From positions 195,863 through 259,862 of IMG/VR virus record IMGVR_UViG_3300037484_000445: 64,000 bases of DNA, one strand, 5' to 3'. This document shows, piece after piece, positions 1 through 64,000 of the stretch. Origin of the DNA: a virus. Its lineage: Duplodnaviria; Heunggongvirae; Uroviricota; Caudoviricetes. The notes under the pieces are model-generated. The model saw only the letters and a list, made by a program, of their open reading frames with translations. It had not been told where the DNA came from and ran no database searches. Numbering within the stretch: the first letter of the stretch is position 1; every line of letters starts with the position of its first letter. Made by a program: the position numbers and the translations under genes.

Positions 1-1
1 C

Positions 2-1252
2 CCTCAGGCAGATCCCTCGAACCACACAGTGATCAAGCACGAGGACGAAGGCGGGGCGGCAGAAGAAGAGCCTGAGGGTAAGGAAAAGAAGCCCAAGGAG
101 AAACCGTCGGCGGGCAATAGGGCCAAAGCCTTTTTCAAAGGGCTCTCCGACAAGGCAAAAGCTTTCGTGACTAGCTCTTCGGCTGAAGTACAGAAGTTCG
201 TTTCTGATTCAGAACATCGAAAGCAAACGATGGTGAATGCGGCAAAGGCCGTTAAGGATTCTCCCAAGGTTTACGCTAAGAGAATCGTGGAGACGGTTAG
301 GCACGAGGTTCACGAATTCAAAGAGGCTGGCGAAGGTATAGGGGTGGTCATCAAGGGTGGGAAGATGTCCCCCAAGCAGAAGAAGGCTGTTACAACAGTG
401 GCAATCCACATGGGGATTGCGGTTACAGCCGCTGCTTTGACATCTACGGGCGTGCTTGCTGGGGCTGCGGCCCTGGGCAAGGGTATGGCTCAAAAGATTG
501 CCCTGAAGGCTGCTGCACGCGCTCTAGAGAACATTCATCTGGCACAGGAGATCTCGCACATTGGACACGGGGCTCATGCCTTGGCCCACATCTTCACGGC
601 CGCCGAGGGGGAAAAGCCCGAGAAGGTCAGTCCCGAAGAAGTGCTAGCTATCCTTGTCCTGCAGAGTGTCCTCAAGGAACTCGAGGATTTCAGCGATGAG
701 GATATGGCGTCTGTTCTGGAGGAGGCTTCAGGGCAGGCCACGGAGAAGACAGCCTACGTATTGGCGAAGGTGGACCAACTGGAACCGGCCCTGGAGTCAA
801 TGATGGACATTCTAGGGCAGATCCCGGTGAGGGATTTTGATAGAATCCTAGTGGCCGCCCGAGCTGAATCTGCAACCCTTGATGGTCGGGTCTGGCAGAA
901 GCGTTTTGTTCCTCATTTGGAGAATGTTTACGATAAGATACGTGAGCTAGATGATCCCAAGGAGATCCTCAAGGACATTGAGGCTGGGTACAAAGCTCAA
1001 ACGCTGATTGAGCTCATTTGGCAGGCGTTGACGGCGGTTACGGTTCCCCGCAAAGCTTCTCCCGACTATGCCATCTCGAACATCGAATTCAATCCTGATC
1101 CGACGACGCGTCGTGAAGAAATATCGTACAGTATACAAGTACTTAGAGAGTGGAACCAGGAACTCGAGAAGTGGGTAAAGGACGCCAGGACCACTTTAAA
1201 GGCTCTAGTTCCCAAGGTTCGGCGGGTGATCAAGATTAAGTCCTTGGTGTAA
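2..1252 (+). CDS. 5'-partial hypothetical protein, possibly virion-internal
   Basis: Frame is open to the window edge (no stop upstream of GTG 29); helical K/A/E-rich protein. Confidence 0.6.
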   Translation, partial: PQADPSNHTVIKHEDEGGAAEEEPEGKEKKPKEKPSAGNRAKAFFKGLSDKAKAFVTSSSAEVQKFVSDSEHRKQTMVNAAKAVKDSPKVYAKRIVETVRHEVHEFKEAGEGIGVVIKGGKMSPKQKKAVTTVAIHMGIAVTAAALTSTGVLAGAAALGKGMAQKIALKAAARALENIHLAQEISHIGHGAHALAHIFTAAEGEKPEKVSPEEVLAILVLQSVLKELEDFSDEDMASVLEEASGQATEKTAYVLAKVDQLEPALESMMDILGQIPVRDFDRILVAARAESATLDGRVWQKRFVPHLENVYDKIRELDDPKEILKDIEAGYKAQTLIELIWQALTAVTVPRKASPDYAISNIEFNPDPTTRREEISYSIQVLREWNQELEKWVKDARTTLKALVPKVRRVIKIKSLV

Positions 1253-1261
1253 GTAGCTTAC

Positions 1262-2095
1262 GTGTCAAAACTAAGTGGTCGAGCTGCCAACGTGCCTTAT
1301 TCGCTGTCCAGATGGACTGACGTCTTAGGTGGCAAATGGAACTGGCTTCGGCATCAGCTGAAGCAGGGTTGGATGGAAGCTCTCGATCCGGCAGGGATTC
1401 CTGGTAAGTGGTCGTTGAAGCCTGAGGACACCTTGGGTCTCATATTTTGGACCAAAAACCCTAGCAGTTTGTTGACCAATCTCGATTTGTTCGATGACTT
1501 TCGAGTCAAAGTTCATGTCACGGTAACGGGTTGGACCGAGGTTGAGCAGGGCGCTCCAAACATAACCTTAGGTACGGATCTCCTGTGTTTGTCCGCTCGC
1601 TATCTGGGCGTAGACAACGTCACGTGGAGGTTTTCGCCCGTGCCTTTGGTTCCGGACGCCGTGGAGCGCTTTGAATTCATTCTGGAAAATGCTGCGAAGG
1701 CGGGGATTCGTCAGGTCTTTGTGTCGTTCCTTCAAGAGAACGATCGCTTACCAGAAACACGGCCTTCAACCGAGCGTGTCCGACTCCTTCAACGAATGGG
1801 AGCTATGGCCCACGAACGTCAGGTGACGGTTCGTCTATGCAATGACGACTTCTCGCTGCTTGAGGGGATTGAGGCCACGCCTGGATTGTCCTTGGGCGTC
1901 TGTGCTCCACCCGAAGACTTCTCGTTCGAAGATCAAGTACTGCCCCCTATAGAAAAGTGTGGCTGCGTAAAAGCCGTCGACCCTTTCAGTCTCAACGAAG
2001 CTTGCGCTTACTCCTGTGAGTACTGCTATACGAGTGATAGGCAGATTGCAGACCGTAAACGAAGTACAACAGCACGCTTACCTATCCTCCCGTGA
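1262..2095 (+). CDS. DUF1848-family (radical-SAM-like Fe-S) protein
   Basis: LIFWTKNP motif and C-terminal CGC...CAYSCEYCY cluster. Confidence 0.75.
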   Translation: MSKLSGRAANVPYSLSRWTDVLGGKWNWLRHQLKQGWMEALDPAGIPGKWSLKPEDTLGLIFWTKNPSSLLTNLDLFDDFRVKVHVTVTGWTEVEQGAPNITLGTDLLCLSARYLGVDNVTWRFSPVPLVPDAVERFEFILENAAKAGIRQVFVSFLQENDRLPETRPSTERVRLLQRMGAMAHERQVTVRLCNDDFSLLEGIEATPGLSLGVCAPPEDFSFEDQVLPPIEKCGCVKAVDPFSLNEACAYSCEYCYTSDRQIADRKRSTTARLPILP

Positions 2096-2391
2096 AAGGC
2101 CACACTATGGTATCCCATCTACATTTAGTTGGTGAGCCGCCAAAAGAAGACTCGGTTGATCTCACTGATGGTGAGATCAACATAGCTGTTCCTACGAAGG
2201 ATCTGGAAGACTTTGTACGAGTCCTAGAAGAAGCCCTTCGTCCTTTGGTGCGACCCAATGTTGGAGGCGCCATTAAGTCCTATGACTTGCGACGCCGAGG
2301 GGACAACCTGTACTGCAGAGCTAAGGCTCTTCTTGATGGAGAGCCCGATAAAATCCTGATTTTTCAAGTCGATTGGATGAAAGCCTTATGA
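2092..2391 (+). CDS. hypothetical protein
   Basis: GTGA overlap with the upstream stop; 99 aa. Confidence 0.6.
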   Translation: MKGHTMVSHLHLVGEPPKEDSVDLTDGEINIAVPTKDLEDFVRVLEEALRPLVRPNVGGAIKSYDLRRRGDNLYCRAKALLDGEPDKILIFQVDWMKAL

Positions 2392-2774
2392 CTTGTGGCT
2401 GCAACCAAACACCGTGCATCTGTACCAACTTGATTGGTCCTTGTGCGACACCGAGTACGGCACACATTCCCACGCTTTGCGATTTGGATCGCAAAAATAA
2501 TGTGTGGGTCGAAGGAGCCGACGCCGATGGCAACAACGGTATCTGTCTACTGGACACCATTGAGGAGCCGCAGTTGATTGACGTGCTGCAGCGAGATCCT
2601 TTGGCTCGTACGGATCTCAAGCGTGTTACCAGCAACGTGTACTTACAGAACCTGGCAGACACCCTTCCGATGCTCCCCACAGATTATGAGGGAGATACAC
2701 TTCAACGTGAGCAAAACCAAGGAACCCTAACCCTTTATACCGTTTTTCGCGGGATACCGCCGTTCAACCAATGA
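2388..2774 (+). CDS. hypothetical protein with Cys-rich N-terminus
   Basis: ATGA coupling at 2388 gives MTCGCNQTPCIC. Confidence 0.65.
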   Translation: MTCGCNQTPCICTNLIGPCATPSTAHIPTLCDLDRKNNVWVEGADADGNNGICLLDTIEEPQLIDVLQRDPLARTDLKRVTSNVYLQNLADTLPMLPTDYEGDTLQREQNQGTLTLYTVFRGIPPFNQ

Positions 2775-3064
2775 GTACTGCACGAAAGTTACGACGAAAC
2801 CAAACCAAGGGCATGTCCAATCTGGACAAAGCCATGGCGGCTGTACAACAGATTCAGAAGGCTCAAGGGTCTTTGGAGGGCGTACCTTCTTTGGTTGCCA
2901 GCCTCGAGTCTTTGCGTGGTGACTTAGAGGCCATGGTTCAGCACAATGAAGAGTTGTCGATTCAGGTGGCCGCTCTTCGAGAGACGTTCGTTGAGATTCT
3001 CCCGTACCTGAATTTACCTGTCGACCTTCAGGCCCACATTGAGAATGTGCTAAAGATCGAGTAG
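2771..3064 (+). CDS. hypothetical coiled-coil protein
   Basis: ATGA overlap; heptad pattern. Confidence 0.65.
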   Translation: MSTARKLRRNQTKGMSNLDKAMAAVQQIQKAQGSLEGVPSLVASLESLRGDLEAMVQHNEELSIQVAALRETFVEILPYLNLPVDLQAHIENVLKIE

Positions 3065-3071
3065 AGGTACT

Positions 3072-3575
3072 TTGAGTGACAACCCGATTGAACCAACCCG
3101 TGAAGGCGTCTCCGAATTGGGACCGCCTGATGAAGCTTACCCTAATGCGAGCGCAAGCGATCGAGGACAGCCGCCTTCTATCGTTCCAGGCAGCGTGCAA
3201 CAGGGGAGCGAGCCAAGAGATTCTGAAACGCTACGGGATCATCAGCGAGAAGGATCTCGACCGAGAGTTCCCCGTCCCGAAGAGATAGACCGCTTGGAGG
3301 AAGCTTTGGCCGAGGCCTTTAGCAAGGGTGACCCCGAGAGGGCTTGGTTCTTGTCCAAAGAGATCTTGACCCTGGCTAAGGCCGCCGTGATCGAATCTGC
3401 AAAGTCTCGATATTCCAACAATTTTGGGACACCGGTCTGCGAATCATGCGAAGGTCTTAAGGTAGGGCCTGGGGTTACGGCCACGTGCTTTCAGGTACGC
3501 CAATGCTACTACGATAGTTTCAGATCTGAAACCCTAAGCCCTAAACAGGCACGGCTCCTTAATTTGTTAGGATGA
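3072..3575 (+). CDS. hypothetical protein with C-terminal Cys motifs
   Basis: CESC and CFQVRQCY motifs; co-oriented with neighbours. Confidence 0.6.
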   Translation: MSDNPIEPTREGVSELGPPDEAYPNASASDRGQPPSIVPGSVQQGSEPRDSETLRDHQREGSRPRVPRPEEIDRLEEALAEAFSKGDPERAWFLSKEILTLAKAAVIESAKSRYSNNFGTPVCESCEGLKVGPGVTATCFQVRQCYYDSFRSETLSPKQARLLNLLG

Positions 3576-3661
3576 GGGTTGATTCGTCTTAGGTTATGGT
3601 GTACTAATACAGGCGGCCCTTAGGGGCCTTAAATCAGACCCCAAACCAGAAGGACATGTAA

Positions 3662-4516
3662 ATGCCTGCGAAAAAGGTAACTCTCTCTATCCCCCAGATC
3701 CGGGATGCTCTGGTAGCGTCCGTGGCGGGAGCCGCTACGAAGATCGGGAATTGGTTGGATTTCCTCAATGGTCTTCCCGACCCTCAGCCCATTTCGTCGA
3801 TCGTTCAGCAGGTGGCTGCAAGCCTGCCTGATTCATCAAAGCCCCAGAAGCCTGCTCTGGCTAAGCCGGCCAAGGAAGCGAATATTGCTCCGGCTAAACC
3901 AGCCAAGGAAGCGAAGGCCGCCAAGCCAGCGAAGGCCGCCAAGCCAGCGAAGGCTCCCAAACCGGCGAAGCCCACGAAGGCTGCAAAACCAGCTAAGGCT
4001 GCTAAGCCCGCCAAGACGCCCAAACCTGCCAACGACGCTAAGCCCGCCAAGACGCCCAAGGTTCGTACCAAGCCCACTCTCCCACAAGCTGTAGCTATTG
4101 TGATGGGCACCAAGGTCATGGGCACGGCTGACCTGATCCCTCTAGTCAAGGCACGCGGATGGGCACCAGATTCGAAGAACAATCTGGCGCAATACTTCTC
4201 TGTGATATTGAGTAGCAACAACGGCCCGGGCAAGATCTTCGAACGCGTCGAGACGGGTAAGTATCGGGTCCGAAATCCGGCTCAATTCGCAGCATTGGCT
4301 AAGCAGTACGGAGGCAAGTCGTCGGGAAAAGCCGATAGGGTCACTACCGATGAACCAGCGGATGTTTCTGACGACGTCGAGGTATCAGAAGCACCCGTGG
4401 TTAGTGACCCACCCAGCACCAGCAACCCCGTAGAAGACATTGACGAGGCTTTAGAAACCTTGATCACAGGCACAGGATTCACAACGAACGTTGACGGGTC
4501 TCCACCCGTAGACTGA
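3662..4516 (+). CDS. histone H1-like (PAK-repeat) DNA-binding protein with winged-HTH (HARE-HTH-like) domain
   Basis: AKPAKA repeats at aa 67-133, then ...LVKARGW...YFSVILSS...FERVETGKYRV, then an acidic tail. Confidence 0.7.
   Translation: MPAKKVTLSIPQIRDALVASVAGAATKIGNWLDFLNGLPDPQPISSIVQQVAASLPDSSKPQKPALAKPAKEANIAPAKPAKEAKAAKPAKAAKPAKAPKPAKPTKAAKPAKAAKPAKTPKPANDAKPAKTPKVRTKPTLPQAVAIVMGTKVMGTADLIPLVKARGWAPDSKNNLAQYFSVILSSNNGPGKIFERVETGKYRVRNPAQFAALAKQYGGKSSGKADRVTTDEPADVSDDVEVSEAPVVSDPPSTSNPVEDIDEALETLITGTGFTTNVDGSPPVD
3860..4060 (+). repeat. intragenic degenerate tandem repeat encoding (K/A)PAKAA units
   Basis: For example gccaagccagcgaagg x2 and gctaagcccgccaagacgcccaa x2. Confidence 0.85.
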
Positions 4517-4521
4517 GCGTT

Positions 4522-5031
4522 ATGAATATCGGGGATGTCGTGCTCTACCAAGAGTCCCGGTGGAAGGTTATAGCTTTCGTACCGGGACTCCGTGTATATA
4601 CGTTAGCCAATGCTCAAGGAAAGGTTGAGGCCCCAGATGACGCTGAAGCCCTAGAGGACCTAAGGGTACTGTTCAACCCTGGACAGGATTGGCCGTTTGT
4701 AACGGTACCTGTGCTATCCAAGGGTGGCCCTATAGTGAAGATCTTGCGCGGTGAGACCGAGCTGGAGTTCATGGTTGATTGGGTACCGTCGGACTTTGTA
4801 CGAGCTGGTGGTTCTATCTTTTTCTCACCAGGATTACACCTACGCCAAGGTGAGGTCCTTTCGGGGATTCATCAATTGGGTGACGTTCGAAGCCGTATCG
4901 CCATCTTGCCGTCCTTTGGATCGGCTAAGACGCGAAAACGTCGAGCACAAAAACCTCAGAAGGTTGCGGCACCAAAGACGACGTTGGATCGTTTGATGGA
5001 CACGAGCCCTTTTGATGACGAAGACGACTAG
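4522..5031 (+). CDS. hypothetical protein with C-terminal TLDRLM...SPFDD motif
   Basis: 169-aa ORF ending PKTTLDRLMDTSPFDDEDD. Confidence 0.7.
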   Translation: MNIGDVVLYQESRWKVIAFVPGLRVYTLANAQGKVEAPDDAEALEDLRVLFNPGQDWPFVTVPVLSKGGPIVKILRGETELEFMVDWVPSDFVRAGGSIFFSPGLHLRQGEVLSGIHQLGDVRSRIAILPSFGSAKTRKRRAQKPQKVAAPKTTLDRLMDTSPFDDEDD

Positions 5032-5629
5032 ACGACTACCCGTCCTGACAGAAACCTCTATTGCCGAAACGAAGGCTTTGAGGTTGAGTTTAGCTCAAAA
5101 CTACCAGCTGCAACTTCAAAGCCGTACGGACACCATCTCTTGTCGCCCCGGGTGCCACAACTGTTGCAAGCACCCGGTCTACTTGTCATTGCTTGAAGGA
5201 GTCCTGACCTACCGAGCGATTGTCAAGCAAGGTAAGTGGCTTACCCTCAAACCCAAGCTCATAGACGTATCCAAGCGGACTTGGGGCTTATCCTCCGAGG
5301 TCTGGGCCATGAGTGACTTGGCCTGTCCTCTACTTGAGGATGGTCTGTGTGCTATCTACGAAGCCCGTCCATTCTCGTGCCACGTGGCGTATTCAGTCGG
5401 TTCACCCGACAACTGCCGTCCTGTTAGGTTCGACGGCAGTTTCCTCCCCAAGACGCCTATGATTGAGTTGTTCTCAAAGGAGGAGTCTGCCATTCTCCAG
5501 AGGCATAAAACACGGCTCTTCAGGTTGCCTTTGGCGTCAGCAACTCTCTGGGGAGAACGTATTGATCAAGGTACGCTGGCCCTTGAAGATTCCTTTGGGG
5601 CTATAGTGAAGGAGCCCTCCAATGGCTGA
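5015..5629 (+). CDS. YkgJ-family cysteine-cluster protein
   Basis: CRPGCHNCC, CPLLEDGLCAIYEARPFSC. Confidence 0.85.
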   Translation: MTKTTRRLPVLTETSIAETKALRLSLAQNYQLQLQSRTDTISCRPGCHNCCKHPVYLSLLEGVLTYRAIVKQGKWLTLKPKLIDVSKRTWGLSSEVWAMSDLACPLLEDGLCAIYEARPFSCHVAYSVGSPDNCRPVRFDGSFLPKTPMIELFSKEESAILQRHKTRLFRLPLASATLWGERIDQGTLALEDSFGAIVKEPSNG

Positions 5630-5918
5630 GTCTTCTTGCGCCCTATGCGGATCTGAGATTGATCCCGATACAGGTCATACGACCGTCCTAACGGAAGAGG
5701 AGCAATTGTCGGTAGGTAAGCAATTGAATTCCTTTACGTATTGCGACCCTTGTCATGCGTTGATGCAGAACCCCGATACGGCCTCATCGCTGATGTCTAG
5801 CATGGTAGAAGGACATTTGCGGCGACTTGGTGTATATACAACACCTGGCGAAATAGAACGGCTCAAGGCGAAGATTTTGGATTTGGCCTTGAGCCGCAAA
5901 ACAGAAAGGCCTACATGA
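5622..5918 (+). CDS. small Zn-binding hypothetical protein
   Basis: CALC...CDPC. Confidence 0.65.
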   Translation: MAESSCALCGSEIDPDTGHTTVLTEEEQLSVGKQLNSFTYCDPCHALMQNPDTASSLMSSMVEGHLRRLGVYTTPGEIERLKAKILDLALSRKTERPT

Positions 5919-6439
5919 CACTGGTTATTCAACCCGACACTAAGAACGTGATTGGTCTCTTTGGGACCTGTGACAACGTTCGATGGCGCGACCCTTTCAT
6001 GGCTCGTTACAAGGCGGAGGGTATTCCGTACTTCAACCCAATGATCGACGATTGGAGCGAGGCTTTTGTTCCAATCGAGGCTCACCACCTCGCCAACGAT
6101 CCCATAGTCCTGTTTCCAGTTCTGGACCAATCCTATGGTATGGGATCTTTGTCCGAGATGGGATTCGGCCCTCTACGGGCCATTAAGCAGAACTTCTACC
6201 GGTCCTTCGTGGTTCTGATTCACCCCCAGGTCACGCAAGAACTCCAAGATAAGGACCCGGTGATGGCCAAAGCTTCGAAACGAGCTCGGGCCTTGGTTCT
6301 TGGCCACTTGGCTAAAGTAGCGGCTGACAACATTGTGATCGTTCCAACCTTGGACGATATGCTGGACGTCAGCCTCAAGTTGCAGAAAGCCCACGCCATC
6401 CTAACCGAAGTGGCCCCGATTCGTTTGCAAACAGCCTAA
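5915..6439 (+). CDS. nucleoside 2-deoxyribosyltransferase-like protein
   Basis: IGLFGTC..RWR...YFNP..DDW...EA.HL...SLSEMG pattern. Confidence 0.6.
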   Translation: MTLVIQPDTKNVIGLFGTCDNVRWRDPFMARYKAEGIPYFNPMIDDWSEAFVPIEAHHLANDPIVLFPVLDQSYGMGSLSEMGFGPLRAIKQNFYRSFVVLIHPQVTQELQDKDPVMAKASKRARALVLGHLAKVAADNIVIVPTLDDMLDVSLKLQKAHAILTEVAPIRLQTA

Positions 6440-6456
6440 TCAGCCGATTCTCGCAC

Positions 6457-6496
6457 ATAGGGTTCCTCACAGAGAAATACTGTGGGGAACCCTTAT
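6457..6496 (+). terminator. long imperfect hairpin after the 2-6.4 kb gene run
   Basis: atagggttcctcacag-N7-ctgtggggaacccttat. Confidence 0.55.
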
Positions 6497-6529
6497 GCAT
6501 TTGTGTAGTCACTAGTGTATCTGGTCTTT

Positions 6530-7639
6530 ATGATCCCACTAGAACGACTACGCGCTATCAAACACATAATTGCACACGACAACTGTGCTGACGGGGTAGC
6601 CAGTGCAATGATCCTCAAGGATGTGTTGCCAAATGCCGACGTGCGTTTCATTCAATACGGCACCGAAGAACAACTGAAGCTTCCTGCTGTTGAGGGGATG
6701 ATCTTCGGTGACTTTTCCCCACACATCTCTCGTGTTAAGGAATTCCTCGACGTTGGGGCCGTCGTTTTAGACCACCATGGTGGTCCTGCGGAGTCCGTAA
6801 CGAAGATGTTCATCGAGCAAGGTTTGGGTGCCTTTGCTAGTGAAGCTACGGATCCTGGGAAAAGTGGGGCTTTACTAGCTTACGACAACGTATGGTTGCC
6901 CATGTCCAAAGAAGTGCTCAAGGACAGAGATCCCGTGTCATCTTTGCATCACCTAGAAGTTGTTCGAACTTTGGCGGTGCAAGCTGGGGTGTACGATACC
7001 TGGCAGACGAAGAACTCTTTGTGGCTGATTGCTTGTGAGCAGAAGGAAGCCCTGCACTTCTGGCCGTGGGATAAGATCGAAGTCACTCCCTACAATCTCT
7101 GGCAATCCGAGTTGCTGTCGACGGGCCCTATACTTTTTCAGCGTAATCTAAAGCACGTCAAGAAGTGCATTAAGGGGTCGCATACCTTCACGACGAGTAA
7201 GGGGCTTCGTGTCATGTTCTTCGAGGGCACCAAGCCCTCAAGTGACGCCGCCGAGCTGGTCGAGGACATCGACCTGGTCATTGGAACGGCTTTCTACGTT
7301 GATGCCGGCGAGCCCAAGATGATTTTCTCTACCCGATCTCATACGGGTTTCAATTGCCGAGCTTTGGCCTTGGCTCATGGGGGCAGCGGGCATACCAGAG
7401 CCGCCGGGTTTGCCTGGCCATTGAATGTCGGCGATCCCAACCCGTATTCGCTGATCGAAACAATCCTTGAACGCTACGAGTCCGTTGAAAGCGTATGGAA
7501 AACGATCATTTCTGAGCCTGGATTCGATAAGGGCGTGGCTTCGGGAATCATCAAATCCAGGGATCTGTACCAAAATCTGGTCCTCAATAGGACCTTTCAG
7601 ACGATCACGCCGCCCAGTTCAACAGATCAAACCCTTTAA
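6530..7639 (+). CDS. DHH/DHHA1-family phosphoesterase
   Basis: HDNCADG, DFS, LDHH, GGSGHTRAAGF; start placed 10 nt after AGTGTA. Confidence 0.85.
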   Translation: MIPLERLRAIKHIIAHDNCADGVASAMILKDVLPNADVRFIQYGTEEQLKLPAVEGMIFGDFSPHISRVKEFLDVGAVVLDHHGGPAESVTKMFIEQGLGAFASEATDPGKSGALLAYDNVWLPMSKEVLKDRDPVSSLHHLEVVRTLAVQAGVYDTWQTKNSLWLIACEQKEALHFWPWDKIEVTPYNLWQSELLSTGPILFQRNLKHVKKCIKGSHTFTTSKGLRVMFFEGTKPSSDAAELVEDIDLVIGTAFYVDAGEPKMIFSTRSHTGFNCRALALAHGGSGHTRAAGFAWPLNVGDPNPYSLIETILERYESVESVWKTIISEPGFDKGVASGIIKSRDLYQNLVLNRTFQTITPPSSTDQTL

Positions 7640-7642
7640 ATC

Positions 7643-7681
7643 CCTAGGGAACAGGCTGGTCGTCGAAGCCTGTTCCCTAGG
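7643..7681. terminator. perfect 15-bp inverted repeat between convergent genes
   Basis: cctagggaacaggct-N9-agcctgttccctagg. Confidence 0.7.
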
Positions 7682-7689
7682 CCTCGAGA

Positions 7690-7944
7690 TCACGTTCCCA
7701 GGGCCGCCACAGGACTTCGAGGCTTGTCGTACAACCTCTGACTTCTTGTGGGACCCTGACGTCGAGCCGTCGTTCTGGTAGGGAACTGGAAGGAATCCAC
7801 GATAACTAGGACCTCGTTGCTTGGATTACTGACCAGCTGTTCAAGATATCCTGGATCCCGGACCGCCGCGACAAATCCTCGATATTCTACCAACTTACCT
7901 GACGGCCTGTTTCTTACGATCACAGCTAGCGGGGTGGTCTTCAT
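7690..7944 (-). CDS. hypothetical protein
   Basis: ATG 11 nt after GGTGTA (7956-7961). Confidence 0.55.
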   Translation of the reverse strand: MKTTPLAVIVRNRPSGKLVEYRGFVAAVRDPGYLEQLVSNPSNEVLVIVDSFQFPTRTTARRQGPTRSQRLYDKPRSPVAALGT

Positions 7945-8002
7945 GTCTAGATCCATACACCATCGAAAGGTCTAATAGTCCGTTTTTGCAATCACTTAGG
8001 GG

Positions 8003-8824
8003 ATGGACCCTTTTGCTCACCGCGTAGCTGCTAGGTTCAAGTCCAAAAAGAGGCTTGAGTCTGGCAATACCGTTTACGTCTACAGCCCTAGACAGGTAGC
8101 CCTTCGTAATTCGGAGAAAGCTGGCCGTCTGGAGAAGCTTAGGGGTAGCATCAAAAGCCTCCGAAGCCAGGTTCGCAAGGACTTGGCTTCGGACGACCCA
8201 GATACGGCCCTTACGGCGCTCGCTGTAGCCCTCATAGACCATACTTACGAACGAGTAGGCAACGACGGGTCGGCGGAAGAAAGAGGCCACTACGGTGTCA
8301 CTGGTTGGCAACGGGACCATATCAGCTTCGGTAAGGGCAAAGCCACCATCCAGTACGTCGGTAAGTCTGGCGTCAAGCAGAAGAAGACCATCACGGATGG
8401 TCGCATCTTGGCCGCCTTGAAGGATGCTTATGAGGGCTGCGACGGCGATTCGATCTTTTCCCATGGGGTTGGAAAAGTCGATGCCAGCAAAGTGAACTCG
8501 TACCTCAAGAAGTTCAACGTGACAGCGAAAGACTTGAGGGGTTTTCACGCAAATCGTGAGATGCAAAGCGCTCTCAGGGCCGTTCGATCCAAAGGTGGTG
8601 CCCTTCCAGAGGATCACGATGAACGAGAGGCTCAGCTCAAGAAGGAATTCGAAAAAGCCCTCGAGATCACGGCTGAGGCCGTGGGTCACGAAGCGGCTAC
8701 TTTGAAAAACCAGTACCTCGTCCCAGGGCTAGAGGCCACCTTCCTCAAGGATGGAAAAGTCCTTGGGAGAATGAAGGCTGCTGTCGCCGAGCGTTTCAGA
8801 GAGTACCTCAATGGACACTCGTAA
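8003..8824 (+). CDS. type IB DNA topoisomerase, catalytic core only, with N-terminal RVAARF tag
   Basis: Catalytic pentad context: YERVGN, YVGKSG, TAKDLRGF, VGHE, NQYL. Confidence 0.85.
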   Translation: MDPFAHRVAARFKSKKRLESGNTVYVYSPRQVALRNSEKAGRLEKLRGSIKSLRSQVRKDLASDDPDTALTALAVALIDHTYERVGNDGSAEERGHYGVTGWQRDHISFGKGKATIQYVGKSGVKQKKTITDGRILAALKDAYEGCDGDSIFSHGVGKVDASKVNSYLKKFNVTAKDLRGFHANREMQSALRAVRSKGGALPEDHDEREAQLKKEFEKALEITAEAVGHEAATLKNQYLVPGLEATFLKDGKVLGRMKAAVAERFREYLNGHS

Positions 8825-10274
8825 AGTAGTTCAACGCTACAAGCTATCGAGCACTTTGACCAGGAATTGGCTCTCAAGAGTCAAGAAAGGGTGGAAGGCC
8901 GTCCTCGCTTCACCCCATGAACCTAAGGACAAATTCACTATCCTTCAGGAGTTCCTCAAGAACTTGCGAGAACAGGTCCTTTATCAAAAGCACGGCCTGG
9001 ACATCATCTTCGAAGGATCTGCTGGCAGACAGCGCTTTGAGACTCTACTGGCTAAAACACAGGCAAAGCTCAGTCAGCTTTCCGATGAGTATGTGCTGGC
9101 TAGCACTGAGTTTCACCTGGCATCTAGTGTTCGGGACGATTTCGTAATCAAGATCGAGAAGGAAACTGGCGATAATGTTCGTAGGTTAGGGGACGAACGT
9201 TTCACCCTCAAGTACCCAACCTACAAGCCTTTTCGGGATGAGTGGCTCAAAACCATGGAAGCCCTAGATCAGTGGCGGTGGTACCCAGAGAAAATGTTTG
9301 GGTCCCTCACTCGGATCTTTGATGAGCTGATGAAGCATCTTTATGCTGACGCCAAAGCCCGAGCCGACTACGAAAGTGCGGGTGGTCAGATCGACGATAG
9401 ACACCTGACTATTGAGAAGGTGTTCGACTTGAGTGGCCTCAAAGTTGTTATGATCGACGATAATATCGACCAGATCGATGTTCGAGGGTACGTCAAGCAT
9501 CTCAACAGAGCACAACAGTTACTGGCAAACAAGGGTTTTGGTAAGCTGTGGTATGGTGTGATTTTCGTCGAGAAAAAGGCTCATCAGAAGACCCCCGAAG
9601 AGATCGAGCTCGGCAAACAATGGGGCTATGACAATACGGCCAATGCGGGTGAGTATAGTCACACATCAGACAAGGTCTATGTGCAACAGCCGGCAAACGG
9701 CGGGGTTACGGGGACTGTCATTCATGAACTCGGACACCGTTATTGGTTCAAGTTCATGAAGCCTGCCCAAAGAGCGCGTTTCAACTCTCTGGTCCAAACC
9801 AAGAAGACAGACAAATCCCGCGACTTCCCACAGGGTCCGACCACTGATGAAGGCGGCCTAAAGCCAGTCACACCCTTTGGTGCCTATGCGGGATCCAATA
9901 TTGAAGAAGCTTTTGCCGAGGTCTTCGAAGGCTACGTGACTGAGGGTGATCTTGACCGAGATCAACTTGAGTCCTTTCGATCTGTTCTAGCCACTTCAGC
10001 CCAAATAGTAGCTCGAAGGTTCGAGCAAGCTTCAAGGAGCAAGAAAATCACTCTGGGCTACCAGGCCGTCGATATTCGGACAGGCAAACCATTGTCCGAT
10101 ATTTTCTCCAAGAGAGAGCCTGCTCGTGCGGCGGTGAAGATCCTTTTGAGTCAAGGGCTCAATGCTGGAGTCCAAACCGTAGAAGCCTATGTACCGAGTG
10201 ACTGGAAGCGTGGTGACTCTTTGGAGTCCTATGTCGACCCGGAAACCTTGGAAGCCTTGAAGCACAAGAAATGA
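8811..10274 (+). CDS. zincin metallopeptidase (HEXXH...E) multidomain protein
   Basis: VIHELGHRY and EEAFAEVF; RKVVQRY at the N-terminus and IVARRF before a small C-terminal domain. Confidence 0.75.
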   Translation: MDTRKVVQRYKLSSTLTRNWLSRVKKGWKAVLASPHEPKDKFTILQEFLKNLREQVLYQKHGLDIIFEGSAGRQRFETLLAKTQAKLSQLSDEYVLASTEFHLASSVRDDFVIKIEKETGDNVRRLGDERFTLKYPTYKPFRDEWLKTMEALDQWRWYPEKMFGSLTRIFDELMKHLYADAKARADYESAGGQIDDRHLTIEKVFDLSGLKVVMIDDNIDQIDVRGYVKHLNRAQQLLANKGFGKLWYGVIFVEKKAHQKTPEEIELGKQWGYDNTANAGEYSHTSDKVYVQQPANGGVTGTVIHELGHRYWFKFMKPAQRARFNSLVQTKKTDKSRDFPQGPTTDEGGLKPVTPFGAYAGSNIEEAFAEVFEGYVTEGDLDRDQLESFRSVLATSAQIVARRFEQASRSKKITLGYQAVDIRTGKPLSDIFSKREPARAAVKILLSQGLNAGVQTVEAYVPSDWKRGDSLESYVDPETLEALKHKK

Positions 10275-10630
10275 AGTCGGCCGTCGACCTAGATGAACGC
10301 TGGGCAAGACGGTTTGACGCTACCCAGCGTCGCTTAGAGCTCAAGGAACGGGCTGTGGCCTACAAGGGAGGTAGCTGTTGTCTCTGCGGCTATGACCGGT
10401 GTCTACAGGCCTTGGAGTTTCATCACTTGGACCCGGGTTCAAAGGACTTCGAGATTTCGTCCAAGATGCGTTGGGATCAGGTAAAGCTGGAGCTAGACAA
10501 GACCATCCTGGTTTGCTCAAATCACCATCGTGAGGTGCATGCTGGGCTTTACCCGTCCCTACTAGGCGGGTGCATCGAAGAGGGCTCTAGCGGCGTCTAC
10601 AACGAGCTGGAAGACCCTCCGGAGGAGTAA
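10271..10630 (+). CDS. HNH endonuclease
   Basis: CCLCGY...LEFHHLDP...LVCSNHHREVH. Confidence 0.85.
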   Translation: MKSAVDLDERWARRFDATQRRLELKERAVAYKGGSCCLCGYDRCLQALEFHHLDPGSKDFEISSKMRWDQVKLELDKTILVCSNHHREVHAGLYPSLLGGCIEEGSSGVYNELEDPPEE

Positions 10631-10800
10631 CCTTCGCCTGACCAACCGCCACCCATGAGAATGAAGGCTGTCCTACTTATGAGCCGCTTGGCCGAGACTT
10701 CACCACAACTGGGGCAGACCTTGATAGGATCCTCGGTGATCCGCTGATCCTGTTCCCAACTGTGTTCGCAGGCTTCACACTTGTACTCGTAGGTCGGCAC
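10597..10800 (-). CDS. FmdB-family zinc-ribbon protein
   Basis: MPTYEYKC..C...CPSCG...RLIS...F...G.GW. Confidence 0.85.
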   Translation of the reverse strand: MPTYEYKCEACEHSWEQDQRITEDPIKVCPSCGEVSAKRLISRTAFILMGGGWSGEGYSSGGSSSSL

Positions 10801-11626
10801 TTGGAACCTCGTAATTGGTAATGATGAGTTCGGTGATGGGGCCCCGCTTATCTCCTTTGGAGTTCACACACCTTTTGGCTTGAACCTCAGTGAAGTGGAA
10901 CCCCTTGTAGAGTTCTCGGACGATGGGGGAATTCGAATTCGACGCAACAACTTGCACATTCTTGGTGGAAAGAGTTCGAAACATTGCCGCTAGGCGCTCT
11001 TGTTCTTTGATCCCGAACCCTGACTTCGTGTATGACGTGAAGTAGCTGGTGTCGTTGAGGGGTACATACGGCGGGTCCAAAAAGACCAGATCCCCAGGGA
11101 CCGCAGTGCTGCAGGACTCCTCGAAGTCAATGGACTGCAACCACACGAACATCTCGAGAGCTCTGGCATCGCTACGAAGGATGGCTTCATTGTAGATGCT
11201 CGGGTTGCTAAACTTGCCGAAAGAGACGTTGAATTGTCCGCTCTTATTTACCCTATAGAGGCCATTGAAGCATGTTTTATTGAGGTAAATGGTTCGTGCT
11301 GCCCGTCGAACCGGAGAGTAGCGTGAGACGTCTACTCGTCTCAACTGATCAAACACATCGGGATCGTACTTCAGTTTCTTGAGCTGCGAGATAAGGTCTT
11401 CGGGGAAGTCTCGGACGATCCGATAGGCGTCCATGAGCTCTTGGTTGATGTCATTGATGACAGCCCGTTGAAAAGCTTCTCTCTTGGCCAAGGCGAAAAA
11501 CACAGCACCCCCACCAATGAAGGGCTCGTAGAAAGTATGCATACTTGTGGGAAATATGCTCAACAATCTAGCTAACAACTGGCCTTTTCCGCCTACCCAC
11601 TTAAGAAACGGTGAGGGTTCATACAT
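10775..11626 (-). CDS. dam: Dam-type DNA adenine methyltransferase
   Basis: FLKWVGGK, EPFIGGGAVFF, LNKTCFNGLYRVN, DPPY. Confidence 0.9.
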   Translation of the reverse strand: MYEPSPFLKWVGGKGQLLARLLSIFPTSMHTFYEPFIGGGAVFFALAKREAFQRAVINDINQELMDAYRIVRDFPEDLISQLKKLKYDPDVFDQLRRVDVSRYSPVRRAARTIYLNKTCFNGLYRVNKSGQFNVSFGKFSNPSIYNEAILRSDARALEMFVWLQSIDFEESCSTAVPGDLVFLDPPYVPLNDTSYFTSYTKSGFGIKEQERLAAMFRTLSTKNVQVVASNSNSPIVRELYKGFHFTEVQAKRCVNSKGDKRGPITELIITNYEVPSADLRVQV

Positions 11627-11661
11627 AACCCTGTGGGTGTACACCATTCCCAGTGAAATGC

Positions 11662-12003
11662 CTACTCGGAAGTAAGTATTTCGACCAAATCTCTAATTAC
11701 TGTTGGTCTTGAACCCTTGGTGACTCTTGGCGTCCCCTTAGGGATCGTCGCCGTACTTCCTGTGTGAAATAAGAAATGTTGTGCAAGCGTAGGACGGATA
11801 CAGCAAACCTTCTCGTAGAATTCAATGCCGGACATTGCTGGCATGTCCATATCCGATAGAACACAGCTGTAAGTATTAGTACGTATAGCTTCTAGTGCTG
11901 CGTACCCATCGACGAACACGTCTACCTTGTACCTGTACTTGAGAATACGGGCAACCGCAGTGGCTGTCACCCTCTCATCGTCAAGTACTAGGATCCGCTT
12001 CAT
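11662..12003 (-). CDS. stand-alone response-regulator receiver domain
   Basis: ILVLDDE, LSDMDMPAMSG, HTG. Confidence 0.8.
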   Translation of the reverse strand: MKRILVLDDERVTATAVARILKYRYKVDVFVDGYAALEAIRTNTYSCVLSDMDMPAMSGIEFYEKVCCIRPTLAQHFLFHTGSTATIPKGTPRVTKGSRPTVIRDLVEILTSE

Positions 12004-12033
12004 GGAAGCCAATACGGTAAGGACTTCCAAATC

Positions 12034-12663
12034 TTAAGCATTTTCCAGTAGGTCTTTAATTGGTTGGTAGCTTCGGCGATGAATTGGACAAGGGCCTAGC
12101 TTTTTCAGAGCTTCGGCGTGTTCTCTGGTGCCATAGCCCACGTGCTTAGCGAAGCCGTATCCAGGGTACACTTGGGCTGCTTGTACCATCATGTCGTCAC
12201 GGGTAACCTTCGCAATGATACTTGCAAGGGACACGGCAGGTATCAGATTGTCGGCTTTTGGAAGCCCAATAGATCCAGGTATGCCGAGGCTGGAGGTGCC
12301 GTGCTGGAAGCCATCCACGACAATCAGGCACGAGGGGCCTGCCTTAGGCAACAACGCTTCTAGAGCTTTCCGGTGGGCTTGAATCAGGGCCTCTCCGACG
12401 CCTATTTCATCGATCTGTTGTGAAGTGAATTCGACCAGCTTGTAGGTGACGGGCGTCGTTTTCGTCCACCGATCATAGGCTGTTCGTCGGCGAGTGGGGG
12501 ATAGGGTCTTGGAATCCGCAATACCAGGCTCATTGAAAGTTCTCGGAAGTAACACACTACACACAAGTAGACTTCCGGCCCAAGCCCCGTAACCGACTTC
12601 ATCTGAACCCAGCACCCATTTGGCTGTGCTGTTGTCAATCGCTTCAATTCCAGTGTGTTTCAT
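12034..12663 (-). CDS. rnhB: ribonuclease HII
   Basis: GSDEVGYG, DSK, VDG, KAD...ASIIAKVTRD, GYGT..H...HRRSY. Confidence 0.92.
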   Translation of the reverse strand: MKHTGIEAIDNSTAKWVLGSDEVGYGAWAGSLLVCSVLLPRTFNEPGIADSKTLSPTRRRTAYDRWTKTTPVTYKLVEFTSQQIDEIGVGEALIQAHRKALEALLPKAGPSCLIVVDGFQHGTSSLGIPGSIGLPKADNLIPAVSLASIIAKVTRDDMMVQAAQVYPGYGFAKHVGYGTREHAEALKKLGPCPIHRRSYQPIKDLLENA

Positions 12664-12670
12664 ACAATTC

Positions 12671-13511
12671 CTAACGCAGACGTTTGAATTCTTCGAAAAA
12701 AGCCCCAAGATCCACGCTATCTCGAAGTCTGTCACCTAAGTGGGACCAAGCATCTTGATCTGCAAGAAAGCAGGTTCGGCAAAACTCAGAACCCCCACGT
12801 TTGCGATAGTTCGTGCAACCTTTGCAATACTTGTCCTTTTGAGTATTGCATGAAGGACATAGCGGTTGAAATGCTAGCACACCAATACGGTCGTGTTCGG
12901 AATTGCCGGCAACCCTGAAATTGACACGATGATCTCTTGTGAGGCACTCATGCCGGTTACCGTTGATCACTAAGGGCCTGGAGCAAAAGACACAACGAAG
13001 GCGCCCTTGGTAGAGAGCCAAAAACTGTTGGTCCTCCAACGAAGACATTGGACGCCGGGGGTCAAATAACCCCTCATATCGAGAAGGATCCAACGAATAG
13101 CTGGCATAAATGCCTAGTCTCGCACTATTGACTGGGATCCCACGTTCTTCAAGTTCCGAGGCTATTTTTGGAATCTCCTGCAATCCGAGGCGAGTGCGAA
13201 GCATCGGGGTGCTGAGGGGTGACTCTTTGAGAACCTCCCTCAAAAAGCGCAAGTAGCGACGGTATTGATTAGTCTCTTGAAGTAGAGTCCAGACGCCCAG
13301 ACCACACTCGGGACCTAACGCTTGAACCAAGTCTGGATTGGCCCCAGGCACTTGGTCCACAATGCTTTGACATAGCTCTTCTGGAGCTTTTGGGGCCACT
13401 ATGAGTACTGGAGCTACAGCATCCAAGTCATCCGTGCTGGCGGGAACTTCGATTGATTTGAGCTCTTTTGGGGGCGGGTCTTTAGCCCACCAATCATCGT
13501 CATCTTCAAGA
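12671..13511 (-). pseudogene. HNH (Cys-rich, restriction-endonuclease-like) nuclease gene interrupted near its start by the transposon
   Basis: CVFC...DHR...QPLCPSCNTQK...C..C...C..C. The frame stays open from 13426 up to the TSD, and its ATG lies at 20213-20211 beyond the element. Confidence 0.7.
13503..13511 (+). repeat. left target-site duplication TCTTCAAGA
   Basis: Identical to 20200-20208. Confidence 0.9.
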
Positions 13512-13526
13512 GGCTTTGCCCTAGAA
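13512..13526 (+). repeat. left terminal inverted repeat GGCTTTGCCCTAGAA
   Basis: Exact reverse complement of 20185-20199. Confidence 0.9.
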
Positions 13527-13557
13527 GCCCTTATGAGGCAAGACTTCTGCGACGGGC

Positions 13558-13653
13558 ATAGGGTATTGACCTATAAAGGCTAATTACAGCCATTTTGTAC
13601 CTGCTAGGCCTTTCAGGTGCGAAATGGACACACATCCATAGGTCAATACCTAT
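13558..13653. promoter_or_regulatory. pair of inverted ATAGG-N6/7-CCTAT palindromic sites near the left end
   Basis: atagggtattgacctat (13558-13574) and ataggtcaatacctat (13638-13653); the second overlaps TATAAT at 13651. Confidence 0.5.
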
Positions 13654-13699
13654 AATGAGCCTTGCTAGGTCTGGTAAGCCAAGCTAACCTTCTGGGGCT

Positions 13700-14206
13700 A
13701 TGGCTTCTTTTCGCGTACTAATTGATGGGGTCCCGGTAGATGTATCGTCGCCAGAGGATGCCCTAGCTCTGATCCGAGCATCAAAACGGCAACCTGCACC
13801 GACGGGCTCAGCAGGCCCGGTCCAGGTTGCCCTGCCCCCGGACGCCGATCAGAAGCAGAGCCGCCCCAAGCCGCCCACGAGCAAGACGCCGAGGACTGAC
13901 CCGAGCGAGTCCGTGGCCAGCGGGGCTATCTGGGGGAGCCTCATCGCCTCGTTGAACAGAAGTCAGCTCGATGTCCTCTACACGATAAAGAACAACCCAG
14001 ACGGCGTTACATCGCCGCAAATTGGGGAACTCTTGGACCGGGAGGCAAACTCGATTGCCGGGACCATCGGTGGCGGACTCCAGAAGAACATTCCACGGGC
14101 CGGCCTAGACTTCGATCAAGTCATTCGGGTGCATGTTGTTCACGGTAAGAACCATTACCTACCCGGACCGCTGCTACTGGCCCAGGAGGTTCCACCAATC
14201 AAATGA
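13700..14206 (+). CDS. putative winged-HTH protein (paralogue A)
   Basis: Similar layout to 14588-15010. Confidence 0.65.
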   Translation: MASFRVLIDGVPVDVSSPEDALALIRASKRQPAPTGSAGPVQVALPPDADQKQSRPKPPTSKTPRTDPSESVASGAIWGSLIASLNRSQLDVLYTIKNNPDGVTSPQIGELLDREANSIAGTIGGGLQKNIPRAGLDFDQVIRVHVVHGKNHYLPGPLLLAQEVPPIK

Positions 14207-14240
14207 GGCACCTTGACCAAGTAGCTTAGCCCCAAATGCA

Positions 14241-14262
14241 GAAAAGCCCCCTTTCGGGGGCT
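14241..14262 (-). terminator. intrinsic terminator on the minus strand
   Basis: Minus strand reads agccccc-gaaa-gggggct-tttc. Confidence 0.65.
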
Positions 14263-14411
14263 CCCTCACCGGATCAGCGTCACGTCTAGCAAACTTCCGC
14301 TGGGCCGGTCAACGTCAATCTGGAAGGATTGAGTCCCAAAGACTCTCCCTCCATTTCGGCGGCCGTGCAACTAGATTTTGCTGGTCAACCCCAAAAAAAT
14401 GGAGGAGTCCC

Positions 14412-14504
14412 ATGGACTTTGCTCATTTGAGGGAAGACTTCGTCGCTCCCTTGGTCATCCGGCTGAGGTGGTGGTGGGCCGCTGAAGGCATAGCCCACAT
14501 GTAG
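14412..14504 (+). CDS. 30-aa peptide MDFAHLREDFVAPLVIRLRWWWAAEGIAHM (below ORF-track cut-off)
   Basis: GGAGGAG at 14401-14407 just upstream of the ATG. Confidence 0.35.
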   Translation: MDFAHLREDFVAPLVIRLRWWWAAEGIAHM

Positions 14505-14587
14505 TCGACTCCCGGCATGGGAGGGATCCATCTAGATCCCTCCCATAGCTTAGGCTGAGTCTTGCTTGAAAGGACTGGAGAGTAGCC

Positions 14588-15010
14588 ATGGCGATTCGTT
14601 TCCTTGCCACCGGTGTCATCGAGGCGGACACCGTCCCAGAAGCCATCGAGTGGGAGCGCAGGAAGATCCCTGCACCCAAGCCCAGGGGGCGACCTCGCAA
14701 GACTAGACACCACCCGGCTGGCACCAGCCCCTGGGATCGCTTCTGTGACCTCATCCAGGGTCCAAGTGGGGTTCGGATGCGGAAGATCTTGACCTTGGTC
14801 AAAGGCCGCGGAGAAACCGGAATTGACATCCGCGAGCTTTCTACAGCCCTAAAGGACCAAAGTGCCAACAACATCGGTGGGCTACTTGCGGGTTTCGTTC
14901 AGAAAGCGAAGAAGTCGGGTGTCGGCTACGAAGACCTCATCTTTCGGGGTCCAGATGGCCGATTCAGGCCCGGCAACCTACTGCAGACTCATGACCCGCC
15001 TATACCCTGA
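14588..15010 (+). CDS. putative winged-HTH protein (paralogue B)
   Basis: KILTLVK...GIDIRELSTAL...NNIGGLL...FRPGNLL...PPI. Confidence 0.65.
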   Translation: MAIRFLATGVIEADTVPEAIEWERRKIPAPKPRGRPRKTRHHPAGTSPWDRFCDLIQGPSGVRMRKILTLVKGRGETGIDIRELSTALKDQSANNIGGLLAGFVQKAKKSGVGYEDLIFRGPDGRFRPGNLLQTHDPPIP

Positions 15011-15183
15011 TTCCGCCTAGGCCGATCCCAGTAGGGTGACTTGCACTTGGGGCATACCTTTGGTTTCTCGACTTTGGGCGCCTTTGGTTGCACCGAAACG
15101 AGTGCTTCGATGCCCCTGGGAATCCACTGATGTGCGCATCTTAGGCACTGAAACCCCCAAAGTTCGATCTTCCGTAGTGACAT
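14989..15183 (-). CDS. small zinc-ribbon protein divergent from the transposase
   Basis: CLRCAHQWIPR...CPKCKSPYW. Confidence 0.7.
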   Translation of the reverse strand: MSLRKIELWGFQCLRCAHQWIPRGIEALVSVQPKAPKVEKPKVCPKCKSPYWDRPRRNQGIGGS

Positions 15184-15242
15184 TATCTGTCCTATCCCGA
15201 GTTGAGAAACCTATACCTGGCGCGTAATATACTTCATAGGAC

Positions 15243-16481
15243 ATGGCAACCACTACTGAGATCGACAGGCGTCTTGAGAGAGGCAAAGCAATCGCGGCCG
15301 GTGGTCGGTTGAGGCCTATCGGGGACGGGACTTGGGCAGTCCTATCGCAGACCGGCGCCAAGAAGAAGTACCTCGTTGACCCTGAGAAGCAGACCTGTAC
15401 TTGTCCTGACTTTGAAGCCTGGGAGTTGCCCTGCAAGCACATCTACGCCGTTCGGCTCGCCCAAAACCCTCAGTTTTCCAAGGAGAACCCATCTAAATGC
15501 AAGGAATCCGACACCATGCGGCCAACCTACCAACAGGATTGGCCGAGCTACAATGCGGCTCAGATCCATGAGCGGGAGCACTTCGAGAAGCTCTTGAAGG
15601 ATCTCTGTCATGGAATCCCAGAGCCCCCTCAGAAGAAGGGTAGGCCTCGGTTGACCTTGTCCGACATGGTCTACTCGGCCACGACCAAGGTCTATACGGG
15701 GTTCAGTGGAAGGCGGGCTTCAACCGATATCCACGAGTGTCAGGACCACGGCCATATTGACCATGCTCCCCACCACAACTCGATCAGCCGGTACCTCGGG
15801 ATGAAGGAGTTGACCCCGATCCTCAAGCACTTGATTGAGGTAAGCGCGTTGCCACTCAAGGCAGTCGAAACCCAGTTCGCCATTGACTCGACTGGGTTCT
15901 CGACTTGTGTCTATGACCGATGGTTCGATCACAAGTATGGAACAGCAGAGAGTGGCCGACGACAGCGGTGGATCAAGTGCCACGCAATGGTTGGTACCCT
16001 GACCAACGTGGTGACCGCCGTCGAAGTGAGCGAGAGTTACGTGTCCGACACCAACCAGCTACCTGAACTTCTAAGTCGAACAGCAGCAAACTTCGATACC
16101 CAAGAAATCTCAGCCGACAAAGCTTACTTATCGAATGTCAACTTGACGGTGATCGAGATGTTTGGGGCCAAGCCCTTTGTCCCATTCAAGGTTGATTCGA
16201 AGGGATCTGGAATGCCAGCCTGGGAGCGCATGTGGCATCAGTTCTGGTTCATGCGGGACAAGTTCATGACGCACTACCACCGTAGGTCAAACGTGGAGAG
16301 TACCTTCTCAGCGCTGAAGCGGAAGCTTGGTGGATCAGTACGTTCGAAGGACGTGATCGCCCAATACAACGAGGTGTTGTGCAAGGTCTTGGCGTACAAC
16401 ATCACGGTGGTCATCCACGAGATGTACGAACTTGGAATCGATCCTGGGTTTGAGAATCTTGCTGGGACCGGGACGCACTAG
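15243..16481 (+). CDS. DDE transposase (IS4/IS5-like) with N-terminal SWIM zinc finger
   Basis: CTCPD...CKH (SWIM); IDSTG; ADKAY; YHRRSNVESTFSALK fits Y-x2-R-x3-E-x6-K. Confidence 0.9.
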   Translation: MATTTEIDRRLERGKAIAAGGRLRPIGDGTWAVLSQTGAKKKYLVDPEKQTCTCPDFEAWELPCKHIYAVRLAQNPQFSKENPSKCKESDTMRPTYQQDWPSYNAAQIHEREHFEKLLKDLCHGIPEPPQKKGRPRLTLSDMVYSATTKVYTGFSGRRASTDIHECQDHGHIDHAPHHNSISRYLGMKELTPILKHLIEVSALPLKAVETQFAIDSTGFSTCVYDRWFDHKYGTAESGRRQRWIKCHAMVGTLTNVVTAVEVSESYVSDTNQLPELLSRTAANFDTQEISADKAYLSNVNLTVIEMFGAKPFVPFKVDSKGSGMPAWERMWHQFWFMRDKFMTHYHRRSNVESTFSALKRKLGGSVRSKDVIAQYNEVLCKVLAYNITVVIHEMYELGIDPGFENLAGTGTH

Positions 16482-16525
16482 AACTTGAAAATGGTGTACT
16501 TGTTTTTGGAAGAAGGTACGAAACC

Positions 16526-17126
16526 ATGACTCAAACAAATGTTGCCCTGCTTGGCGTAGCCATGACCGCATTGGTGGCAGTCGTTGGCTGGTTGGTCACC
16601 CAGCGTAGCTCTGCCAAGCTGGCGGTTCGTGCTCGCCAAGCGGACCATATCAGGACTCAGATCGGTAACCTCTATGGTCCACTTGTCTTCTTCGCCGAAC
16701 TGAATGAGCTACTACTGATACGAAGCGAGAAGATCCGGGTGGCATACGACGAGTACTTCGATACTCGACAAGGTGACCGCTTCTCCAAAGAAATGACCGA
16801 AGTCATCGCCAAGATGAATCTCTACGGGCAGAAAGTCGTATGCAACAACCAGGACGTGATTCCCCTGTTGAGGGATAACTGGGGGCTGCTTGATGCCAAT
16901 GATGCAGAACTTGTGAAGGAATACTTGTCTGACATCTTCATTCAAGACTTGGAGTCGGACAGAGAGGGTCCAACCTTGCCTGCGGAATTCTACCTGCCCA
17001 AGATGTTGAAGAGCACCCTCGGGCCAAAGATGATCCTCCGACCGGGCTTTGCTGAAAGCTTGCGGCGGTCTACTCACCAAGCGAAAGGAACTCAGTCGAT
17101 TGATCGGAACGGCCCCACCAAAGTGA
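16526..17126 (+). pseudogene. N-terminally membrane-anchored protein, probably frameshifted near 17067
   Basis: TM segment at aa 5-24. The ORF-track frame runs antisense through two real genes, while a shifted frame gives LLTKRKELSRLIGTAPPK-stop at 17124-17126. Confidence 0.5.
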
Positions 17127-17176
17127 TGTGTTCTGTTGTACCGGTTCCAGCACGAGAGCCTCGATCAGCCTACCTA

Positions 17177-17440
17177 CTACGGCACGATCCTATATGTCGC
17201 TTGGACTTGGTAGTTTCCGAGATCCCTGGTGTCCACAACGAGATTCCATGTTCCGCCAAGCGGGGTCGGTATTCGAATCGGGAATTGCCTATACTGCCCA
17301 CCATAGTATCGAAACTGTTGACCCGTCTGATAGTTGAGAAAGTTGGAGTCATCCATCAGCATGATGTTGGCGGGAGCATTACAGGTAACTTCGACCCCCA
17401 AACCAGCGACAAGCGAAACGCGAGTTCGGAGGAACCTCAT
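17177..17440 (-). CDS. DUF1883-family protein
   Basis: VEVT...ANIMLMDDSNF.NY..G...YYGG...P.RI..P..G.WNLVVD. Confidence 0.8.
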   Translation of the reverse strand: MRFLRTRVSLVAGLGVEVTCNAPANIMLMDDSNFLNYQTGQQFRYYGGQYRQFPIRIPTPLGGTWNLVVDTRDLGNYQVQATYRIVP

Positions 17441-17805
17441 GTATCCTCCGATGACGGTGGGACAGCCGTTCCTTGGTGCCGGCAGTCTCGATTACGGATA
17501 GTCTTGATCACTCGTCTTGACCCTCTTGAGGCCCGCCACCAAACGATTAGCAACACCAGACCAGCGATAATCGATACAACCGAAATGGTGGAAAAGACGT
17601 TGAACGTTCGATCACTTTCAACTTTGGTGAAAGCAAGTGTTGCCCATACGCTAATGCCCGTTGGCAACAAGGCTAGAGCCAAGTTCAGGAACAACGAAGA
17701 ACCATCACCTCGCTCAAGTGCATCAAGCTCATCCTCCCGAACGTGAAAGATCACGGTCTCGGGAATCGGGACGTGTCGATTCTTTGGGTCCAGGGCTTGA
17801 GTCAT
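17437..17805 (-). CDS. two-TM membrane protein
   Basis: Two hydrophobic helices and a basic C-tail; coupled to the DUF1883 gene. Confidence 0.7.
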   Translation of the reverse strand: MTQALDPKNRHVPIPETVIFHVREDELDALERGDGSSLFLNLALALLPTGISVWATLAFTKVESDRTFNVFSTISVVSIIAGLVLLIVWWRASRGSRRVIKTIRNRDCRHQGTAVPPSSEDT

Positions 17806-17938
17806 GACCGGCCCCGAAGGCTAACACTCATCGGACTGTTCTGGCCTGCCCCGGTACCGTCCCTCCACCACCGGCTCATCAAGCAGGGCGCGGGGAAGCA
17901 CCCACTACTAACTTTCCAGCCCTACGATTTGCTCAGCC

Positions 17939-18202
17939 TCATCTCTTCCTGGGCCTACCCGGGCGTCTCTTCTTCGACGCCGGTTCGTCAAGGAGACTGC
18001 GGGTAGGTACCCCAAATCCCTTGGCCAACCGAACTAGCGTCCGGATGGTTAGGTTCATGCCCATCTCCATCCGCTGAAGGTTGTTGACCGGCATCTTGAG
18101 CTTCTCTGCTGCTTGCTGCTGAGTCCACCCCAGTTCTTCCCTGATTTCCGCTATTCGGCGCCCAACATTCAAGATGATCTGGTCAGCCCGTTCTGGTTCC
18201 AC
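17939..18202 (-). CDS. XRE-family HTH regulator
   Basis: GRRIAEIREELGWTQQQAAEKL...NLTIRTL. Confidence 0.85.
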   Translation of the reverse strand: MEPERADQIILNVGRRIAEIREELGWTQQQAAEKLKMPVNNLQRMEMGMNLTIRTLVRLAKGFGVPTRSLLDEPASKKRRPGRPRKR

Positions 18203-18272
18203 GGGCCATAGCGTTGCTTTTCTTGGTACCTCAGAAACATTACATGATATTGTAGTGTTTCTGAGGTGGGGT

Positions 18273-18578
18273 ATGACACGGAATCAATCAGGAAAGCTAA
18301 AAAGTCGGCCCGAGAGAATGAGTCCAGACCCAATGGTGACCTCGCTACCCGACGATCCGGTTGATCGGTTGCTCGCCACCGACCCAGTCCTGATCAAGTT
18401 GGGCCGCGAGATCCGGCGGCACCAACGGCTACTCAAGGATGCCTGCTCCGAGGAAGCTTGGCGAATCTACCTGCGGATCGAAGAGCTGATGAACGAGAGG
18501 ATGTTCTCGTTTGCGGACAAGTGGACAAAGTGGTCTCCACCTCGAAGAAGTCCCACGGCTGGCCCCAAGGGGTCATAA
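18273..18578 (+). CDS. hypothetical protein
   Basis: Fills the gap between the two XRE genes. Confidence 0.55.
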   Translation: MTRNQSGKLKSRPERMSPDPMVTSLPDDPVDRLLATDPVLIKLGREIRRHQRLLKDACSEEAWRIYLRIEELMNERMFSFADKWTKWSPPRRSPTAGPKGS

Positions 18579-18585
18579 CCAGGGG

Positions 18586-18861
18586 TCACCCCTTCCCACT
18601 CGGTCTACCCTTCTTGATCTCAAGGGATCGTCGCTTTGGCTTCTTGACCAAATCCTCAAAGGTGGTTCCAAGCACGTTGGCGATCTCGGCCAACTTACCA
18701 AGGGTCAGATTCTGCTTACCGCGCTCCACGAGCCCAACGTACTGAACTGAGCACCTCAGCCTCTCGGCAAACTCGGCCTGTGTCAGGCCTTTGGTTCTAC
18801 GTAGTTCAGCTATGCGACGGGCCACTCTGCTGATCAGCGCCTGGGGGTCGGTGGGGCTCAC
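18586..18861 (-). CDS. XRE-family HTH regulator
   Basis: RIAELRRTKGLTQAEFAERL...VERGKQNLTL. Confidence 0.85.
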   Translation of the reverse strand: MSPTDPQALISRVARRIAELRRTKGLTQAEFAERLRCSVQYVGLVERGKQNLTLGKLAEIANVLGTTFEDLVKKPKRRSLEIKKGRPSGKG

Positions 18862-18945
18862 GCTCGGAGCCCACGTCGGAAGCGCCCTCAGTAAAAGCAA
18901 GTTATAGCTTTGACATTGCGTTGGTATTCAGATCACGATCCGTTC

Positions 18946-19791
18946 ATGCAACTTCAAGCAGCCAAGTGCCCTGAGTGTGGTGCCGATATCCAAGTTCCAA
19001 CCAATCGCTCCACGGTCAAGTGCATGTACTGCGGCAAGGACATCCGCGTTCAACAAGCCATCAGTGCTGCTGGACCACCCGTAGACCACCTCATTCAGCT
19101 TGCCCAGGCAGCGGAAGCATCCGGCAATCACGAGGAAGCTTACGAGTATTGGACTCGTGCCCTCGAAGTTGACCCCACCAACGCGAGTGCGTGGATAGGG
19201 AAGGCAATCTCAGCAGGATGGCAGTCGAACCTGATCCAAGATCGACTTTCCGAGATGACTGCTGGGATTGATCAGGCTCTGAACTACTCGGACAAAGAAC
19301 GGGAAGGACTCGCAGAAGAGGCCTCCCATCGAATCGTGGAAGTAGTCCAGGCCTACTACGGGCTGTCTATCGACCACACGATGGAGTTCATCACCGTGGA
19401 CACGTCGTGGCCGGAACACATCGAACGATCACTCTCGATGCTGGAGGCCATGTCCAAGGCTATCGAGCTAGCCCCTGGCGACCTCCACGTGAAGACCGAG
19501 ACGTTGGCTATTGTCGAAGCACTGCTCAAGGGTATCGAGTACCCCAAGGGAGAGTTCTCGGAAGGGTTCGAGTATCTGAATGTTCCACCTGACCTTCGAC
19601 CTCGGCTGGAGAGCAGTCGCATTGACCTGGTAGCCAAGATTAAGGTCCAGGATCCAACGTATGTACCCAAGGACGTGAAGCCAGTCAAAGGGCCGGGGTG
19701 CGGGTGTCAACTCGTTGTTCTCTTGGTAGCCCTCGTCATCGCCGCTGTAGTCCTGCACTTCCTGATCAAGTTCTCGAAGGGCGACTTCTAG
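18946..19791 (+). CDS. zinc-ribbon + TPR protein with C-terminal TM helix
   Basis: CPECG...CMYCG; AYEYWTRALEVDPTN; hydrophobic C-terminus. Confidence 0.75.
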   Translation: MQLQAAKCPECGADIQVPTNRSTVKCMYCGKDIRVQQAISAAGPPVDHLIQLAQAAEASGNHEEAYEYWTRALEVDPTNASAWIGKAISAGWQSNLIQDRLSEMTAGIDQALNYSDKEREGLAEEASHRIVEVVQAYYGLSIDHTMEFITVDTSWPEHIERSLSMLEAMSKAIELAPGDLHVKTETLAIVEALLKGIEYPKGEFSEGFEYLNVPPDLRPRLESSRIDLVAKIKVQDPTYVPKDVKPVKGPGCGCQLVVLLVALVIAAVVLHFLIKFSKGDF

Positions 19792-19813
19792 AGTAGGCAC
19801 CCTGCTCAGGGCT

Positions 19814-20122
19814 CTAGGGTGCGAGTTTAGCCACCCCCCACGTTTTCCCATCAACATCTAGTTTCTGAACTTGAAGAGCACCGCTGGGATCCAGTCCGAC
19901 ACGGTAGATGCCGTTGGCATCCCAGGAAGGTGACGGACAGCTTAATGAACCGAACATTTTGACGGCCTGAACCAGGTAGGGGGTGATTGCGCCGGGGCTA
20001 GCGATAACCTGAACCACGTTCTGAAAGTCTGTTGGTTTCCAATTCAGGGACATGGCGCCATTGTCAATGTCCATTTCTCTACCTGTCAAGCCTAGACTGA
20101 TCTGCTTCGAGGACTGGTCCAT
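19814..20122 (-). CDS. hypothetical protein
   Basis: 102-aa ORF, the last in the element. Confidence 0.5.
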   Translation of the reverse strand: MDQSSKQISLGLTGREMDIDNGAMSLNWKPTDFQNVVQVIASPGAITPYLVQAVKMFGSLSCPSPSWDANGIYRVGLDPSGALQVQKLDVDGKTWGVAKLAP

Positions 20123-20148
20123 AGCTCACAGTTTTCATAAGTGAGTTA

Positions 20149-20182
20149 TGGGTCAGCTCAGGGAGCTTTTGGGTCAGCTCAG
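20149..20182 (+). repeat. two 13-bp subterminal direct repeats TGGGTCAGCTCAG
   Basis: 20149-20161 and 20170-20182, period 21 bp. Confidence 0.85.
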
Positions 20183-20184
20183 AT

Positions 20185-20199
20185 TTCTAGGGCAAAGCC
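20185..20199 (-). repeat. right terminal inverted repeat
   Basis: ttctagggcaaagcc. Confidence 0.9.
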
Positions 20200-20208
20200 T
20201 CTTCAAGA
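20200..20208 (+). repeat. right target-site duplication TCTTCAAGA
   Basis: Identical to 13503-13511. Confidence 0.9.
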
Positions 20209-20231
20209 TCCATTTATGCTAACCCTTGGGC

Positions 20232-20654
20232 ATGACCTCTCAGGCCCAGCGACTAGCCAGCAGATACACCAACGAAGCGGGGGGCCACCTGGTCGTTCTC
20301 ACGGAAGAACGCTTTAAGGCTCTAGGTGCTTCAGCCAAACTGTGGGAGGGGTACACCTACAAATTGGCCTACGACCAATTCTCTGAGCAAGGAGAGGCCG
20401 CTGGAGGGGGTCAGATAGACTTAGGCACTCCGAAGTTCGCCAGTCTGGAAGGGCTCTTGAAGTCTCGAAGCATTGAAGGGCGTGTGTGGTTGGATTGGTC
20501 CAACAAGAAACACACGCCCCGCTCTTGCATCAGTAGTGAGGCTGAAGAACGCACAGGCTTCAATCGGACTTATAGCCTGTGGATCGAACGAATTGATGGG
20601 AGGCCCTTGAATTCGGAAGAGCTCCGTTTCATCAACGCCGAACTTCACATCTAA
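20232..20654 (+). CDS. hypothetical protein with N-terminal RLASRY tag
   Basis: MTSQAQRLASRY. Confidence 0.7.
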   Translation: MTSQAQRLASRYTNEAGGHLVVLTEERFKALGASAKLWEGYTYKLAYDQFSEQGEAAGGGQIDLGTPKFASLEGLLKSRSIEGRVWLDWSNKKHTPRSCISSEAEERTGFNRTYSLWIERIDGRPLNSEELRFINAELHI

Positions 20655-20887
20655 GTCGAGGGTCCTGGTTTGAAGCCCTTGAGGGCGCATGCACGACAGA
20701 CGGTGGTTCCCTCTTTCATGTTGAGAATCCAACCGTCTCTTCGAGCCTGTCTTCGACAATCGGCACCATTCTCGGCGGTGTATTGTGCTGGAGGGTAGTT
20801 CTGAGTTGAGCCCTTAATACATCGACTCTTTGGACACTCGGGATCCCCGTCACAATACAAATCAAGTGTGTAGCAACCAACGATCAT
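20651..20887 (-). CDS. small Cys-rich protein
   Basis: LYCD...C...C...GW...CRAC. Confidence 0.65.
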   Translation of the reverse strand: MIVGCYTLDLYCDGDPECPKSRCIKGSTQNYPPAQYTAENGADCRRQARRDGWILNMKEGTTVCRACALKGFKPGPST

Positions 20888-20888
20888 G

Positions 20889-21101
20889 TTAGTTGGTTGC
20901 CTCGTTTACGGCTTTTTCGAAACGCCTTGTTAGCTCTGGATCAGCTTCTAGCTTGGTTATCAGGCGCTCAGCCCAGAGCCAGTGTTCCTCGCACAATAGA
21001 ACCGGCTCTCCCTTACCCTCAGGATCTTCTAGACAGTGGATAGCAGTCTTGCTACAAGGACCAAACACGCCGGCACAAGTCTTTGGGGTGGGTATGGCCA
21101 T
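20889..21101 (-). CDS. small Cys/His hypothetical protein
   Basis: C...C...LCEEH. Confidence 0.6.
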   Translation of the reverse strand: MAIPTPKTCAGVFGPCSKTAIHCLEDPEGKGEPVLLCEEHWLWAERLITKLEADPELTRRFEKAVNEATN

Positions 21102-21232
21102 TAGGACTTAACCTTACACCGGACGCGCCAGCCCTTCTTACGAAATGACTGGAATACCCCTAAGAGTCCCTTCCAGTCTATGGCTAGCGCGTTGTCCGGA
21201 ATGTCGATTTCGACTTGATAGATGATCTTCAT
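21101..21232 (-). CDS. 43-aa protein MKIIYQVEIDIPDNALAIDWKGLLGVFQSFRKKGWRVRCKVKS (below ORF-track cut-off)
   Basis: TAATG stop/start coupling to the next gene. Confidence 0.55.
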   Translation of the reverse strand: MKIIYQVEIDIPDNALAIDWKGLLGVFQSFRKKGWRVRCKVKS

Positions 21233-21268
21233 GCCCTCATCATGTATGACCTACCAGCAAGGGCCAAA

Positions 21269-21487
21269 TTACGTGCAACTACATGTTCGACGTGGCCCAG
21301 GCCCCATTCCTTTCGATCTGCAGCTCTGTGCCTTCAGTTCGTAGCAAGTAACTCTACATTGCTCCTGGCTCTTTGATGACCGACACCTAGTAACACACTG
21401 AAGGCATTGAGCTGAGCATACCCTGTGTTCTGCAGGTGTTGCCGTAGCGGTGCTTGCTAAGAAGAGGGCAACCAGGAGTAATTTCAC
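21269..21487 (-). CDS. secreted Cys-rich small protein
   Basis: Signal peptide MKLLLVALFLASTATA; 9 Cys in the mature part. Confidence 0.7.
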   Translation of the reverse strand: MKLLLVALFLASTATATPAEHRVCSAQCLQCVTRCRSSKSQEQCRVTCYELKAQSCRSKGMGPGPRRTCSCT

Positions 21488-21490
21488 GGG

Positions 21491-21958
21491 CTAGTTCCTC
21501 CGAAGTTTGGCATCCAGGCTAGTGATAGCATTGGCCAATTCCGGGAATTTTGGGGGGCGAGCCGCGAGCTGTGTGGAACTTGACCGCGACGTACTTGGGC
21601 CTCCTTTAGCACCGATCGGCTGTGCTGTGCCCGAAGGGTTGAGTTGTGTGTTGACCCCGACGACGAGTTGCTGTGTGGCAGCTTCAATCTGTTCAATAGA
21701 TTCGCAAGTTGCCAGTAGAACATTGGCTATTTCTTCCACTGAAACATTGAACAGCTCCGAAAACTCTTCGAAGGAATCCGTGAATCGGGTGGGTACTCCA
21801 CCGACAGAACTCGTGGCACTCTTGTTGACGGCCACCAAGGAGAGGGCTAAATGATTGTCAATACTGTGCAACTTGGTTTGTGCCTCGGTAACCTTTGCCA
21901 TCAATTCGGACAACACTTTTTGCAGTTTGACGTAATTGGCTCTGGCTTGCTGACTCAT
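21491..21958 (-). CDS. hypothetical coiled-coil protein
   Basis: Start reassigned to MSQQARANY. Confidence 0.6.
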   Translation of the reverse strand: MSQQARANYVKLQKVLSELMAKVTEAQTKLHSIDNHLALSLVAVNKSATSSVGGVPTRFTDSFEEFSELFNVSVEEIANVLLATCESIEQIEAATQQLVVGVNTQLNPSGTAQPIGAKGGPSTSRSSSTQLAARPPKFPELANAITSLDAKLRRN

Positions 21959-22046
21959 GTTCGGCCTCTTGAGGTATAAGTACGGACACAGGCCTTTAGA
22001 GCTTAAGGCATTTGCATAAATCGGCCCCTCGGTGTAGATACGCCCC

Positions 22047-22619
22047 ATGCCCGAAATGTCTAAAAACGAAGACAGCCTGCAAGTCTACTGGGACGAGATT
22101 TGGATGGCTCGCAACCGTCCTATTCCAGAGGAACCTCAAGGCCCGCCAACGCTTTACGAATCGGCTGAACCTGGTGATATGGTTCTGGGTACGTCGAAGC
22201 GGCGTGTTTTGGTAGTCATTAAGACCGACGGTTCCCTCATCTATGGTCCAGACTACCGTCCTGATAAAGCGGCTGAGATCTTTTGGGAGGCTATGGCTCA
22301 ACGTCGAGAAGCCTATGAGGAACGGTCACTTATCATTCGGCACATGGAATCCATCCTAGTGCGTCTCGGCCAAGCGGACATGAATGCTGAGCATCTCAGG
22401 CAGATGTCAGAGCAAGAAGCCACACCGGAGAACATTCAGGCCGCGGGACAAGCCGTTCGAATCCTTGAAAGGGTGATGTCTCAAGCCATAGAGCTCGGGC
22501 GGGGTTTGGTCCGGCGTCCAGACATACCAGTACCCGCCGTACCAGAGCGGGTACCGACGAGCATCGAGGCCAACCCTGATAGCGAGTACCAAGGCATTGC
22601 TGGACTCGAGGAGTCTTAA
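22047..22619 (+). CDS. hypothetical protein
   Basis: ATG 10 nt after GGTGTA. Confidence 0.7.
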   Translation: MPEMSKNEDSLQVYWDEIWMARNRPIPEEPQGPPTLYESAEPGDMVLGTSKRRVLVVIKTDGSLIYGPDYRPDKAAEIFWEAMAQRREAYEERSLIIRHMESILVRLGQADMNAEHLRQMSEQEATPENIQAAGQAVRILERVMSQAIELGRGLVRRPDIPVPAVPERVPTSIEANPDSEYQGIAGLEES

Positions 22620-22649
22620 GTTTTCCTGTGCCCAAGACGTATTACCACC

Positions 22650-23315
22650 ATGTCCGAAGTCACCTACGAGCACCCATCCTATTGCCTAGTTTCGTTCTCT
22701 CGACGCCAGGGCAACCCCAAGCTGTTCGGCAGCGCTCTCACCAATCACTACAGCTACGTCACGTTGCAGGTCAAGAGAACGTCTCTAATACGGGATGAGC
22801 ATGATGACCGTTATTTTGGGTCCATCAATGGTGACATCATCGAGGTCGATATGTCGGCTGCTCAGTTCGCTGAGCTCCTCACGACCATGAATGTTGGGTT
22901 GGGTACCCCAGGCACTCTTCGACGCTTGAACAATGTTCGCATTGAGGAGCCACCAGACTTGCCGAGCGAGGTCGAACACATCCAGTTGACTTTCGATAAG
23001 GACCTTCGAGGATTCGCGAAAACTGTTCTCGAGAAGTCCATGCCCCGGGCGAGAGATATCCTCGCCAAGCAATCTCTGACCAAGGCGGATAGGGCTGAGC
23101 TCCTAGGCATCCTTGAGGGGGTTTCTCGACGTTTGACGGATTCCGTGCCCTTCATCCTCGAGATGTTCAACGAGTCCGTTGGTAAGCGAGTCACCGCGGC
23201 CAAAACTGAGATTGATTCTCTGCTTGGGGTCATCCTACGTAAGACGGGCCTCAAGGCTCTCCAACTTCAAGCTAGCGAGGAGACTCCGATCGAACTACCC
23301 CCCAAAGGCAAGTAA
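22650..23315 (+). CDS. conserved phage-type hypothetical protein
   Basis: HPSY...FSR...LFGS... pattern recalled from phage proteins. Confidence 0.7.
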   Translation: MSEVTYEHPSYCLVSFSRRQGNPKLFGSALTNHYSYVTLQVKRTSLIRDEHDDRYFGSINGDIIEVDMSAAQFAELLTTMNVGLGTPGTLRRLNNVRIEEPPDLPSEVEHIQLTFDKDLRGFAKTVLEKSMPRARDILAKQSLTKADRAELLGILEGVSRRLTDSVPFILEMFNESVGKRVTAAKTEIDSLLGVILRKTGLKALQLQASEETPIELPPKGK

Positions 23316-23554
23316 TGGCTATCATCGAGCACTGGCCGGTGTTTCTAGGTATTGAAGAGTCTCCAGATCGCATTGTCGTGTGTGACAGGTGTGGTGCTCA
23401 TGCGCCTTCCCAACCTAGTACAGATCCTGGTGAGTCGGCTACGGCTGCTCGCAAAGTGGGCTTCACCACTGTGAAGGTAGGTTTAGGGAAGCCCTTAGAG
23501 TGGCGATGCCCCCGGTGTAAAGAGTCCCTTGAGAAAAGTTCGCAAGGGTCTTAA
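23315..23554 (+). CDS. small zinc-binding protein
   Basis: CDRC...CPRC. Confidence 0.65.
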   Translation: MAIIEHWPVFLGIEESPDRIVVCDRCGAHAPSQPSTDPGESATAARKVGFTTVKVGLGKPLEWRCPRCKESLEKSSQGS

Positions 23555-23584
23555 GGAGGTTGCCCTCCTTTTCGTACTAGGAGT

Positions 23585-24091
23585 ATGTCGATTAAACACC
23601 TGATTTTGATGAGGGGGATTCCGGGATCGGGTAAGTCCACAGAGGCCGAAATCTTGCGCGGGTTTAGCTCTTTCTCCTCGATCGTATCAGCAGACTTTCA
23701 CATGTATGCTGACGGTCAAGAATGGTCGGCGTCTCGCTTGAAGGAATGTCATGAACGCTGCTTTCAATCATGCCAGGCCTTTATGGCGTCGGAGAGTCCC
23801 CTCGTCATCGTGGACAACACAAACTCCTTGGTTTCAGAAATCCAAGCCTATTACGATCTAGCTGTTCGCTACGATTACCACTTCACGGTGTACCAGATCC
23901 ATGTCAACCCACACACCGCCCATGCCCGATGCCGCCACTCCATATCATTTGATGCTGTTGTTAGGTATGCCCGACGAATGTGGTATGAACGACTCCCAGC
24001 CGAATGGAACGTCTGGACCAAAGGCACCCCATGGAAACCCCAAAAAGAAGCCTCGTCGCCGGAAGACGAAATCGAGCGAGCACGCCGCTAA
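23585..24091 (+). CDS. P-loop kinase (AAA_33/polynucleotide-kinase-like)
   Basis: MRGIPGSGKST, SAD, IVDNTN. Confidence 0.8.
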   Translation: MSIKHLILMRGIPGSGKSTEAEILRGFSSFSSIVSADFHMYADGQEWSASRLKECHERCFQSCQAFMASESPLVIVDNTNSLVSEIQAYYDLAVRYDYHFTVYQIHVNPHTAHARCRHSISFDAVVRYARRMWYERLPAEWNVWTKGTPWKPQKEASSPEDEIERARR

Positions 24092-24866
24092 TCTCTCGAA
24101 GGCCCTCAATCTAAGAGAGGTCGTCAGGATCTACCAAGAGTGTGAAGAGGACCTTCGCAGAGCCTATACTCTACTAGTTTCGGTTCAAGAACGCCTAGAC
24201 AGCACGTTCGGTACAGGAAGTAGGCACTTCTCCGTAACAACGTACAGTAACCCCAATTTCAAGCACCCTGAAGAAGTCCTCAGGGAGATCAAACGCAATG
24301 CTTGGGCGGCTCTCGTCGATCGTATGGGGATCAAGTCTATCATGTCGGTTGCTCGGGCAAAGGAATTGGACGACCAACTAGACGAGAAGTACAAGGGAGA
24401 AATTCCTGAAATCACCTTTGAGAATGTGGCTTCAACTCTCAAGGGTATGCATGACCAAATCCCTGTGATGGCCAAAGAAGCTGTCATCGAAGTGTTTGAG
24501 TTTCTTCGTCCTCCTCGCAATCGATTCAAGACTAACGGACCCTTTGAGATCGGTACCCGTGCCGTTATTCCTAGGATAGTCCACATGGGGTGGCGAACGT
24601 ACACTGTTGAATACAGTGACAAGCCGAGCTTGCGAGCTCTTGAGAACGTCTTCTCTTACCTCGACGGTAAGGGGTTCGCCGATAGGACGTTCCAAGGCGT
24701 CTTAGTGGAGGCCATCGAAAAGACCTCTCCTCAAAACAATGAGGGGCAAACGGAGTACTTCCGGTTCAAAACCCACAAGAACGGTAACCTCCACATTGAG
24801 TTTCTTCGTCCGGATTTGGTAAAAGAACTGAACCGTGTCGCAGGCGGTCACCGTCTCAAGGCTTAG
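23985..24866 (+). CDS. DUF4942-domain protein
   Basis: FKTN...IG.R...ENVFSYLDGK...YFRFKTHKNGNLHIEF; start uncertain. Confidence 0.7.
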   Translation: MNDSQPNGTSGPKAPHGNPKKKPRRRKTKSSEHAANLSKALNLREVVRIYQECEEDLRRAYTLLVSVQERLDSTFGTGSRHFSVTTYSNPNFKHPEEVLREIKRNAWAALVDRMGIKSIMSVARAKELDDQLDEKYKGEIPEITFENVASTLKGMHDQIPVMAKEAVIEVFEFLRPPRNRFKTNGPFEIGTRAVIPRIVHMGWRTYTVEYSDKPSLRALENVFSYLDGKGFADRTFQGVLVEAIEKTSPQNNEGQTEYFRFKTHKNGNLHIEFLRPDLVKELNRVAGGHRLKA

Positions 24867-25156
24867 GTGTGATCGTACTCGTTTTCAATTGCGTCGAAGT
24901 GTAAGTCCACAAACCTGTGGGCTTTGATTCGGGCTTGCTTGGTCTCCCTGTTTTCGGGGATTCCTTTGGGAGCACCGTCGGCGTGAGCGCCGTGAGTCCC
25001 CCGGCATGTAGGGAAAGTGGTACAGCCGTAGAAAGGGCCGCTGTACTTGTGGCTGTAGCGGAGAATCATCGGAGCCCCGCATTCGCCACAGACCAGGTCT
25101 CTGCGTTCTTTCGGGTATTTCCTCGGTTCATTCAAATCGACGTCACGAATGACCAT
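24863..25156 (-). CDS. zinc-finger protein (topoisomerase C4 / DUF3268-like)
   Basis: CGECG...FYGCTTFPTCRGTHGAH...ARIKAH. Confidence 0.7.
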   Translation of the reverse strand: MVIRDVDLNEPRKYPKERRDLVCGECGAPMILRYSHKYSGPFYGCTTFPTCRGTHGAHADGAPKGIPENRETKQARIKAHRFVDLHFDAIENEYDHT

Positions 25157-25352
25157 TTTCGTTGGTTCCTTCTGGCCACAGCTTGTCGAGTTCCGGGTCG
25201 TATAGGAAGGCGTCGGCTCGTTTGAGGGGCCATCCTTTCTCTTTGGACAAGGTGGCCGGCGAAAGTCCAGATCTGCGGATCATTTGAAGGGCCGCCTGGT
25301 AGGACATCTTCGTTATGCTGGATAGGTAGTTGGCCCGAGACTTGATGGACAC
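25143..25352 (-). CDS. hypothetical protein
   Basis: GTG 10 nt after GGTGTA. Confidence 0.65.
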   Translation of the reverse strand: MSIKSRANYLSSITKMSYQAALQMIRRSGLSPATLSKEKGWPLKRADAFLYDPELDKLWPEGTNENGHS

Positions 25353-25361
25353 CCCTGGATT

Positions 25362-26180
25362 CTACACCAGACAGAGGCGGTCGTTCAGATATGACGCCAA
25401 GGGAGAGTAAACCTTGCCCAAACCGGTGACTGCCGCCTCATCGGCCAGGCCGAATACGAACTTGAGGGGGCTACCCATCCTGGACCACCGGTCGATTGCC
25501 ATACAGAGATCCACGAGTTCCTTCGCCAGCCCTTTCCGGTGGTAATGGCTCAGAATGCCTTCTAGCCCGTCCAGAACGAGGATTGTAGGGGCGAGCAGGG
25601 CATTGCCGCTAGATAGGGTGGCCAAAAATAAAAGGGCGTCAAAGCGCTCGTAGGGCGCCGGCATTCGGTTGGGCCCCTTCATCCCCAACAAGGCTTGACC
25701 GTAGAGCTCTTCGAGTTGGCCCTCTGTCAACCAGCGACCGAGAGCTTGCACCACTGGCTTGACTTCACTATTTTCGTCTAGTCGTTGGCGAGCTTCTGTG
25801 AGGACTCTGTGAATTCGTGTGTAGAGCTTACCTTGGTCCACTAAGTCTTGAAGGGTTAGATCCAAGTGTAATTCGTCGACTGTGATTAGATTCCAGAGGA
25901 TGTCCCACTCATGTGGAGTTATGGACCCTATGGACCTGAGCTTGGAAAGCCTATTGGCTAAGAACCCTGTGAAAAGAACATCTCCCCAGGTGTTCTTTGG
26001 TTCCACGTGTACAGCTCCTACCTGTTGGTAAAGGAGATCACGCTTTTCTTGGTCCCCCGCAACGACCAACAAGGGCCCTCGCTCCTCATGGGCCCAATCC
26101 AAGCAAGTCGCTGGGGGTGCCCAAGGCGGGGGTCTCACAGTCGATCTTAGGTCAGCCCAATCAAGAAAGTCTTCAGACAT
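25362..26180 (-). CDS. hypothetical protein
   Basis: 272-aa ORF. Confidence 0.65.
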   Translation of the reverse strand: MSEDFLDWADLRSTVRPPPWAPPATCLDWAHEERGPLLVVAGDQEKRDLLYQQVGAVHVEPKNTWGDVLFTGFLANRLSKLRSIGSITPHEWDILWNLITVDELHLDLTLQDLVDQGKLYTRIHRVLTEARQRLDENSEVKPVVQALGRWLTEGQLEELYGQALLGMKGPNRMPAPYERFDALLFLATLSSGNALLAPTILVLDGLEGILSHYHRKGLAKELVDLCMAIDRWSRMGSPLKFVFGLADEAAVTGLGKVYSPLASYLNDRLCLV

Positions 26181-26236
26181 CTGTTACACAATACACTTGG
26201 TAGTCTTCACATACTAAAGGTATTCGCCAATTTGTG

Positions 26237-26785
26237 TCAGACTTTGAAAAAGTCATCCGTGAAGACACGTACGGTTCCCTCTGTCCGTGCATCAACAAAT
26301 TCGATGTAGAACCGTCCGGACTCTCTACCTATGGTGTAGTCCGAAACAAGGCCGTCTCGGCAATGCATTTCGACAGCTAAGATTCCGTGAACCCCATTGG
26401 CTGTATGGTTGACATTGGCCGCTTCCAGGAGTTTTTTCAATAGAGACAACGGAAGGGCGCTTATGAACTTTCGAAGCTCTTCCGGGGTGAGATCTTGGTT
26501 TTCTAGAATGACTTCGATGAGCCCTAAGATGCTCTGCTCCCGCAACCCCGTCCGCCAGTTAGCTAGAAAAGTAGATACGTACTTACTGACCAAGTCGCTC
26601 AAAACTTCGGGCGTGAGCTCCTTGCCCAAAAGGCCTTGAGAGAACGACGTCAGATCAAAGGCTGTCTTGGCACGTGCAATCTCGACTTGGGATTTGAAAT
26701 CACTAGCCTGACTGCTGACAAGGATGAGCTTACCTGCCTTCAGGAACTCCCAATCGTCTTCGAATTCATCCCAACCTTCAGTCAT
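26237..26785 (-). CDS. hypothetical protein
   Basis: Coupled to the upstream stop. Confidence 0.65.
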   Translation of the reverse strand: MTEGWDEFEDDWEFLKAGKLILVSSQASDFKSQVEIARAKTAFDLTSFSQGLLGKELTPEVLSDLVSKYVSTFLANWRTGLREQSILGLIEVILENQDLTPEELRKFISALPLSLLKKLLEAANVNHTANGVHGILAVEMHCRDGLVSDYTIGRESGRFYIEFVDARTEGTVRVFTDDFFKV

Positions 26786-27228
26786 TCAATCAGACCATCC
26801 TGCAACCATTGAGGCATGAGCGTTCCAGAAGCAAACCCATACGCCACCCAGTAGGGCGGCGGCTCCTTTGTGTTATACACCCGGGAGCCCAAACTGATGC
26901 GGGGTATTCTGTCTAGAATGTGCTTTCGCAGGGGTTTTCGCAGACTTGGCTTGGAGTCATCCAGCTTGATTTTCAATCTGTTTAGCACGGACTGAATTGC
27001 TGACGTGACATGGGGTTCAAGGTTTTTGGGGCAGGCGAAGAGCACTTGGCGAAATACGTCGTGCTCTTCATCATGTGTCAGATACATAGCAAGAATGAGA
27101 GTAGCCACGAACTCTTCATGGTTCCACGTAGTTGAAAAGAAGCCGTGTTTCTTTTCGAGATAAAGACGTGCTTGTCTTGGTGTAGGATCACTGCCCAGCC
27201 AAAACCGGTGATATGCGCTTGAGTCCAT
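26782..27228 (-). CDS. hypothetical protein
   Basis: ATG 12 nt after GGTGTA. Confidence 0.6.
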   Translation of the reverse strand: MDSSAYHRFWLGSDPTPRQARLYLEKKHGFFSTTWNHEEFVATLILAMYLTHDEEHDVFRQVLFACPKNLEPHVTSAIQSVLNRLKIKLDDSKPSLRKPLRKHILDRIPRISLGSRVYNTKEPPPYWVAYGFASGTLMPQWLQDGLIE

Positions 27229-27454
27229 TCGTTTCTTCTGTACACCAAAAGACGGGTTGCTTGGGAGCGACATGTCGTGTAATACCTTGATGCTGAGGGA
27301 CACTTAGGCCGACTGGAGAGCCTGACAATTCACTTATGGATCCGCATCCTAGTCTCATTAGAGACCCGTGAGGTTAACCCAAGAAAGGTGGTCAACAGAA
27401 CAAAAACGCCCTAGAAACCAGCCCTTTTTGAGGGCTCTCAAAGGAGTTGAGAGA

Positions 27455-28219
27455 ATGCCAGCTTTGCAAATCGTTACCGCTTGGATCCTATCACTGATCA
27501 TGACTTCTGCCCCACCGGGTAGAAAAATCTACTACGCCGAAGGGCAAGAGACCCTAGAAGATGCAACAGCGAGGTACGAGTCTATCGCAGAAGACGTCAT
27601 CGCCGTTGTCTACGATCCAGCGACAAAACCATTATTTCAGGGATCTACAGGACGAGCTCGAACGGTCTCGGTGATTTTGAGTGTCATGTTGCACGAGAGT
27701 AGTTTCATGCGGCATGTCGACTACGGTCTTGGCAAGTATGCCCGTGGCGACAACGGTCAATCGTGGTGCTTGATGCAATTACGTGTTGGTAGTGGAAGGA
27801 CCATGAGGTGGGATACCGTGCGAGGACGACCCGCCGCGATAGGTGACCACTCCGAGGACGTCTTTGAGGGGTACACGGGGGAAGAACTCGTATCCGATCG
27901 TAAGGCCTGTATTCGTGAGGGTCTTAAAGTGTTAGCCGTGTCCTTTGGGGGAACTTACGGCTTACCCTTAGAAGACCGTTTGAGGGTTTACGCCTCAGGA
28001 TCTCGAGACAAAGGGAGTGATGCCAGCCACAATCGCATGAATTTGGCCGTTAAGTGGTTCAATCGATACCCTTACAAGACGGCCAAGGATGCTGATGTTA
28101 TGCGGGAATTGCTCGAAAAGCAAACCCCTAAATTCGAGCTTCCAGGAGGTGAAGCCGTTGACCGGGATGCGAAGATCTCTTTGTTGCCAGGCCCTGGGAT
28201 AGAAGGACCTGAATCATGA
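27455..28219 (+). CDS. lysozyme-fold (SLT-like) muralytic enzyme with N-terminal hydrophobic segment
   Basis: AAGGAG SD; HESSF...GDNG.SWCLMQL resembles the ES and GLMQ motifs. Confidence 0.55.
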   Translation: MPALQIVTAWILSLIMTSAPPGRKIYYAEGQETLEDATARYESIAEDVIAVVYDPATKPLFQGSTGRARTVSVILSVMLHESSFMRHVDYGLGKYARGDNGQSWCLMQLRVGSGRTMRWDTVRGRPAAIGDHSEDVFEGYTGEELVSDRKACIREGLKVLAVSFGGTYGLPLEDRLRVYASGSRDKGSDASHNRMNLAVKWFNRYPYKTAKDADVMRELLEKQTPKFELPGGEAVDRDAKISLLPGPGIEGPES

Positions 28220-28647
28220 AGTTCACGAACTCAGCACTCCAAAACCTACGTCTGAGGTGCCTTACGGCTATCTCCTACAAAAGGGAAATAGCCCTGGCCA
28301 ATGAATATCAAGCAAGTTTGGAGGCTGAGGCAGGGTCGGTTGCTCCACAAGCTACCCCAGCTCACACCATTCTATCTCTCGTGGAGAGGGTCATTCTGAT
28401 TCGTTCAGATAGGGCCCCTGCAGCAGTTCCAGCCAAAGCTCAAGCTCGGCCTGTTGTAGCGCCCGTAGTGCCTGTTGTAGCGCTCATTGAACCGGTTATC
28501 GCCCCAGAGGCGATTGACGTGACTGATGATACCCCAGTGGTCGAGAGTATCGTTCCTCCAGCGATGGATGAAGGAGCTGGAACTGACGATCCACCACCGG
28601 ACATCAAGCCCGTCAACCAGTCCAAGCGATCAAACAGGCGTAAGTGA
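28216..28647 (+). CDS. hypothetical protein with Pro/Ala/Val-rich C-half
   Basis: ATGA coupling. Confidence 0.6.
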   Translation: MKFTNSALQNLRLRCLTAISYKREIALANEYQASLEAEAGSVAPQATPAHTILSLVERVILIRSDRAPAAVPAKAQARPVVAPVVPVVALIEPVIAPEAIDVTDDTPVVESIVPPAMDEGAGTDDPPPDIKPVNQSKRSNRRK

Positions 28648-28651
28648 AGCC

Positions 28652-28678
28652 GTGGGGAGGTTCTCTCAACCTCCCCAC
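28652..28678. terminator. perfect 11-bp hairpin between convergent genes
   Basis: gtggggaggtt-ctctc-aacctccccac. Confidence 0.7.
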
Positions 28679-28684
28679 CCGGAC

Positions 28685-29398
28685 TTAGACTTGGGGGAAG
28701 TCCTGAACTCCCTCAGAATCGATCAGGTCCATTAGGTCGAATTGTAGGGTCGGGACCAAATCCTTTAGCTTCTGCCACTCGAGATCGATCTTGGGTGGGG
28801 GTGCTTGGTTCCGGATCTTGGCCAGCATTTCCTTTTGAATGGCCACAACACTTTTCGTGTACACGTCTTCGGGGGCCGTGAAGTAGCCAGCAGTCTTCAA
28901 GGCATGCACATAAGCAGTGGCGTCTCCCTTCAAGAGAGACGCCCAGGCAGCCTTGTAGCGGCCGGTTGCTACGAAGCTCACGTAGCAGTCAACACCGTCG
29001 TAGTTATTGGCGAAGGCCCTCATACGAGTCTGGGGATGACCATCCGGAACGGGAAGTGGTGGGGCAATCAACTTCCCACCCTTGGAAGGGTGGGCGGACA
29101 GCTCACCTTCGGGAGAGAACCAAACCGTTACGGTCTTACCCCCTCGAACGAGGCACTCATTGAGGAAAATGCACGTGAACATGCCCTCGTAGGAATTCTG
29201 GGCTTTCACATTACCCCAATTTGAATTCCAGATAGCACTCCACTTACCAGTTTCCAGAGCTGTTTTGGCAAGGGCGAGAGCTAAAACTTCGTCGGTTGGA
29301 GCCTTACCTATGTGTGTTTGCAAGGCCCACTTCATACAAGCATGGGCCTCAGTAAAGGTCATGGGAGTTTTCTTGGATTCTACGTAGACGGCCTTCAT
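28685..29398 (-). CDS. GH73/FlgJ-like peptidoglycan hydrolase
   Basis: ALETG.W...N.GNVKA...RY..A...LKTAGYFTAPEDVY. Confidence 0.65.
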   Translation of the reverse strand: MKAVYVESKKTPMTFTEAHACMKWALQTHIGKAPTDEVLALALAKTALETGKWSAIWNSNWGNVKAQNSYEGMFTCIFLNECLVRGGKTVTVWFSPEGELSAHPSKGGKLIAPPLPVPDGHPQTRMRAFANNYDGVDCYVSFVATGRYKAAWASLLKGDATAYVHALKTAGYFTAPEDVYTKSVVAIQKEMLAKIRNQAPPPKIDLEWQKLKDLVPTLQFDLMDLIDSEGVQDFPQV

Positions 29399-29461
29399 GT
29401 AAATCAGGCTGGATAAAAGGATTGGTCCTGTGGTTAAAGCTCTTGTTGTTGGGCTAAGTCG

Positions 29462-30388
29462 ATGGATCCTCTCGTTGCCAAAGTTGCGGCCCGGTATCGA
29501 GCAGCCCGTGTGGCTCACCGCTTCATCGTGGCTGGACTCGCCGATCAGTTTGAGACGAAGATCCGAGACCTTTTGGACGGCCCCCTTGATAGCCAAAAGG
29601 GTAAAGCTCTAGCAGCTTGGATGTCCGACAACTTCCATTTCAAGGGAAGTAAGACACCTAAGGGTGGAAAGGACCTGAAGAATATTCTCAGTATGCTTCA
29701 CTGGGCCCTCGACGTGGGGCTTGGTCAGGGGGGTAACCCTGAAGCGCTACGGCCCACGATTGAGAGTGATTGGTCCAAGATCCAACCAAAACTCAACGAT
29801 CTGGTCAAGTTGTTCACCGAAGAGGGTGGGAAAGTCGTACCCAAAGAGATCAAGGTCGGTGCCAACACGTACCGCAATCTCTCAGGTTTTCCTGAAAAAC
29901 AACTCGATGACTACATCAAAGCCCTCGAGGCTGTGTTCGATGAGCTCAAGGGGTGGCGTAAGAAGGCGCTTGCTGGTAGTCTTGAAGTAGCCCTAGCCGG
30001 TCCAGGAGAGTTCAGGGGCACTTCCTCAGGCAAGTACAAGTCGAGTGAGGACGTCCTTTATGTTCGGGCAACGCCGAAGATTTTGAAGCGTTCTCGGGGA
30101 ACATACGCAGCCTTCGACTACATAATCGTGCATGAGCTTGGCCACCGTTATGAGTACAAGAGGCGGCCAAGCATAGACTTCGAACGTCAAGAGTGGTTCA
30201 CCAGTCCCTATAGTCAAAAAGAGGGTGAAGCCTTCGCAGAGCTCTTTGCTATCTCGAACTTTGGAATCAAAGGTCCGTGGAAGCAAGAGACTGTGGATCG
30301 CTTTGAGGACTTCATGACTACGGGCAAAGTGACGGAGCACGAATCTGTAGAGCTCCCACCACACCTTAAGGCGCTTGTTGGTCGCTAG
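29462..30388 (+). CDS. zincin metallopeptidase with tandem N-terminal KVAARY/RVAHRF tags
   Basis: VHELGHRY and EAFAELF. Confidence 0.75.
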   Translation: MDPLVAKVAARYRAARVAHRFIVAGLADQFETKIRDLLDGPLDSQKGKALAAWMSDNFHFKGSKTPKGGKDLKNILSMLHWALDVGLGQGGNPEALRPTIESDWSKIQPKLNDLVKLFTEEGGKVVPKEIKVGANTYRNLSGFPEKQLDDYIKALEAVFDELKGWRKKALAGSLEVALAGPGEFRGTSSGKYKSSEDVLYVRATPKILKRSRGTYAAFDYIIVHELGHRYEYKRRPSIDFERQEWFTSPYSQKEGEAFAELFAISNFGIKGPWKQETVDRFEDFMTTGKVTEHESVELPPHLKALVGR

Positions 30389-31451
30389 ATTTAGGCTGTG
30401 AGATACCCCACCCGATGACGGGTTGTACAGCCTGTGTCCCTATGGGTCTGGCACCAAGGAATCCGCTTAGGAATTCCATGGGGATGATACTGACGAGGTG
30501 CTCCCATATGAAAGGCACTCGGCTGAAGCCCTTGGGGTATTGGCCTATGTTTCCTCCGCCCCCGTGACTCTTGACTACCGTCGGGTAAACGGCGTAAGGG
30601 TTGGGACGAGTATGCTTCGAGTTGCGAACAGCACCTAAGTCAGGGTTCGATAGAAGATGTGGGAAGAACACATTGATCCAACCATTGACGTAGGGCCCAC
30701 CCGAGCCATTGTTCAGCTTGAAGAAGCCGTTCCAGAAAGGCAGATCAACTTGATCTTCGAAGGCATCGACAAAGTGTTGTAGTACGAGTACTAAGGAAGC
30801 CACCCATTCTGAGCAATTGGCGAAAGCCAGAGCTCTGGCTTTCTCTTTTAGTTGTTGCCAGTCTTCTTTGGTTCCTGTAAGCGTAATGTGCGGGATACCA
30901 CATCGAGTCACCAAGGTGTAGTCAAAGTATGCTTGGGTTACGTCCAACAAGGCGATCTCCGAGGCGGCCCTTTCGATGATGCCTGTCGTCGAAAAGTCCG
31001 CCACGAGAAGAGCCTGCTTGTCTGATCCTATGCAGGCGGCAACGCCATCAGAGAATTCTTTGAACACTCCGGTCCAGTCATTTCTGGAAGATCCCTTGAT
31101 AAAGTCGTCCCTTCTGACGCGGATCTCCTTTTTTCCGTCATGCCCGACAAAAAGTCCTCGCAACTCTTCGGCGTTAGCGTTTACGTGAAGGGCAAATCCT
31201 TGTACAATGGCCAACCAGATATCGTCTGGAGTTAGTACCAGATCTAAGTGGTTGTCAAAAGCCAGACACACAGTACTGATGAAGCCATTTATCCTGGGGT
31301 TGGCTAGGACCAGTTGATTCGTGCCATTGTCCCCAAAAGCTTCAGGCTTGACACCTGTGAGTTGGGTTATGATTGTGTGACTGTGTGTGCTGTCGGTAGG
31401 TACTGTGCCCCTGACAATACTGTCGTCTGCAACTTTGAATGTCTTAGCCAT
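30366..31451 (-). CDS. DUF4419-family protein
   Basis: NGF...AF..H..LVLTPDDIWLAI.QGF..HVN.NAEELR..FV...CGIP.ITL.GT.EDW. Confidence 0.8.
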   Translation of the reverse strand: MAKTFKVADDSIVRGTVPTDSTHSHTIITQLTGVKPEAFGDNGTNQLVLANPRINGFISTVCLAFDNHLDLVLTPDDIWLAIVQGFALHVNANAEELRGLFVGHDGKKEIRVRRDDFIKGSSRNDWTGVFKEFSDGVAACIGSDKQALLVADFSTTGIIERAASEIALLDVTQAYFDYTLVTRCGIPHITLTGTKEDWQQLKEKARALAFANCSEWVASLVLVLQHFVDAFEDQVDLPFWNGFFKLNNGSGGPYVNGWINVFFPHLLSNPDLGAVRNSKHTRPNPYAVYPTVVKSHGGGGNIGQYPKGFSRVPFIWEHLVSIIPMEFLSGFLGARPIGTQAVQPVIGWGISQPKSSDQQAP

Positions 31452-31460
31452 ACGCTTCCT

Positions 31461-33125
31461 TTACTCGGTAACCCAGCCTGTATCGTCCCCAGTACTCTCT
31501 AGGGGGATCAAGGTATCGTTGATGAGCCCGCGTCCTGCCAAGGTCTTCATGAGGGACCGTGTTCGCTCCAAGCCACCTTGCTTCGGGGGGATGGCTTTGC
31601 GGGGCCTAGGAAGGATGCTAGCTAGGTAGAAAGCCTCATCCGTCTCGAGGCGTTCCGGGGGATGGTCAAAGTAAAACTTGGACGCAGGGCCGATCCCATA
31701 TAGGTTCGGGCCGAACTCCACCACATTGAGGTAGAGCTCAAGGATCTCGGCCTTCGAGAGACACGACTCGAGGGCCAAGGTAAGCAGCACTTCTTGGGCT
31801 TTCCTCCCAAGGGTCTTGTGCCGGCGAAGCCAGATGTTCTTCGCTAGTTGCATAGTGATGGTTGAGCCACCTCGGAAGAAGCGCCCCATTCTCAAATTGT
31901 CTTTGAGCGAGTTCTCAAGTGCTTGGGGGATGACTCCTCGGTGCAAGTTGAATCCAGGATCCTCGAGAGTGATGAAGGCGGCTGGTACGTGAGGAGGGAG
32001 ATTGGCTAAAGAAGTCCAATCATCATCTCGAGGCCCGACAGTCCTGGGAAATAGCTTGTCGTTCTTGTCGTAAGCCATGTAAGCGACACGGCCATCTTTG
32101 AGATCTTGTACCGGGTCAGCCTTACACTCGAACTTGCAGGAGTTCTTGATTTTCAGTTGTGGCGCTGGATCGCGTTCGATCTCGAAGGATAAGTCACCAT
32201 CAAAATGACCCTTAGCCTCTTTTAGGGCTATAGGTAGTGGCTCGGGCATAGCGTCGACCCAGGCGTTGCAGCTACCCTTACCTGTGATACGAAACCTCGT
32301 TGGATCGATCGTGACCTCGGCCTTTCCAATTTTGACTAGTATATCGCCCTTACCGTCAATAACTGCCAAAGGGGCAACGATCTTCATGCCCGCAAAAGTC
32401 ACTGGATCTGGTGACACCCAAGGATGGCTAACTTCTAGTTGGTTGAGCTCAAGGTGGAGTTCTTGATCTAGGAGTACGGCCTTAGATGGTTGCTTGGTTT
32501 GAAACGAGGCCCCTACTTTAGCTGTGTTGAAAGACACCACTTTGCTTTTCGTGTCGACCTCAACACCAAAGAGCTCCACGGTTTGCTTAGCCTCCAACCT
32601 GGGAACTTCAAAGGGGATCGTGATAGGAACCGTAACCTGCTTGGCTTGAAGGACCTTGTCCTTGAGCACAACCAAGCCGCTCAAGATCGATACCTCGTGT
32701 ATGCCGTAGGTTACCTCACCTGTTTCAAACGTGACCTGGGTGGCATCAAATGCCACGCCTTTAAGGGTTGCTTTCGCACTACCTTTGGTCACGTCCACGT
32801 CGAGGCCGAAGCCTTGAATATTCTTGGTTTCAGCGGCATTACCGTTCTTGGCTTGTGCCGGTCCAAGGGTAACTTCAACTTTTCCGCCGTAAAGAACGAT
32901 GTTCTTGTCCCAGTCAACGGTGGCTGTAGGGATCGAGGCCTTAACGTTGTCCCGGTTCAAGCTTACGTTGTTGAGGACGACGAACTGCCATCGTAGGGAT
33001 GCGTCTCCCACGGAAGTTCCTGGGTAGTTTCTCTCAATGTAGGACCGAATGAAAAAAGGCGCCCAAGCAAAGGCAAAGAAAATGAGAAGCACTAAGGCTG
33101 CAAATACCCAGAGGAGTTTCTTCAC
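31461..33125 (-). CDS. GT51 peptidoglycan glycosyltransferase with N-terminal TM anchor
   Basis: EDPGF..HRG, GGSTITMQLAKN, RKAQE, KAEILELYLN; no transpeptidase domain. Confidence 0.88.
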   Translation of the reverse strand: MKKLLWVFAALVLLIFFAFAWAPFFIRSYIERNYPGTSVGDASLRWQFVVLNNVSLNRDNVKASIPTATVDWDKNIVLYGGKVEVTLGPAQAKNGNAAETKNIQGFGLDVDVTKGSAKATLKGVAFDATQVTFETGEVTYGIHEVSILSGLVVLKDKVLQAKQVTVPITIPFEVPRLEAKQTVELFGVEVDTKSKVVSFNTAKVGASFQTKQPSKAVLLDQELHLELNQLEVSHPWVSPDPVTFAGMKIVAPLAVIDGKGDILVKIGKAEVTIDPTRFRITGKGSCNAWVDAMPEPLPIALKEAKGHFDGDLSFEIERDPAPQLKIKNSCKFECKADPVQDLKDGRVAYMAYDKNDKLFPRTVGPRDDDWTSLANLPPHVPAAFITLEDPGFNLHRGVIPQALENSLKDNLRMGRFFRGGSTITMQLAKNIWLRRHKTLGRKAQEVLLTLALESCLSKAEILELYLNVVEFGPNLYGIGPASKFYFDHPPERLETDEAFYLASILPRPRKAIPPKQGGLERTRSLMKTLAGRGLINDTLIPLESTGDDTGWVTE

Positions 33126-33143
33126 GCGGGGTATATACACCAA

Positions 33144-33608
33144 TTAGGCGTCATCTGCCAAGATGCGATCGAGTATGGTCGGACCTTCCTCCGGAGGATC
33201 TTTTTCGCTTGCAACCCTATGCACGACAGTGACGTTAGGATTGTGGTAAGGCAGCAGGCTTAGGGGGTGGTCGACACGTCTTTCCCTGTTGTCCCTAAGG
33301 GCACGATCCATTTCAGCCGCCATTGCGTTGCCTAATTCTGATGCTCGTACGAGGTCCTCTTGGTTGAATCGAAAGCTGAGATCTTGTTGAAGGTATGCTT
33401 GGCGTTGCGCTTCGAGCTTTTCAATGACCTCTTTGGCCTCTTTTAGTTCTCGCCCCCGGGCAAGATGGCTTCTTGAGGCAAGCCTGCAGAACTTCTTGTG
33501 TTTGAAGTGCTGCGAAATATAGGCGACAACTAGGCCGAAAGTTACTAGGAGTAGCAGGCCCAAAAGTGTTCTTGCGGTGTAGGTGTTTAGGTCCAAGATG
33601 ACCACCAA
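33144..33608 (-). CDS. membrane-anchored coiled-coil protein with C-terminal ILDRILADD motif
   Basis: TM segment then coiled coil; start uncertain. Confidence 0.65.
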   Translation of the reverse strand: MVVILDLNTYTARTLLGLLLLVTFGLVVAYISQHFKHKKFCRLASRSHLARGRELKEAKEVIEKLEAQRQAYLQQDLSFRFNQEDLVRASELGNAMAAEMDRALRDNRERRVDHPLSLLPYHNPNVTVVHRVASEKDPPEEGPTILDRILADDA

Positions 33609-33654
33609 TTCAGATCCTAATACACCGCAAGTACTTTTGAGCACCGAGAGGTGT

Positions 33655-33912
33655 ATGATTACCTACTACGCTTGGGATCTACCTGAGAGCGGGAGCATCC
33701 ACTTTTCTGAAGGTGGTAAGCCTCCAGAAGTTGGTGCGAGCTTGCTCTACATCGTGAAGGCTGAGTCTTGGGAAGAGGCTATGGCTATTCACCACTTACG
33801 CCAAGGTTTCGAGCCGTATGTACCCCAGGGGAAACCGGAAACTTGTTCCTGTGGAGCTGTGTACTATCCCGAAGGTAGTGGCCAGTGTTGGAAGTGTAGA
33901 AAGGTGCGTTGA
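33655..33912 (+). CDS. small zinc-ribbon protein
   Basis: CSCG...CWKC. Confidence 0.65.
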   Translation: MITYYAWDLPESGSIHFSEGGKPPEVGASLLYIVKAESWEEAMAIHHLRQGFEPYVPQGKPETCSCGAVYYPEGSGQCWKCRKVR

Positions 33913-34323
33913 ATGTCCTCCATATCACCTAAGAAGATGTTGGAAGAGCTGCTGCAGACAGCAACCTTGACGGCCAAAGAAAGAGACGCCTTCGAAGGAA
34001 TGTGGGATACCATTCACAGATACGGCCATCTATCTCGCAAGCAAACCGGTTGGATCGAAGAGGTTTATTACAAGAAGAATCTCACCAAAGCCATCCGTCC
34101 AGCGCCGAAGCGGTCCCCAAAACTTGGCTTTATCACAGACCCCACAGCGACCAAGGTTGTTCGCATGAGGAGCTTGGACAGCGTGCGGATGCTCTGCCCT
34201 AATATCAATTCAGAATCAGCCCAATTCAAGGCTATCGCTGAATTCTTCAAGTCCGGGGGAGAGGTGTTTGAGGTTCGCCCGAAGCAGTGTTCCAGTGTTC
34301 CGCTAGAAACCGCCAAATCCTAG
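33913..34323 (+). CDS. hypothetical protein; N-domain paralogous to 48436-48732
   Basis: LEELL....LT..E.DAF...LS.KQ..W pattern. Confidence 0.65.
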   Translation: MSSISPKKMLEELLQTATLTAKERDAFEGMWDTIHRYGHLSRKQTGWIEEVYYKKNLTKAIRPAPKRSPKLGFITDPTATKVVRMRSLDSVRMLCPNINSESAQFKAIAEFFKSGGEVFEVRPKQCSSVPLETAKS

Positions 34324-35032
34324 GCTGAACTTGCTCAACCATGTAAGTATGGTCTGGTCGCTCATAGCCCTCATAGGTCAGCATGTACAGGTTGCCTCGG
34401 TTGTTTTCGGCAACGAGATGATCTTGGTCCCAATGCTTTGTTTGAGCTGGCATGACCATACGGCCATCGGTGTCTCGTATGGGTGAAACACTAATGTAGA
34501 CACCACCCTTTGGTAGAGTAGGGTGAAGCAGATATTCGGGGAGTGCCTTATGGGTGTAAGAAGATACCTGTTCAACAGCTGTCCTGTAGATGAGACCGTT
34601 TGAGTCCTTGCTGACTGTGTTGCCGTGGGCCATGAGCATCCAAGCCTCTTTCCTGACGGCACGAGAGGCTAAGTTGATCCAATGGTCCAAGTTCTTCGTG
34701 TGAACCCCCTCCATAATGACGCAGGCATCCACGGAGTTTTGCTCGAAGCTGCTGGTAAGGACTCGATCGGCCCAGTTCCAACCGGCCAAAAAAGTGAAGA
34801 TACCGCGGCGGCGAATTTGGATATTCTGGTGCTGAGGGGCCAGCTCTTTGATGGCCATCCTGAAAGCGTCCCCGCTTGCCGCCCAATACTTACCTGTCCT
34901 CAAAAACGCTCCAGGCGGTCCGGGAATGGTTATTACTAAGGGTTCTTCCCGAAACAATTGCTTGGCCCACGCTGCACACGGCGAACGTTCGGATGAGGCA
35001 TAGGCCGTGAGAATGACGTCTCGGGCAGGCAT
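34247..35032 (-). CDS. hypothetical protein
   Basis: 261-aa ORF. Confidence 0.6.
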   Translation of the reverse strand: MPARDVILTAYASSERSPCAAWAKQLFREEPLVITIPGPPGAFLRTGKYWAASGDAFRMAIKELAPQHQNIQIRRRGIFTFLAGWNWADRVLTSSFEQNSVDACVIMEGVHTKNLDHWINLASRAVRKEAWMLMAHGNTVSKDSNGLIYRTAVEQVSSYTHKALPEYLLHPTLPKGGVYISVSPIRDTDGRMVMPAQTKHWDQDHLVAENNRGNLYMLTYEGYERPDHTYMVEQVQPRIWRFLAEHWNTASGEPQTPLPRT

Positions 35033-35065
35033 TCGCCTACGTTAATTCACTAAAGAAAACACAGT

Positions 35066-35989
35066 ATGGTGATGTACCGGTCCAAAGACCTCACTGCTGC
35101 CCAAAATGCCCCTTCGAAGCCGTACCTTACGGACACCCATAACGCCACGGATCCTAATTTATGGGAAAAAGTCCTCATGGTAGCCAGAGGTGACCTTAGG
35201 TACATGACTCGAGTGGGACCTAAAGGTCCTCGAACAATCCACGCACCAAACCACGGTTTGGGTTACCGGCATTGGCCTAACATGCGAGCGGTGGCTTGGG
35301 CGGTTAAGCAGTACAATGGCTATGGTGGACGGTGGAAAAGTAAAGATGAGGGGAAAGAAGTCACAGCCAGTGCAGAGGGTTATTCTGGATGGATGGGCTT
35401 TAGGGTTCCGAGAGGCACTTCCAGAGTCCTAAGCCAGATAGACGTCCCTGGTCTTCGCGAGGATGAGGGTAGTTTGCACACCACCCTCATTTACATGGGG
35501 CAGGGCACGTCTTTGGAATCTTTCTGTCGAGCGGTAGAAGTAGCTTTTGTAGTTATTTCAACAGCGGCCCCTTTCACGCTAAAGACCAACAAGGTCATCA
35601 GTTTTCCAAAGGGCGACGATGGCGTGCCTATTGTATGTAAGGTTGAGTCCGGTCCCTTACATGAGTTTCACGGGAAAATGACGGCTGCTTTAGATGAAAC
35701 TGGCGTTGAGTACAACAAGAAATACCCTGTATACAAGCCTCATGTTTGCCTATCCTACGCCGACGAGACCCTACCCGATCTGGAGATCCCTACAATTGAG
35801 TGGGGTGCTCATGAATTGGAACTTTGGCTAGGACACAATGGCACATTAGCTTCGGTCAACATCCCCATACACCTCGTCAAAGGCCGGATAGCAATCGGGA
35901 ATGGTTGCACGAGTGCTAGACTCAGTCTCCAGAATGGCCTCAGCGTGTTCCGGACAATGTGGCGATTCAAAACCAGGGATCATGGGTAA
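35066..35989 (+). CDS. 2H phosphoesterase fused to a small N-terminal domain
   Basis: LHTTLIY and KPHVCLSY; N-domain WPN...AWAVKQY...GGRWK; KEVTAS linker. Confidence 0.75.
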   Translation: MVMYRSKDLTAAQNAPSKPYLTDTHNATDPNLWEKVLMVARGDLRYMTRVGPKGPRTIHAPNHGLGYRHWPNMRAVAWAVKQYNGYGGRWKSKDEGKEVTASAEGYSGWMGFRVPRGTSRVLSQIDVPGLREDEGSLHTTLIYMGQGTSLESFCRAVEVAFVVISTAAPFTLKTNKVISFPKGDDGVPIVCKVESGPLHEFHGKMTAALDETGVEYNKKYPVYKPHVCLSYADETLPDLEIPTIEWGAHELELWLGHNGTLASVNIPIHLVKGRIAIGNGCTSARLSLQNGLSVFRTMWRFKTRDHG

Positions 35990-36185
35990 GGCTGGGGGAC
36001 GAGGGATCACGATAGAAGCTGTTCCGTGAGTATCTTCGAAGTTACAAGGTTTTGTAGGAACGCTCATACTAACCGCCCATTGAAAAAGGAACCCGATCCT
36101 AGCACCACAAACACCCTAACGCCGACCTTTTGGTAAATTAAGGGTGACATGTGTGTCTGTGAGTGTAAGCTTTATTGAGAATCTT

Positions 36186-36947
36186 ATGCCGAGCATCGAC
36201 CAAATTGAAAGGGATCTCCAAGCTCTATTGGATAGGCGGAACGCCTCGAACATAGTGCCTGTAAACCCCCAAAACCTTCCGGACTTGGATCCAACCATGT
36301 TCCTCTCGGCTTCTGCCACGAGGGAATATCAAGCGGCTCAGGCTCTTCAACAAGGGCCTGCATTCAACCCGCACCAAACCTTCAGTCCACCCTCGATAGA
36401 CGCAGCCTACCAGGACTTCTTGGGTCTTACGCCGCTTTCTGCGGCACTGGCCGCACCGGTACCGGCGGCTCCCGTAGACAATCAAGCCACTCTGGAAGAT
36501 CTTTGGCTCAGATCAGCTATGGCTGAAACGGGGGCATCCCCTGACACACCAAGACTAGTCCCGGAGGCGTCCCCCATCGAGTTCATGACGGACGACATGC
36601 CGGACATTGAGGGTTTCGAGCGGTATCCTCAGCAGAGGCATCCAACTACACAAGGTTTCGTTGTAAGTCAGAGGGGCCCTGACGGGCATTTTGATGCGGT
36701 TGTCAGTCAGCGTAACGCCAATGGTCGATTCGAGTCCGTGAGGCCGTCAGCTGAGGCCCTGAGGCGTCAAGAGACACAACAGAGCCCTCGAGTAGCAACG
36801 GCCCTGTCCCAACCAAGCCTTCCCGCTCCAAGCCCCCTGGACAGAGTACTTGGAGCTAGCCCCTTCGATCGGTCCAATCAACGCGAAGGTTCCCCCAAAG
36901 AAACCATCCTGGATAGGGTTTTGACCCCTAGTCCATTCGACGACTAG
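36186..36947 (+). CDS. low-complexity protein with two C-terminal LDRVL...SPFD motifs
   Basis: PSPLDRVLGASPFD and ETILDRVLTPSPFDD. Confidence 0.65.
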   Translation: MPSIDQIERDLQALLDRRNASNIVPVNPQNLPDLDPTMFLSASATREYQAAQALQQGPAFNPHQTFSPPSIDAAYQDFLGLTPLSAALAAPVPAAPVDNQATLEDLWLRSAMAETGASPDTPRLVPEASPIEFMTDDMPDIEGFERYPQQRHPTTQGFVVSQRGPDGHFDAVVSQRNANGRFESVRPSAEALRRQETQQSPRVATALSQPSLPAPSPLDRVLGASPFDRSNQREGSPKETILDRVLTPSPFDD

Positions 36948-37291
36948 TTTGAAGCCGGTGGTTTCTCGACGTACACTTGGTCCAAGTCGATATTGCAGGC
37001 TTCTAAGTGTTCGGAGATGCGCTGCACAGCTAGGCGGGATAACCGCATAGCCTCGGTTTCGAATCTCAGTTGAGCCTCCAAGAAATCTTCGAAATACGAG
37101 TGGTATTCATCGGAGAACTTCTCGTCTGTGGGGTCGTGTTCCGCGCAAAAGACCGTAGCCATCTCCAAGCTCAAAGACATACGCTCGTCTCTGGGGAGGC
37201 TTTGCCATTGCTGGTAAAGCTCAATCAACTCCTGGGAGAAGGGTAGTTCTTGAACCGTTTTGACATCAGGGGGAGTGTTTTCGTCAGCCAT
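36944..37291 (-). CDS. hypothetical protein
   Basis: Start reassigned to MADENT. Confidence 0.6.
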   Translation of the reverse strand: MADENTPPDVKTVQELPFSQELIELYQQWQSLPRDERMSLSLEMATVFCAEHDPTDEKFSDEYHSYFEDFLEAQLRFETEAMRLSRLAVQRISEHLEACNIDLDQVYVEKPPASN

Positions 37292-37559
37292 CGAAGGGAC
37301 TCGCGGTGAGAATTCTGTCCATAGTGGACAACCTTTGGAATGTGTGTGTTGTGCCATACACCTGATTCAGGTGATGGAGAGACGAATTGTGGGGTTGTTT
37401 GCAACCGGACTTGAAGATTAGGGATAGTTCGCGGCTATCTCCATCAATCGACTCTTCAAGTCGATCCACACTCTCATCTTTCTGAAGCATACCCACAATG
37501 TACCGATACCGTTTTTCGGCATCAGCATCGTTGATCTGAAATATTAGGTACCACGTCAC
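37284..37559 (-). CDS. hypothetical protein
   Basis: GTG 11 nt after GGTGTA. Confidence 0.55.
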   Translation of the reverse strand: MTWYLIFQINDADAEKRYRYIVGMLQKDESVDRLEESIDGDSRELSLIFKSGCKQPHNSSLHHLNQVYGTTHTFQRLSTMDRILTASPFDG

Positions 37560-37622
37560 CACACACAAGCTACACCAATAGATTCACAGCAGTACTAAGG
37601 ATCTACTTTAGAAAAGGCACTA

Positions 37623-38051
37623 GTGATGGATACCTCGACGACACTGCAAGGAGTCCCCGGCCAAAAACAGGCAGAAACCGCTTTAGATAATCTGGCCGGC
37701 CAAGGGATCTTAGGGTCGTTGTGCGTAATCATGATCATTGCGCTGTTCTTTGCAGTTAGAGCAATTCTGCGGGCTAAAGACGACAGAATTGGGGACCAGC
37801 GAATGATGATTGAGGCCCTACAGAAGTTGAACGACGCTTCACGTGAGCTCGCCATCGAGCTGAACAAGGCCTCATCAAATCTCGTCGTGGAGTCTACTAA
37901 GAACCACGACGCTGTGAAAAATGCTCTAACTGCTCAAGACCGGTCCTTGACGGATCTTGTTCAGACCGTTAGGGAACTTCGTGACGAAGAGTTACAGTTG
38001 AGGGTGGCGGTGACAGACCTTCGACACACTAACGGGAGATCTGCCCGATGA
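37623..38051 (+). CDS. single-TM coiled-coil protein, holin-like
   Basis: GILGSLCVIMIIALFFAV then coiled coil. Confidence 0.55.
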   Translation: MMDTSTTLQGVPGQKQAETALDNLAGQGILGSLCVIMIIALFFAVRAILRAKDDRIGDQRMMIEALQKLNDASRELAIELNKASSNLVVESTKNHDAVKNALTAQDRSLTDLVQTVRELRDEELQLRVAVTDLRHTNGRSAR

Positions 38052-38239
38052 GCTGGGTTAAACGCATCATGTTCTGGAAGCGTGAAAAGATCGCAGAAGA
38101 ACTCGAGACGGAAGCTTTATTCAGGGCTCAGTTACATGAAGCCTTTTTACGTCAAGATGACCTTTTGGCGGCGGTCCAAAAGATGAAGAGAGCCCGAGAG
38201 AGATATCGAACAACCCTTCGTAGTCGCCCAACAGGATGA
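38048..38239 (+). CDS. hypothetical protein
   Basis: ATGA coupling. Confidence 0.6.
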   Translation: MSWVKRIMFWKREKIAEELETEALFRAQLHEAFLRQDDLLAAVQKMKRARERYRTTLRSRPTG

Positions 38240-38249
38240 GGATGAGCTT

Positions 38250-38750
38250 ATGCCTACTTCCACTCCAGCCTCAGATAGTGACCGCCCTATTGACCCCAAC
38301 CAAGAGCTTGCTGGCCTTGATAGGATCGTCGAAGTCATAGCCCGACTCGTTCTCAAGTTCGGCCGTGCTACGTCAGCACTTTTGGCTATCGGCGGCCTCT
38401 TGATCCTATGCCTGATCATTCTCATTGTCTCGATGGTCCAGTTCATAACCATTCGCAATGAGATGCGAGATCTTCTCGACCGCCAGGAACTCCTTATTAA
38501 GTCCCAAGCCCGTCTCGAGAAGTCCGCCCTAGCCACACAAGTGGTACTCGAGGAAACCCAAAAGAAGGTGTCCGAGACTCAAGCTAAGGTCGAAACCGTG
38601 GCTGAATCCACCCCCAAAATCAAGGTGGATTCAAAGACAGGTAAGACCCGACTTGTCATTCAAAAGCCTGCTGTAGCACCAAGTGTGTCGGCGCCCTCTA
38701 AGCCGGCCGAGGTGGAATTCAACATTGGGCCAGGTATCAAGGCTGATTGA
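38250..38750 (+). CDS. single-TM coiled-coil protein
   Basis: ALLAIGGLLILCLIILIVSM then coiled coil. Confidence 0.6.
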   Translation: MPTSTPASDSDRPIDPNQELAGLDRIVEVIARLVLKFGRATSALLAIGGLLILCLIILIVSMVQFITIRNEMRDLLDRQELLIKSQARLEKSALATQVVLEETQKKVSETQAKVETVAESTPKIKVDSKTGKTRLVIQKPAVAPSVSAPSKPAEVEFNIGPGIKAD

Positions 38751-39282
38751 GTAGTCGAGTCCTGAGGTACATCAGGACTCGACCAAGCTTGTTCTCACCA
38801 ACCTTGGATGAGCCCCAACCCCAGTATGGATCGGGTATGGCGTCCTCGATGAGAGGCTCCGTACCCGTCCCTATTAGGGTGTCGTAAATGCTTTGGTGTT
38901 GTGTCACCTTAGCTCGTACTACCTCGAACATAACAACGTCTTTGGTGCGAGCAAACAAGGGCTCCGCTGTGACACCACAACGATTGATACCGTCGTCAGG
39001 CTGAGGTTTTTGGCTCAGTAGTGCTTGTAGGGCGTCGTTAGGTGCTAGGTCCCAGTCTTTTCTAAGGGGATAGCTCCTATTGCGGCCAAGCCGTGCCGCC
39101 GTTCCTGGGGTCTCAGCATCTAGAATGAGCTTCACCAAGTCTGGTCGGTGTGGGTGGAACTTCATCGCCTGAAATGCCGCTTCAGAAGTCTTCCACGTGT
39201 GCCCATAGATCTGCACTTCATGCCGGGAGAAGTTAGAGAAACACCCGTAAGGGTCGTTGGGGCTGTAAAACAGGATGGCCAT
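38737..39282 (-). CDS. NADAR (YbiA-like) ADP-ribose glycohydrolase
   Basis: YGCFSNF, SEAAFQAMKF, LIED...YWG.G...GENKLG..LM. Confidence 0.9.
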   Translation of the reverse strand: MAILFYSPNDPYGCFSNFSRHEVQIYGHTWKTSEAAFQAMKFHPHRPDLVKLILDAETPGTAARLGRNRSYPLRKDWDLAPNDALQALLSQKPQPDDGINRCGVTAEPLFARTKDVVMFEVVRAKVTQHQSIYDTLIGTGTEPLIEDAIPDPYWGWGSSKVGENKLGRVLMYLRTRLLNQP

Positions 39283-39329
39283 GACCGGTTTCTACACCAG
39301 CCACGGCCACCACACTACAGCTCTTCAGG

Positions 39330-41069
39330 CTACTTCAAACTGAGGCCGTAGATCTTGTGTCCTCGTTCGAAGGCGGCACGGCCATTGGCGATCATGAGGC
39401 GCATGTCGTTTCCAATGGCTGGGTCGTCCACAACCTTCACGGACTTGGACCCCTTGGAGGCCGAGAAGGCTTCCAGCTTGTCCTCCTCGGTGATAACGAT
39501 ACAGACCCCTGAGGCCAAAGTGATGAAGTTCAACCCTGTGAGGGCTATGTCTTCGACCTTTCGTAGGTCGTAAGTCAGGTAATCCGGATCGAAGCGGAAA
39601 ATCAGGCGGTCATACTTGCCCGCTTGCTCTCCAACTACCATGAGGACTCCACCCTCGAACTTGGCTTCCAAAACCTTGTATTTGTCGAGCTCTGGTACAC
39701 GAACTTGGTACCCCCTGTGGCTCTGTGGGAACAAGGAAATGTAAATCGATCCGATCATGCTTTGGATAACCACCCCTTCATAGAGGTCCGAGGCTTGTTC
39801 CAAAACATCGGCCACACAATGTGAAGCCGAGACTAGACAGGTATTGGCCAATTCGGAGAACTCGACTTCAAGGACTCGAGAACCGTTACGGACGTAGAAG
39901 CGGTCACCACTTTTGGCTAAGTCGTTGGCGTTGATCTCGAGGACTTCAGACTTTCTGGCCGAGTAGTTGAAGAATGTCAGCTTCTTTTGGTAACTGTTCA
40001 GGCCAACGGGCAAGTTTTTCTTTGGCGTGAACCCAATGAGAGTTTCACCGGGGATCGTAGCGCCTTCGAATATGCATTGGCCGTTGTGAAGCAGTCTGGA
40101 TCGGCCGTCCTTGGTGATGAGGGCCAAAGTTGATCCGTTGCTCTCTGCGTATTGGAGCAAAGTCCACTCCTCGTAGTCGAAGATGTCCGAGATGACCAGG
40201 TTCCCGCCAGTAACGACGAGAGGTACCATAGGACCGGTGAAAATGACCGCTGCTGGGCCTCCACGGGGGTCGGGCGGGGGTAGACGCTTCCCGTCCTCAA
40301 GAACGGCCTTGAGCCAATCCTTGAAGTTGGAGGGGATGACGTCAAAGGGCAGAGCACATCCAGGCAGTCTAGCCCCCGTCCTGAAGGCCGAGATGTTGTT
40401 CCGCATCCGATATTCCATCTGGTCCTGCGAGGGCATCCCATCAGTCAGAGGGTGGTTACCCCCGTAAGGGTGGACCCGCGTGTACAGCTGGAACATCAAG
40501 ACGGCATAGCTGTACCAATCTGATAGCTCAGACCACCCATCCGAACTCTTGACTGAGTAGTCTCGTATTAAGGGGCTGAGGAAGGTTGCCGGGTAACCAG
40601 CTACTTGGTAGGAATCAACGTCAATGAAGTAGGCGTCATCCCAAGTATCTGGGATCAAGACGTTCATGGCATTGAAGTCGATCATAAGCGCCTTGGCGGC
40701 GTGAATATGTGGCACATGTTCCCAAATCTTGGCGGACACGGTCACGATGTTGTCTTGCGAGACCTTATTGCGATCTCGAAAAGTCTTCGTGAAGAGATGC
40801 CCAAGCGTGTGCTTCGAGGGTACCTCTTTCATCGTGTACCCGATGGGGACCTTTTTGCTATCAAGCAGGATACTTTCGGGCTTGATGACGTGGTCGTCAG
40901 CGATTACCTTGAGGATCTGAAACTTGGCATCCGGTATAGCGTTAGCCGGATCCGTGTAGATTTTGAAGGCTTGACCCTGGTACACGTAGACCGAGGCTTG
41001 ACCACCTGCAGCCCGAAAGTGATTTTGCGTGAGGTTCACATCCCCGACACCCTTGACTGTAACCTTCAT
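39330..41069 (-). CDS. YegI-like protein kinase with beta-rich C-terminal half
   Basis: GGQASVY, AFKIY, DFNAMNVL, IDVDSYQ, SDWYSYAVL...HPY.G. Confidence 0.8.
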   Translation of the reverse strand: MKVTVKGVGDVNLTQNHFRAAGGQASVYVYQGQAFKIYTDPANAIPDAKFQILKVIADDHVIKPESILLDSKKVPIGYTMKEVPSKHTLGHLFTKTFRDRNKVSQDNIVTVSAKIWEHVPHIHAAKALMIDFNAMNVLIPDTWDDAYFIDVDSYQVAGYPATFLSPLIRDYSVKSSDGWSELSDWYSYAVLMFQLYTRVHPYGGNHPLTDGMPSQDQMEYRMRNNISAFRTGARLPGCALPFDVIPSNFKDWLKAVLEDGKRLPPPDPRGGPAAVIFTGPMVPLVVTGGNLVISDIFDYEEWTLLQYAESNGSTLALITKDGRSRLLHNGQCIFEGATIPGETLIGFTPKKNLPVGLNSYQKKLTFFNYSARKSEVLEINANDLAKSGDRFYVRNGSRVLEVEFSELANTCLVSASHCVADVLEQASDLYEGVVIQSMIGSIYISLFPQSHRGYQVRVPELDKYKVLEAKFEGGVLMVVGEQAGKYDRLIFRFDPDYLTYDLRKVEDIALTGLNFITLASGVCIVITEEDKLEAFSASKGSKSVKVVDDPAIGNDMRLMIANGRAAFERGHKIYGLSLK

Positions 41070-41923
41070 GCTAGTTCTCCCAAGTAGAGGCCGGCTACAG
41101 ACAAGTCATCCGTGTGCTTCCATTTGTTCTCGGCACAGAAGCGCTCAAGGAACATGCTGCAACGTCGAGTGATGAACTTCCCCGCGAAGCCCTTGAGGGC
41201 GAAGACTTGATCCAACACCTTTTCGATCGGGACAGGTTGATTGTCTGGTGTTTGGAAGCTCTCCACACCGTCCGAGAAGATGATAGCCAGATCGATGTCT
41301 TCGCGGCGGAAGCTCTGAGCATCTATGGGGGCAGCCACATTCAAGAATAGGGTTGAGGTTGTGGGGGTACCCCACTCTCCTTGTTCTGTTCGATAATTGT
41401 CGAGGTATTGCACAGTTTTTGCCTCGCTGAAGTATTGAGCCAATTGTTTGGGCTCCAATTGGTAGCGGAGGTAGTTGGGCATGTTGTTGCCGTACTTGAC
41501 TGTGCTGTAGTAAATTCTACCGTTCCGATAGCGGACAGCTATGACGCCATCCCCGCATCGAAAGGCTCCGATCGCATCCCCGTCTTGAATGACCCCGACG
41601 AGCGTAGCATCCAAGGCGGTGTTCCCCAACATAGCCTGTCTGGCCATAGCCATAGCGTCGGCAGTGATTTTGATGGCTGGAAACGTCTCTTGCAGGTCAA
41701 GCGCTCTGGAAACCTGAACTTCTGACAGGTAACGGCAGGTGGATCGAACTAAGAACCGGGATCCGAAGTCCGTGAAAGGTGACCCCGGAATGTTAGGTTC
41801 TGGCTGACCTGAACAACCGTCGGAGATCAAAGCGTACTGCCGACCATCTTTCGTTCCGGATAGTGCATAGTCCTGGCAGATTGTGTGGAGGGAACCCATA
41901 CGGAAAAAGAAGTCGTTGCTCAT
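41066..41923 (-). CDS. PP2C-like (YegK-type) protein phosphatase
   Basis: H..CQDYA, ISDGCS, CGDG, FSDGVESF, DDLS. Confidence 0.82.
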   Translation of the reverse strand: MSNDFFFRMGSLHTICQDYALSGTKDGRQYALISDGCSGQPEPNIPGSPFTDFGSRFLVRSTCRYLSEVQVSRALDLQETFPAIKITADAMAMARQAMLGNTALDATLVGVIQDGDAIGAFRCGDGVIAVRYRNGRIYYSTVKYGNNMPNYLRYQLEPKQLAQYFSEAKTVQYLDNYRTEQGEWGTPTTSTLFLNVAAPIDAQSFRREDIDLAIIFSDGVESFQTPDNQPVPIEKVLDQVFALKGFAGKFITRRCSMFLERFCAENKWKHTDDLSVAGLYLGELA

Positions 41924-41957
41924 CGGTAAGCCTTCAGCTGGGAGAGGTGGTAAGGGG

Positions 41958-41987
41958 GAGGCTCCTCGTATGGATACGAAGAGCCTC
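41958..41987 (-). promoter_or_regulatory. 13-14-bp intra-operon hairpin between the vWA and PP2C genes
   Basis: gaggctcctcgtat-gg-atacgaagagcctc. Confidence 0.55.
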
Positions 41988-42006
41988 GCTAGTCCCCTCA
42001 ACCAAT

Positions 42007-42750
42007 TCAGAACGTAATTGGCTTGCTGGCGCTGCCGGTGCCCAAGGACTGGGACTGGCTCGACACCGAGGCAACGACGAACCCGGCAATCTTGGCAAAC
42101 GTTTTGGGGTCGGCCTTGTCGACTTCAATGTATTGGTCGATGTTGGCGGCTTGAACGAAATCCTTGAGACACTGACTGATTCGAGGATCAGTGATGTTGA
42201 CCCCGATGAGGATGATGATGATCGATTCCAAAGACTCTTGCTGACGAGCCTTATCCACGGCGGCCTTTACGTCGCCAACGGGATGGGTCGATCCAACATC
42301 TTCACCGTCCGTCACGATGACCACGATGCCGTTGGCCTTGTAGTCCTTGGCGATCAGATCCTTACCTGCGTTGGCCAAGGACTCGACAATATTCACGGAA
42401 GCGTCGTACAAGGACGTGCAACCACCAGGCCTGATGATGCCCTTGTAGGAATCCGGAGCACAATCGACCAACAGCTTGAAGTCGTGAACCTGATCGACGT
42501 TGCTGTCGAAGGTCAAACAACGAACCAACATGTTGTCGGCCCGGGGAGCATTTTGGCAACCCTTGATCACGTTCGTGGCGGCGTCTTCGATGATCTGCCG
42601 GAACCCGGTGACGCTTCCGCTTTTGTCCAGAATGAGGCCGAACAGGGTGTAGGAGTCGGCGCCCAGGTCGTTAACGTTGATGTTCGAAAAACCGTAGTGG
42701 CTCGTCTTGATTGGGGCGGCAGTCGTGTCGTCATCCATTAGTGGGGGCAT
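42007..42750 (-). CDS. vWA-domain (TerY-like) protein
   Basis: LILDKSGSV MIDAS, TFD, GGCTSLYDA, IVTDGED. Confidence 0.85.
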   Translation of the reverse strand: MPPLMDDDTTAAPIKTSHYGFSNINVNDLGADSYTLFGLILDKSGSVTGFRQIIEDAATNVIKGCQNAPRADNMLVRCLTFDSNVDQVHDFKLLVDCAPDSYKGIIRPGGCTSLYDASVNIVESLANAGKDLIAKDYKANGIVVIVTDGEDVGSTHPVGDVKAAVDKARQQESLESIIIILIGVNITDPRISQCLKDFVQAANIDQYIEVDKADPKTFAKIAGFVVASVSSQSQSLGTGSASKPITF

Positions 42751-42804
42751 AGTGCGAAGTCCTTAGGGATTGATTCTGATCTGAGTTTGGAAGTTGAAGA
42801 TTGG

Positions 42805-43608
42805 TTACGCTAGGAAATCGACCGAAGTCGAAACGTTCATACCACGGCCGGTCATCTCCTTGATGAACGCGTCACCAAGAGCTTCACAGCCTGTTACGTT
42901 TGATGTGGTGTCCGTCAACAGCCACATCTTCTTGATGAGGTTCGGATCTGAGAAGGCGTTGACGGTATCTCGGAAGGTGTTAGCCAAACAGTGGGAGAGA
43001 GCTTCACCGGTCCAAGCCAGCATATCAGCGGTCTCGAAGACCTGGATCAACGGGCGGTTCAACTGAGTAGTAGGATCCTCAGGGTCCGGAACTTCAGCGC
43101 GGACGGCACTGAAATGCTCAGTGTAGGGATTCGAACCCTTGGTGACCTTGTTGGCCGTGGCGTATCGAGTCCGCTCCCAGTAGTCAACGGCATCCACAAG
43201 ATCGTCATTGAGGTTGTTTCCTTCACGCCCGATCAAACAGTGCTCGGGCCAAATCATGTGGGGGTAACGCCCGGTAGCTTCCAGGGCTTGGAGGTACTTG
43301 TACGACCGATCACGAGCTTTGGCCGAACGCGTACGCCACTTACCTGCCTTGAAGTCTGCCGGTGTGATAACCGTGAAAGGCGCTGGTGCGTTGCCGCTGT
43401 CGTTGATCCACCAAGTCGGATGGCTGATATCAATGAGATCGTGGCTATCCATGGTCACGTGGATGTCCGAAATCTTGGGAGTCAAGCGCTTGATCATCTT
43501 GGAGGTTCGTCCGGCGTTGTCCTCGCCCCCTTTGACGTAAAGAGCCCCATTCGGTCGGGTGAAGTCTTTTTGAATGTCGATGCAGACGATTTGCAGATTG
43601 AGTGCCAT
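42805..43608 (-). CDS. pncA: nicotinamidase (PncA)-like cysteine hydrolase
   Basis: IDIQKDF, TMDSH, HPTWW, WPEHC, KGSNP, GEALSHC. Confidence 0.8.
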   Translation of the reverse strand: MALNLQIVCIDIQKDFTRPNGALYVKGGEDNAGRTSKMIKRLTPKISDIHVTMDSHDLIDISHPTWWINDSGNAPAPFTVITPADFKAGKWRTRSAKARDRSYKYLQALEATGRYPHMIWPEHCLIGREGNNLNDDLVDAVDYWERTRYATANKVTKGSNPYTEHFSAVRAEVPDPEDPTTQLNRPLIQVFETADMLAWTGEALSHCLANTFRDTVNAFSDPNLIKKMWLLTDTTSNVTGCEALGDAFIKEMTGRGMNVSTSVDFLA

Positions 43609-43623
43609 AAATAACCGATTCTC

Positions 43624-44322
43624 CTAACGTTTCTTTGGAGCGAAGTCCAAGGTAATACCACTAGCCAACAAGTCATCGTACGCACTGCGGTTGAACGAGT
43701 ACGTTGGGGCGGGACGATGATCTCCCCGTCGTACTCCCTTTTCGGTAAGGACTCCCAAAGCTTGCATTCGCTTATGGAAGTTGGAAGCATCTAGAGTTCG
43801 TCTGAGCAGGGCTTCATAAAGGTCCTTGAGCTCTCCTAGGGTAAACTCCGTTGGTAGAAGTTCGAAACCTAACGGGGAATACCTGACCTTGGTGGACAGC
43901 CTTTCTAAGGCCATCTCCAGGATGTCATTGTGGTCGAAGGCAAGCTTGGCACTAAAAGCCTTGTCAATGCCCGACCAAAAGGCCTCTTTGGTTTTGAATC
44001 CAGCTTGAGGGTGCAGTTTATCCGACCGGATCACGCCGAGGTAGGCGATAGATATCACCCAATCCCCTGGATCTCGGTCAGGATTACTGAAGGTGTACAG
44101 TTGTTCTAAGTGGGTAGGCCGTATAGCAGTCTTGTCTTTGAGTACTCGATAGGCAGTTCCTTGCGCCGTCTCACCGGCATGCATATAGCCCCCTGGGAGG
44201 GCCAGATGCCCCCTATACGTCCCTTCAGCGCGTTCAATAAGGAGCACCTGCAAATATTCTGCCTGGGGGTTGAAACCAAAGACGACCGCATCCACTGCCA
44301 CGTAGGGTTTAGGAAACGTCAT
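43624..44322 (-). CDS. nrtR: NrtR (NUDIX + winged-HTH) ADP-ribose-sensing repressor
   Basis: VAVDAVVF, LALPGG, LEQLYTF...RDP, LAFDH..I, FTLGEL, LDASNFHKR; the Nudix box is degenerate (RVLKDK). Confidence 0.9.
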   Translation of the reverse strand: MTFPKPYVAVDAVVFGFNPQAEYLQVLLIERAEGTYRGHLALPGGYMHAGETAQGTAYRVLKDKTAIRPTHLEQLYTFSNPDRDPGDWVISIAYLGVIRSDKLHPQAGFKTKEAFWSGIDKAFSAKLAFDHNDILEMALERLSTKVRYSPLGFELLPTEFTLGELKDLYEALLRRTLDASNFHKRMQALGVLTEKGVRRGDHRPAPTYSFNRSAYDDLLASGITLDFAPKKR

Positions 44323-44383
44323 GCTACCTTATGGGCACAATGGCCACAACCGCGGTATATACACCAGCGGACATCGGATTACG

Positions 44384-44427
44384 TTCTGGTGATGACTACC
44401 ATAAGGTTTTGGTAAAGTACACCAAAA
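44384..44427. promoter_or_regulatory. two tandem 21-bp NrtR-type operators, the second overlapping a GGTGTA element
   Basis: TTCTGGT-GATGACT-ACCATAA (44384-44404) and TTTTGGT-AAAGTAC-ACCAAAA (44407-44427). Confidence 0.75.
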
Positions 44428-44478
44428 AGTAACGCCTCTCAGACGATTCTTCACTGACGCAGCTAAGTACTTGAAAGA

Positions 44479-45144
44479 TCAGAAGTCTGAGTCATCGGCC
44501 AAGATGCGATCTAGAATAGACGGTCCGGGATCCTCGGGCTTCGGTGGATCTTCGGACTGGTTGGTGCGTGGCTCATTGAGGCTTTGAATGGCGTATCGTA
44601 AGGCGTCGAGAGAGTCGTGCCAAAAGGCTCGGTCTTCGTGAGGTCTTATAGTGTTTCTGTCTACGCCCCGAGCACGAGCCAACTCTTCCACGAAGCTCAC
44701 ATTGACTGGCTCACCGTCTATTTGTATGACATGCCCTTCGGAGTCACGTCCCCCAACAAAATTAGGTTGAGGCTCGATCAAAGGCATTGGGGGAAAACCG
44801 TCCAAGTAGGGAATAAGTGAGAGGCTTGAATCGTGTTCTGGCAGCCAATCCTCAATAGCTAGGGGAAGATTGATTTGAAAGAACCTAGATGTACAGGTGT
44901 AGTGTTGGCCCAGGTGAGGGTCTTCGTGGATCAAAGTCCTCACTTGCTCCCTTACATGTTCGGCTAAATGACGTCCTGGGACGTGATCCCAAAAATTGAT
45001 ACGCTGCCCTGGGTGCCTAGCGGCCATGCGAATCATGGCAATAGCTAGGGTCGTGGACCTCCCTGATCGACGAGCTCCATCATCAAGTAGCCACTCCAAG
45101 TAAGGCAGGGCTAGCAACTGCCAAGGTCTCAAATTCAGCGGCAC
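44479..45144 (-). CDS. hypothetical protein with P-loop-like GRSTT segment and C-terminal ILDRILADD motif
   Basis: RRSGRSTT; ends GPSILDRILADDSDF. Confidence 0.65.
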   Translation of the reverse strand: MPLNLRPWQLLALPYLEWLLDDGARRSGRSTTLAIAMIRMAARHPGQRINFWDHVPGRHLAEHVREQVRTLIHEDPHLGQHYTCTSRFFQINLPLAIEDWLPEHDSSLSLIPYLDGFPPMPLIEPQPNFVGGRDSEGHVIQIDGEPVNVSFVEELARARGVDRNTIRPHEDRAFWHDSLDALRYAIQSLNEPRTNQSEDPPKPEDPGPSILDRILADDSDF

Positions 45145-45154
45145 CCTTCGAGGC

Positions 45155-45171
45155 TACACCGCTTTGGTGTA
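45155..45171. promoter_or_regulatory. back-to-back GGTGTA elements serving divergent genes
   Basis: tacacc-gcttt-ggtgta, 10 and 11 nt from the starts at 45144 and 45183. Confidence 0.7.
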
Positions 45172-45182
45172 TTTCACACCCT

Positions 45183-45974
45183 ATGACTGACCTGTGGATG
45201 CGAATTCAACGTGTCAAGAACGATGAGGCCCTGTTGGAGGGTCTTACGTGGCGACGTCGGGAAGAGCGCTTGGCTGAAATGCCTGTTCCCTTCTGTTGTC
45301 CCAATATAGCCGGGGTTCAAGCCGTGTTTCCCCGACTCGAAGGGAATATCCCCACGGGATGGCTGACGACTGCACCAAAGCGTGGTTCGGACTTCGATCG
45401 AAAAATGGGTGTCGCCAAGTATTGTCCATTTTGCGGGACGGTACTTCCTGGCTTCCGTTTGAAGAAGAGTCCACCCGAGCATATCCAGGTCATTGATAGC
45501 CTGGACTACTGTGGCCTTTGCCATGAGCGCTACAACGGTTGCTTCTGCTCATACCCTCTTAGTGCCTGGGAAGTCGACAACGCCCCAAGTATCGTTGCTG
45601 TGACGGCTTTGATAGAACGAGAGGGAGATGAGATTCTCTCGGTCTCACGTAAGACCGACCCTAATGCCAAAGGACTTCCTGGCGGCAAGGTTGAGCTCAA
45701 TGAATCCCTTGAAACGGCTATGTGTCGAGAGCTGCTTGAAGAAACAGGGCTAATTGCTCTTGAGTTTCATCGAGTGTTTGATGCTTTGGACTCAACGGGT
45801 ATACGGGTAGTTTGCCTCAGGGTAACAAGGACTGAGAAAAAGAGTGCATCCGTTGAAAAGGGTGTTGTGCAATGGGTGAAACCGACAGCGCTAGTGACGA
45901 TGAGTCCTTTTGGGACTTTCAATTGGGGCTTGATGCAGAGGATCTCGACGCTCAACATGACGCCGCTAATCTAG
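45183..45974 (+). CDS. Cys-rich N-domain + NUDIX hydrolase
   Basis: CPFCG, CGLC..CFC; GGKVELNESLETAMCRELLEETG. Confidence 0.8.
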   Translation: MTDLWMRIQRVKNDEALLEGLTWRRREERLAEMPVPFCCPNIAGVQAVFPRLEGNIPTGWLTTAPKRGSDFDRKMGVAKYCPFCGTVLPGFRLKKSPPEHIQVIDSLDYCGLCHERYNGCFCSYPLSAWEVDNAPSIVAVTALIEREGDEILSVSRKTDPNAKGLPGGKVELNESLETAMCRELLEETGLIALEFHRVFDALDSTGIRVVCLRVTRTEKKSASVEKGVVQWVKPTALVTMSPFGTFNWGLMQRISTLNMTPLI

Positions 45975-46006
45975 CTAATTGCTTGGTCGAAAACAGCTAC
46001 TCGTGG

Positions 46007-46792
46007 ATGCCGCCCCTAAGAGGTTTCAATCTTGGAGTCAGCGTATTTCGATGGTTTCGTCTCAAGCTAGGGTATAAGCGTGTTGAGCCTTGTATGGTGA
46101 AGGCCAGCATACCGAACGATCCAGGCTATCCAGAACCCTCCTGGGTGAAAGAAGAGGATTCAAGCCTAAGTTCAATCCTAGATGATCAATTGGGCCATGA
46201 CGATCACGCTTGGGTTAGCTGGGGCCTGGAAAATGGTGTTAGTCCAGGTCAACCCTTTCTAATTGGGTTTCTAAAGCCCGTGTGGTCTCGCTGTAGCTAC
46301 GAGTACGACGAATGGGATGCTGACTACCCTTGGGAGTTGATTCGAGTTCTCCCTAATAACCCTGTGTCCGCTATTCAATCTTGGGATAGGGCTCTCAAGC
46401 AAATGGCCGCCATAAGGGTCAAGAAACAGCGACACTCCGAGCATACCCACCGCCTAAGTCTAGCCCTCAAGCATCGTTGGAGGATTGACGTTCAACATTT
46501 TGGAGGTTCCCACTTCAATAGCCCTGATCGCGTGCAACTCAGCCTTATCTGTGCTTCACGAGAAGCAGGGAACTCGCACCTGGCCTGGGGGGAAGCCGGA
46601 GGTAACCACTACGTATCCGGAGTTGGTTATGTCCAGGAGCGCTCCGACAAGGATGTAGCCTTTTCTCGGCTACTAGCAAACTTCATGAAGAGTCACCCCG
46701 AGGAGGATCCCGCGCCGTTAATTGAGCTAGCAGGCACGGCCGGGATCGCACTCACTCGGATTGATCGGATCCTCTATGCGTCAACGGGGTAG
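46007..46792 (+). CDS. hypothetical protein
   Basis: Start uncertain. Confidence 0.6.
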   Translation: MPPLRGFNLGVSVFRWFRLKLGYKRVEPCMVKASIPNDPGYPEPSWVKEEDSSLSSILDDQLGHDDHAWVSWGLENGVSPGQPFLIGFLKPVWSRCSYEYDEWDADYPWELIRVLPNNPVSAIQSWDRALKQMAAIRVKKQRHSEHTHRLSLALKHRWRIDVQHFGGSHFNSPDRVQLSLICASREAGNSHLAWGEAGGNHYVSGVGYVQERSDKDVAFSRLLANFMKSHPEEDPAPLIELAGTAGIALTRIDRILYASTG

Positions 46793-47902
46793 GGCCGAAA
46801 GAATCATACCCAAAGTCGACCAGTCTACGAGGTTCTCTGCGGCGATGTCTGCCACGTCTCGGACTTCAATGTAAGTTCGTTCGGATTCGGCGAGAACCCC
46901 GTGGGCAGATTTGTCAGCCTCAAGGATAGCCAACTCCTCTGAGGTCAGTTCTGCTACGAACAAGGTGCTGGTATGGGTTGTGAGCGTGGCACAGAGCTGC
47001 CGGGACTCTCGCTTGGTGAACCTGGCCGGGTCCATTACGAGGCCGGTCTCTTCGTGAACCTCTTCGGCAGCAACCTCAAGGGGGTTGGCCTTCTTGTCCG
47101 GCGAGGAACCGCTAGGAAGCTCGTAGACAAAGCACTCGGGGTTACGGGCAGGGCTGCGGAACTCTCGCACTAGGACGACTTTGGTGCCCTTGTAGAGCAA
47201 GACGGCTGATATGTCGGGCCTAAATAGGCAAAACTCGTTGATCTTACTTCGGTGCTCTTTGGCAATCCAAACCCGGACGTGAACCGTGTAGCAGAATAGT
47301 GCCCCGCTCTTGGGGGCGTGAAAGCTGCTCACTACCCGTCCGCCCTCGAGGCGGTTGCCTACTTTTAGCTGAGCCTGGTACCAGGATTGGAAGTCCTTTC
47401 GTTTCCAAATGTGTAGAGGAATTGTACATTCCCCTCCCGTCCGGAGAGCACCTTCCCCCAGAAAATGTTCTAAGGCCCACTCGAGGGCTTGCTTCAGGTC
47501 GATAGTCCCCGGGACTCGAAGCTTCTTGGCATAATGGACGGGGTACCGGGTATGAGTGGCTTCTGGAGGAGCTGCCCATATTACCTTGCCGGTATCCTCC
47601 CAGCGACCCCATTCGATATTGGTTGTCAAAGCGGGCTGCTCATCGCTTCGAGGAACCCAGAAGACAATGACGTCCGCACGGTTCAGGGCCTCTTCTTCCC
47701 ATTCGATCTGTTCTGTGATCTTACCGTTGAAGCCTCCACGAACCTCGGGGACGAACACAGTGCCATCATAACCAAGACTTTCGAGGATGTTAAGGGCCTC
47801 GACTCTCCATGAAGGGCTGTCGTCTCGAGGTGTGGGACCGGTTAGAAATATGGACTTAGTGACAGTTGTTGGAAATGGTTCTTGAGATTGAATTATATCC
47901 AT
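46781..47902 (-). CDS. nucleoside 2-deoxyribosyltransferase-like + NUDIX fusion
   Basis: IFLTGPTPR...SWR...EQIEWE...ADVIVFWVPR...TTNIEWG; ELPSGS...EEVHEETG. Confidence 0.8.
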   Translation of the reverse strand: MDIIQSQEPFPTTVTKSIFLTGPTPRDDSPSWRVEALNILESLGYDGTVFVPEVRGGFNGKITEQIEWEEEALNRADVIVFWVPRSDEQPALTTNIEWGRWEDTGKVIWAAPPEATHTRYPVHYAKKLRVPGTIDLKQALEWALEHFLGEGALRTGGECTIPLHIWKRKDFQSWYQAQLKVGNRLEGGRVVSSFHAPKSGALFCYTVHVRVWIAKEHRSKINEFCLFRPDISAVLLYKGTKVVLVREFRSPARNPECFVYELPSGSSPDKKANPLEVAAEEVHEETGLVMDPARFTKRESRQLCATLTTHTSTLFVAELTSEELAILEADKSAHGVLAESERTYIEVRDVADIAAENLVDWSTLGMILSALPR

Positions 47903-47911
47903 GTGTGTTCA

Positions 47912-47927
47912 TACACCAAGTGGTGTA
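47912..47927. promoter_or_regulatory. back-to-back GGTGTA elements serving divergent genes
   Basis: tacacc-aagt-ggtgta, 9 and 12 nt from the ATGs at 47902 and 47940. Confidence 0.7.
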
Positions 47928-47939
47928 TGGTCTGGAACA

Positions 47940-48443
47940 ATGATTGATCTGAAGCCTTCACCCAAAGGCTTGATTGTTGGTGCCTTCACAGACCGTAATG
48001 GCCGTGAGTGTGTTATCCAGGAGTCCTCTGTTCCTTCAGAATCTTGCCTATGGCTTGGCGTAGATTTGGGTTTGAATGGAGAGCCGATCCCTGGCGGTCG
48101 CATGCATCTCACACGAGAATTAGTGTTGGACCTTCTCCCGATTCTCCGGCACTTTGCTCGAACAGGATCATTGGGTTACGACGACCCAAGCCAACAGTTT
48201 CAAATAGGCACCTGGGTCATTGGTGTGGGGCCTGACAATAAGGGTGTGTTCGGTCGTGTCACAGAGGTATCTCCTGGAAGGTATCTCAAAGTTCAGGACG
48301 ATACTCGTATCCCTCCCGCAGGACAGATCAGTTGTGCTTGGGACCAAGTAGATTTGATCTGGGAGGTGACCCAAGAACGACAAGTCGACGATAGCCCCAC
48401 TCCCTTGGAACGTATTCTACGAGAGGACCACGACGATGATTGA
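47940..48443 (+). CDS. two-domain hypothetical protein with C-terminal LERIL.EDHDDD motif
   Basis: FTDRNG..C.IQESS...CLWLG...MHLTRE; acidic tail. Confidence 0.7.
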   Translation: MIDLKPSPKGLIVGAFTDRNGRECVIQESSVPSESCLWLGVDLGLNGEPIPGGRMHLTRELVLDLLPILRHFARTGSLGYDDPSQQFQIGTWVIGVGPDNKGVFGRVTEVSPGRYLKVQDDTRIPPAGQISCAWDQVDLIWEVTQERQVDDSPTPLERILREDHDDD

Positions 48444-48732
48444 CGACCGGCACTTACTTAATGACCTGTTGGACAGTGAGAAACTAACGGATGAACAGGC
48501 CGAAGCTTTCCTCAAGATGCGTGATGACCTCGTGACGGGAAAGTACCCAAAGCTGACACCTCGCCAGCGAGATTGGGCTGAAGACCTCCATTCTCGCTTT
48601 GGGCTCGACCCAGGGGCGGAGAACCTCGTCAGCTCCGGTCGGATGAAGGTGTCGGATGCTGAAAGAAAAAGCCTACAGGACTTTGTGGCTGGATTGGGAC
48701 CCAAGCATCTGAGGCCACCGGGTCGCCGCTAG
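48436..48732 (+). CDS. hypothetical protein (paralogue of the 33913-34323 N-domain)
   Basis: LLNDLL....LTDEQAEAF...LTPRQRDW. Confidence 0.65.
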   Translation: MIDDRHLLNDLLDSEKLTDEQAEAFLKMRDDLVTGKYPKLTPRQRDWAEDLHSRFGLDPGAENLVSSGRMKVSDAERKSLQDFVAGLGPKHLRPPGRR

Positions 48733-48783
48733 CTTTGCCTTAACTCAGTCCGCCAACGGACGTAGTCTGGTGTATCCGCAAGT

Positions 48784-49299
48784 ATGGCAAACTCTAGCTA
48801 TGTCCTGATGGTCGACCCCATCGAAGAGAACGCTGCAACGAAGATTCTCAAAGTCATAGCTCAAGAGGTTTTAGGGCCAGGTTACCGAGTTGAACGTGTC
48901 GTTGATTGGGAGAAGTCCAATAGTGCCCTGGCTCGGGTGTGGTCGGTATATCTTCCGGGTACCGAGGTCATTAGTCTCCAAAGGGCCATGCAGCAATGTA
49001 AGGCACCGGATGAGCCTTACGGATTTATGGTCTTTCTGTCGAAAGACTTGAAGCAGTGGGAGTTTCGACATCCGTGGAATCCTTGGGAGTGGTGGGCTCA
49101 AAACCGAGTCCAGCAGTTGATAGCCCGGCACTTCGGGCTGACAACGTACCGTGATGAAGGTACCGAAAGTCCTATGCCCGTTGATCCAGATGCTCTCAAG
49201 GCTACTTTCAAGGAGTACTTGGTCTTCAGATCCGGCGGAGATCTCCCCGACGTCTTCAAGCATGAGCTCTCTACGGCTCCTGAAGGTTTTCGGGATTAG
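48784..49299 (+). CDS. hypothetical protein
   Basis: ATG 9 nt after GGTGTA. Confidence 0.7.
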   Translation: MANSSYVLMVDPIEENAATKILKVIAQEVLGPGYRVERVVDWEKSNSALARVWSVYLPGTEVISLQRAMQQCKAPDEPYGFMVFLSKDLKQWEFRHPWNPWEWWAQNRVQQLIARHFGLTTYRDEGTESPMPVDPDALKATFKEYLVFRSGGDLPDVFKHELSTAPEGFRD

Positions 49300-49338
49300 C
49301 CCTTGTTGCCAATCAAAAGGTGCGGTAATTACGAGCCT

Positions 49339-49587
49339 ATGAACGTACAACCGGGCAACTACTTGCACTACAAGGGCGGTCGGTACCGAGTCCTCTTTAC
49401 GGCCAAGCACACGGAAACGGAAGAGACCCTTGTGGTGTATATGTCCTTGGAAAAAGGAGAAATGTTCGCCCGTCCAGAGAAAATGTGGTCTGAAGAAGTT
49501 ACTTGGCCCAAGGGTGATCTTCGGCCCAGATTCATCTCGGAAGAGGTGGCGTTCATCCGAGAGTCCTTAAGCTCAAGCCTAGCCTAA
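49339..49587 (+). CDS. DUF1653-family protein
   Basis: G.Y.HYKGG.Y.V...AKHTETEE.LVVY...ARP..M. Confidence 0.85.
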   Translation: MNVQPGNYLHYKGGRYRVLFTAKHTETEETLVVYMSLEKGEMFARPEKMWSEEVTWPKGDLRPRFISEEVAFIRESLSSSLA

Positions 49588-49597
49588 CGGAGTAGCG

Positions 49598-50206
49598 TTG
49601 CACATTCGATGGACACGCAAGCAACTACGATCCAATCGCCAAAGCGGCATACTCGTATGCATGCATTTCGAGGTCAAACAGCCTTGGGTCCTCTATCCGT
49701 ACTTGGTGCATCGGTATAAGGGTTCCGTTAGGGAGACGGTCATTTGGCAGCCGGGCCCGTGCGTTCGAGAGTGCTGTATCGAGGCGGTGGATGGACATGC
49801 CTTGTCCCATTGGTGGTGGACCGTAGAGAAGCGATTCAAGCTTCTCAAGCTTGAGGGACTCGAGGACGAGGAGATTACGAAGGCGCTCTTGGAGCAACTC
49901 GACTTCATTGAGAGCGTTCTCGAGGAAGTAGTCCCGAAGCCAACTAGGGGACAAATGCGGGGATACTTGGACTTTCGGGAAGACCTGGGTTTTCCCGACC
50001 ACGAGATCAAGGCTACCCAGAAGAATCGTGTACCAACGTACGCAAAGGTGTTAGGTTTCGATACTTGGCCATGCAAACTGGAAGACCTCAAGAAACGCTG
50101 GAAAGAGCTAGCCTTGAAGCATCATCCAGACCGTAATGGGGACCCCGCAAAGTTTCGAATTTGTCAACAGGCCTATCTTAAGGCACAAGAATACTTCGGA
50201 GAATGA
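49598..50206 (+). CDS. protein with C-terminal J-domain
   Basis: LKKRWKELALKHHPDRNGD...F.....AY. Confidence 0.8.
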   Translation: MHIRWTRKQLRSNRQSGILVCMHFEVKQPWVLYPYLVHRYKGSVRETVIWQPGPCVRECCIEAVDGHALSHWWWTVEKRFKLLKLEGLEDEEITKALLEQLDFIESVLEEVVPKPTRGQMRGYLDFREDLGFPDHEIKATQKNRVPTYAKVLGFDTWPCKLEDLKKRWKELALKHHPDRNGDPAKFRICQQAYLKAQEYFGE

Positions 50207-50207
50207 T

Positions 50208-50810
50208 ATGACTTTCGCACGACGTATGAGGCGAGCAAATGCTAAGGCCGATCCCCAGCCGCTGGATATAGTGGTGCCCGATGAGCACTTGAGGCTGCCG
50301 GTAGGAACCGTACTATCTGACCCCGTTCGAGGAGAGTTCCTGGCACTGCCGGTATTTGGGTGGATCTGTCGTAGGGTGAAGGTCAATACACCCTTGGTGA
50401 TGGTCACCACGATCTTGATACCCTCGGCAGAAGATCCTATGCCGAAGGGGACCCTGCAGATCGAAATGCCCGTCTATCCTGAAACGGAACTTGCTACGCT
50501 GGCGGCTCTTGAAGCCTTTGGGTGGGACGGCCGTATATGGCCCGAAGATAAGGGTTGGCCCGACGGAGATAGCGACGCTGAGACCAATCTGAAGTCTTTG
50601 ATGAGCCAGGCACGGTTGAAATCGACTCTTACCTTCCCCGCGTACGATAGTGGGAGTTCAGCCCAAAACGTCAATGTTTCCAGGGCTCAAGGTCCATTTC
50701 TGATGCCTCCCCTCCCACCCTATGAGGGGGATCCTGATCCTGAGATACTCGCCAAGTTTCGAACACTTTGCGAAAATCCTGCGTTTCTCCTTTTGCGTCG
50801 TACTAACTGA
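50208..50810 (+). CDS. hypothetical protein
   Basis: Start reassigned to just after the upstream stop. Confidence 0.65.
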   Translation: MTFARRMRRANAKADPQPLDIVVPDEHLRLPVGTVLSDPVRGEFLALPVFGWICRRVKVNTPLVMVTTILIPSAEDPMPKGTLQIEMPVYPETELATLAALEAFGWDGRIWPEDKGWPDGDSDAETNLKSLMSQARLKSTLTFPAYDSGSSAQNVNVSRAQGPFLMPPLPPYEGDPDPEILAKFRTLCENPAFLLLRRTN

Positions 50811-50958
50811 GGGACCGTGCCTAAACCCGAAGTCCAGATGTGTTTGGCTTGCAATGACAGACCTGCCACGCCAGGGAGTGATACTGTACCCCTGTGTGCC
50901 AAGTGCCGAGCTATCACAAGCAATCCTCGAGGGGTTACTTTTGAGAAGCCCCCTGTAG

Positions 50959-51543
50959 GTGATGCGAGTCATGTTGACTGAGTCCTTGGAAACCCAAGTT
51001 CTCGGGCACTTACAAGGAAGGCGCCAAGAAGGTCTACCCCTACACAAGGAGATCGAAGATCTCTTCACCGGGGGAGTGGACTTCCTAAGATCGCACTTTC
51101 CTAACACTTCAGTGACTCGATTGGCCACGGTAGCTTGGGACATCATAGGATTTGGCATTACGCCGGTCTGCTTGGGGTTACCCGTCCCTACAATGACATT
51201 CATCGTTGCTGGAACCGTCGAAGCACCCCAAGCCATGATCGCTGCCCCCAAGGTTTGGATCAATATGCTTCGCAAGGATCCCCTAACTCAGCTAGGGGCC
51301 TTAGTATTTGTATGCAGCCAAGCTGTCGACTACTATCACGATCGCTTGACGATTGATCGTGACAATATCAGGCTACGAGCCCACGCCTATGAGGCAGATT
51401 ACCTGAATACTGTCCGGCAGTTGGCACCAAGTTGGGAGTTGAGCGACTACCAACTTGGTGTCCTACGAGAGTTTCCTGAGGGCCTAGCCACACCCAAAGC
51501 AAACCGAACTCTCTACTGCATCCGACCATTCATCGCAGCTTGA
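50959..51543 (+). CDS. hypothetical protein
   Basis: 194-aa ORF. Confidence 0.65.
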   Translation: MMRVMLTESLETQVLGHLQGRRQEGLPLHKEIEDLFTGGVDFLRSHFPNTSVTRLATVAWDIIGFGITPVCLGLPVPTMTFIVAGTVEAPQAMIAAPKVWINMLRKDPLTQLGALVFVCSQAVDYYHDRLTIDRDNIRLRAHAYEADYLNTVRQLAPSWELSDYQLGVLREFPEGLATPKANRTLYCIRPFIAA

Positions 51544-51678
51544 GCCAGGTGTATATACCGGCGTCAAGTAAGTGTTAAATAAGGGGAATTCAATAGCCTG
51601 GGAGTAATCGGCCAAGAGGCCCATCAACTATTGTGCGATTTTCCCTCCATCTTCCTGGCGCTGGTGTATATACAGGAA

Positions 51679-52029
51679 GTGATCAATTTGAGCGTAATCC
51701 AAGCCCTTGGTCTTTGGTCTGACCTCGAACAAGCCTACCATGCCACTAATAGCTACGGCGGGGATGAAGCCGAACTCTATTTGTACCGTTTTATGCCCTA
51801 TGCACCCACGGCCAACAAGATCGAGCTTGTCGATGAACCTGGTATTTTTGGTGATATTGTTCGTGAAGCCTATGACGCCGCCAACCAGACACTCTACAAT
51901 CTGCTGGATCACTTCTCAAAGAAGCGTAAAGCCATTATTCTCGTTGAGGGTAAACCCTTAGGTCCTTGGTTGGTCACGGCTAGATTCGTTCATCGAGTCC
52001 ACGTTAAGGTTACGCCTAAGGACCAATAG
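51679..52029 (+). CDS. hypothetical protein
   Basis: GTG 10 nt after GGTGTA. Confidence 0.65.
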   Translation: MINLSVIQALGLWSDLEQAYHATNSYGGDEAELYLYRFMPYAPTANKIELVDEPGIFGDIVREAYDAANQTLYNLLDHFSKKRKAIILVEGKPLGPWLVTARFVHRVHVKVTPKDQ

Positions 52030-52034
52030 AGCCT

Positions 52035-52586
52035 GTGATGCAGCTATGTTTCAAGCAGGTCCCTGTAGATGACCACCGACTGTACCCTATCATCCCCCAA
52101 CTGTTTTTGGGCGGAGGGTTCTTTGCAGGGGATTGGGGTTGGAACTATAGCAGTGGTATCACGCTTTTCACCAACCATCCCGATACTTCGAGTTCCCTTC
52201 TGGAACACGCCCCCTTCAAGAAAGGTCAGTTCATCGAAGGACGCATCGTCAGCAACGTTCGAGCGTTTCAATCTGAGACCCGTGGTTGGGTTTGGATTGT
52301 CGATTTACAGGATCCCGAACCCGAGGACTTCAAAAGCGATTGGAGTTTCCTTTTGCGCCGCCCGGAGCATCGAGGGTGTTTCGAGTGCTTGGCGGAGAGC
52401 GCGGATCTCAAGCTGATTCCGGATTACCGAATTTATGACCCACGAGGAGTTATTGTAGCTAATCCAGATATCGTCGTAGGCGTATGTGAAGAATGTGAAG
52501 ACTACTTCAAAACAAGACTGGCCAAGCAGTGGGACGACTACCTAGGCCGAGTCACCGAGGACGATTGTGAGGAATTGGACTGCTAG
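52035..52586 (+). CDS. hypothetical protein with two CxxC motifs
   Basis: CFEC, CEEC. Confidence 0.65.
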   Translation: MMQLCFKQVPVDDHRLYPIIPQLFLGGGFFAGDWGWNYSSGITLFTNHPDTSSSLLEHAPFKKGQFIEGRIVSNVRAFQSETRGWVWIVDLQDPEPEDFKSDWSFLLRRPEHRGCFECLAESADLKLIPDYRIYDPRGVIVANPDIVVGVCEECEDYFKTRLAKQWDDYLGRVTEDDCEELDC

Positions 52587-52815
52587 AACAACACGCGTTT
52601 CGTTGGACCTAACTCCAGACGAGAAGGCTGAGGCTAAGTCGACGGCAAAGATATTGGGCTTGAAAACGGTTGCTCGTTACATGCGCCGAGCAAGTCGATT
52701 CTACGCCATGTTGGTCAGGCTACAGCAAGAAGGTTACCTCATCCAAGCCATCAAGAAGGGATCCCTAAAGCAATTCTCTAATCTTGATGTCCCTAACATA
52801 CCAGAGGACGATTGA
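52567..52815 (+). CDS. small ribbon-helix-helix-like protein
   Basis: TRVSLDLTPDEK...VARYMRRA. Confidence 0.5.
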   Translation: MRNWTARTTRVSLDLTPDEKAEAKSTAKILGLKTVARYMRRASRFYAMLVRLQQEGYLIQAIKKGSLKQFSNLDVPNIPEDD

Positions 52816-52816
52816 T

Positions 52817-53317
52817 ATGCAATATGGACGATTCTTGGCCAGAGCCAAGACACTTCGAGCTACTCACAACGCCAACCACATCAAGTTGTTCGAACTGCTT
52901 GCCCAGCAAGAAGAGGACATCCTTGATTGGAAATGGCCCCGTTCCAAGTACTACACGTGGGCAGAGCTACTCAAGGGCGAGGGACTTTGCACGTACGCCG
53001 CCTACCGTCAGTACAAGAAGGCTTGTGACATTCTGACTCCAGAGTGGTTGCATAAGCTGGGGATTTACCCGAGCATCAGTCTTGCTCGTCTGTCGGACAA
53101 GGATCGACCTGAAATCCTAAGACGTGTCAAGCGCTGGTACACCGGGCATCGTGTGCCGCCGACGTATCAACTGGTTTCCACTTACGTGCGGAACGTGCGT
53201 AAGGAGATGCAACCCGATCGGCTCACCAAAATTCAACGCATGCTGGCCTACATTCGTGCATGCCAAACCCTATTAACTTCGCATAAAATCGCTGTACCTA
53301 AGGAGACATGGAGATGA
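52817..53317 (+). CDS. hypothetical basic protein
   Basis: Co-oriented, basic. Confidence 0.65.
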   Translation: MQYGRFLARAKTLRATHNANHIKLFELLAQQEEDILDWKWPRSKYYTWAELLKGEGLCTYAAYRQYKKACDILTPEWLHKLGIYPSISLARLSDKDRPEILRRVKRWYTGHRVPPTYQLVSTYVRNVRKEMQPDRLTKIQRMLAYIRACQTLLTSHKIAVPKETWR

Positions 53318-53793
53318 AAAAGAAAGAACCTGTGCCGTCACCGGAGAAAGATGCCATCGTTATAGCGTGCATCAACTTCCAAAGAGCTCGCAGAGACCTG
53401 GCACGCTATCAAGGCACCAACGACCTCGAAGCCTTGGATAGAATGAGTAGTCGCTACTACAACCTCTACAATAGACTATTGACCCAATCGACTGAGGCCG
53501 AGCCTAAAAAAGCCCGGGTAGTACGTCGACAGAAATCCACTAGGTTAACCCTTGTCACGCGGATCATTCACTCCTTCAAGGGTTCGAGGGATGAGCTCGG
53601 CGTGCAAGATATCCTAGCCAGGGTCCTCAAGGGCGGCTGGGAGACTAAGTCCAAAAAGCCGATGCCCATGGTCTGGTCGGCGCTGTCCACCCATCCTGCC
53701 CTATTTCGTCGGGTAGATCGTGGCACATACAAGCTCAAGATAAGGGCAGTCAAGCTCGCAGCGAAGGCAAAAACTGAAGCTTTGACGGCATGA
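53308..53793 (+). CDS. winged-HTH (HARE-HTH-like) protein
   Basis: LGVQDIL...GGWETKSK.P...VWSALS...FRRVDRGTYKL. Confidence 0.65.
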   Translation: MEMKKKEPVPSPEKDAIVIACINFQRARRDLARYQGTNDLEALDRMSSRYYNLYNRLLTQSTEAEPKKARVVRRQKSTRLTLVTRIIHSFKGSRDELGVQDILARVLKGGWETKSKKPMPMVWSALSTHPALFRRVDRGTYKLKIRAVKLAAKAKTEALTA

Positions 53794-54302
53794 CAACGAA
53801 CTATGAGGGACTGTCTGAAGAAGAGCTTGCAAGTCTCATTCAAGAGCTGCAAGCTCTTCTGGCCACTAAGCGAGGCCACATAACGAAGCTTCGCCTGCAC
53901 GAGATGCTCAATCCAGACAGTTCTAACTTCATGGGCACGGGCATGACGCTCAAGGACTTCATGCTGGCCGGAGAAATTGAACGCACTCAAAGGTCTTTTG
54001 AGCGCCAATCGAGAGAGGAGCGTCACCGACGATTAGAGATCGCTATTCGTATGGCTGTCGAGTATGACCAAGTGAGGCGGAATACCATCCAGAACGGCGC
54101 CTTTGCAAGGCAAGCCATTGAGGATGTCATCACCGGGGATACCTCAAGTTTGCGTATTAACCTAGATCTTTTGTCCTTTATTGGTGAAGGTGACTGGTGT
54201 AAGCCTCACGTCGAGGCATACGCAAAGTTCCGAGAGTTGATCCAAGAAGCCCTCGGAACGTGCCGAGCCCTTGAGACTGAGCAGAAAAGCTCGTTGCACT
54301 GA
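53790..54302 (+). CDS. hypothetical helical protein
   Basis: ATGA coupling. Confidence 0.65.
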   Translation: MTTNYEGLSEEELASLIQELQALLATKRGHITKLRLHEMLNPDSSNFMGTGMTLKDFMLAGEIERTQRSFERQSREERHRRLEIAIRMAVEYDQVRRNTIQNGAFARQAIEDVITGDTSSLRINLDLLSFIGEGDWCKPHVEAYAKFRELIQEALGTCRALETEQKSSLH

Positions 54303-54310
54303 AGGTATCT

Positions 54311-55630
54311 ATGTTCGAAGAAGTCTACACGACACTAATGGACCGCATTGAGAATGCCTCGGCCTGTATCGTGGTGATGGGGTTAGGCTACGTCGGCCTC
54401 CCCTTAGCCACCGAATTCGCCAAGGCTGGCTTCAAGGTCATAGGCTACGATCCTGACCGCAAGAAAGTGGCCTCGATCGAACAAGGCGTGTCTTACGTAG
54501 AATACCCGTCTTCAGAGACAGTTGAGTACCTCGTAAAGGCTGGAAGCTTACAAGTCACCTCAGATCCTGCAGTCCTAAACTCCGCGGATGTAGTGATTGT
54601 GTGTGTGCCCACACCTCTCAACAAGAGCCGTGAGCCCGACCTAGACATGGTTATGACGGCAATCCGTGCTGCCAAGGCTTATCAGAAGCCTGGGCAGCTT
54701 GTAATTTTGGAATCCACGACTTATCCTGGCACCACTAGGGAGCTCATCATCCCTGCATTGATAAACAATCCCGTCGAGCTGGGAAAAACAGTCTTCGTTG
54801 CTTACTCTCCCGAACGAATCGACCCCGGCAACCCCACATACAACCTGAACAATACCCCTAAGGTTGTTTCTGGTGCGACGAACAAGTGCTTGGCCTTGGC
54901 CATCCGCCTTTACTTCTCGATCAACGAACAGGTGGTCGCCGTGACCTCCTTGGAAGTTGCCGAGATGACCAAGATCCTCGAGAACTCCTTCCGCTATGTT
55001 AATATAGCTCTAGTGAACGAGTTGGCACTTGTCAGTCAGAAGCTTGGCATCAACTTCTATGAGGCCATCGACGCAGCAAAGACTAAGCCTTACGGATTCA
55101 TGCCCTTCTATCCAGGACCTGGGCTAGGGGGTCATTGCATCCCAGTCGATCCGCTGTACCTGACGTGGAAGCTACGAGCAATTCATTCACAGTCGAGATT
55201 TATCGAGCTCGCCGACGAGATCAATCTATCGATGCCAGGGCACGTCATCCACTTGACAACCCGAGCCCTAAACAGCATCCAAAAGGCCGTGAATGGATCC
55301 AAGGTTCTTGTTCTTGGTGTGACGTACAAGCCCAACGTCGGGGATATGCGAGAATCCCCGATCCTGCCGATCATCAAAGGACTCCAAGAATTGGGGGCCA
55401 CTGTCTACTACGAAGATCCGTACGTTCAAGAATTGCGCGACCTTGTGGGCGCTCAAAAGGTCATCGACGCGATCTTCGACGAGTACGACACTGTGGTTAT
55501 TGCCACACCACACAAGGAATTCGATTTGAAGAAAGTTGCCGTAAACGCTAGGACGATTGTTGATCCCCGTGGTGTATTACGAGGAGAATACAACAAACTC
55601 CTTCTGAGCCCCAATATTTTCAGGCTCTAA
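54311..55630 (+). CDS. nucleotide-sugar 6-dehydrogenase (WbpA/WecC/TviB type)
   Basis: GLGYVGLP, CVPTP, ESTTYPGTT, SPER, GGHCIPVDP, YKPNVGDMRESP. Confidence 0.92.
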   Translation: MFEEVYTTLMDRIENASACIVVMGLGYVGLPLATEFAKAGFKVIGYDPDRKKVASIEQGVSYVEYPSSETVEYLVKAGSLQVTSDPAVLNSADVVIVCVPTPLNKSREPDLDMVMTAIRAAKAYQKPGQLVILESTTYPGTTRELIIPALINNPVELGKTVFVAYSPERIDPGNPTYNLNNTPKVVSGATNKCLALAIRLYFSINEQVVAVTSLEVAEMTKILENSFRYVNIALVNELALVSQKLGINFYEAIDAAKTKPYGFMPFYPGPGLGGHCIPVDPLYLTWKLRAIHSQSRFIELADEINLSMPGHVIHLTTRALNSIQKAVNGSKVLVLGVTYKPNVGDMRESPILPIIKGLQELGATVYYEDPYVQELRDLVGAQKVIDAIFDEYDTVVIATPHKEFDLKKVAVNARTIVDPRGVLRGEYNKLLLSPNIFRL

Positions 55631-55648
55631 GGTACAGTCGAGATCAAC

Positions 55649-55825
55649 ATGGCCAGCAAAATGACTACCTTGAGGCTTTCTGATGAGGACCTTACCTTGA
55701 TTGACAAGCTCCGGCGAATAACCGGGATCGAGGCAATGTCTACTCTCATACGCGAAGCTCTCAAGGAGTACTTCCAACGTCACAAGCCGAAGCCGAAAGT
55801 GAAGAAGAAGACCGCCAAGAAGTGA
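55649..55825 (+). CDS. 58-aa ribbon-helix-helix (CopG-like) protein, below ORF-track cut-off
   Basis: MASKMTTLRLSDEDLTLIDKLRR...STLIREALKEY...KKKTAKK. Confidence 0.7.
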   Translation: MASKMTTLRLSDEDLTLIDKLRRITGIEAMSTLIREALKEYFQRHKPKPKVKKKTAKK

Positions 55826-55827
55826 CC

Positions 55828-56718
55828 ATGTACCCATTTCAAGATTGCTTGCACCTGTTGAGAAGCCTCACCACGGTTCACATCAAAGAGGGTTCTGAGC
55901 TCGTAACCAGCGTTTACTTGCCCTTAGCCTCAGACGATTGGGTCAGCTTGTGCATGCGTGACGGAGATTCTTACATTGGAGGTTGTTGTACCGCTCTTAG
56001 CTGTTTACAAGACTGCCTGAACAAGATCTTCCGGGACGGTGGTTTCGTTACCGGCCCCGAACTTGAATTCGTAGCTGAGACCGTCATCGCTCATGGTGAC
56101 GGTCTTACGGACAATCTGAACTTTGGTGCGGATATTGACCTGAGCCATTTGTCTGAACTAGCTCAGGTCAATTGGGATATGTGGGGACCTTGGGACAAGA
56201 TTTCCTACACATGGCACCTCGTGAAAGGCCACTACACGTCGGAGGCGCCTGACGAACTCGAGTCTGATCCGGTGAAAGCGTCCTTGAACACGCTTGATCG
56301 ATGCTTGAGGTACTTGAGCCTAGCATATCCATTTCACGGGAAGTTCGACACGGTCTTTGCGGACCTTCTACCCGACTTCGAACTCCAAACGAAGGCTACG
56401 AGTCTGGTTACTCTTTACCGGTTCGTACCTGCCCTTAGAGGGCTCTTTGAGTACGTCAACCAGCTAAGGCTACCCCCCACGGAAGGCGTGGTCCTAATCC
56501 TCACTGGACACGGACCTGAGGCGGTGGCCCGGAATGCCTTCGGGATATGTTTCTACGAAGACCCGGCCGAAGTCCATGGTAAAGTCTGGTCGGTAGATTC
56601 TAACCATGGTGGACCGTTAGGTTTAAGGAAAGTCCGAGTCTCGCTGGAAAAAGGACTCGAGTTCTTAGATGACGGGCCAATCATCCTGCAGGATACGGTC
56701 CACGTCTCTCAAGGGTAA
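55828..56718 (+). CDS. hypothetical protein
   Basis: About 296 aa. Confidence 0.65.
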   Translation: MYPFQDCLHLLRSLTTVHIKEGSELVTSVYLPLASDDWVSLCMRDGDSYIGGCCTALSCLQDCLNKIFRDGGFVTGPELEFVAETVIAHGDGLTDNLNFGADIDLSHLSELAQVNWDMWGPWDKISYTWHLVKGHYTSEAPDELESDPVKASLNTLDRCLRYLSLAYPFHGKFDTVFADLLPDFELQTKATSLVTLYRFVPALRGLFEYVNQLRLPPTEGVVLILTGHGPEAVARNAFGICFYEDPAEVHGKVWSVDSNHGGPLGLRKVRVSLEKGLEFLDDGPIILQDTVHVSQG

Positions 56719-56919
56719 GTTATCGCCTTTATAGGGTTTTCCGCATTCTGGGCAGGGCTCACCCTCCTTGACCTCTACGGGCTGTCCTATGCGCCAGCAA
56801 CGAATGCTGCAGGGTATGTGTCTAGCTGCTTGTACGATAGCGCGGTCCGTAGCTGTACTAGGATCAATACCTTGTCGGGTAAGGTACGTTGTTAACCACT
56901 CTTCTAGGGACTGAGCCAT
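56665..56919 (-). CDS. small zinc-binding protein ending DRILQDD
   Basis: CSIRC...CPECG; ATG 11 nt after GGTGTA. Confidence 0.6.
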   Translation of the reverse strand: MAQSLEEWLTTYLTRQGIDPSTATDRAIVQAARHIPCSIRCWRIGQPVEVKEGEPCPECGKPYKGDNLPLRDVDRILQDDWPVI

Positions 56920-56959
56920 AGCTTGCTTCATACACCGGGCCAGTGTATATACCGACCGA

Positions 56960-57505
56960 ATGGCGTACGGACAATTGACCGAGGACCAAGAAAAAGCCCT
57001 CGTACCTTACCTAAATGTGCCTGTGATTACGGACCTTGGTTGTGGCAACCTTGAGCTGGCCTATCGTTTGGTGAAGCTCGGCGCCAGTTCAGTGGTAGGT
57101 GTCGACAAAAAGCCGGCTATACCCGACAAGCAGTACCCAGAAGTGGTGTTTGTTCAAACGGAATTCAGGTATTGGCCGTTGAAGGTTCACACAGCTTTCG
57201 TATCGTGGCCGCACAACATACTCGATGAGTATTTGTTGCACATCGTTCGAAATACATCTGTCGTGATCTACTTGGGTTCGAACATCGAGGGTTCCGCCTG
57301 TGGCGATCCTACGTTGTTCAAACACTTGTGCTCTCGTGAAGTCTTAGTTCACGTGCCAGATCCGAAGAATTCTCTCATCGTGTACGGATCTAGACTCAAA
57401 GAACCTCGGCGACATTTACCGGAAGAGTTCGCAGGTATCAAACAAGACAAGATCTGGCACTATATGGAGTTGTTGGAAAGGCCCCTACCTTATGCCGCTT
57501 ACTAA
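56960..57505 (+). CDS. class I SAM-methyltransferase-like protein
   Basis: ITDLGCG...VVGVDK. Confidence 0.7.
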   Translation: MAYGQLTEDQEKALVPYLNVPVITDLGCGNLELAYRLVKLGASSVVGVDKKPAIPDKQYPEVVFVQTEFRYWPLKVHTAFVSWPHNILDEYLLHIVRNTSVVIYLGSNIEGSACGDPTLFKHLCSREVLVHVPDPKNSLIVYGSRLKEPRRHLPEEFAGIKQDKIWHYMELLERPLPYAAY

Positions 57506-58223
57506 GGTCTACATACGCTACCGGGAAGACATGCCTGATGGCGTCAACACCTTCGCCGCCCAAGAAGGGTTCCGGGCCCGCGGCGTGGAGACGGTGCCTT
57601 TCTTTGGCTTTGGTGACATTCAGACGCTCGAAGACTTGGGACAGGATGTTGGGGTCGTCGGGTTCATTGGTGACGTCCACGAGGCTATCAGAGCCGTAGG
57701 AAAGCCGGTTCCATCCCCGATAGACTACCCCGAATCCCTCAAGAACTACTTGGACCGTTACCTATTCAAGGCCATGCTTGGGGATGTGTTCAGAAGTACC
57801 CAAAGGCTGTTCGTGAAGCCGGTACAACACAAGCAGTTCACGGGATTCATCTGGGAGGGCCCTCAGGGTAAGTTCGTTAGGACAGCTGGCCTACCAGACG
57901 ACACTGAGGTTTGGATTTCAGAAGCCATTGAGTTCTTGGCCGAGTACCGCGTATTCGTGCTCGACGGAGAGATCCTCGACGTCCGGCGCTACAAGGGGGA
58001 TTGGTCCCAAGCTTTGAGCCTCGGGTACACCAAAGAGGCAGTGGCCGCTTACTGCCGAGAATCGGGAAGTCCGAGGGCTTTTTGCTTGGACTTGGGTGTA
58101 ACCGACCAAAGCCCCTGCTGTTTGGTGGAGGTCAATGAAGCCTACGCCTTCGGTCACTATGGCCTTCGAAGTGAACTCTACGCCCAAATGCTCGAAGCTA
58201 CATGGCAAGAACTGACAGCTTAG
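57492..58223 (+). CDS. ATP-grasp protein (DUF4343/R2K-like)
   Basis: FVKPVQHKQFTG, EYRVFV, LDLG, LVEVNE..A.G.YG. Confidence 0.8.
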   Translation: MPLTKVYIRYREDMPDGVNTFAAQEGFRARGVETVPFFGFGDIQTLEDLGQDVGVVGFIGDVHEAIRAVGKPVPSPIDYPESLKNYLDRYLFKAMLGDVFRSTQRLFVKPVQHKQFTGFIWEGPQGKFVRTAGLPDDTEVWISEAIEFLAEYRVFVLDGEILDVRRYKGDWSQALSLGYTKEAVAAYCRESGSPRAFCLDLGVTDQSPCCLVEVNEAYAFGHYGLRSELYAQMLEATWQELTA

Positions 58224-58617
58224 GGGGCGGCATTGTGGGCTTGTACGTGGGAAGTACTTGCGCCAAGTAGGCCCCCGCAATCTCCAGAATCCCCTCATAC
58301 AAGGGATCGACACGGTCTCCCTTGAAGTCGTCTGTTAGGATCACCCAATCTCCTCGAATTTGAATGTGACTAAGTGAGTGCAACAGAATGAGGCCACGCT
58401 TGTAGAGCAGCATTAGGGATAAGGATCGGAAGGGGATAACTTTCCCAATTCCGTGCCAGGCCGCAAGATCCTGATGTGTGCAAACAAGCCTATCTAAGGT
58501 GGGGAACACTTTAAGGGGATAGCCCTCTTCTTTGGGAGCAATTTCCTGACAAGCAGCGCAAAACATACGCACGAACCTTAGGGCTTCGGCATCAGAGGAC
58601 GGCTGCTCAAGGGCCAT
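58198..58617 (-). CDS. hypothetical protein
   Basis: ATG 10 nt after GGTGTA. Confidence 0.6.
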   Translation of the reverse strand: MALEQPSSDAEALRFVRMFCAACQEIAPKEEGYPLKVFPTLDRLVCTHQDLAAWHGIGKVIPFRSLSLMLLYKRGLILLHSLSHIQIRGDWVILTDDFKGDRVDPLYEGILEIAGAYLAQVLPTYKPTMPPPKLSVLAM

Positions 58618-58691
58618 TTTCTCTTCATACACCGGGAAGTTGGCCTGGAGGGCCAATTGGCCAAGATTTCTATTTGTGGCACTCCACAAGT

Positions 58692-59846
58692 ATGCCAAGG
58701 GTTCCTTCACGACAGCTAGCGCCTGGAACAGCAAACGTAGGTGACGTTCTCAGTTGGAATGGGACGTCCTGGGCTCCGGTTGCTCCCGCAGGTGGTGGGT
58801 CTGTGGCCCCTCTCACCGATGTCTTGTACGTGGATGCCGGGACTCTCGTACCCTCCATTGACCAAGATGGTAGTATTGGTAAGCCCTTCAGTACCCTAAC
58901 GGCTGGCATCACTGCAGTACCTACAGGAGGCACGTTGTTGGTGGTGACGGGAAACTATTCGACAGAGAGTACTATCACAATCAACAAGAACTTGAGTATT
59001 CAGGCCCTGACCCCAGTGCCTGAATGGTTCAGCACCATAGCAAACCCCCCTGGTGTGTTTATGGCGCCGAATATCAACCTAGCCACAGGGCTTCAACTCT
59101 ACGTCTACGGAGCGATAATAGGAACGCTCAATCTAGCCACCAGCACGTCCCTAGCTACTCTCGAAGCTTGTTACGTCTCAACTGCTGTGACAGGACAAGG
59201 AACGCTCAGCCTTGTCAACTCAGGCGCCTACGCCATAACCAGCAACACTTTATTTGCTTCGGACACTCTAATTATCGCGTCTATTGCAGTATTAGGCACA
59301 GACGTAACCCTTAGAAATTGTAAGAGCTCTGGAGTCATCAGTATCACATTCTCGGAAAGTCCTGGTGTTGCCACTTTCGATGAAGCCACAAATCGATCCG
59401 CCCTTAGCCTCAACTGGGCCATTGTTAATGGAACCAAGGCGATGTATGGAGAGATCAATATCTTGTACGCCGAGGCCCGGGACACATTCAGTTCAGGTAC
59501 TGCCAACCCCTCTTATGTGCCAGCAGTTCCGCTAATCTTGTCGGTGTCTCCTGGTGAGCGAGTTCTATTGGTGGTCGAACCCTTTGTGTTTCACGACTTT
59601 CAAAGTGGTATTGACATACTTTGGCAAGCCGATTCTGGTACGGGCTACGCTAGCGTCGGGTCCGCAGTGAATTTCACAGACATTGATTCAAGTGTACTCA
59701 TCACAGCAACATGTCGAGCGATGTACACACACGTTGGAGCTCCCACAACGGTCTCCTTCAGAGTCCAGATAACCATCAACGGGGCTGGGGATGCCATATC
59801 TCCACATGATCCATTCTATGTCCACGCCACGAATCTCGGGGGATAA
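58692..59846 (+). CDS. tail-fibre/virion structural protein
   Basis: GDVLSWNGTSW module; T/S/G/V-rich beta composition. Confidence 0.7.
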   Translation: MPRVPSRQLAPGTANVGDVLSWNGTSWAPVAPAGGGSVAPLTDVLYVDAGTLVPSIDQDGSIGKPFSTLTAGITAVPTGGTLLVVTGNYSTESTITINKNLSIQALTPVPEWFSTIANPPGVFMAPNINLATGLQLYVYGAIIGTLNLATSTSLATLEACYVSTAVTGQGTLSLVNSGAYAITSNTLFASDTLIIASIAVLGTDVTLRNCKSSGVISITFSESPGVATFDEATNRSALSLNWAIVNGTKAMYGEINILYAEARDTFSSGTANPSYVPAVPLILSVSPGERVLLVVEPFVFHDFQSGIDILWQADSGTGYASVGSAVNFTDIDSSVLITATCRAMYTHVGAPTTVSFRVQITINGAGDAISPHDPFYVHATNLGG

Positions 59847-59848
59847 CG

Positions 59849-62278
59849 ATGCCTAGACTACCAATCAAACATCTGTCCTCTGGAGCAACCATAGGCGACG
59901 TTCTCTCTTGGAACGGTACGAGCTGGGTATCTGCCCCAGCCCCAGTCGGATTCACAGCTGGTGGAGATCTGTCTGGGTCTGCCACGAATCAGACAGTTCA
60001 AGGTCTTCAAGGTGCCCTCTTTGCGAATACTACCACGAGTCCAGGACTCTCAGCTGTGCATGTCACTGAGACCGCCTTCCCATTCGTAGATTCAATGGGA
60101 TGTGTTTCCGATGGTACGTATCTTTGGGTGTGTGATAGTACTACACCCTATGTGTTCAAAGTCGATCCTTCAAACTGGTTTGCACCTATTGTAAGAATCA
60201 ACTTGAACATTTCGGCGGTGCCAAGCACGCCAAATCCTAGTGCCCTATTCTTGAGTGGTAACTACATCATCTGCACAGCTGGCCTTTTAGTGTTCATGAT
60301 CGATTGGACATTAGATACCCTAGTTGCTTACATCAATTTAGGTGTTGTGGGTGGTGGAACACAACACGCCTGCATTGATTCCAACAACAATCTGTGGACC
60401 TCATCGACTTCGGGCGTTCAACACTGTAGTGTGAGTGCTGCTCTCCTTGCCTTTCCAAACGCCTATACAACAAATGTTGATGTGCCCTTGCCTGCAGGAC
60501 GAGCCTTGTCCATCATCATTGGTCCTGATAGCATGGTATGGGCCGGTAGAGATGCTGATCTTTACCGGATTAACCCTGCCGATGATTCAGTGATCACACA
60601 CACTGAAGCCGGTATATTTCACGAGTACTTATTTAGTGCGGTGGGTTTCGTTTGGGTTGCTCAGTACGGGAACACAAACAACAACATACTCAGGTACGAT
60701 CCTGGAACATTTCCAGGTGCGGCTCCAACTCAGATAGCTATAAACCCGTTGGCTGAATTTCCTGGTTGGATGACCGAGTACAATGGGATCTTGTACGTAG
60801 CCGACAACGACATTGCTCGTGTATATACCATAGACACTGCAGGCCCAACATACACAGGGTTCGTTTCAAACGGCAGTGCCACTGAGTGGGTTAACCAAAT
60901 CACACCACTCACGGTCGGTGCAACCACAACCCTTTGGATGGGTATTACTCAAGGAGTTAACGGTTTTACCCCTTATGTTGTAGGGAGTTCAGCTATCAGC
61001 GCTACCGTAACAGCGTTCTCTGGAGGTAATAGGGTTCGTTGGGAAACACCCACAGTAAAGCCCCTGGCTAACACGTTCTACCTCGATGGTGGAACAACCA
61101 CGCCACTCGATTCTCAAACGGGTAGTATTGGTCAACCTTTCGGGTTCCTACACAAGGCGTTGCCGGGCATCGGATCTATCTCCTACCCAGGACCAACCCT
61201 GCTGATTGCTCCTGGAGACTACACTTTCGAGTCTACCGTCTATTGGATGTCTCCTGGAAACCCTCCGGCAGCACTCAATCTCATGGGCATGGGCACTGGA
61301 AGTAACCAGCCCGCTATGCCGGACATCCAAGCGCTCAGCGGTAACCTCAACCTCGAGAAGTTGTACGTATCCGGAACTGTTCAAGGCGGTTCTTATATCA
61401 CGATGACGTCTGTGAGTGTGGGTACGGCCATAGCCAGCTACATCATAGCCAAAAATTCAACCTTTCAGGGCTCTCTCTATGTAGAGGGGGGATCCTTCCA
61501 AGATTGCACCTTTGCCAACAGCACTCTGTACACGACACTTATATTAGGAAATGATGTTCAAGCAACTGTAGACACCACTACGAACAACACACTTCGAATT
61601 CGAAGTGTTCTCCTAGAAGCGTACACCTCCGTTGTCGTCACTAGTGGTGCAACGACTAGTAAGGCTACCATTGTTTCGGACTTGACTGCACCTCTTGCAG
61701 CGATCGGCTTGAACGTATCCCTTAACCCTTACAATCAGATCGTATTCCAAAGCTCTACGGGCTACATTGAAGTTGACACGGTTCTCAACGGATCGACGCT
61801 CAACACAGCAATAGACCTAACTGATGGAGTCTATGGTCCAGCCGTAATCAAGATGGATTCCAAATCTTACGGATCTTTCCGTGAGACGTCAGGTATCTAT
61901 AGGGGTATCATCATCTTGGATGACGGTAGGAGTAATGCTCAATTCCGCCAGTCCTATGCTATTGGAACAGGGGCGGCATGGGCTAACCTCATAGTGCTCG
62001 ACAGCTCCTTAGCTGATGAAGCCATGATGGAAGTCGATTGGCGCATCTATGGCAAACTTGGTGCGGAGGAAAGTCTCCTACGTAAGGAGCATTCTCTGAT
62101 CCAACGGTTGAGTGGGGTCACGACAGTTCTCACAAGTACAACCGAGCTCATAAGTCCCAACGCAGTAAGCAACACTAGGATTGTTGTGTCTGGTAACTTA
62201 ATTGCCATTCAGCTACAGCAAGACTCGGTGAAGGATTGGAATGCCAAAGCCGAAGCGACATGGTTCACCCAAACCTAA
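59849..62278 (+). CDS. tail-fibre/receptor-binding protein with beta-propeller-like and beta-helix-like regions
   Basis: Same N-terminal module; repeated short beta blades. Confidence 0.7.
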   Translation: MPRLPIKHLSSGATIGDVLSWNGTSWVSAPAPVGFTAGGDLSGSATNQTVQGLQGALFANTTTSPGLSAVHVTETAFPFVDSMGCVSDGTYLWVCDSTTPYVFKVDPSNWFAPIVRINLNISAVPSTPNPSALFLSGNYIICTAGLLVFMIDWTLDTLVAYINLGVVGGGTQHACIDSNNNLWTSSTSGVQHCSVSAALLAFPNAYTTNVDVPLPAGRALSIIIGPDSMVWAGRDADLYRINPADDSVITHTEAGIFHEYLFSAVGFVWVAQYGNTNNNILRYDPGTFPGAAPTQIAINPLAEFPGWMTEYNGILYVADNDIARVYTIDTAGPTYTGFVSNGSATEWVNQITPLTVGATTTLWMGITQGVNGFTPYVVGSSAISATVTAFSGGNRVRWETPTVKPLANTFYLDGGTTTPLDSQTGSIGQPFGFLHKALPGIGSISYPGPTLLIAPGDYTFESTVYWMSPGNPPAALNLMGMGTGSNQPAMPDIQALSGNLNLEKLYVSGTVQGGSYITMTSVSVGTAIASYIIAKNSTFQGSLYVEGGSFQDCTFANSTLYTTLILGNDVQATVDTTTNNTLRIRSVLLEAYTSVVVTSGATTSKATIVSDLTAPLAAIGLNVSLNPYNQIVFQSSTGYIEVDTVLNGSTLNTAIDLTDGVYGPAVIKMDSKSYGSFRETSGIYRGIIILDDGRSNAQFRQSYAIGTGAAWANLIVLDSSLADEAMMEVDWRIYGKLGAEESLLRKEHSLIQRLSGVTTVLTSTTELISPNAVSNTRIVVSGNLIAIQLQQDSVKDWNAKAEATWFTQT

Positions 62279-62290
62279 GCAGAAATTTCT

Positions 62291-63148
62291 ATGACATCAC
62301 CTAACCTAGTCATCGTTCGATCCGGAGAGAATTCTCGCCACAAGGTTTGGGGCACCAGCTCAAACTGGGATCTCCTGATTTCGTATTACGGGACTGATCC
62401 CGACAAGTACAAGGACGACGGATTCGAGAGAATCGATGGCCCTGGCGGCAAGCTTGGAGACACCTTCAACTTGTGGCACAACCGCCCCGACCTATTCAAG
62501 GATCGTAAGTACGTCTGGCTTGTGGATGATGACGTAGAACTCACGGCCGAGAATGTTGATCAGCTCTTTGCCGTCATGAAGGCCGAGAAGATTCACTTGG
62601 CCCAGCCAGCCTTGACCTTAGACGGCTACGTCAATCACCGCATCACGGCCGTACACGAGGGTTTCAAACTCAGGTACACGAACATGGTGGAGACCATGAT
62701 CCCCTGCTGGTCTATCGAACTACTGGGCAAGGTGATGCCCTTGTTTGAAGGGATCCGCTATGGCTGGGGTCTCGATCATTTGTGGCACCGTTACGCCGGC
62801 CCCAAAGAGACCGCGATTCTAGATTGTGTACCATGCAAGCATTGCCGCCCTCAAGGAACGGGTGAGCTCTATGTGCATGACTTGGACCCTATTGTTGAGA
62901 TGAAGCGCAATATGGCCAAGTTCCGAGTGACTCAAATCCCTACACCAGCCAATCTAGGTGCCCTTCTAATGGATGGATCCTATGTCGAAGGTAGTGCCTT
63001 AGAGCTAGCCCTCGAGAACCCCAAAGCTAGGGTATTGGCTTCGATGATTGAAACAGTCAAACAGACCCCCGATCATACTAAGCTCCTGAAAAAGCACATG
63101 CCGCTCCTGCCCACAACAACCAAATCCATCACAGAAATTAGAGGCTAG
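62291..63148 (+). CDS. DUF707-like putative glycosyltransferase
   Basis: WDL.ISYYG, YVWLVDDDV, LAQPAL, TNMVE.M.P, GWGLD.LW. Confidence 0.7.
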   Translation: MTSPNLVIVRSGENSRHKVWGTSSNWDLLISYYGTDPDKYKDDGFERIDGPGGKLGDTFNLWHNRPDLFKDRKYVWLVDDDVELTAENVDQLFAVMKAEKIHLAQPALTLDGYVNHRITAVHEGFKLRYTNMVETMIPCWSIELLGKVMPLFEGIRYGWGLDHLWHRYAGPKETAILDCVPCKHCRPQGTGELYVHDLDPIVEMKRNMAKFRVTQIPTPANLGALLMDGSYVEGSALELALENPKARVLASMIETVKQTPDHTKLLKKHMPLLPTTTKSITEIRG

Positions 63149-63150
63149 TC

Positions 63151-64000
63151 ATGGCGGCCATACCAGGAACTACTCCAGGAGTTCTCCTCAACACCACGTC
63201 TAACCTGTGGAGTCCTAAAGTCACATTTAGTTATGCTGACGCGGCTGCTCGTACGGGAGCTACGGGACTTACGAGCGAAGATGTGGCGAAGATTGCTCTT
63301 CAAATCGACACAGGGACCTATTGGCTTCTTGCTGACATCACACCCACTTGGATTCAAATTGTAACAGGGTCTATACCTTCCGTACCACAGTGGAACACTC
63401 TACTTGATATGGATTTTACCGCTCAAACTTCTGGTGACTTCAGTGCGGACGGCACTGTGGTGATTGGTGGAATATCCTTCATAGTTGAAAACTTCGCCAA
63501 TCTCTATACAGGAGCGACTATGGGGGTAGTTTCCGGATCGGGTTTGAAACTGGGGTGCCAATCTTCCGGAACCAACTATACTGCGGCGAGAAACAGCCCG
63601 CTTTTGCGTTGGCCTTTCCCAAGCGATGTTATTAACAATGTCCCTGTTAGGGCCTGCGTGTACGTTGGTACAGACAGTGGATGGACGGGTGAATTGTACC
63701 TAGGATTTGAGTACCCAAGCTCAAGTCCTAGAGATAACCAATGGGTGATGGCCGGTGTGTCTGCCGGGACCAGTGTTGCTAGCACTTACGGATTTGGATA
63801 CTCAACTAATAGTACAGCAACCACCCTAATAAGTAACAACACTGTAAACACAAACACAACACTTCTCGGGATGTTTGCTCACAAAAGTATTGGTTCTGTC
63901 CATATACCTGATGTTTTAGCCGGGAAGTATGCTGATGGCGCCTATGTAAACATGAATCAGTTGAGCCCTATCTACACCCCAACAACAGCCATTCAAAATA
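63151..64000 (+). CDS. 3'-partial virion structural protein (absent from the ORF track because it has no stop)
   Basis: ATG 63151, open to the window end: MAAIPGTTPGVLLNTTSNLWSPKVTFSYADAAAR... Confidence 0.7.
   Translation, partial: MAAIPGTTPGVLLNTTSNLWSPKVTFSYADAAARTGATGLTSEDVAKIALQIDTGTYWLLADITPTWIQIVTGSIPSVPQWNTLLDMDFTAQTSGDFSADGTVVIGGISFIVENFANLYTGATMGVVSGSGLKLGCQSSGTNYTAARNSPLLRWPFPSDVINNVPVRACVYVGTDSGWTGELYLGFEYPSSSPRDNQWVMAGVSAGTSVASTYGFGYSTNSTATTLISNNTVNTNTTLLGMFAHKSIGSVHIPDVLAGKYADGAYVNMNQLSPIYTPTTAIQN

Follow-up and report, generated by a model that had tools for sequence, protein, structure and literature searches.

Results

Tagged genes in the window

The stretch of DNA analyzed here, 64,000 nucleotides long and referred to as the window, lies inside a single virus contig of 451,925 bases from an uncultured myovirus, whose best DNA matches come from freshwater sediment and wetland metagenomes. 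Gene calls and gene numbers (g63, g74, etc.) were obtained using a simple in-house caller, and several starts were corrected by hand. The features considered are as follows, where Ala at +8 is an alanine three residues past the six-residue tag.

1..1252, + strand: 3' part of a tagged protein of 450 residues
7976..7989, + strand: promoter-like motif of the late class, 27 nt upstream of the start of Topo IB; the class also precedes several head and tail operons
8003..8824, + strand: Topo IB, a minimal type IB topoisomerase of 273 residues (Pfam PF01028, E 1e-25; PDB 2f4q, E 7e-11)
8021..8038, + strand: tag RVAARF, Topo IB residues 7-12, with no Ala at +8
8780..8797, + strand: AVAERF, a degenerate C-terminal tag-like copy, Topo IB residues 260-265; weak, 6.5 bits against the four-genome profile
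8811..10274, + strand: zincin-like metallopeptidase of 487 residues with variable N- and C-terminal domains; HELGH at 9723-9737, later EEAFAE
8823..8840, + strand: tag KVVQRY at the N-terminus of this peptidase, residues 5-10
10005..10031, + strand: internal tag IVARRF with Ala at +8, from residue 399 of the same peptidase; 14.3 bits
20206..20219, + strand: late-class promoter-like motif before the gene at 20232
20232..20654, + strand: protein with the N-terminal tag RLASRY (20250-20267); its orthologue is also tagged
29462..30388, + strand: second zincin-like peptidase, 308 residues, with two tandem N-terminal tags
29480-29506 and 29507-29533, + strand: the tandem tags KVAARY and RVAHRF, each with Ala at +8

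An earlier note on this DNA had proposed that unrelated enzymes share the tag [RK]-[VL]-[AV]-x-R-[FY]. All the peptides that it quoted (RVAARF, AVAERF, KVVQRY, IVARRF, KVAARY, RVAHRF, and RLASRY) are present at the genes concerned, and most of them fit the motif, but AVAERF and IVARRF do not match its [RK] start. The 450-residue protein at the left edge, whose start and tag (RVVARY followed by KGA) lie just before the window, had been missed.

The type IB topoisomerase core (R, K, R, H/N, Y) is complete in Topo IB: the catalytic positions of D. radiodurans TopIB correspond in the alignment to R84, K121, R179, H229, and Y238. Topo IB and the peptidase at 8811-10274 each have a gene of their own in this phage; the two genes overlap and lie far from the head module, and contigs from four other runs show no frameshift in either gene where they cover it. 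A strong tag is found in 16 of 20 distinct Topo IB orthologues, which retain the helix and almost never have the Ala. The C-terminal Topo IB tag described in the earlier note is present as AVAERF, although the copy is weak; some orthologues have a clearer tag at the matching boundary. A three-base insertion (GCT) at position 8776, just before AVAERF, occurs in two strains (X6 and X7).

Both peptidases have HELGH and a downstream E-A-F-A-E, that is, the HEXXH and Glu expected of zincins, and the peptidase at 8811-10274 resembles PF07737-like clusters with a score of 0.95-0.96 (ESM Atlas features). Its closest orthologue starts with RVAARF followed by IQA, and the internal IVARRF begins just past residue 395, where the homology with orthologues ends. 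The other domains of these peptidases vary among relatives, and the tags stay at the borders. Their substrates may, at a guess, be defense or envelope proteins of the bacterial host.

An HNH-like gene follows the first peptidase (10271-10630), and the strain of run X2 has 735 other bases in place of 164 bases of this gene. The right target duplication of a transposon overlaps with the promoter-like motif (20205-20219) that precedes the 20232 gene. A phage clpX gene lies just before the window (G000 C1:194506-195735; L011:14506-15735); in genomes G001 and G002, a long insert that is probably an intein interrupts clpX.

Occurrence, consensus, and placement of the tag

The pattern of the earlier note gave 15 matches in the called genes, compared to 1.6 in shuffled sequences (at most 6 among 200 shuffles), and 9 of the matches were N-terminal compared to 0.1 expected over the called genes of the whole genome, so that the proposed enrichment at termini exceeds chance. 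A profile search of the phage genome gave 20-25 tagged proteins, most of which are encoded outside the structural module. Over four complete genomes there are approximately 89 tagged proteins in approximately 53 families, where tags were masked before family grouping and a few chance hits are included; these counts are not independent because orthologues were counted. In the same kind of search, the frequency in Tunturi_5 and phage G was at the chance level, and the head proteins of the mycobacteriophage Catera have no such tag (best 4.8 bits). A literature search found no publication describing the tag.

The 81 strong copies comprise 60 N-terminal, 3 C-terminal, and 18 internal ones, and the placement at termini and domain boundaries of unrelated proteins that had been suggested is upheld. 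Most orthologues below the threshold have a degenerate tag at the same place, which indicates that a family, once tagged, keeps its tag.

The consensus of the 58 N-terminal copies from the four complete genomes has hydrophobic residues at -3 and -2, the core [RKN]-[VL]-[AV]-x-R-[YF], and often Ala at +8; positions 0, 1, 2, 4, and 5 were fixed by the search pattern, whereas -3, -2, and +8 were free. Ala at +8 occurs in 26 of these 58 copies, against a background of approximately 8%, and in 11 of the 21 tags located elsewhere, while the remaining 32 N-terminal tags, that of Topo IB included, lack it. Only one proline is found among the 81 tags, and their hydrophobic moment is greatest at 90 degrees, a value close to the helical period. 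Judging from these properties, the tag is an amphipathic helix. It is longer than the six residues of the earlier note, and it is not confined to enzymes, since core head proteins are tagged too. An XRE-type helix-turn-helix protein (18586-18900, - strand) scores 14.3 because its first helix mimics the tag; it was treated as a false positive, and such first helices form a false-positive class for motif scans.

The two basic positions of the helix, often followed by Lys-rich segments, and the fact that Topo IB works on DNA would suit a DNA-binding helix with no protein receptor, by which the proteins act on the genome or enter together with it. This is improbable in view of the strong hydrophobic face and the fixed Arg-aromatic pair, and the tag is also present on peptidases and acidic core proteins.

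Association with head genes

The head module of the phage, at approximately 64-85 kb, contains the terminase (g67), portal (g73), g74, a protease (g77), a scaffold-like protein (g78), and the capsid protein (g80). The capsid protein is 82% identical to that of LR745208 (uncultured), 49% to that of Tunturi_5, 39% to that of Bacillus phage G, and 27% to those of cluster C mycobacteriophages; judged by this protein, phage G (Donellivirus) and Tunturi_5 are the nearest cultured relatives.

The head-module proteins g63 and g65 are tagged, as are orthologues of g74, a protein of 1093 residues after the portal. In the latter the tag lies near residue 70, and a second copy precedes a conserved inner domain; the tag copies in the phage's own g74 are degenerate. 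Of 32 related loci, a set that includes some near-duplicates, 27 have Topo IB no more than 10 kb away from head genes. The topoisomerase gene lies mostly between terminase and portal, the commonest arrangement being directly after the terminase and fused to a small protein, g68; in other related loci it is fused to g74. In L040, L046, and L049, Topo IB is one module of a polyprotein of 1000-1600 residues, and tags are found at the module borders of those in L040 and L046. Relatives thus have polypeptides that combine different enzyme domains and are encoded near virion genes; in the window, Topo IB and the zincin have a gene each. No MuF match was found in the subset of tagged proteins that was scanned with Pfam.

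Upstream motifs of the tagged genes

The earlier note had also stated that the tagged genes lack a GGTGTA element. This was confirmed, as the element precedes none of 16 tagged genes and 110 of 605 untagged genes of the phage (p=0.04), and none of 29 tagged and 180 of 1029 untagged genes pooled over three genomes (p=0.004), the difference being not significant in any relative taken singly. Instead, a motif close to TAATC-N-TTTATG is found at -25 to -29 in 19 of 29 tagged genes (corrected p 5e-6), and an upstream profile trained on two relatives ranks the tagged genes of the phage higher (p 3e-4). A strong site is present before 6 of 45 structural genes that are untagged and before 7 of 361 others (p 0.001). 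The profile is soft, in that structural genes and the remaining genes are not separated by their medians (p about 0.1), and an initial search trained on structural genes only was noisy. The motif shared by tagged and structural genes can be read as a late promoter. In a separate observation, the short word Y-x-Y-D-R-R stands at the end of a ferritin-like protein and at the beginning of an unrelated one (G000 C1:103720-104382 and 406316), and both genes are preceded by the late-class motif.

The promoter, start, and tag have a fixed spacing, and 60 of the 81 strong tags are N-terminal, as would be expected if the tag were a passenger, namely, a late promoter and initial codons that recombination has joined to new genes, the peptide itself having no function. 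However, the tags are encoded with all six Arg codons and varied Val and Leu codons, which indicates selection on the peptide and not a DNA repeat. Residues are conserved while codons and neighbors vary, 21 strong tags are internal or C-terminal, and tandem tags exist; the passenger explanation is largely refuted and has very little probability left.

The promoter classes also bear on a reading in which a ClpX-type unfoldase or another cellular machine recognizes the tag for unfolding, turnover, or localization. Tagged genes lie on both sides of the phage clpX in three genomes, and no clpP motif was found. Nevertheless, clpX lies behind a GGTGTA element and belongs to the other promoter class, LR745208 has many tags and no clpX, and the internal tags at module borders fit poorly, so that we give this reading little credence.

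The prohead protease and its predicted cut site

The g77 protease of the head module (G000 C1:79699-81228) matches phrog_18299 with E 8e-10, and its H125 and S176 are invariant. PDB sequence searches with g77 gave no match. The alignment-based model of its core has a pLDDT of 78, compared to 34 for the single-sequence fold. This model aligns with T4 gp21 (5jbl; Z 8.7, rmsd 3.2, 125 residues aligned) and with VZV assemblin (Z 8.2, rmsd 4.6, 113 aligned), where the Z scores are barely above the tool's noise level of 7-8, and Foldseek gives an E of only 0.02 against gp21. With modest confidence, the model points to a protease of the T4 gp21/assemblin fold.

In this phage, phage G, Tunturi_5, and Catera, the tripeptide [KR]-x-A exceeds expectation 1.8-2.5-fold in head-core proteins; the ratio for the remaining proteins is about 1.15 in the three phages other than Catera. 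Of 113 homologues, 112 have the tripeptide in the linker that follows the protease core. In scaffold g78 it is repeated between low-complexity blocks and without a tag-like helix. These distributions suggest that [KR]-x-A is the cut site of the protease. Many tags end with [KR]-x-A (RY-KTA, RY-KGA, RF-KEA) or with [YF]-L-x-A; upstream R/K-x-A accompanies only 7 of the 21 tags that are not N-terminal.

Herpes assemblins cut after Ala, at release sites such as YLQA. The tag might accordingly be only an extended prohead-protease site (P9-P1, with a [YF]-x-x-A end like that of herpes assemblin release sites) that serves trimming or activation without loading, and the Ala at +8 in 26 of 58 N-terminal and 11 of 21 other tags, together with the assemblin-like fold modeled for g77, would fit this. 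It is, however, unlikely, considering that the Topo IB orthologues keep the helix and almost never have the Ala, that some tags end proteins and leave little to cut off, and that the [KR]-x-A repeats of the scaffold lack the helix. Support for removal of the tag, the maturation role of the earlier note, is only partial, as Ala at +8 is present in under half of the N-terminal tags and absent from that of Topo IB. The Topo IB tag without an Ala ending suggests that docking and cutting are separable, as in the capsid-targeting sequence (CTS) of T4 (PMC9026906).

Residues 385-509 of g77 form a conserved helical C-terminal domain, which is absent from Tunturi_5 and phage G, both of which lack the tag. 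This domain is a candidate reader of the tag. A complex prediction with the tag, the capsid protein, and this domain gave a score of 0.00, which is neither support nor counter-evidence. An orthologue of the protease at L063:8432-11269 contains an intein-like insert of approximately 430 residues. In Catera, the head proteins gp87, gp88, gp93, and gp94 (L242), of the cluster C mycobacteriophage type, contain many RTA/KTA tripeptides; protease and scaffold form a single fusion, in which inserted domains lie between RTA/KTA-type sites.

Proposed function and comparison with known systems

Most likely, as far as sequences can tell, the tag loads unrelated proteins into virus heads, so that they are delivered to the next host. 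The enrichment of the tag, the synteny and fusions with the head module, the shared promoter class, the placement at domain boundaries, and the gp21-like protease argue for the modular, protein-level address label of the earlier note, tied to head assembly. The tag is probably a docking helix of 10-12 residues with which a protein joins the assembling prohead core in the manner of the T4 CTS. In this process, the tagged genes would be transcribed late together with the structural genes, and the helix would bind a core, scaffold, or shell protein. The gp21/assemblin-fold protease would then cleave core proteins after the Ala of [KR]-x-A and many tags after their closing Ala, which would release cargo and split polyproteins, while some cargo, e.g., Topo IB, would keep its tag. 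The cargo would be ejected with the DNA and be active early in infection.

To our knowledge, short loading signals of phage heads are barely known outside T4. The T4 CTS of the internal proteins IPI-III is, like the tag, an N-terminal peptide of approximately 10 residues on unrelated small proteins; its targeting residues lie upstream and its processing residues at the end, so that docking and cutting are likewise separable (PMC9026906). A shared short terminal peptide on unrelated proteins and a protease in the head module, of the gp21 fold according to the model, are found in both systems, and the cargo varies among relatives in both. The tag is nevertheless unrelated in sequence, Arg-rich, and ends with Ala, whereas T4 gp21 cuts after Glu (PMC9026906); at +8 the consensus of the 58 N-terminal copies is Ala followed by Lys, and Glu is not enriched there. 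Unlike the CTS, the tag is also internal, C-terminal, and tandem, and it occurs on approximately 20 proteins per genome, many of them enzymes.

The polyproteins of L040, L046, and L049 resemble the polyvalent proteins of Iyer et al. (2017, PMC5512222), zincins and other enzymes strung near virion genes and predicted to be packaged. The portion of that paper considered here describes MuF or portal fusions and processing by zincins, and no short shared tag appears in it; unlike polyvalent proteins, the tagged cargo genes here are mostly stand-alone and dispersed. In the jumbo phages SPN3US and phiKZ, the prohead protease matures internal proteins by cutting at a three-residue motif that recurs in their propeptides, which is similar to the present scheme; the cut there is at AxE, the propeptides are mostly 111-254 residues long, and no shared helix is reported (PMC10052503), compared to the predicted site [KR]-x-A here. 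Phage G and Tunturi_5 have the same protease family and [KR]-x-A excess and lack the RVAxR tag. By analogy, the working principle of the tag would be that known from the T4 CTS and polyvalent proteins, with a different sequence.

If this is correct, hundreds of uncultured huge phages have a day-zero arsenal that can be listed by means of the tag. The tagged proteins, which are mostly of no known family, would then be good candidates for anti-defense or host-takeover activities, and the tag would provide a portable loading signal for very large capsids.

Other tags in related huge phages

In LR745208 (L057 and others), a two-helix leader of 26 residues ending with LLKEA is found on approximately 11 proteins, and it also matches the C-terminus of orthologues of g74, the gene at G000 C1:75243-78524. 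One cargo domain is preceded by the RVAxR tag in the present phage, by a degenerate tag in G002, and by the two-helix tag in LR745208. Phage G (NC_023719; L056, L144-L161), which lacks both the RVAxR tag and the two-helix leader, has an N-terminal R-[LI]-[KI]-[KR], often followed by [KA]-[SA], on approximately 20 unrelated proteins including small head-module proteins (22 copies compared to 3.2 expected). No analogous N-terminal tag was found in Tunturi_5.

By analogy, the three tags may do one job. It is conceivable, though we hold it only tentatively, that the huge phages related to phage G share a general cargo-loading code, in which lineage-specific, interchangeable helices copied from a core protein of the g74 family, a late promoter, and an Ala-specific cut site turn any acquired enzyme into an injected effector. 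The injected arsenal could then be read from sequence alone, and the analogous tag of phage G makes the idea testable in a cultured phage.

At least 10 ADP-ribosyltransferases have been described in phage G, and it has been argued that myoviruses inject them (PMC9503650). All four phage G proteins with an N-terminal H-x-T-S, a motif that we read as being of the ADP-ribosyltransferase type, are tagged, one of them with a K-L-K-K variant.

Follow-up and report, generated by a model that had tools for sequence, protein, structure and literature searches.

An IS903-related SWIM-DDE transposon with cargo genes in a phage genome

The window, the whole stretch of 64,000 nucleotides analysed here, contains an element that is very probably a recently inserted, probably still active transposon, whose single transposase belongs to a SWIM-DDE lineage akin to IS903 of the IS5 family and which has the form of a transporter IS (tIS) or a unit transposon. 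The element occupies window positions 13512-20199 (6,688 bp) and is bounded by perfect 15-bp terminal inverted repeats and by a 9-bp target duplication, TCTTCAAGA, present at 13503-13511 and again at 20200-20208 (Table 1). An exact-ended 6.7-kb element had been described in the initial annotation; its ends, inverted repeats and target copies were retained, and its outer limit at 20213 was corrected, being 5 bp beyond the right target copy.

Borders, target site and interrupted phage gene

The empty allele, which the initial annotation had proposed to look for, exists in contigs of two independent studies (sequencing runs). These contigs carry the empty site exactly, with position 13502 joined to 20200, 6,697 nucleotides skipped (6,688 + 9) and the nine letters fitting either side. 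Since the empty site was seen directly in two studies, the borders of the element are not a product of chance. Related phage strains keep this site empty, and the insertion is recent. Furthermore, a low-depth contig from a third sample (run X1), covering the right end only, has this end to exactly 20199 joined to different DNA, and the flanking sequence of X1 is absent from the 451,925-bp phage genome. This junction indicates that the unit moves as a whole. Exact searches of viral contigs with the empty junction and the right end gave no match, and no viral relatives of the flank proteins were found. The 451,925-bp genome holds one transposase and one end pair, with no second copy of the element, and a composite transposon was rejected for lack of two flanking IS copies. 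The palindromic target noted initially is indeed a perfect palindrome at this site. It is the sole perfect case among 38 family sites (mean paired positions 1.32 vs a background of 1.02), so that palindromy was rejected as a family rule and is incidental.

The insertion took the start codon from an HNH restriction-like phage gene, in which an internal TTG at 13426 is the only possible start left, while joining the empty site restores a single open frame from the ATG at 20213. The gene was probably disabled or truncated by this insertion in its first codons. The genome search for Terminase_6N was blank, and it is the IMG/VR record that identifies the genome as a phage. The genes of the element had also been described as free of the GGTGTA signature. 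The motif does occur once in the element, at 16493. It precedes the ATG at 16526 by 27 nt, outside the range of 9-13 nt in which the spacing of phage genes typically peaks. Its count (1 vs 4.7 expected) corresponds to P(<=1)=0.05 only, and counts as low were obtained in 91 of 891 genome windows of equal size, which makes the argument weak; scarcity of the motif was therefore rejected as proof of foreign origin.

Table 1. Features of the element and its insertion site (window coordinates)
Feature	Position	Strand	Basis or remark
Split phage gene body, HNH-type restriction-endonuclease-like	12671..13511	-	PADLOC REase_II E=3.6e-9; Pfam HNH weak, E=0.07
Left target copy, 9 bp	13503..13511	.	single copy in empty allele
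Left terminal inverted repeat, 15 bp	13512..13526	+	GGCTTTG start, as in IS903-group ends
Subterminal copy of inner end motif, position 56 (55 in relatives); candidate transposase-binding site	13567..13576	+	motif match
wHTH-1, 168 aa, branch core	13700..14206	+	MarR_2 weak; homologues in loci L082, L083, L085, L104, L114, L116
wHTH-2, 140 aa, branch core, wHTH-1 paralogue	14588..15010	+	Atlas structure matches wHTH/DUF6416; 35-46% homologues in 8/10 close loci
Zn-ribbon protein, 64 aa, divergent from transposase	14989..15183	-	within 28/63 other complete elements
Sigma-70-like promoter match, 59-bp gap before transposase	15202..15230	+	consensus match only; no excess over chance
SWIM-DDE transposase, 412 aa	15243..16481	+	SWIM E=2.5e-7; DDE_Tnp_1 E=1.9e-20
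Cargo membrane protein, 406-codon frame	16526..17746	+	Atlas feature matches 0.96-0.97 to 190-213-aa hypothetical/DUF4760-like clusters
Cargo DUF1883, 87 aa	17177..17440	-	Pfam E=1e-20
Cargo two-helix (2-TM) membrane protein, 122 aa	17437..17805	-	592 related clusters
XRE regulator 1, recurrent in branch	17939..18202	-	domain match and homologues in relatives
Small partner gene, divergent from XRE-1	18174..18578	+	homologues in L082, L103, L114, L115
XRE regulator 2, divergent from TPR gene	18586..18900	-	69% to XRE adjoining TPR gene in L116
Cargo Zn-ribbon/TPR protein, C-terminal membrane anchor	18910..19791	+	80-86% homologues within related elements L114, L115, L116
Cargo gene, up to 102 aa	19814..20122	-	no convincing family match
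Two subterminal motif copies, positions 45 and 24 from right end	20146..20176	-	with inverted repeat, triple-site end
Right terminal inverted repeat, 15 bp	20185..20199	-	loose end exactly at 20199 in run X1
Right target copy, 9 bp	20200..20208	.	duplicate of left copy
Displaced start of split gene	20209..20213	-	empty-site join

Transposase, core genes and cargo

The element encodes one transposase and ten other genes. The single SWIM-DDE transposase reported initially was confirmed as one enzyme by its two domain matches (Table 1). The residues D215/D292/E352, the motif Y345-R348-E352-K359 and the SWIM ligands C52/C54/C64/H66 are intact, and D215, D292, E352 and the SWIM ligands are invariant across 52 homologues. 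The structure model of the protein is confident (pLDDT 83.6), with DDE transposases and integrases as top PDB matches; hhalign against ISSod12 gave 98.7% (E=3e-16), and the best named matches among plasmids and NCBIfam are IS903-type, the NCBIfam IS903-type model NF033579 scoring 115.7 bits, under its cut-off of 140. No full-length close match was found in GenBank phages or PLSDB plasmids. The protein is an IS903-like DDE transposase that is intact and bears an additional SWIM finger at its N terminus. Promoter and terminator counts in the element were not above chance, the Rfam search gave no match, and none of the genes of the element is a resolvase.

The initial gene inventory (two wHTH, a Zn ribbon, two XRE, DUF1883, membrane proteins and the transposase) was essentially right. 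Only part of what it listed as passengers is cargo, because four of these genes (the wHTH pair, the Zn ribbon and one XRE gene) recur in relatives and belong to the core. The recurrent core of the family consists of the transposase and a divergent small regulator, joined in this branch by the wHTH pair and an XRE gene. The Zn-ribbon protein is the probable regulator here, and other small proteins replace it in archaeal members.

The membrane protein gene at 16526 has no homologue in any of the 63 other complete elements. As its family measures about 190-213 aa vs 406 codons here, the frame has probably lost its stop and would now run antisense over the next two genes. DUF1883 and the 2-TM gene form a recurrent pair, DUF1883 adjoining in both homologue contigs looked up, and DUF1883 alone was matched in the PHROGs search. 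The real start of the small partner gene probably lies further downstream, and the Zn-ribbon/TPR gene is a cassette common to family members. PADLOC gave no convincing match for any cargo gene of the element. Its own cargo, namely the DUF1883 and 2-TM pair and the other membrane proteins, would most likely be of a defence type.

Family, end layout and alternative explanations

The transposase lineage comprises 5,634 protein clusters at E<=1e-50 and forms a separate, well-supported clade from the IS903-group references. We delimited 64 distinct complete elements of 2.3-11.6 kb, all of which carry cargo, with identical architecture in the other 63. The cargo load, considered unusual in the initial annotation, is the rule in the family, and a length of 6.7 kb falls within the ordinary size range of this branch. 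IS-sized ends around homologous transposases, named at that time as evidence that would speak against the element, were absent (0 of 152 testable loci). One 2,533-bp family unit was present at three sites in one genome with three different duplications. The closest relatives (5.5-9.7 kb, inner module flipped) reside mostly on huge-phage-like contigs and, in one case, on a Polyangiaceae chromosome. Two trees neither established nor rejected phage-only monophyly. Cargo differs widely between members, and in relatives it includes recognised defence genes: R-M, dCTP deaminase, PDC-S15, Pycsar-like cyclase and AlbA_2.

Extra copies of the inner end motif occur at both ends in a fixed asymmetric layout and are lacking in two IS903-group references. 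Of 10 left ends in the close branch, 8 have the subterminal motif at position 55-56, with 0.045 matches expected per 60 bp. The transposase may bind one end at three sites and the opposite end at two or three, pair the ends across several kb and excise the unit, which would then be inserted, with only a slight preference for sequence, at cuts staggered by 9 bp. By analogy with IS903, this movement would be mostly cut-and-paste. The Zn-ribbon and wHTH proteins most likely regulate the expression of transposase and cargo, and cargo turnover may reflect the swapping of small regulator-plus-gene cassettes among elements.

An artefact of assembly, or else repeats arisen by chance in a resident region of the phage, might be suspected from the metagenomic source of the virus record and from a boundary made locally ambiguous by the palindromic target. 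The exact empty allele in two other studies refutes this explanation; the restored frame of the split gene and the shared architecture of the 63 other elements also argue against it, and we give it practically no weight. It is highly improbable, too, that an ordinary IS903-group IS captured neighbouring DNA via a distant look-alike end (one-ended or aberrant transposition) with incidental cargo. The terminal heptamer and the 9-bp duplication typical of IS903-group elements would agree with such an event, as would the wide variation of cargo, but none of the 152 loci is IS-sized, the far end is a conserved site array at fixed positions and no chance look-alike, and conserved core genes lie between the transposase and that end; this explanation is already largely refuted.

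Beyond the transposon itself, we propose only tentatively, at somewhat less than even confidence, that the element represents an uncatalogued family separate from the IS903 group, one whose SWIM-DDE enzyme and asymmetric multi-site ends make cargo obligatory and whose larger, flipped wHTH-pair branch, mainly in huge phages, moves defence cassettes, the DUF1883 and 2-TM pair included, between myxobacterial hosts and phages. Another reading, which we consider rather unlikely, would make the branch a selected gene shuttle of huge phages that brings host-type defence modules against competing phages, the wHTH pair tying jumping to infection. In its favour are the supported clade formed by the closest transposases, in which the members with a known context are carried by huge-phage-like contigs, the relative on the Polyangiaceae chromosome, the defence genes of relatives and the fusions of DUF1883 with TIR in clades associated with defence (10.64898/2026.10.06.757174). 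However, one copy per phage, absence from this site in sister strains, and loci that are all different and several of them in genes are equally the pattern of a selfish element; moreover, contig sampling is biased to long phage contigs, and the two trees differ on the direction of transfer.

The IS5 family is known for minimal insertion sequences. A lineage that always carries cargo is a spreading route for restriction and other defence genes, and IS catalogues would call it a bare transposase. The exact ends delimit the cargo cleanly and hence can be used for mining candidate defence systems, and a one-enzyme mover of 2-11 kb would be easy to try as a delivery tool. One element is documented here with filled, empty and second site in natural huge-phage populations; what is new is the evidence from an empty and a second site, together with the end layout as measured and the huge-phage branch.

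Comparison with known systems

IS903, ISSod12 and ISVa2 are taken here as members of the IS903 group of the IS5 family. IS903 generates a 9-bp target duplication and transposes mostly by cut-and-paste. The initial assignment to a non-composite cargo transposon with an IS4/IS5-like enzyme holds as to the non-composite structure and the IS5-family likeness, but the nearest kin is the IS903 group, not IS4. The element shares with this group the GGCTTTG at its ends, as in ISSod12 and ISVa2, the 9-bp target duplication, a homologous DDE core and the Y-(2)-R-(3)-E-(6)-K motif. It differs in an enzyme only 27-28% identical, of 412 aa with an N-terminal SWIM finger vs about 307 aa without SWIM, in its size of 6,688 bp (family 2.3-11.6 kb) with cargo vs 1,054-1,058 bp with a transposase gene only, and in its subterminal sites, which ISSod12 and ISVa2 lack, the group having one site per end.

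A transporter IS is an IS derivative carrying passenger genes (PMC9330008). The element resembles it in having one IS-type transposase, one end pair and passengers that move as a unit, and is set apart by the cargo always present in the SWIM-DDE lineage, the conserved regulator core and the asymmetric multi-site ends. Neither the family nor any IS903-related SWIM tIS was found in the literature searched.

Unit transposons of the Tn3 type possess a TnpA of about 1,000 aa, a resolvase, a 5-bp duplication and cargo without composite structure, and ends of the Tn7/Mu type have several transposase sites each, arranged asymmetrically. Membership in the Tn3 family was rejected, as the element lacks such a TnpA and a resolvase and its duplication is of 9 bp, not 5 bp. 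Although its enzyme is of an unrelated class and size and it carries no TnsC/MuB-type ATPase, the element has in common with these systems a non-composite structure with cargo and asymmetric multi-site ends.

Insertion of the element into the phage genome

Direct reading of the window sequence bore out the target duplication and inverted ends described in the initial annotation: two 9-bp target copies enclose an element of 6,688 bp bounded by perfect 15-bp terminal inverted repeats. The virus record that holds the window comprises 451,925 bp and is 94% complete, and the transposase and the end pair are each single-copy in it. The GC content of the element (54.9% versus 52.3% for the genome) falls in the top 2% of equal-sized windows. 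The GGTGTA signature, which peaks 9-13 nt 5' of ATG across the genome and had been described as missing from the element's genes, proved to be scarce in the element (one observed versus 4.7 expected) but not absent: the single copy lies 27 nt ahead of the ATG at 16526, and equally few are found in 10% of genome windows.

Coordinates of features in the window and, where a locus is named, in related contigs
Feature	Position	Strand	Remark
Target copies	13503-13511; 20200-20208		9 bp
Terminal inverted repeats	13512-13526; 20185-20199		15 bp
Transposase gene	15243-16481	+	412 aa
Split gene	body 13511-12671; ATG 20213	minus	in frame after deletion of element and one target copy
Gene run headed by split gene	10775-13511	minus	RNase HII, receiver domain, Dam-type methyltransferase
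Segment replaced in X3	10324-10489		164 bp for 735 different letters
Divergence of X3	12951-13341
Inner inverted repeat	13562-13650		perfect 13 bp, 63 nt apart
Membrane gene frame	16526-17746		406 codons
DUF1883 + 2-TM	17177-17805
3' end of TPR gene	19593-19791		89% match in X3 record 19
L007, remnant	8316-8724		409 bp
L083, dCTP deaminase	11482-13053
L103, defence cargo	13075-17257		FRG, Pycsar-like cyclase, AlbA_2
L085-L092, variable region	about 7100-8400

Two public sequencing runs from separate studies, X3 from a wetland (2025) and X4 from freshwater sediment (2018), cover both flanks at a depth of about 3-11, and one contig in each runs from 13502 straight to 20200; the 6,697 bases in between are missing, and nine letters at the joint fit either side. 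These joins are an empty allele bearing one target copy, which the annotation had advised looking for. Because removal of the element restores the frame of the split gene and the empty allele occurs in public runs, the insertion is real and recent. Further copies had been proposed as a check as well: run X1 (pond, 2022) covers the element sequence only, mostly 99% alike, and in one low-depth contig the element sequence breaks off precisely at 20199 and gives way to unrelated DNA absent from the 451,925-bp genome; this is the right end of the same element at another site. Run X2 covers element and flanks alike thinly and may represent the source population.

The split gene was matched by a model of type II restriction endonucleases (E=3.6e-9) and weakly by HNH. 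With the methyltransferase of its run it could form a phage-borne type II restriction-modification pair, of which the transposon possibly knocked out the nuclease and left the methylase. The segment replaced in strain X3 marks a variable spot near the methyltransferase gene. The match in X3 to the TPR cargo gene lies on the HNH-gene side, some 0.9 kb in, at the place where X3 diverges from the window; it may come from a second related element or from a free cassette beside the same site.

The transposase and its family

The transposase carries SWIM and DDE_Tnp_1 domains; D215, D292 and E352, the Y345-R348-E352-K359 motif and the SWIM residues C52/C54/C64/H66 were invariant in 52 homologues. 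Its confident structure model (pLDDT 83.6), in which the linker between SWIM and core (82-90) is poorly ordered, was best matched among solved structures by DDE transposases and integrases. The top NCBIfam model was IS903-type IS5 (115.7 bits, below the cut-off of 140), the named matches were IS5-family enzymes of 27-28% identity, and the transposase profile aligned with ISSod12 across residues 93-384 (probability 98.7%). Three references were separated in the tree from all 69 SWIM rows.

Among the clusters scored, 5,634 were homologous at E<=1e-50, and homologues were found in Chloroflexota, methanogens, Acidobacteriota, Planctomycetota and viral contigs. A survey of 191 loci with full-length enzyme, counting as complete those with ends and a 9-bp duplication, delimited 64 distinct complete elements (2,326-11,562 bp, median 4,070); 38 of the 55 loci with long flanks were resolved. 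Comparison of ends around homologous SWIM-DDE genes upheld the proposed cargo transposon, as closer, IS-sized ends (both <=300 bp from the transposase gene) occurred at 0 of 152 loci. An identical 2,533-bp unit stood at three sites of one Acidobacteriota genome with three duplications. Target choice was loose: the palindromic target singled out initially did not hold as a feature, being the sole perfect palindrome in 38 family sites, and any bias outside the 9-mer, to T on the left and A on the right, was weak. The non-autonomous remnant in locus L007 has both ends, is flanked by an exact 9-bp duplication and is a MITE-like family derivative.

Core genes, cargo and the phage branch

Elements of the family commonly have a small gene oriented divergently to the transposase gene; the Zn ribbon gene is present in 28 of 63 other elements, and several archaeal members have other small proteins in its place. 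Two wHTH genes are restricted to the close branch (the nearest relatives, mostly on huge-phage-like contigs) and nearly constant there, where an XRE gene is also usual. Thus, of the passenger genes initially proposed, both wHTH genes, the Zn ribbon and one XRE gene recur in relatives, and the true cargo of the window copy consists of the membrane gene at 16526, the pair of DUF1883 and 2-TM, the cassette of XRE-2 and TPR, and the gene at 19814. Since homologues of the TPR gene (80-86% identity) occur in three other elements with different enzymes, always adjoined by a divergent XRE gene, the sequences point to cassette exchange between elements.

The family of the 2-TM gene is wide, and DUF1883 adjoined this gene in both contigs checked (L228, L229); the two form a recurring module, in reversed order in the window, and a candidate sensor and membrane-effector defence pair. 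DUF1883-TIR fusions have been placed in defence-associated clades (10.64898/2026.10.06.757174). The 16526 frame, about 200 aa in its family, overlaps these opposite-strand genes, as if its stop codon had been removed when their cassette arrived. Restriction-modification is frequent cargo outside the close branch. Close relatives carry dCTP deaminase, PDC-S15, a Pycsar-like cyclase and AlbA_2, and the recognisable defence cargo of L083 and L103 sits on huge-phage-like or unplaced contigs. PADLOC gave no convincing match for any cargo gene of the window element, and a defence role of its cargo is inferred.

The nearest enzymes (57-87% identity) lie on contigs of 465, 238, 108, 82, 421 and 466 kb, and complete close-branch members measure 5,488-9,688 bp. 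The window transposase falls within a fully supported six-row clade. Phage-like flanks were recognised by genes shared with the window's phage (L082, L114, L104, L115) or by richness in GGTGTA (L083, L085, L109), with L103 and L116 unplaced. On a Polyangiaceae chromosome, ABC-transporter genes surround a relative of 9,491 bp; exchange between Polyangiaceae-type hosts and huge phages is plausible, in a direction that trees do not fix. Empty-site reconstruction restored long frames in the window, L103 and L114, hence the branch often inserts inside genes. Strains of one 466-kb phage (L085-L092) differ just outside the left end and have no right end within 10 kb, a stretch in which a TnpB-like gene is polymorphic; this is a decaying copy.

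End sites and relation to known systems

Copies of the inner portion of the terminal repeat stand at fixed positions in family ends, and they are read from sequence as putative transposase-binding sites. At one end, the triple end, the motif occurs three times in direct orientation, at positions 6, 24 and 44-45 (mean matches 9.4 and 9.5 of 12); at the opposite end it is found inverted near 33-44 and once more, either direct near 55 or inverted near 53-64. The element of the window has its triple end on the right, with copies at 6 and 56 on the left. Of 64 elements, 53 have the triple end upstream of the transposase, but in the window's branch it is downstream in each of the six complete members, which suggests that the inner module flipped once, in their ancestor. 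The inner inverted repeat of the window includes the position-56 site and yields an extra inverted copy near position 130. Most close relatives (L093, L103, L109, L114, L115, L116) have an outward-pointing TGGCAC-like box (sigma-54 -24 type) 80-115 bp inward of their triple-site end; the window lacks it at that place.

The element is very probably an IS903-related SWIM-DDE cargo transposon, each inferred step being less certain. It moves as a unit with 9-bp staggered insertion, and has an intact enzyme, fixed end arrays and changing cargo. The transposase, perhaps via SWIM, would bind several sites at each end, pair the ends over kilobases and insert by cut-and-paste, while divergent Zn ribbon and wHTH proteins might govern expression and cassettes would be exchanged through recombination between elements.

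Literature searches, with ISfinder, TnCentral and classic reviews outside their scope, returned no description of the family. The IS903-group references ISSod12 (1,058 bp) and ISVa2 (1,054 bp) start with the terminal heptamer of the element and have no subterminal motif copies; however, by its size, its domains, the structure of its ends and its score under the model cut-off, the element stands outside this group. Among known systems it works like an IS903-related member of the transporter IS, as that class is defined (PMC9330008).

Follow-up and report, generated by a model that had tools for sequence, protein, structure and literature searches.

Closest described systems

Depletion of NAD+ is a major anti-phage strategy, and to our knowledge none of the phage routes NARP1-3 is induced by a product of NAD+ breakdown. 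Triads of the TerY-P type have so far been tied to tellurite resistance and restriction systems, and their description is reportedly due to Anantharaman, Iyer and Aravind in 2012 and to Gao et al. in 2020.

NARP1 consists of Adps (Prs-like) and Namat and NARP2 of Nampt and NMNAT (bioRxiv 10.1101/2024.02.11.579819), NARP3 of PnuC and NadR (PMC13464706), and all three are proven phage counter-defences. Preiss-Handler clusters of pncB, nadD and nadE have already been published for the 'NAD-jumbo phages' (Microbiome 2024, PMC11662467). The known NrtR regulons include nrtR-pncA-pncB-nadD-nadE in Clostridium acetobutylicum and nrtR<>pncA-pncB in Pseudomonas, a 21-bp palindrome with a GT-N7-AC core being the hallmark of NrtR (Rodionov et al. 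2008, PMC2330246). The TerY-P kinase carries a zinc ribbon at its C-terminus, which defence variants replace by an OB fold (PMC11090510). The ARG-centred bacterial systems bring together a Nudix-HTH or WYL regulator, phosphatases, vWA chaperones and an occasional NADAR, the Nudix-HTH regulator being predicted to sense ADPr (Iyer et al. 2022, PMC9503650, section 3.8).

Gene content of the locus

The window, that is, the whole stretch of 64,000 nt analysed here, covers positions 195,863-259,862 of the Caudoviricetes record IMGVR_UViG_3300037484_000445, a phage genome of 451,925 bp. Genes for a portal, a protease and a major head protein mark the contig as that of a tailed phage, as the first-pass annotation had taken it to be. 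Six co-oriented ORFs occupy the minus strand (44322..38737), and the NrtR, nicotinamidase, vWA, PP2C, kinase and NADAR assignments made for them at first pass are real, resting on Pfam, fold and active-site residues; when checked against Pfam, genes 1, 4 and 6 matched, gene 5 matched weakly and genes 2 and 3 did not match. Here it is proposed, as the reading that is on balance probable, that this is the phage copy of a conserved cassette, an NrtR-repressed nicotinamide-to-NAD+ salvage module with a TerY-P-like switch, adjoined by a separately promoted NADAR. The features are as follows.

44433..44445, minus strand: terminator-like hairpin and T-run (consensus scan only), which would close the 221-aa gene that immediately precedes the operators
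44407-44427, minus strand: NrtR-type operator box 1, 21 bp, TTTTGGTGTACTTTACCAAAA, 14/14 to the palindrome
44384-44404, minus strand: NrtR-type operator box 2, 21 bp, TTATGGTAGTCATCACCAGAA, 12/14 to the palindrome
44329..44371, minus strand: promoter-like motif CTGGTGTATATAC (core GGTGTA, 44360-44365) and then the leader, as read from the sequence
43624..44322, minus strand: gene 1, nrtR, 232-aa regulator of the Nudix-wHTH type, Nudix box degenerate (Pfam, NCBIfam, structure-sequence matches)
42805..43608, minus strand: gene 2, divergent nicotinamidase, a PncA-like cysteine hydrolase of 267 aa (AF2 fold, Foldseek, residues)
42007..42750, minus strand: gene 3, TerY/YegL-like vWA protein of 247 aa, MIDAS intact, C-terminal tail conserved and rich in Ser/Gln (homologue alignment)
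41066..41923, minus strand: gene 4, PP2C-type phosphatase of 285 aa from the ATG at 41923 (PP2C_2, PF13672, 8e-13)
39330..41069, minus strand: gene 5, Ser/Thr-type kinase (residues 1-270) with an all-beta propeller-like domain (286-579) (alignment, model, Foldseek)
38737..39282, minus strand: gene 6, YbiA-subfamily NADAR of 181 aa (PF08719, TIGR02464, 2b3w)

The four genes 3' of nrtR have Shine-Dalgarno sequences and either follow at a short distance or overlap (ATGA); inspection of the sequence revealed no promoter motif before any of them.

NrtR regulator and operators

Gene 1 has the N-terminal Nudix fold (PF00293, 4.8e-11) and the C-terminal winged helix of the NrtR family (NrtR_WHD, PF21906, 1.5e-18), and is homologous over its full length to NrtR of Shewanella oneidensis (3gz5, 9e-29) and to the arabinose sensor AraR (5bs6, 6.5e-34), its best match in the PDB. 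Its Nudix box reads R-V-L-K-D-K in place of the consensus REUxEE and is thus degenerate. Judged by sequence, gene 1 is a member of the NrtR family and not of the curated equivalog (NF050029), whose cut-off of 400 bits it misses by far with a score of 152. This low score and AraR as the best solved relative speak against a firm choice of ligand, and since the family includes an arabinose sensor, ADP-ribose can be put forward for the phage NrtR only as the presumed ligand. In sister lineages, the position held here by NrtR is taken by a catalytic-looking Nudix protein of 192 aa without a wHTH.

The two operator boxes lie in tandem, 2 bp apart, just upstream of the promoter-like GGTGTA motif, and share the GT-N7-AC core, so that 21-bp operators in the promoter region, a trait of the NrtR family, are present at this locus. 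Box 1 (TTTTGGT-N7-ACCAAAA) is the sole such site in a scan of all 451,925 bp, and in the shuffled-genome control the number of sites reaching at least 12/14 was 0-1. Box 1 is unchanged in the sister phage L008, box 2 has four changes there, all in the spacer, and the stretch 44329..44371 differs at three bases and is otherwise identical; the leader within it has a third box, weak and half-symmetric (44329-44349), as well as a Shine-Dalgarno sequence, AAGG. GT-N7-AC palindromes also cluster just upstream of pncA in other NrtR-encoding loci (13 of 55 matches within 1.3% of the sequence, p=2.5e-13). The first-pass calls of a NUDIX-wHTH regulator of the NrtR family, of its degenerate Nudix box and of operator-like palindromes upstream of it thus all held.

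As in the described NrtR regulons (PMC2330246), a Nudix-wHTH protein, here a predicted repressor, is accompanied by 21-bp GT-N7-AC operators at the promoter, pncA is the presumed target, and there is a link to pncB, nadD and nadE. The locus differs from them in its carrier, a 452-kb phage, in the placement of the operators beside a phage-specific GGTGTA promoter-like motif, in the vWA-PP2C-kinase triad, which is absent from the described regulons, and in having pncB, nadD and nadE 190 kb off. The whole-genome operator scan found no NrtR box near these distant genes, so the salvage pathway is not co-regulated as a single regulon.

Nicotinamidase

The AF2 model of gene 2 (pLDDT 95.7) retrieves nicotinamidases as all of its top 22 Foldseek matches in the PDB (best 2wta, 7e-15). 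D11, K157 and C207, as well as D54, H56 and H123, align to the motifs of yeast Pnc1; none of these residues, which make up the Asp-Lys-Cys triad and the Asp/His/His metal site, varies among 30 homologues. Going by the modelled fold and the active site, gene 2 is a nicotinamidase, in agreement with the type of hydrolase first assigned to it, and nicotinamide would be its substrate. Pfam gives no match, Isochorismatase (PF00857) included, and with the NCBIfam PncA model (NF008623) gene 2 reaches 23.8 bits where 174 are required. Its clade is a distinct and divergent one that numbers at least 2,784 proteins and has a family-specific insertion of ~55 aa relative to classical PncA.

Because the Pfam Isochorismatase model misses the protein and because of this insertion, the substrate could differ, and it is conceivable, but very unlikely, that the hydrolase acts on another amide (e.g. 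nicotinamide nucleotide or riboside, or one derived from ADPr) and that the regulator responds to some ligand different from ADP-ribose, which would make the connection with classical nicotinamide salvage only partial. The separate clade, the existence of non-ADPr sensors such as AraR in the NrtR family and the Nudix proteins that replace NrtR in the sister lineages are in line with such a different chemistry; arguing against it are the invariance of all six catalytic and metal-binding residues, the structural matches, among which the top 22 include no other isochorismatase-family enzyme, and the canonical PncB found directly downstream in bacteria.

vWA, PP2C and kinase triad

Gene 3 has no Pfam match of its own; its homologues match PF00092 and are labelled 'YegL' by JGI, and across the family the MIDAS residues (D42-x-S44-x-S46...T112...D148) show little or no variation. 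The longest ORF of the PP2C gene begins at a TTG (42001); translation more likely starts at the ATG (41923), to which the 285-aa call in the sister phage and an SD-like GAAGG upstream both point. The kinase start overlaps the PP2C stop (ATGA). Gene 5 matches Pfam Pkinase weakly, K36, D131, N136 and D150 are invariant in the homologue alignment, and its N-terminus aligns to the kinase domain of E. coli YegI (5e-8). In Foldseek, gene 5 is matched best by LRRK2, which combines a kinase with WD40, and by WD40/PROPPIN propellers.

The joint encoding of a TerY-like vWA protein with MIDAS, a PP2C and a Ser/Thr kinase, a TerY-P trait, is thus present, and the domains and gene order are those of E. coli yegL-pphC-yegI. 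Together with the relatedness of the kinase domain to YegI, this would fit a TerY-P-type conflict system, a device for defence or superinfection exclusion built around the triad, with the nicotinamidase-like protein as effector or accessory and not as a salvage enzyme; TerY-P-like triads are stand-alone anti-phage systems according to PMC11090510, which summarises Gao 2020. Such a system is, however, highly improbable here. The PADLOC TerY-P models match none of the three proteins (none at E<=0.01), the kinase lacks the C-terminal zinc ribbon or OB fold and carries in the model a propeller-like domain in its place, and the triad is coupled to a nicotinamidase and NAD-salvage genes and not to restriction or Ter genes, the cassette lying repeatedly between pncB, nadE and nadD in phages and bacteria and being NrtR-associated. 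The triad would rather be an embedded TerY-P-like switch of the salvage module.

Conservation of the cassette

Conservation was counted over 59 non-redundant viral loci, all from huge phages. The nicotinamidase is accompanied by the vWA protein in 51 of them, by the kinase in 46 and by PP2C in 43, with constant order and strand, and the ordered quartet nicotinamidase>vWA>PP2C>kinase is found in ~50 of the 59. The same pattern occurs in many bacterial loci of several phyla, often within pncB-nadE-nadD operons and often with NrtR. Embedding among NAD-salvage genes is seen in the locus L031, with the order PncB-NadE-PncA-vWA-PP2C-Kin-NadD-NrtR, and a closed Capsulimonadaceae chromosome with leuB/leuA...PncA-vWA-PP2C-Kin-canonical PncB. 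NrtR accompanies 13 of the 59 phage copies (~22%) and NADAR two (~3%). The conserved unit is therefore the quartet and not the six genes; the gene order proposed at first pass is conserved in phages and bacteria as far as the quartet goes, while NrtR and NADAR are not fixed members. Being common to dozens of huge phages and to bacterial chromosomes, the quartet is not a phage invention. A literature search found it in no paper.

NAD+ salvage genes elsewhere in the genome

The same phage genome contains pncB-, nadD- and nadE-like genes, as well as a gene for an ADP-ribosylglycohydrolase (ARH), ~190 kb from the locus. The absence of the three salvage genes from the window had been remarked on at first pass, and the search of the remaining genome recovered all three as homologues. 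The NadE is of the glutamine-dependent type. The PncB-like protein has diverged strongly: it scores 17 bits with PF04095, short of the cut-off, and 63 bits with NCBIfam, where 297 are required. This nicotinate-PRTase-like protein is the sole PF04095-family match in the phage genome. With the nicotinamidase, these genes complete the Preiss-Handler route. The genome has no match to Prs/Adps (PF13793) or to PnuC, and neither a Nampt-NMNAT pair nor an Adps/Namat-type Prs fold was found in it.

Like the NAD-jumbo phages (PMC11662467) and the carriers of NARP1/2/3, this is a huge phage with a full route from a breakdown product to NAD+; it differs in starting at nicotinamide by way of a nicotinamidase, in the predicted NrtR gate and in the triad. 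Text searches found no pncA in the NARP3 paper (PMC13464706) and neither kinase nor nicotinamidase in PMC11662467, and the literature search found no paper joining NARP1/2 with pncA. The first-pass suggestion that the circuit had not been described in a phage needs correction as regards the Preiss-Handler clusters, which are published for jumbo phages.

Proposed regulation of NAD+ salvage

In the favoured salvage-module reading, which retains the salvage theme of the first-pass annotation, NrtR dimers bound to the two tandem operators upstream of the promoter-like motif would keep nrtR-pncA-vWA-PP2C-kinase off. Upon NAD+ breakdown, for which host NADase defences or NAD-consuming enzymes of the phage may be the source, a NAD-derived ligand would build up, most likely ADP-ribose as for characterised NrtRs, and NrtR would leave the DNA. 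The nicotinamidase could then convert the released nicotinamide to nicotinate, which the distant PncB-like, NadD-like and glutamine-dependent NadE proteins would carry on to NAD+, and the vWA/PP2C/kinase triad would most likely be a phosphorylation switch or sensor on the first salvage step. With the cassette lying behind NrtR-type sites, the phage probably rebuilds NAD+ on demand.

At this locus, the gating of a salvage enzyme by a metabolite sensor that a phage encodes (NrtR) can be put to the test, and the recurrent partnership of nicotinamidase, kinase, phosphatase and vWA protein in huge phages and several bacterial phyla suggests post-translational control of NAD recycling, a control layer found in no paper in the literature search. 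If true, a TerY-P-like triad would be tied to a defined metabolic step. It seems doubtful that the quartet is a phosphorylation-gated entry to NAD+ salvage, ADP-ribose-induced via NrtR, which with PncB, NadD and NadE makes up a fourth, Preiss-Handler-type phage route defeating NAD-depleting immunity.

NADAR and a possible counter-defence role

The NADAR scores well above the cut-offs of PF08719 (1.8e-26; 93.8 against 35.1 bits) and TIGR02464 (103.3 against 73.7 bits), and resembles E. coli YbiA (2b3w, 2e-25) more than the DarT-type protein 8bau (6e-4). It has its own promoter-like motif, CTGGTGTA at 39293-39300, with GGTGTA ~10 nt before the ATG, and inspection of the sequence found no Shine-Dalgarno before it. 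The NADAR is therefore probably a separate transcription unit, outside the nrtR-kinase transcript; the six-gene operon of the first-pass annotation stands in its gene content but probably not in the NADAR as a co-transcribed member.

A counter-defence role of the locus is plausible, and answering NAD-depleting immunity may be its purpose. That it is a dedicated device, sensing ADP-ribose from Thoeris/SIR2/TIR-type NADases, restoring NAD+ and repairing ADP-ribosyl damage by means of NADAR, and so a fourth phage NAD-reconstitution route, is possible but rather unlikely. Phage NAD rebuilding is proven as counter-defence for NARP1/2 (bioRxiv 10.1101/2024.02.11.579819) and NARP3 (PMC13464706), YbiA-type NADARs reverse guanine ADP-ribosylation, as shown for other proteins (PMC11125620), phage NADARs can neutralise DarT1 (PMC11825919), and the neighbouring genes for nucleotide and ADPr processing add to this case. 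Yet the cassette, often with NrtR, lies among housekeeping genes of bacterial chromosomes, where it cannot be an anti-defence device, and NrtR and NADAR are as infrequent in the phage copies as counted above. Also against it are the separate promoter-like motif of the NADAR, the four ATP/PRPP-consuming steps, a slow response to an acute NAD+ collapse, and a phage without a known host or defence system.

The NrtR-like Nudix-HTH, vWA, phosphatase and NADAR neighbourhood is shared with the ARG-centred bacterial systems (PMC9503650, section 3.8), from which the locus differs in having a nicotinamidase and not an ADP-ribosylglycohydrolase at its core, a PP2C paired with a kinase, and a phage carrier. 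The island in which the locus sits includes, in addition to the NADAR, two further Nudix proteins and an Acb1-like 2H phosphoesterase.

Source contig and layout of the predicted operon

The best-supported reading of the locus is a putative NAD salvage operon, which would be repressed by NrtR. Its source is an IMG/VR record of 451,925 bp (completeness 94%, CheckV), and PHROG matches at 74-84 kb of the phage genome include a portal, proteases for head maturation and, at 1e-50, the major head protein phrog_2522; the source is therefore a tailed huge phage, which bears out the viral nature of the contig on which the first-pass annotation depended. The terminase models PF03237 and PF17289 (Pfam) had no match in the phage genome, the HK97 capsid model PF05065 had a sub-threshold match only, and megablast of the region against phage records and E. 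coli genomes returned nothing.

The six ORFs (nrtR, nicotinamidase, vWA, PP2C, kinase-propeller and NADAR, genes 1-6) run head-to-tail on the minus strand from 44322 to 38737. The four genes 3' of nrtR have Shine-Dalgarno-like sequences and are separated by 15-83 nt or overlap by ATGA, and no GGTGTA motif was found before them. Gene 6, a NADAR of the YbiA subfamily (domain and family models and YbiA comparison), has no Shine-Dalgarno sequence and carries CTGGTGTA about 10 nt 5' of its ATG, which is kept in the sister phage L008. The layout is therefore read as a five-gene operon plus a NADAR with its own promoter-like motif: the six co-oriented genes described at first as one operon are real, but NADAR is probably set apart. 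A 16-bp hairpin at 39274-39311 (minus strand), flagged by the terminator scan, lies across both the start codon of NADAR and its promoter-like motif, and more likely bears on NADAR expression than on termination.

Additional genes near the operon (window coordinates)
35066-35989, plus strand: 307-aa protein with weak 2H-phosphoesterase/Acb1 (anti-CBASS) matches
45183-45974, plus strand: Nudix protein, a short way upstream of the operon
46781-47902, minus strand: Nudix protein, a short way upstream of the operon

One of these two Nudix proteins has an intact catalytic box (RELLEETGL); the second is a fusion with a domain resembling nucleoside 2-deoxyribosyltransferase. An Acb1-like protein is also present near the cassette in two related huge-phage loci (L011, L012).

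NrtR and its putative operators

The nrtR product (232 aa) has the NUDIX and NrtR winged-helix domains (Pfam) and aligns over its full length with Shewanella NrtR (3gz5, 9e-29) and Bacteroides AraR (5bs6, 6.5e-34); it scores 152 bits with the NCBIfam NrtR equivalog model, under the cut-off of 400. Its Nudix box is GYMHAGETAQGTAYRVLKDKTAI, so the catalytic glutamates of REUxEE are lost, in agreement with the regulator with a degenerate Nudix box recognized earlier.

Elements 5' of nrtR, as read on the coding strand
Element 1: terminator-like hairpin ending the preceding gene
Element 2: box 1, TTTTGGTGTACTTTACCAAAA, then 2 bases to box 2
Element 3: box 2, TTATGGTAGTCATCACCAGAA, then 17 nt to the promoter-like motif
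Element 4: start-proximal promoter-like motif, CTGGTGTATATAC
Element 5: 31-nt leader containing a third, weak box and a Shine-Dalgarno sequence (AAGG), then the nrtR ATG

NrtR sites were described by Rodionov et al. as 21-bp palindromes built on a GT-N7-AC core, which overlap the promoter or lie 3' of it (PMC2330246). Box 1 is a perfect palindrome (14/14) and the sole such site in the whole genome, box 2 scores 12/14, and shuffled genomes, used as a control, contain 0-1 sites scoring 12 or more. L008, whose proteins are 85-87% identical, shares 94% identity over the 160-nt upstream region; no base of box 1 differs there, and the four changes in box 2 (4/4) fall in the spacer. The operator-like palindromes noticed at first thus hold as two tandem putative operators, of which box 1 is unique genome-wide and kept in L008. 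GT-N7-AC palindromes also cluster shortly 5' of pncA in NrtR-encoding loci (13/55 hits within a 1.3% share of the sequence; p = 2.5e-13), and the genome-wide scan for more NrtR boxes gave no site in the vicinity of the distant pncB, nadE and nadD genes.

In two related loci (L009:7394-7972 and L013), the position of nrtR is taken by a Nudix protein of 192 aa whose Nudix box is intact and which lacks the winged helix; judging from these sequences, the sensor/repressor appears to have been swapped in a sister lineage for a probable hydrolase, or the reverse.

Probable nicotinamidase and the rest of the predicted NAD pathway

Gene 2 (267 aa) had no match in Pfam. A profile built from 30 homologues matches yeast Pnc1 (2.5e-9) and other nicotinamidases, and the catalytic Asp, Lys and Cys, as well as the Asp/His/His metal site, are aligned to those of nicotinamidases and invariant in the 30 homologues. 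The best 22 PDB matches of its AlphaFold model (pLDDT 95.7) are all nicotinamidases (22/22), so that profile, active site and predicted fold agree with the initial assignment as a probable nicotinamidase.

The window lacks pncB, nadD and nadE, as had been stated, but counterparts of all three are encoded elsewhere in the same genome.

NAD-related genes on the full phage record (C1)
C1:437011-437658: NadD-like adenylyltransferase
C1:440719-441669: ADP-ribosylglycohydrolase (PF03747, 2.8e-63)
C1:442127-443707: divergent PncB-like protein
C1:443656-445623: glutamine-dependent NadE (CN_hydrolase and NAD_synthase)

The ADP-ribosylglycohydrolase adjoins the PncB-like gene and NadE (C1:440719-445623, equal to L006:9720-14624). 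Neither a Prs/Adps-like gene nor a PnuC gene was found in the phage genome, and therefore the sole NAD route identified is nicotinamide to nicotinate, NaMN, NaAD and NAD+. Another 3 kb upstream of the ADP-ribosylglycohydrolase is the NadD-like gene, beside a protein that has an HD domain and matches of the CCA tRNA nucleotidyltransferase type (NCBIfam TIGR02692).

The vWA, PP2C and kinase triad

The MIDAS residues of the vWA protein (gene 3, 247 aa) are fully or almost fully conserved, and its homologues match PF00092 or bear the JGI name YegL; the family profile found no relative by sequence among solved structures. Gene 4 is a PP2C_2 phosphatase (Pfam) with its likely start at the ATG at 41923. 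In gene 5 (579 aa), the kinase residues K36, D131, N136 and D150 are invariant, and the kinase domain of E. coli YegI can be aligned with the N-terminal half (5e-8). The predicted fold (pLDDT 92) is a kinase followed by an all-beta domain resembling a propeller; the top Foldseek matches are LRRK2, which combines kinase and WD40, and propellers of the WD40/PROPPIN type.

In composition and order, the phage triad resembles the TerY-P triad and E. coli yegL-pphC-yegI; pairwise BLAST is marginal (PP2C with PphC, E = 0.058; vWA with YegL, 3e-4). The phage kinase bears a propeller, whereas that of TerY-P has a zinc ribbon or OB fold; unlike TerY-P, the phage-type triad is always accompanied by a nicotinamidase, and PADLOC TerY-P models did not match the triad proteins.

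At the vWA C-terminus, a Ser/Gln-rich tail (residues 228-247, window 42007-42069; SSQSQSLGTG..QPITF) is near-invariant family-wide; it may serve as a phospho-acceptor or docking peptide, and is a candidate target of the phosphorylation switch proposed below.

Distribution in phages and bacteria

The gene 2 family includes at least 2,784 proteins in a collection of 5.8 billion. A search with the single nicotinamidase protein yielded no related loci in viral contigs; the family alignment retrieved 65 from IMG/VR, mostly on contigs of 100-620 kb, of which several have terminal repeats. Nicotinamidase, vWA, PP2C and kinase are in this order and co-directional in most of the 65 loci (phmmer over ORFs).

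Neighbours in the viral set (59 non-redundant loci with sufficient flanks)
vWA: 51/59
Kinase: 46/59
PP2C: 43/59
NadE: 15/59
NrtR: 13/59
PncB: 12/59
NadD: 7/59
NADAR: 2/59
ARH (ADP-ribosylglycohydrolase): 2/59

The quartet order recurs in phages and bacteria; NrtR and NADAR, the outer genes of the order first reported, accompany 13/59 and 2/59 of the viral copies. In 14-17 loci, PncB-like and NadE-like genes immediately precede the cassette in the same orientation or sit between PP2C and kinase, and a 619-kb phage (L031) has the order PncB-NadE-PncA-vWA-PP2C-kinase-NadD-NrtR.

The bacterial scan, in which each species was represented by a single genome, yielded 256 matching stretches; the best 80 of the 256, taken as loci, belong to Myxococcota, Armatimonadota, Planctomycetota, Rhodoferax, Accumulibacter and others, and in them NrtR is often 3' of the kinase or divergently upstream. 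That all bacterial copies are prophages or mis-binned phage contigs is ruled out by a closed 4.4-Mb Capsulimonadaceae chromosome, where the cassette is flanked on one side by leuB/leuA, a serpin and a histidine kinase and on the other by a canonical PncB (PF04095, 3.5e-72); this copy is cellular and not prophage cargo. In a maximum-likelihood tree of 70 rows (57 bacterial, mostly Myxococcota), the enzyme of the window falls in a nested clade whose six members are all from phages (SH-aLRT 99), and well-supported branches require at least five phage/bacterium switches.

An Armatimonadota MAG (L106, 7136-14566) has the order NrtR-PncA-vWA-NADAR-ARH-kinase-PncB, the only bacterial case among the best 80 of 256 with NADAR inside the cassette.

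Proposed function and comparison with known systems

Here it is proposed that NAD+ breakdown would derepress the NrtR-controlled operon, that its first enzyme, the nicotinamidase, would feed the phage's own Preiss-Handler enzymes, and that the triad may be a phosphorylation switch or sensor on this first salvage step. The NAD-sensing response suggested in the first-pass annotation is partly supported: NrtR, a probable nicotinamidase and pathway genes are present in the genome, but NADAR falls outside the predicted operon. The operon may serve either counter-defence or a general supply of NAD+: the surrounding island, with two more Nudix proteins, the Acb1-like 2H phosphoesterase and NADAR, leans towards a role in conflict, and the occurrence of the cassette amid housekeeping genes in bacteria would favour homeostasis.

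NrtR regulons with pncA, pncB, nadD and nadE are classical (PMC2330246), and the phage locus is a variant of this known NrtR-controlled salvage. Clusters of pncB-nadD-nadE in jumbo phages have also been published (PMC11662467); term searches of this article returned no kinase, and no nicotinamidase among the nicotinamide matches. The NAD+ reconstitution routes NARP1-3 (bioRxiv 10.1101/2024.02.11.579819; PMC13464706) use enzymes other than those of this phage. The bacterial ARG-centred systems of Iyer et al. 2022, with Nudix-HTH regulators, vWA proteins and NADAR, are close in theme but different in core (PMC9503650). Full-text literature searches for nicotinamidase jointly with vWA, PP2C or TerY gave nothing relevant. 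Particular to this locus are the embedded kinase-phosphatase-vWA partnership, not found in the literature searched, the phage-borne NrtR with well-preserved tandem operator-like boxes just 5' of a phage-type promoter-like motif, the split pathway, with salvage genes far from the cassette, and the adjoining YbiA-type NADAR with its own promoter-like motif.

The phage genome also encodes CoaD, a phosphopantetheine adenylyltransferase (C1:412825-413382, equal to L007:3825-4382; 179 bits, cut-off 103), and a related phage has a CoaBC-like gene upstream of its PncB (L024:3361-4725); coenzyme A genes in huge phages may merit a look.

Follow-up and report, generated by a model that had tools for sequence, protein, structure and literature searches.

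Two 21-bp inverted repeats, B1 and B2, lie side by side upstream of the nrtR gene of this phage. They are likely to be tandem operators of the adjacent NrtR protein, which would repress its own gene together with those for a predicted nicotinamidase, a vWA-like protein, a PP2C-type phosphatase and a kinase-like protein. The window analysed was a stretch of 64,000 nt (positions 1-64,000), part of a source genome of 451,925 bp. We infer the binding, the repression, the promoter used and the ligand from the anatomy of the sequence, the family of the protein, the uniqueness of the boxes in the genome, and their conservation and co-variation with the protein.

Boxes and GGTGTA copies upstream of nrtR

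The boxes all lie in the 156 nt that separate nrtR (43624-44322) from the preceding gene (44479-45144), both genes being on the minus strand. On the minus strand, the stop of the upstream gene (44479) is followed by 51 nt, B1 (44427-44407), 2 nt, B2 (44404-44384), 18 nt, a GGTGTA (44365-44360), 10 nt, a third candidate site, B3 (44349-44329), 6 nt and the ATG of nrtR (44322). B1 and B2 together occupy the region 62-105 nt upstream of the ATG, and their centres are 23 bp apart. The arms of the putative distal operator B1 (TTTTGGT-AAAGTAC-ACCAAAA) are complementary at 7/7 positions, and it was also recovered by an inverted-repeat search. On the coding (minus) strand it reads TTTTGGTGTACTTTACCAAAA, with GGTGTA inside it at 44423-44418. 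The putative proximal operator B2 (TTCTGGT-GATGACT-ACCATAA) is symmetric at 6/7 positions, and the weak candidate B3 (TTATGGG-CACAATG-GCCACAA), between the proximal GGTGTA and the ATG, at 5/7. NrtR operators are 21-bp palindromes with a GT-N7-AC core, placed over the promoter or between the promoter and the start (PMC2330246), and this core is present in both B1 and B2. The tandem sites before Shewanella prs-nadV were both bound in EMSA (Rodionov et al. 2008, PMC2330246). The preliminary description of this DNA had read B1 and B2 as tandem NrtR boxes; the palindromes, their core and the 2-bp separation were as it described, and its positions for all the boxes and both GGTGTA copies were correct when the sequence was re-read.

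The genome-wide scan for the bare core TGGT-N7-ACCA that it proposed gave 10 occurrences in 452 kb, about the chance rate. For the full arms, TTYTGGT-N7-ACCARAA, only B1 and B2 were found genome-wide at one mismatch or fewer; at two mismatches there were 9 genome sites, compared with 1-5 in shuffles. A non-circular test was made with an arm-only matrix derived from the nrtR-locus boxes of three other phages (L001, L002 and L029). Over 451,905 positions this matrix ranked B1 first (22.0 bits) and B2 second (19.0 bits), the next-best sites in the genome scoring 15.0-16.3 bits. The consensus and matrix scans exclude B1 and B2 as chance palindromes. The two boxes are in the regulatory region of nrtR, B1 holding a GGTGTA and B2 lying at its predicted transcript start; they combine recurrence in relatives (below) with the top two ranks in the genome, and are very probably NrtR-type operators, placed at the phage nrtR.

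No other genome site approaches B1 and B2 with the arm-only matrix, so the regulon looks local. Matches near the distant NAD-salvage cluster (genome positions 443167 and 445871) were at background level, and in relatives the exact boxes are likewise confined to the nrtR locus. No match was obtained in IMG/VR with the exact B1 pattern or with a single protein, nor among GenBank phages in a megablast of 39000-48000.

B3 is present where the preliminary description placed a third box, but it reads GC-N7-CC on the coding strand and so departs from the family core at its T and A. Against the strict consensus it has 4 mismatches, as do 458 genome sites. If positions 3 and 19 are disregarded, 2 remain, both of which strike the T and A of GT-N7-AC; two mismatches or fewer are found in 27 genome sites, B1 and B2 included. 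The chance of a site matching the loose consensus within the 156-nt gap is about 1%. It is possible that B3 is a low-affinity site, at best a weak one.

The hexamer GGTGTA is a real positional signal of this phage. There are 317 copies in the genome, where about 220 would be expected, and 113 of them are canonical, ie an ORF starts 9-13 nt downstream. The consensus of the canonical copies is tTGGTGTAt and nothing further upstream is conserved; the 203 non-canonical copies are close to random expectation. The element is a putative promoter of this phage. No sigma-70 promoter was found within the gap.

Two copies of the element precede nrtR. P1 (44418-44423, minus strand) occupies positions 5-10 of B1, 95 nt before the ATG, and has a flank score of 1.77, an average match at the 48th percentile of the 113 canonical copies. 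P2 (44355-44367, minus strand, CTGGTGTATATAC) is left uncovered by B1 and B2: its GGTGTA is separated by 18 bp from B2 on its upstream side, by 10 bp from B3 on its downstream side and by 37 nt from the ATG. Its flank score is 3.95. Neither has the canonical distance of 9-13 nt to the start codon, and nrtR, with its copies 95 and 37 nt from the ATG, is therefore unusual among GGTGTA genes. If transcript starts are placed as at leaderless ATGs, that of P1 would fall where B1 meets B2, so that B1 covers the element and B2 covers +1 to +21; that of P2 would fall at the B3 edge, which puts B2 at about -35 to -55.

Outside the gap, the element occurs back to back, as TACACC-N4/5-GGTGTA, at 45155-45171 and 47912-47927. 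At each site they would form a compact palindromic double promoter for divergent genes, 45144(-) and 45183(+) at the first and 47902(-) and 47940(+) at the second. A 101-aa ORF on the plus strand (44092-44415) runs antisense to nrtR and into B1 and B2. Its GTG start is 12 nt after a GGTGTA with a poor flank score (-4.5), probably a chance occurrence.

Several RNA features were considered for the gap and rejected. The sole terminator-like hairpin (44445-44433) is weak, with 5 pairs, and is broken in strain L060. There is a perfect 9-nt inverted repeat, 44326-44334/44399-44407 (ACCTTATGG/CCATAAGGT), which pairs the left arm and flank of B2 with the right arm of B3 and the ribosome-binding region. 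A leader that hides the ribosome-binding site was rejected, as the minimum-energy fold omits this pairing and is no better than that of shuffles (z -0.88). The repeat may be mere half-site similarity or a split operator. An NAD riboswitch or other known RNA was rejected, there being no Rfam match.

The NrtR protein and its predicted operon

The nrtR product (232 aa, minus strand) consists of Nudix and NrtR winged-helix domains. It matches PF00293 (residues 8-135) and PF21906 (residues 152-210) above the Pfam cut-offs, and PF19368 as well. Its profile found AraR (5bs6, E 7e-68) and Shewanella NrtR (3gz5/3gz6) in the PDB, with full-length alignment to each. By these matches the product of 43624-44322 is a true NrtR-family protein. 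Its closest protein relatives (P0001-P0008) are 45-98% identical, and its terminal branch is long, 1.25 compared with a median of 0.49.

The recognition helix LDASNFHKRM and the wing HRPAP provide D178, S180, N181, K184 and a wing Arg, which correspond to D167, T169, N170, R173 and R196 of Mycobacterium smegmatis NrtR (MsNrtR). The Asp, the Asn and the wing Arg are kept, Thr is replaced by Ser and Arg by Lys; these equivalences come from a manual motif alignment, not from structure, and the equivalent of K179 is uncertain. The Nudix box is degenerate. It reads RVLKDKTA, resembling the inactive RKLAEKTA of Shewanella NrtR, with which it shares the Lys that contacts the ADP phosphate. In Shewanella oneidensis NrtR (SoNrtR) the ADP-ribose contacts are Tyr10, Phe15, Arg41, Asn43, Lys76 and Arg98 (PMC4666351). 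Three of the six are kept here, as Arg31 (Arg41), Lys64 (Lys76) and, probably, Phe3 (Phe15). Arg98 corresponds to Gly86 and Asn43 to Glu33, and the equivalent of Tyr10 falls before the N-terminus. Because the effector pocket is just partly kept, ADP-ribose would be the family-default ligand only. The sequence around Gly86, RDPGD (residues 83-87), is also that of the 98% strain variant, compared with RDPR in 26/28 aligned homologues. It removes the equivalent of Shewanella Arg98, and the arabinose-binding BtAraR likewise has Gly there.

Downstream of nrtR, after 15 nt, is a gene for a 267-aa protein (42805-43608, minus strand). The protein itself has no Pfam match. A profile of seven phage homologues matched yeast Pnc1 (2h0r, E 1.6e-13), Mycobacterium tuberculosis PncA (3pl1, E 8.7e-9) and other nicotinamidases. 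The candidate catalytic residues Asp11, Lys157 and Cys207, an assignment made by motif reading, are present together with the metal site Asp54-x-His56...His62, and Lys157 and Cys207 are invariant across the phage homologues. On these grounds the protein is assigned as a divergent PncA-type nicotinamidase of isochorismatase-like fold. It is followed on the same strand by genes for a vWA-like protein (42007-42750, 247 aa; weak match to Pfam VWA_2, E 0.021), a PP2C-type phosphatase (41066-42001, 311 aa; PF13672, E 8e-13) and a kinase-like protein (39330-41069, 579 aa; weak Pkinase match, E 0.003). The vWA-like gene is kept beside the nicotinamidase in related phages, and phage loci also keep the kinase-like gene together with the PP2C and vWA genes. 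Between nrtR and the kinase-like gene the intergenic gaps are 15, 54 and 5 nt, followed by a 4-nt overlap, and there is no internal GGTGTA; this suggests that the genes down to 39330 form one unit, of which the kinase-like gene is probably the last. The adjacent NADAR-domain gene (38737-39282, minus strand; PF08719, E 1.8e-26) has its own canonical GGTGTA at 39298-39293, 10 nt before its ATG, and need not depend on NrtR. PADLOC gave no match for the NrtR, nicotinamidase-like, vWA and PP2C proteins, and weak or single-domain matches only for the kinase-like (mad6), NADAR and neighbouring Nudix proteins, so the block is not identified as a known defence system.

The nicotinamidase-vWA-PP2C-kinase block is found with nrtR first in L001, as in the window, and wholly or partly, with nrtR last, in L008, L019, L021 and L026-L032. 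In the cassettes with nrtR last no box was found in the reachable DNA of related phages, and there was nothing convincing in L059. In L002, L005 and L009 nrtR is followed instead by a phosphoribosyltransferase gene of the NadV/NAMPT type, located directly after it (L002:6821-8269, L005:6709-8097 and L009:6735-8150). In L009 the NadV-type gene is followed by one for a CinA plus cytidylyltransferase-like protein. All three loci look like NARP2-like salvage operons in which a phage nrtR comes first and boxes lie on the promoter.

Boxes and recognition helices in related loci

An alignment-based scan of IMG/VR gave 36 phage loci with a full-length NrtR, mostly on contigs of 100-620 kb. Counted over the 220 nt upstream of nrtR at these loci, GT-N7-AC palindromes symmetric at 6/7 positions or more have a density of 2.1e-3 per nt; over the remainder of each locus the density is 9e-5 per nt. 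This enrichment is about 20-fold and stays near that value when duplicate strains are omitted; several of the sites counted as elsewhere precede an operon gene ahead of nrtR (L002, L022 and L029). The preliminary description had let its reading hang on conservation of the palindromes at orthologous operons, and boxes do recur there, upstream of nrtR or of the operon-first gene.

Tandem pairs 22-25 bp apart were found in phages L010/11/17, L015 and L018, where the spacing is 23-24 bp, and are common directly upstream of bacterial nrtR, as in L087, L091, L094, L077, L123 and L134. In L010/11/17, where nrtR is canonical leaderless, GGTGTA is within a box; in L012-14 it is flanked by two boxes; in L002 it follows the box by 5 nt, and in L009 it precedes a set of three overlapping boxes by 7 nt. 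The phages of all these loci (L002, L009, L010/11/17 and L012-14) use TGGTGTA-N9-13-ATG genome-wide. Strain L060 (98% identical) has 7 substitutions in the 156-nt gap, including one in the B2 spacer, which spare the arms, the GGTGTA copies and B3. The sparing of the arms is consistent with constraint and is not significant, about 1.3 substitutions being expected.

Palindromes of other forms were also seen. In L030, a perfect 21-bp palindrome (TGGAAAC-N7-GTTTCCA, at about 715-745) is located some 50 nt upstream of a nicotinamidase homologue, the first gene of a cassette whose last is a divergent nrtR. The palindrome may be an operator of another specificity class, AC...GT rather than GT...AC. 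L022 has two TTATTGT-N7-ACAATAA boxes, at about 1843-1863 and 4365-4385, each just after a TTGAC-type hexamer. The first precedes a textbook nicotinamidase start (MNKALIIVDVQNDF) and the second a gene with an N-terminal CxxxCxxC motif (radical-SAM-like by eye). With this pair, another phage contig would have an NrtR regulon whose promoters are sigma-70-like.

The half-site sequence varies with the residue before Asn-Phe in the recognition helix, which corresponds to the DNA-contact residue Thr169 of MsNrtR. Six phage NrtRs, those of the window, L001, L002, L029, L009 and probably L005, have Ser at this position and TGGT half-sites. Arg is found with GTGT/GCGT half-sites (of the form TTAGTGT-N7-ACACTAA) in phages L010, L015 and L025 and at about 45 bacterial loci. 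TTGT half-sites are found with Gly in L004 and with Arg in L022. In a maximum-likelihood tree the loci that combine Ser with TGGT occupy at least three distinct positions, and L005, a probable member of this group, is the strongly supported sister of a Gly/TTGT pair. This co-variation, the best indirect evidence available, argues for the adjacent protein, and not a host factor, as the reader of the boxes.

That conclusion bears on a different reading of the palindromes, in which a host NrtR or other regulator binds them and the phage operon is plugged into the NAD regulon of the host. In its favour, host NrtR proteins also recognise sites of this 21-bp form. However, the Arg-type helices at the bacterial loci go with GTGT/GCGT and not with TGGT, which tracks the Ser-type helices of phages, and the boxes are directly before the phage's own nrtR, as at autoregulated bacterial loci; we regard a host regulator as very unlikely. 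Less probable still, and barely credible, is that the palindromes form hairpins in RNA or DNA, for instance as a terminator or leader structure, or arose by chance and have no regulatory role. The T-run of the weak hairpin at 44445-44433 overlaps the edge of B1, and the 9-nt repeat links B2 to the ribosome-binding region, but the stems of B1 and B2 themselves are AT-rich, 7 bp long and not followed by a T-run, and chance was ruled out by the scans described above.

A closer question is which GGTGTA the operators control. NrtR might bind B1 and B2 while P2 drives the operon, the boxes, at about -35 to -78, then modulating or activating it and the GGTGTA of P1 being coincidental. P2 is the better match to the element, at the 83rd percentile compared with the 48th for P1, it carries the extended TATATAC known from other copies, and completion of P1 by GTA, given the TGGT half-site, has a random probability of about 3%. 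Set against this arrangement, which we consider unlikely, are the descriptions of characterised NrtR proteins as repressors (PMC2330246, PMC6800001) and the layout in relatives, where at least one box overlaps or abuts a GGTGTA (0-7 nt). The layout of P1 reproduces this box-on-element pattern and that of P2 does not, and for this reason we lean towards P1 as the NrtR-controlled promoter, with P2 a second, perhaps leakier one. The preliminary description had put one box on top of the phage promoter and proposed autorepression by promoter occlusion. A GGTGTA does lie within B1, and the protein family, the form of the operators and the boxes at GGTGTA in relatives favour occlusion; against it, P1 is an average match and P2, the better one, is not covered by a strong box.

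The proposed circuit and related systems

If NrtR binds as other members of its family do, two dimers would sit side by side over 44384-44427. B1 would cover P1 and B2 the transcript start of P1, 13 nt after the element as at leaderless ATGs, so that P1 would be shut. Bound NrtR could also be a roadblock to read-through from the upstream gene, since there is no conserved terminator between that gene and the boxes. P2 would perhaps be repressed less tightly, or be the source of basal expression. The outcome would be a negative autoregulatory loop over nrtR, the nicotinamidase, vWA, PP2C and kinase genes. With no repressor present at the start, the operon would fire at infection and then limit itself. 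Binding of a ligand to the Nudix domain, for which the family points to ADP-ribose or a related product of NAD breakdown, would open it again. The recurrent, often tandem boxes that overlap or abut GGTGTA in relatives favour a circuit adapted to phage transcription rather than passive capture, as the preliminary description had suggested.

More tentatively, and with considerable doubt, NrtR may be a sensor of immune activity. An ADP-ribose-type product of a host TIR/SIR2-type NADase would free B1 and B2 and so switch on a counter-measure operon, in which the nicotinamidase would feed nicotinate salvage genes elsewhere in the phage and would be accompanied by the vWA/PP2C/kinase signalling trio. 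The Ser/TGGT pairing would separate the circuit from a host regulon of the GTGT type, and would let the half-site double as the promoter consensus TTGGTGTA.

One of the nearest characterised systems is that of S. oneidensis NrtR (SO1979; 3gz5/3gz6). In common with it, the phage protein has a Nudix domain and winged helix, a degenerate Nudix box with the same Lys, and two adjacent 21-bp GT-N7-AC palindromes. Unlike the Shewanella protein it is phage-encoded, its half-site is TGGT, it has Ser rather than Arg/Lys chemistry before Asn-Phe, and Arg98 of the pocket is replaced by Gly. Its presumed target is its own operon, with nicotinamidase, vWA, PP2C and kinase genes as cargo, and not prs-nadV, and the promoter would be the phage GGTGTA element, not one of the sigma-70 type. 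Nicotinamidase is a classic member of NrtR regulons (PMC2330246), and a predicted nicotinamidase is the first cargo gene here. MsNrtR is an autorepressor with an inactive Nudix domain, and ADP-ribose releases it from DNA (Gao et al. 2019, PMC6800001). The phage system resembles it in having a palindrome at its own gene and equivalent DNA-contact positions. MsNrtR differs in its operator, GTTTTCGA-N7-TCGAAAAC, in controlling the de novo genes nadABC and in being chromosomal.

The bacterial ARG-centred conflict systems combine a Nudix-HTH or WYL repressor with a phosphatase, a vWA chaperone and NADAR or Macro (Iyer et al. 2022, PMC9503650, section 3.8). They share with the window an NrtR-like negative regulator, a predicted ADP-ribose sensor, beside vWA, phosphatase and NADAR genes (PMC9503650). 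In contrast to those systems, no ADP-ribosylglycohydrolase was found here, PP2C is paired with a kinase, the nicotinamidase comes first and the unit is phage-borne. NARP2 (NadV plus NMN adenylyltransferase) is likewise a phage NAD salvage system, and the order nrtR-NadV-type gene is seen in the relatives L002, L005 and L009, whereas the NrtR unit of the window carries a PncA-type gene and not NadV. The NARP3 paper mentions NrtR only as bacterial background (PMC13464706). Our literature search found no paper on a phage-encoded NrtR, its operators or NrtR in jumbo or huge phages, none on the control of phage NAD+-rebuilding genes, and no functional study of the nicotinamidase-vWA-PP2C-kinase block.

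It is now established that phages can restore NAD+ and in this way evade immunity that depletes NAD. If the present reading is correct, huge phages, dozens of them, have conserved an NrtR whose operators are fused to a phage promoter signal, and this would be a testable example of a virus steering metabolic or counter-defence genes by a small-molecule signal. It would tie the widespread nicotinamidase-vWA-PP2C-kinase block to NAD and ADP-ribose biology, and Ser/TGGT and Arg/GTGT would provide a natural specificity pair for the study of NrtR-DNA recognition.
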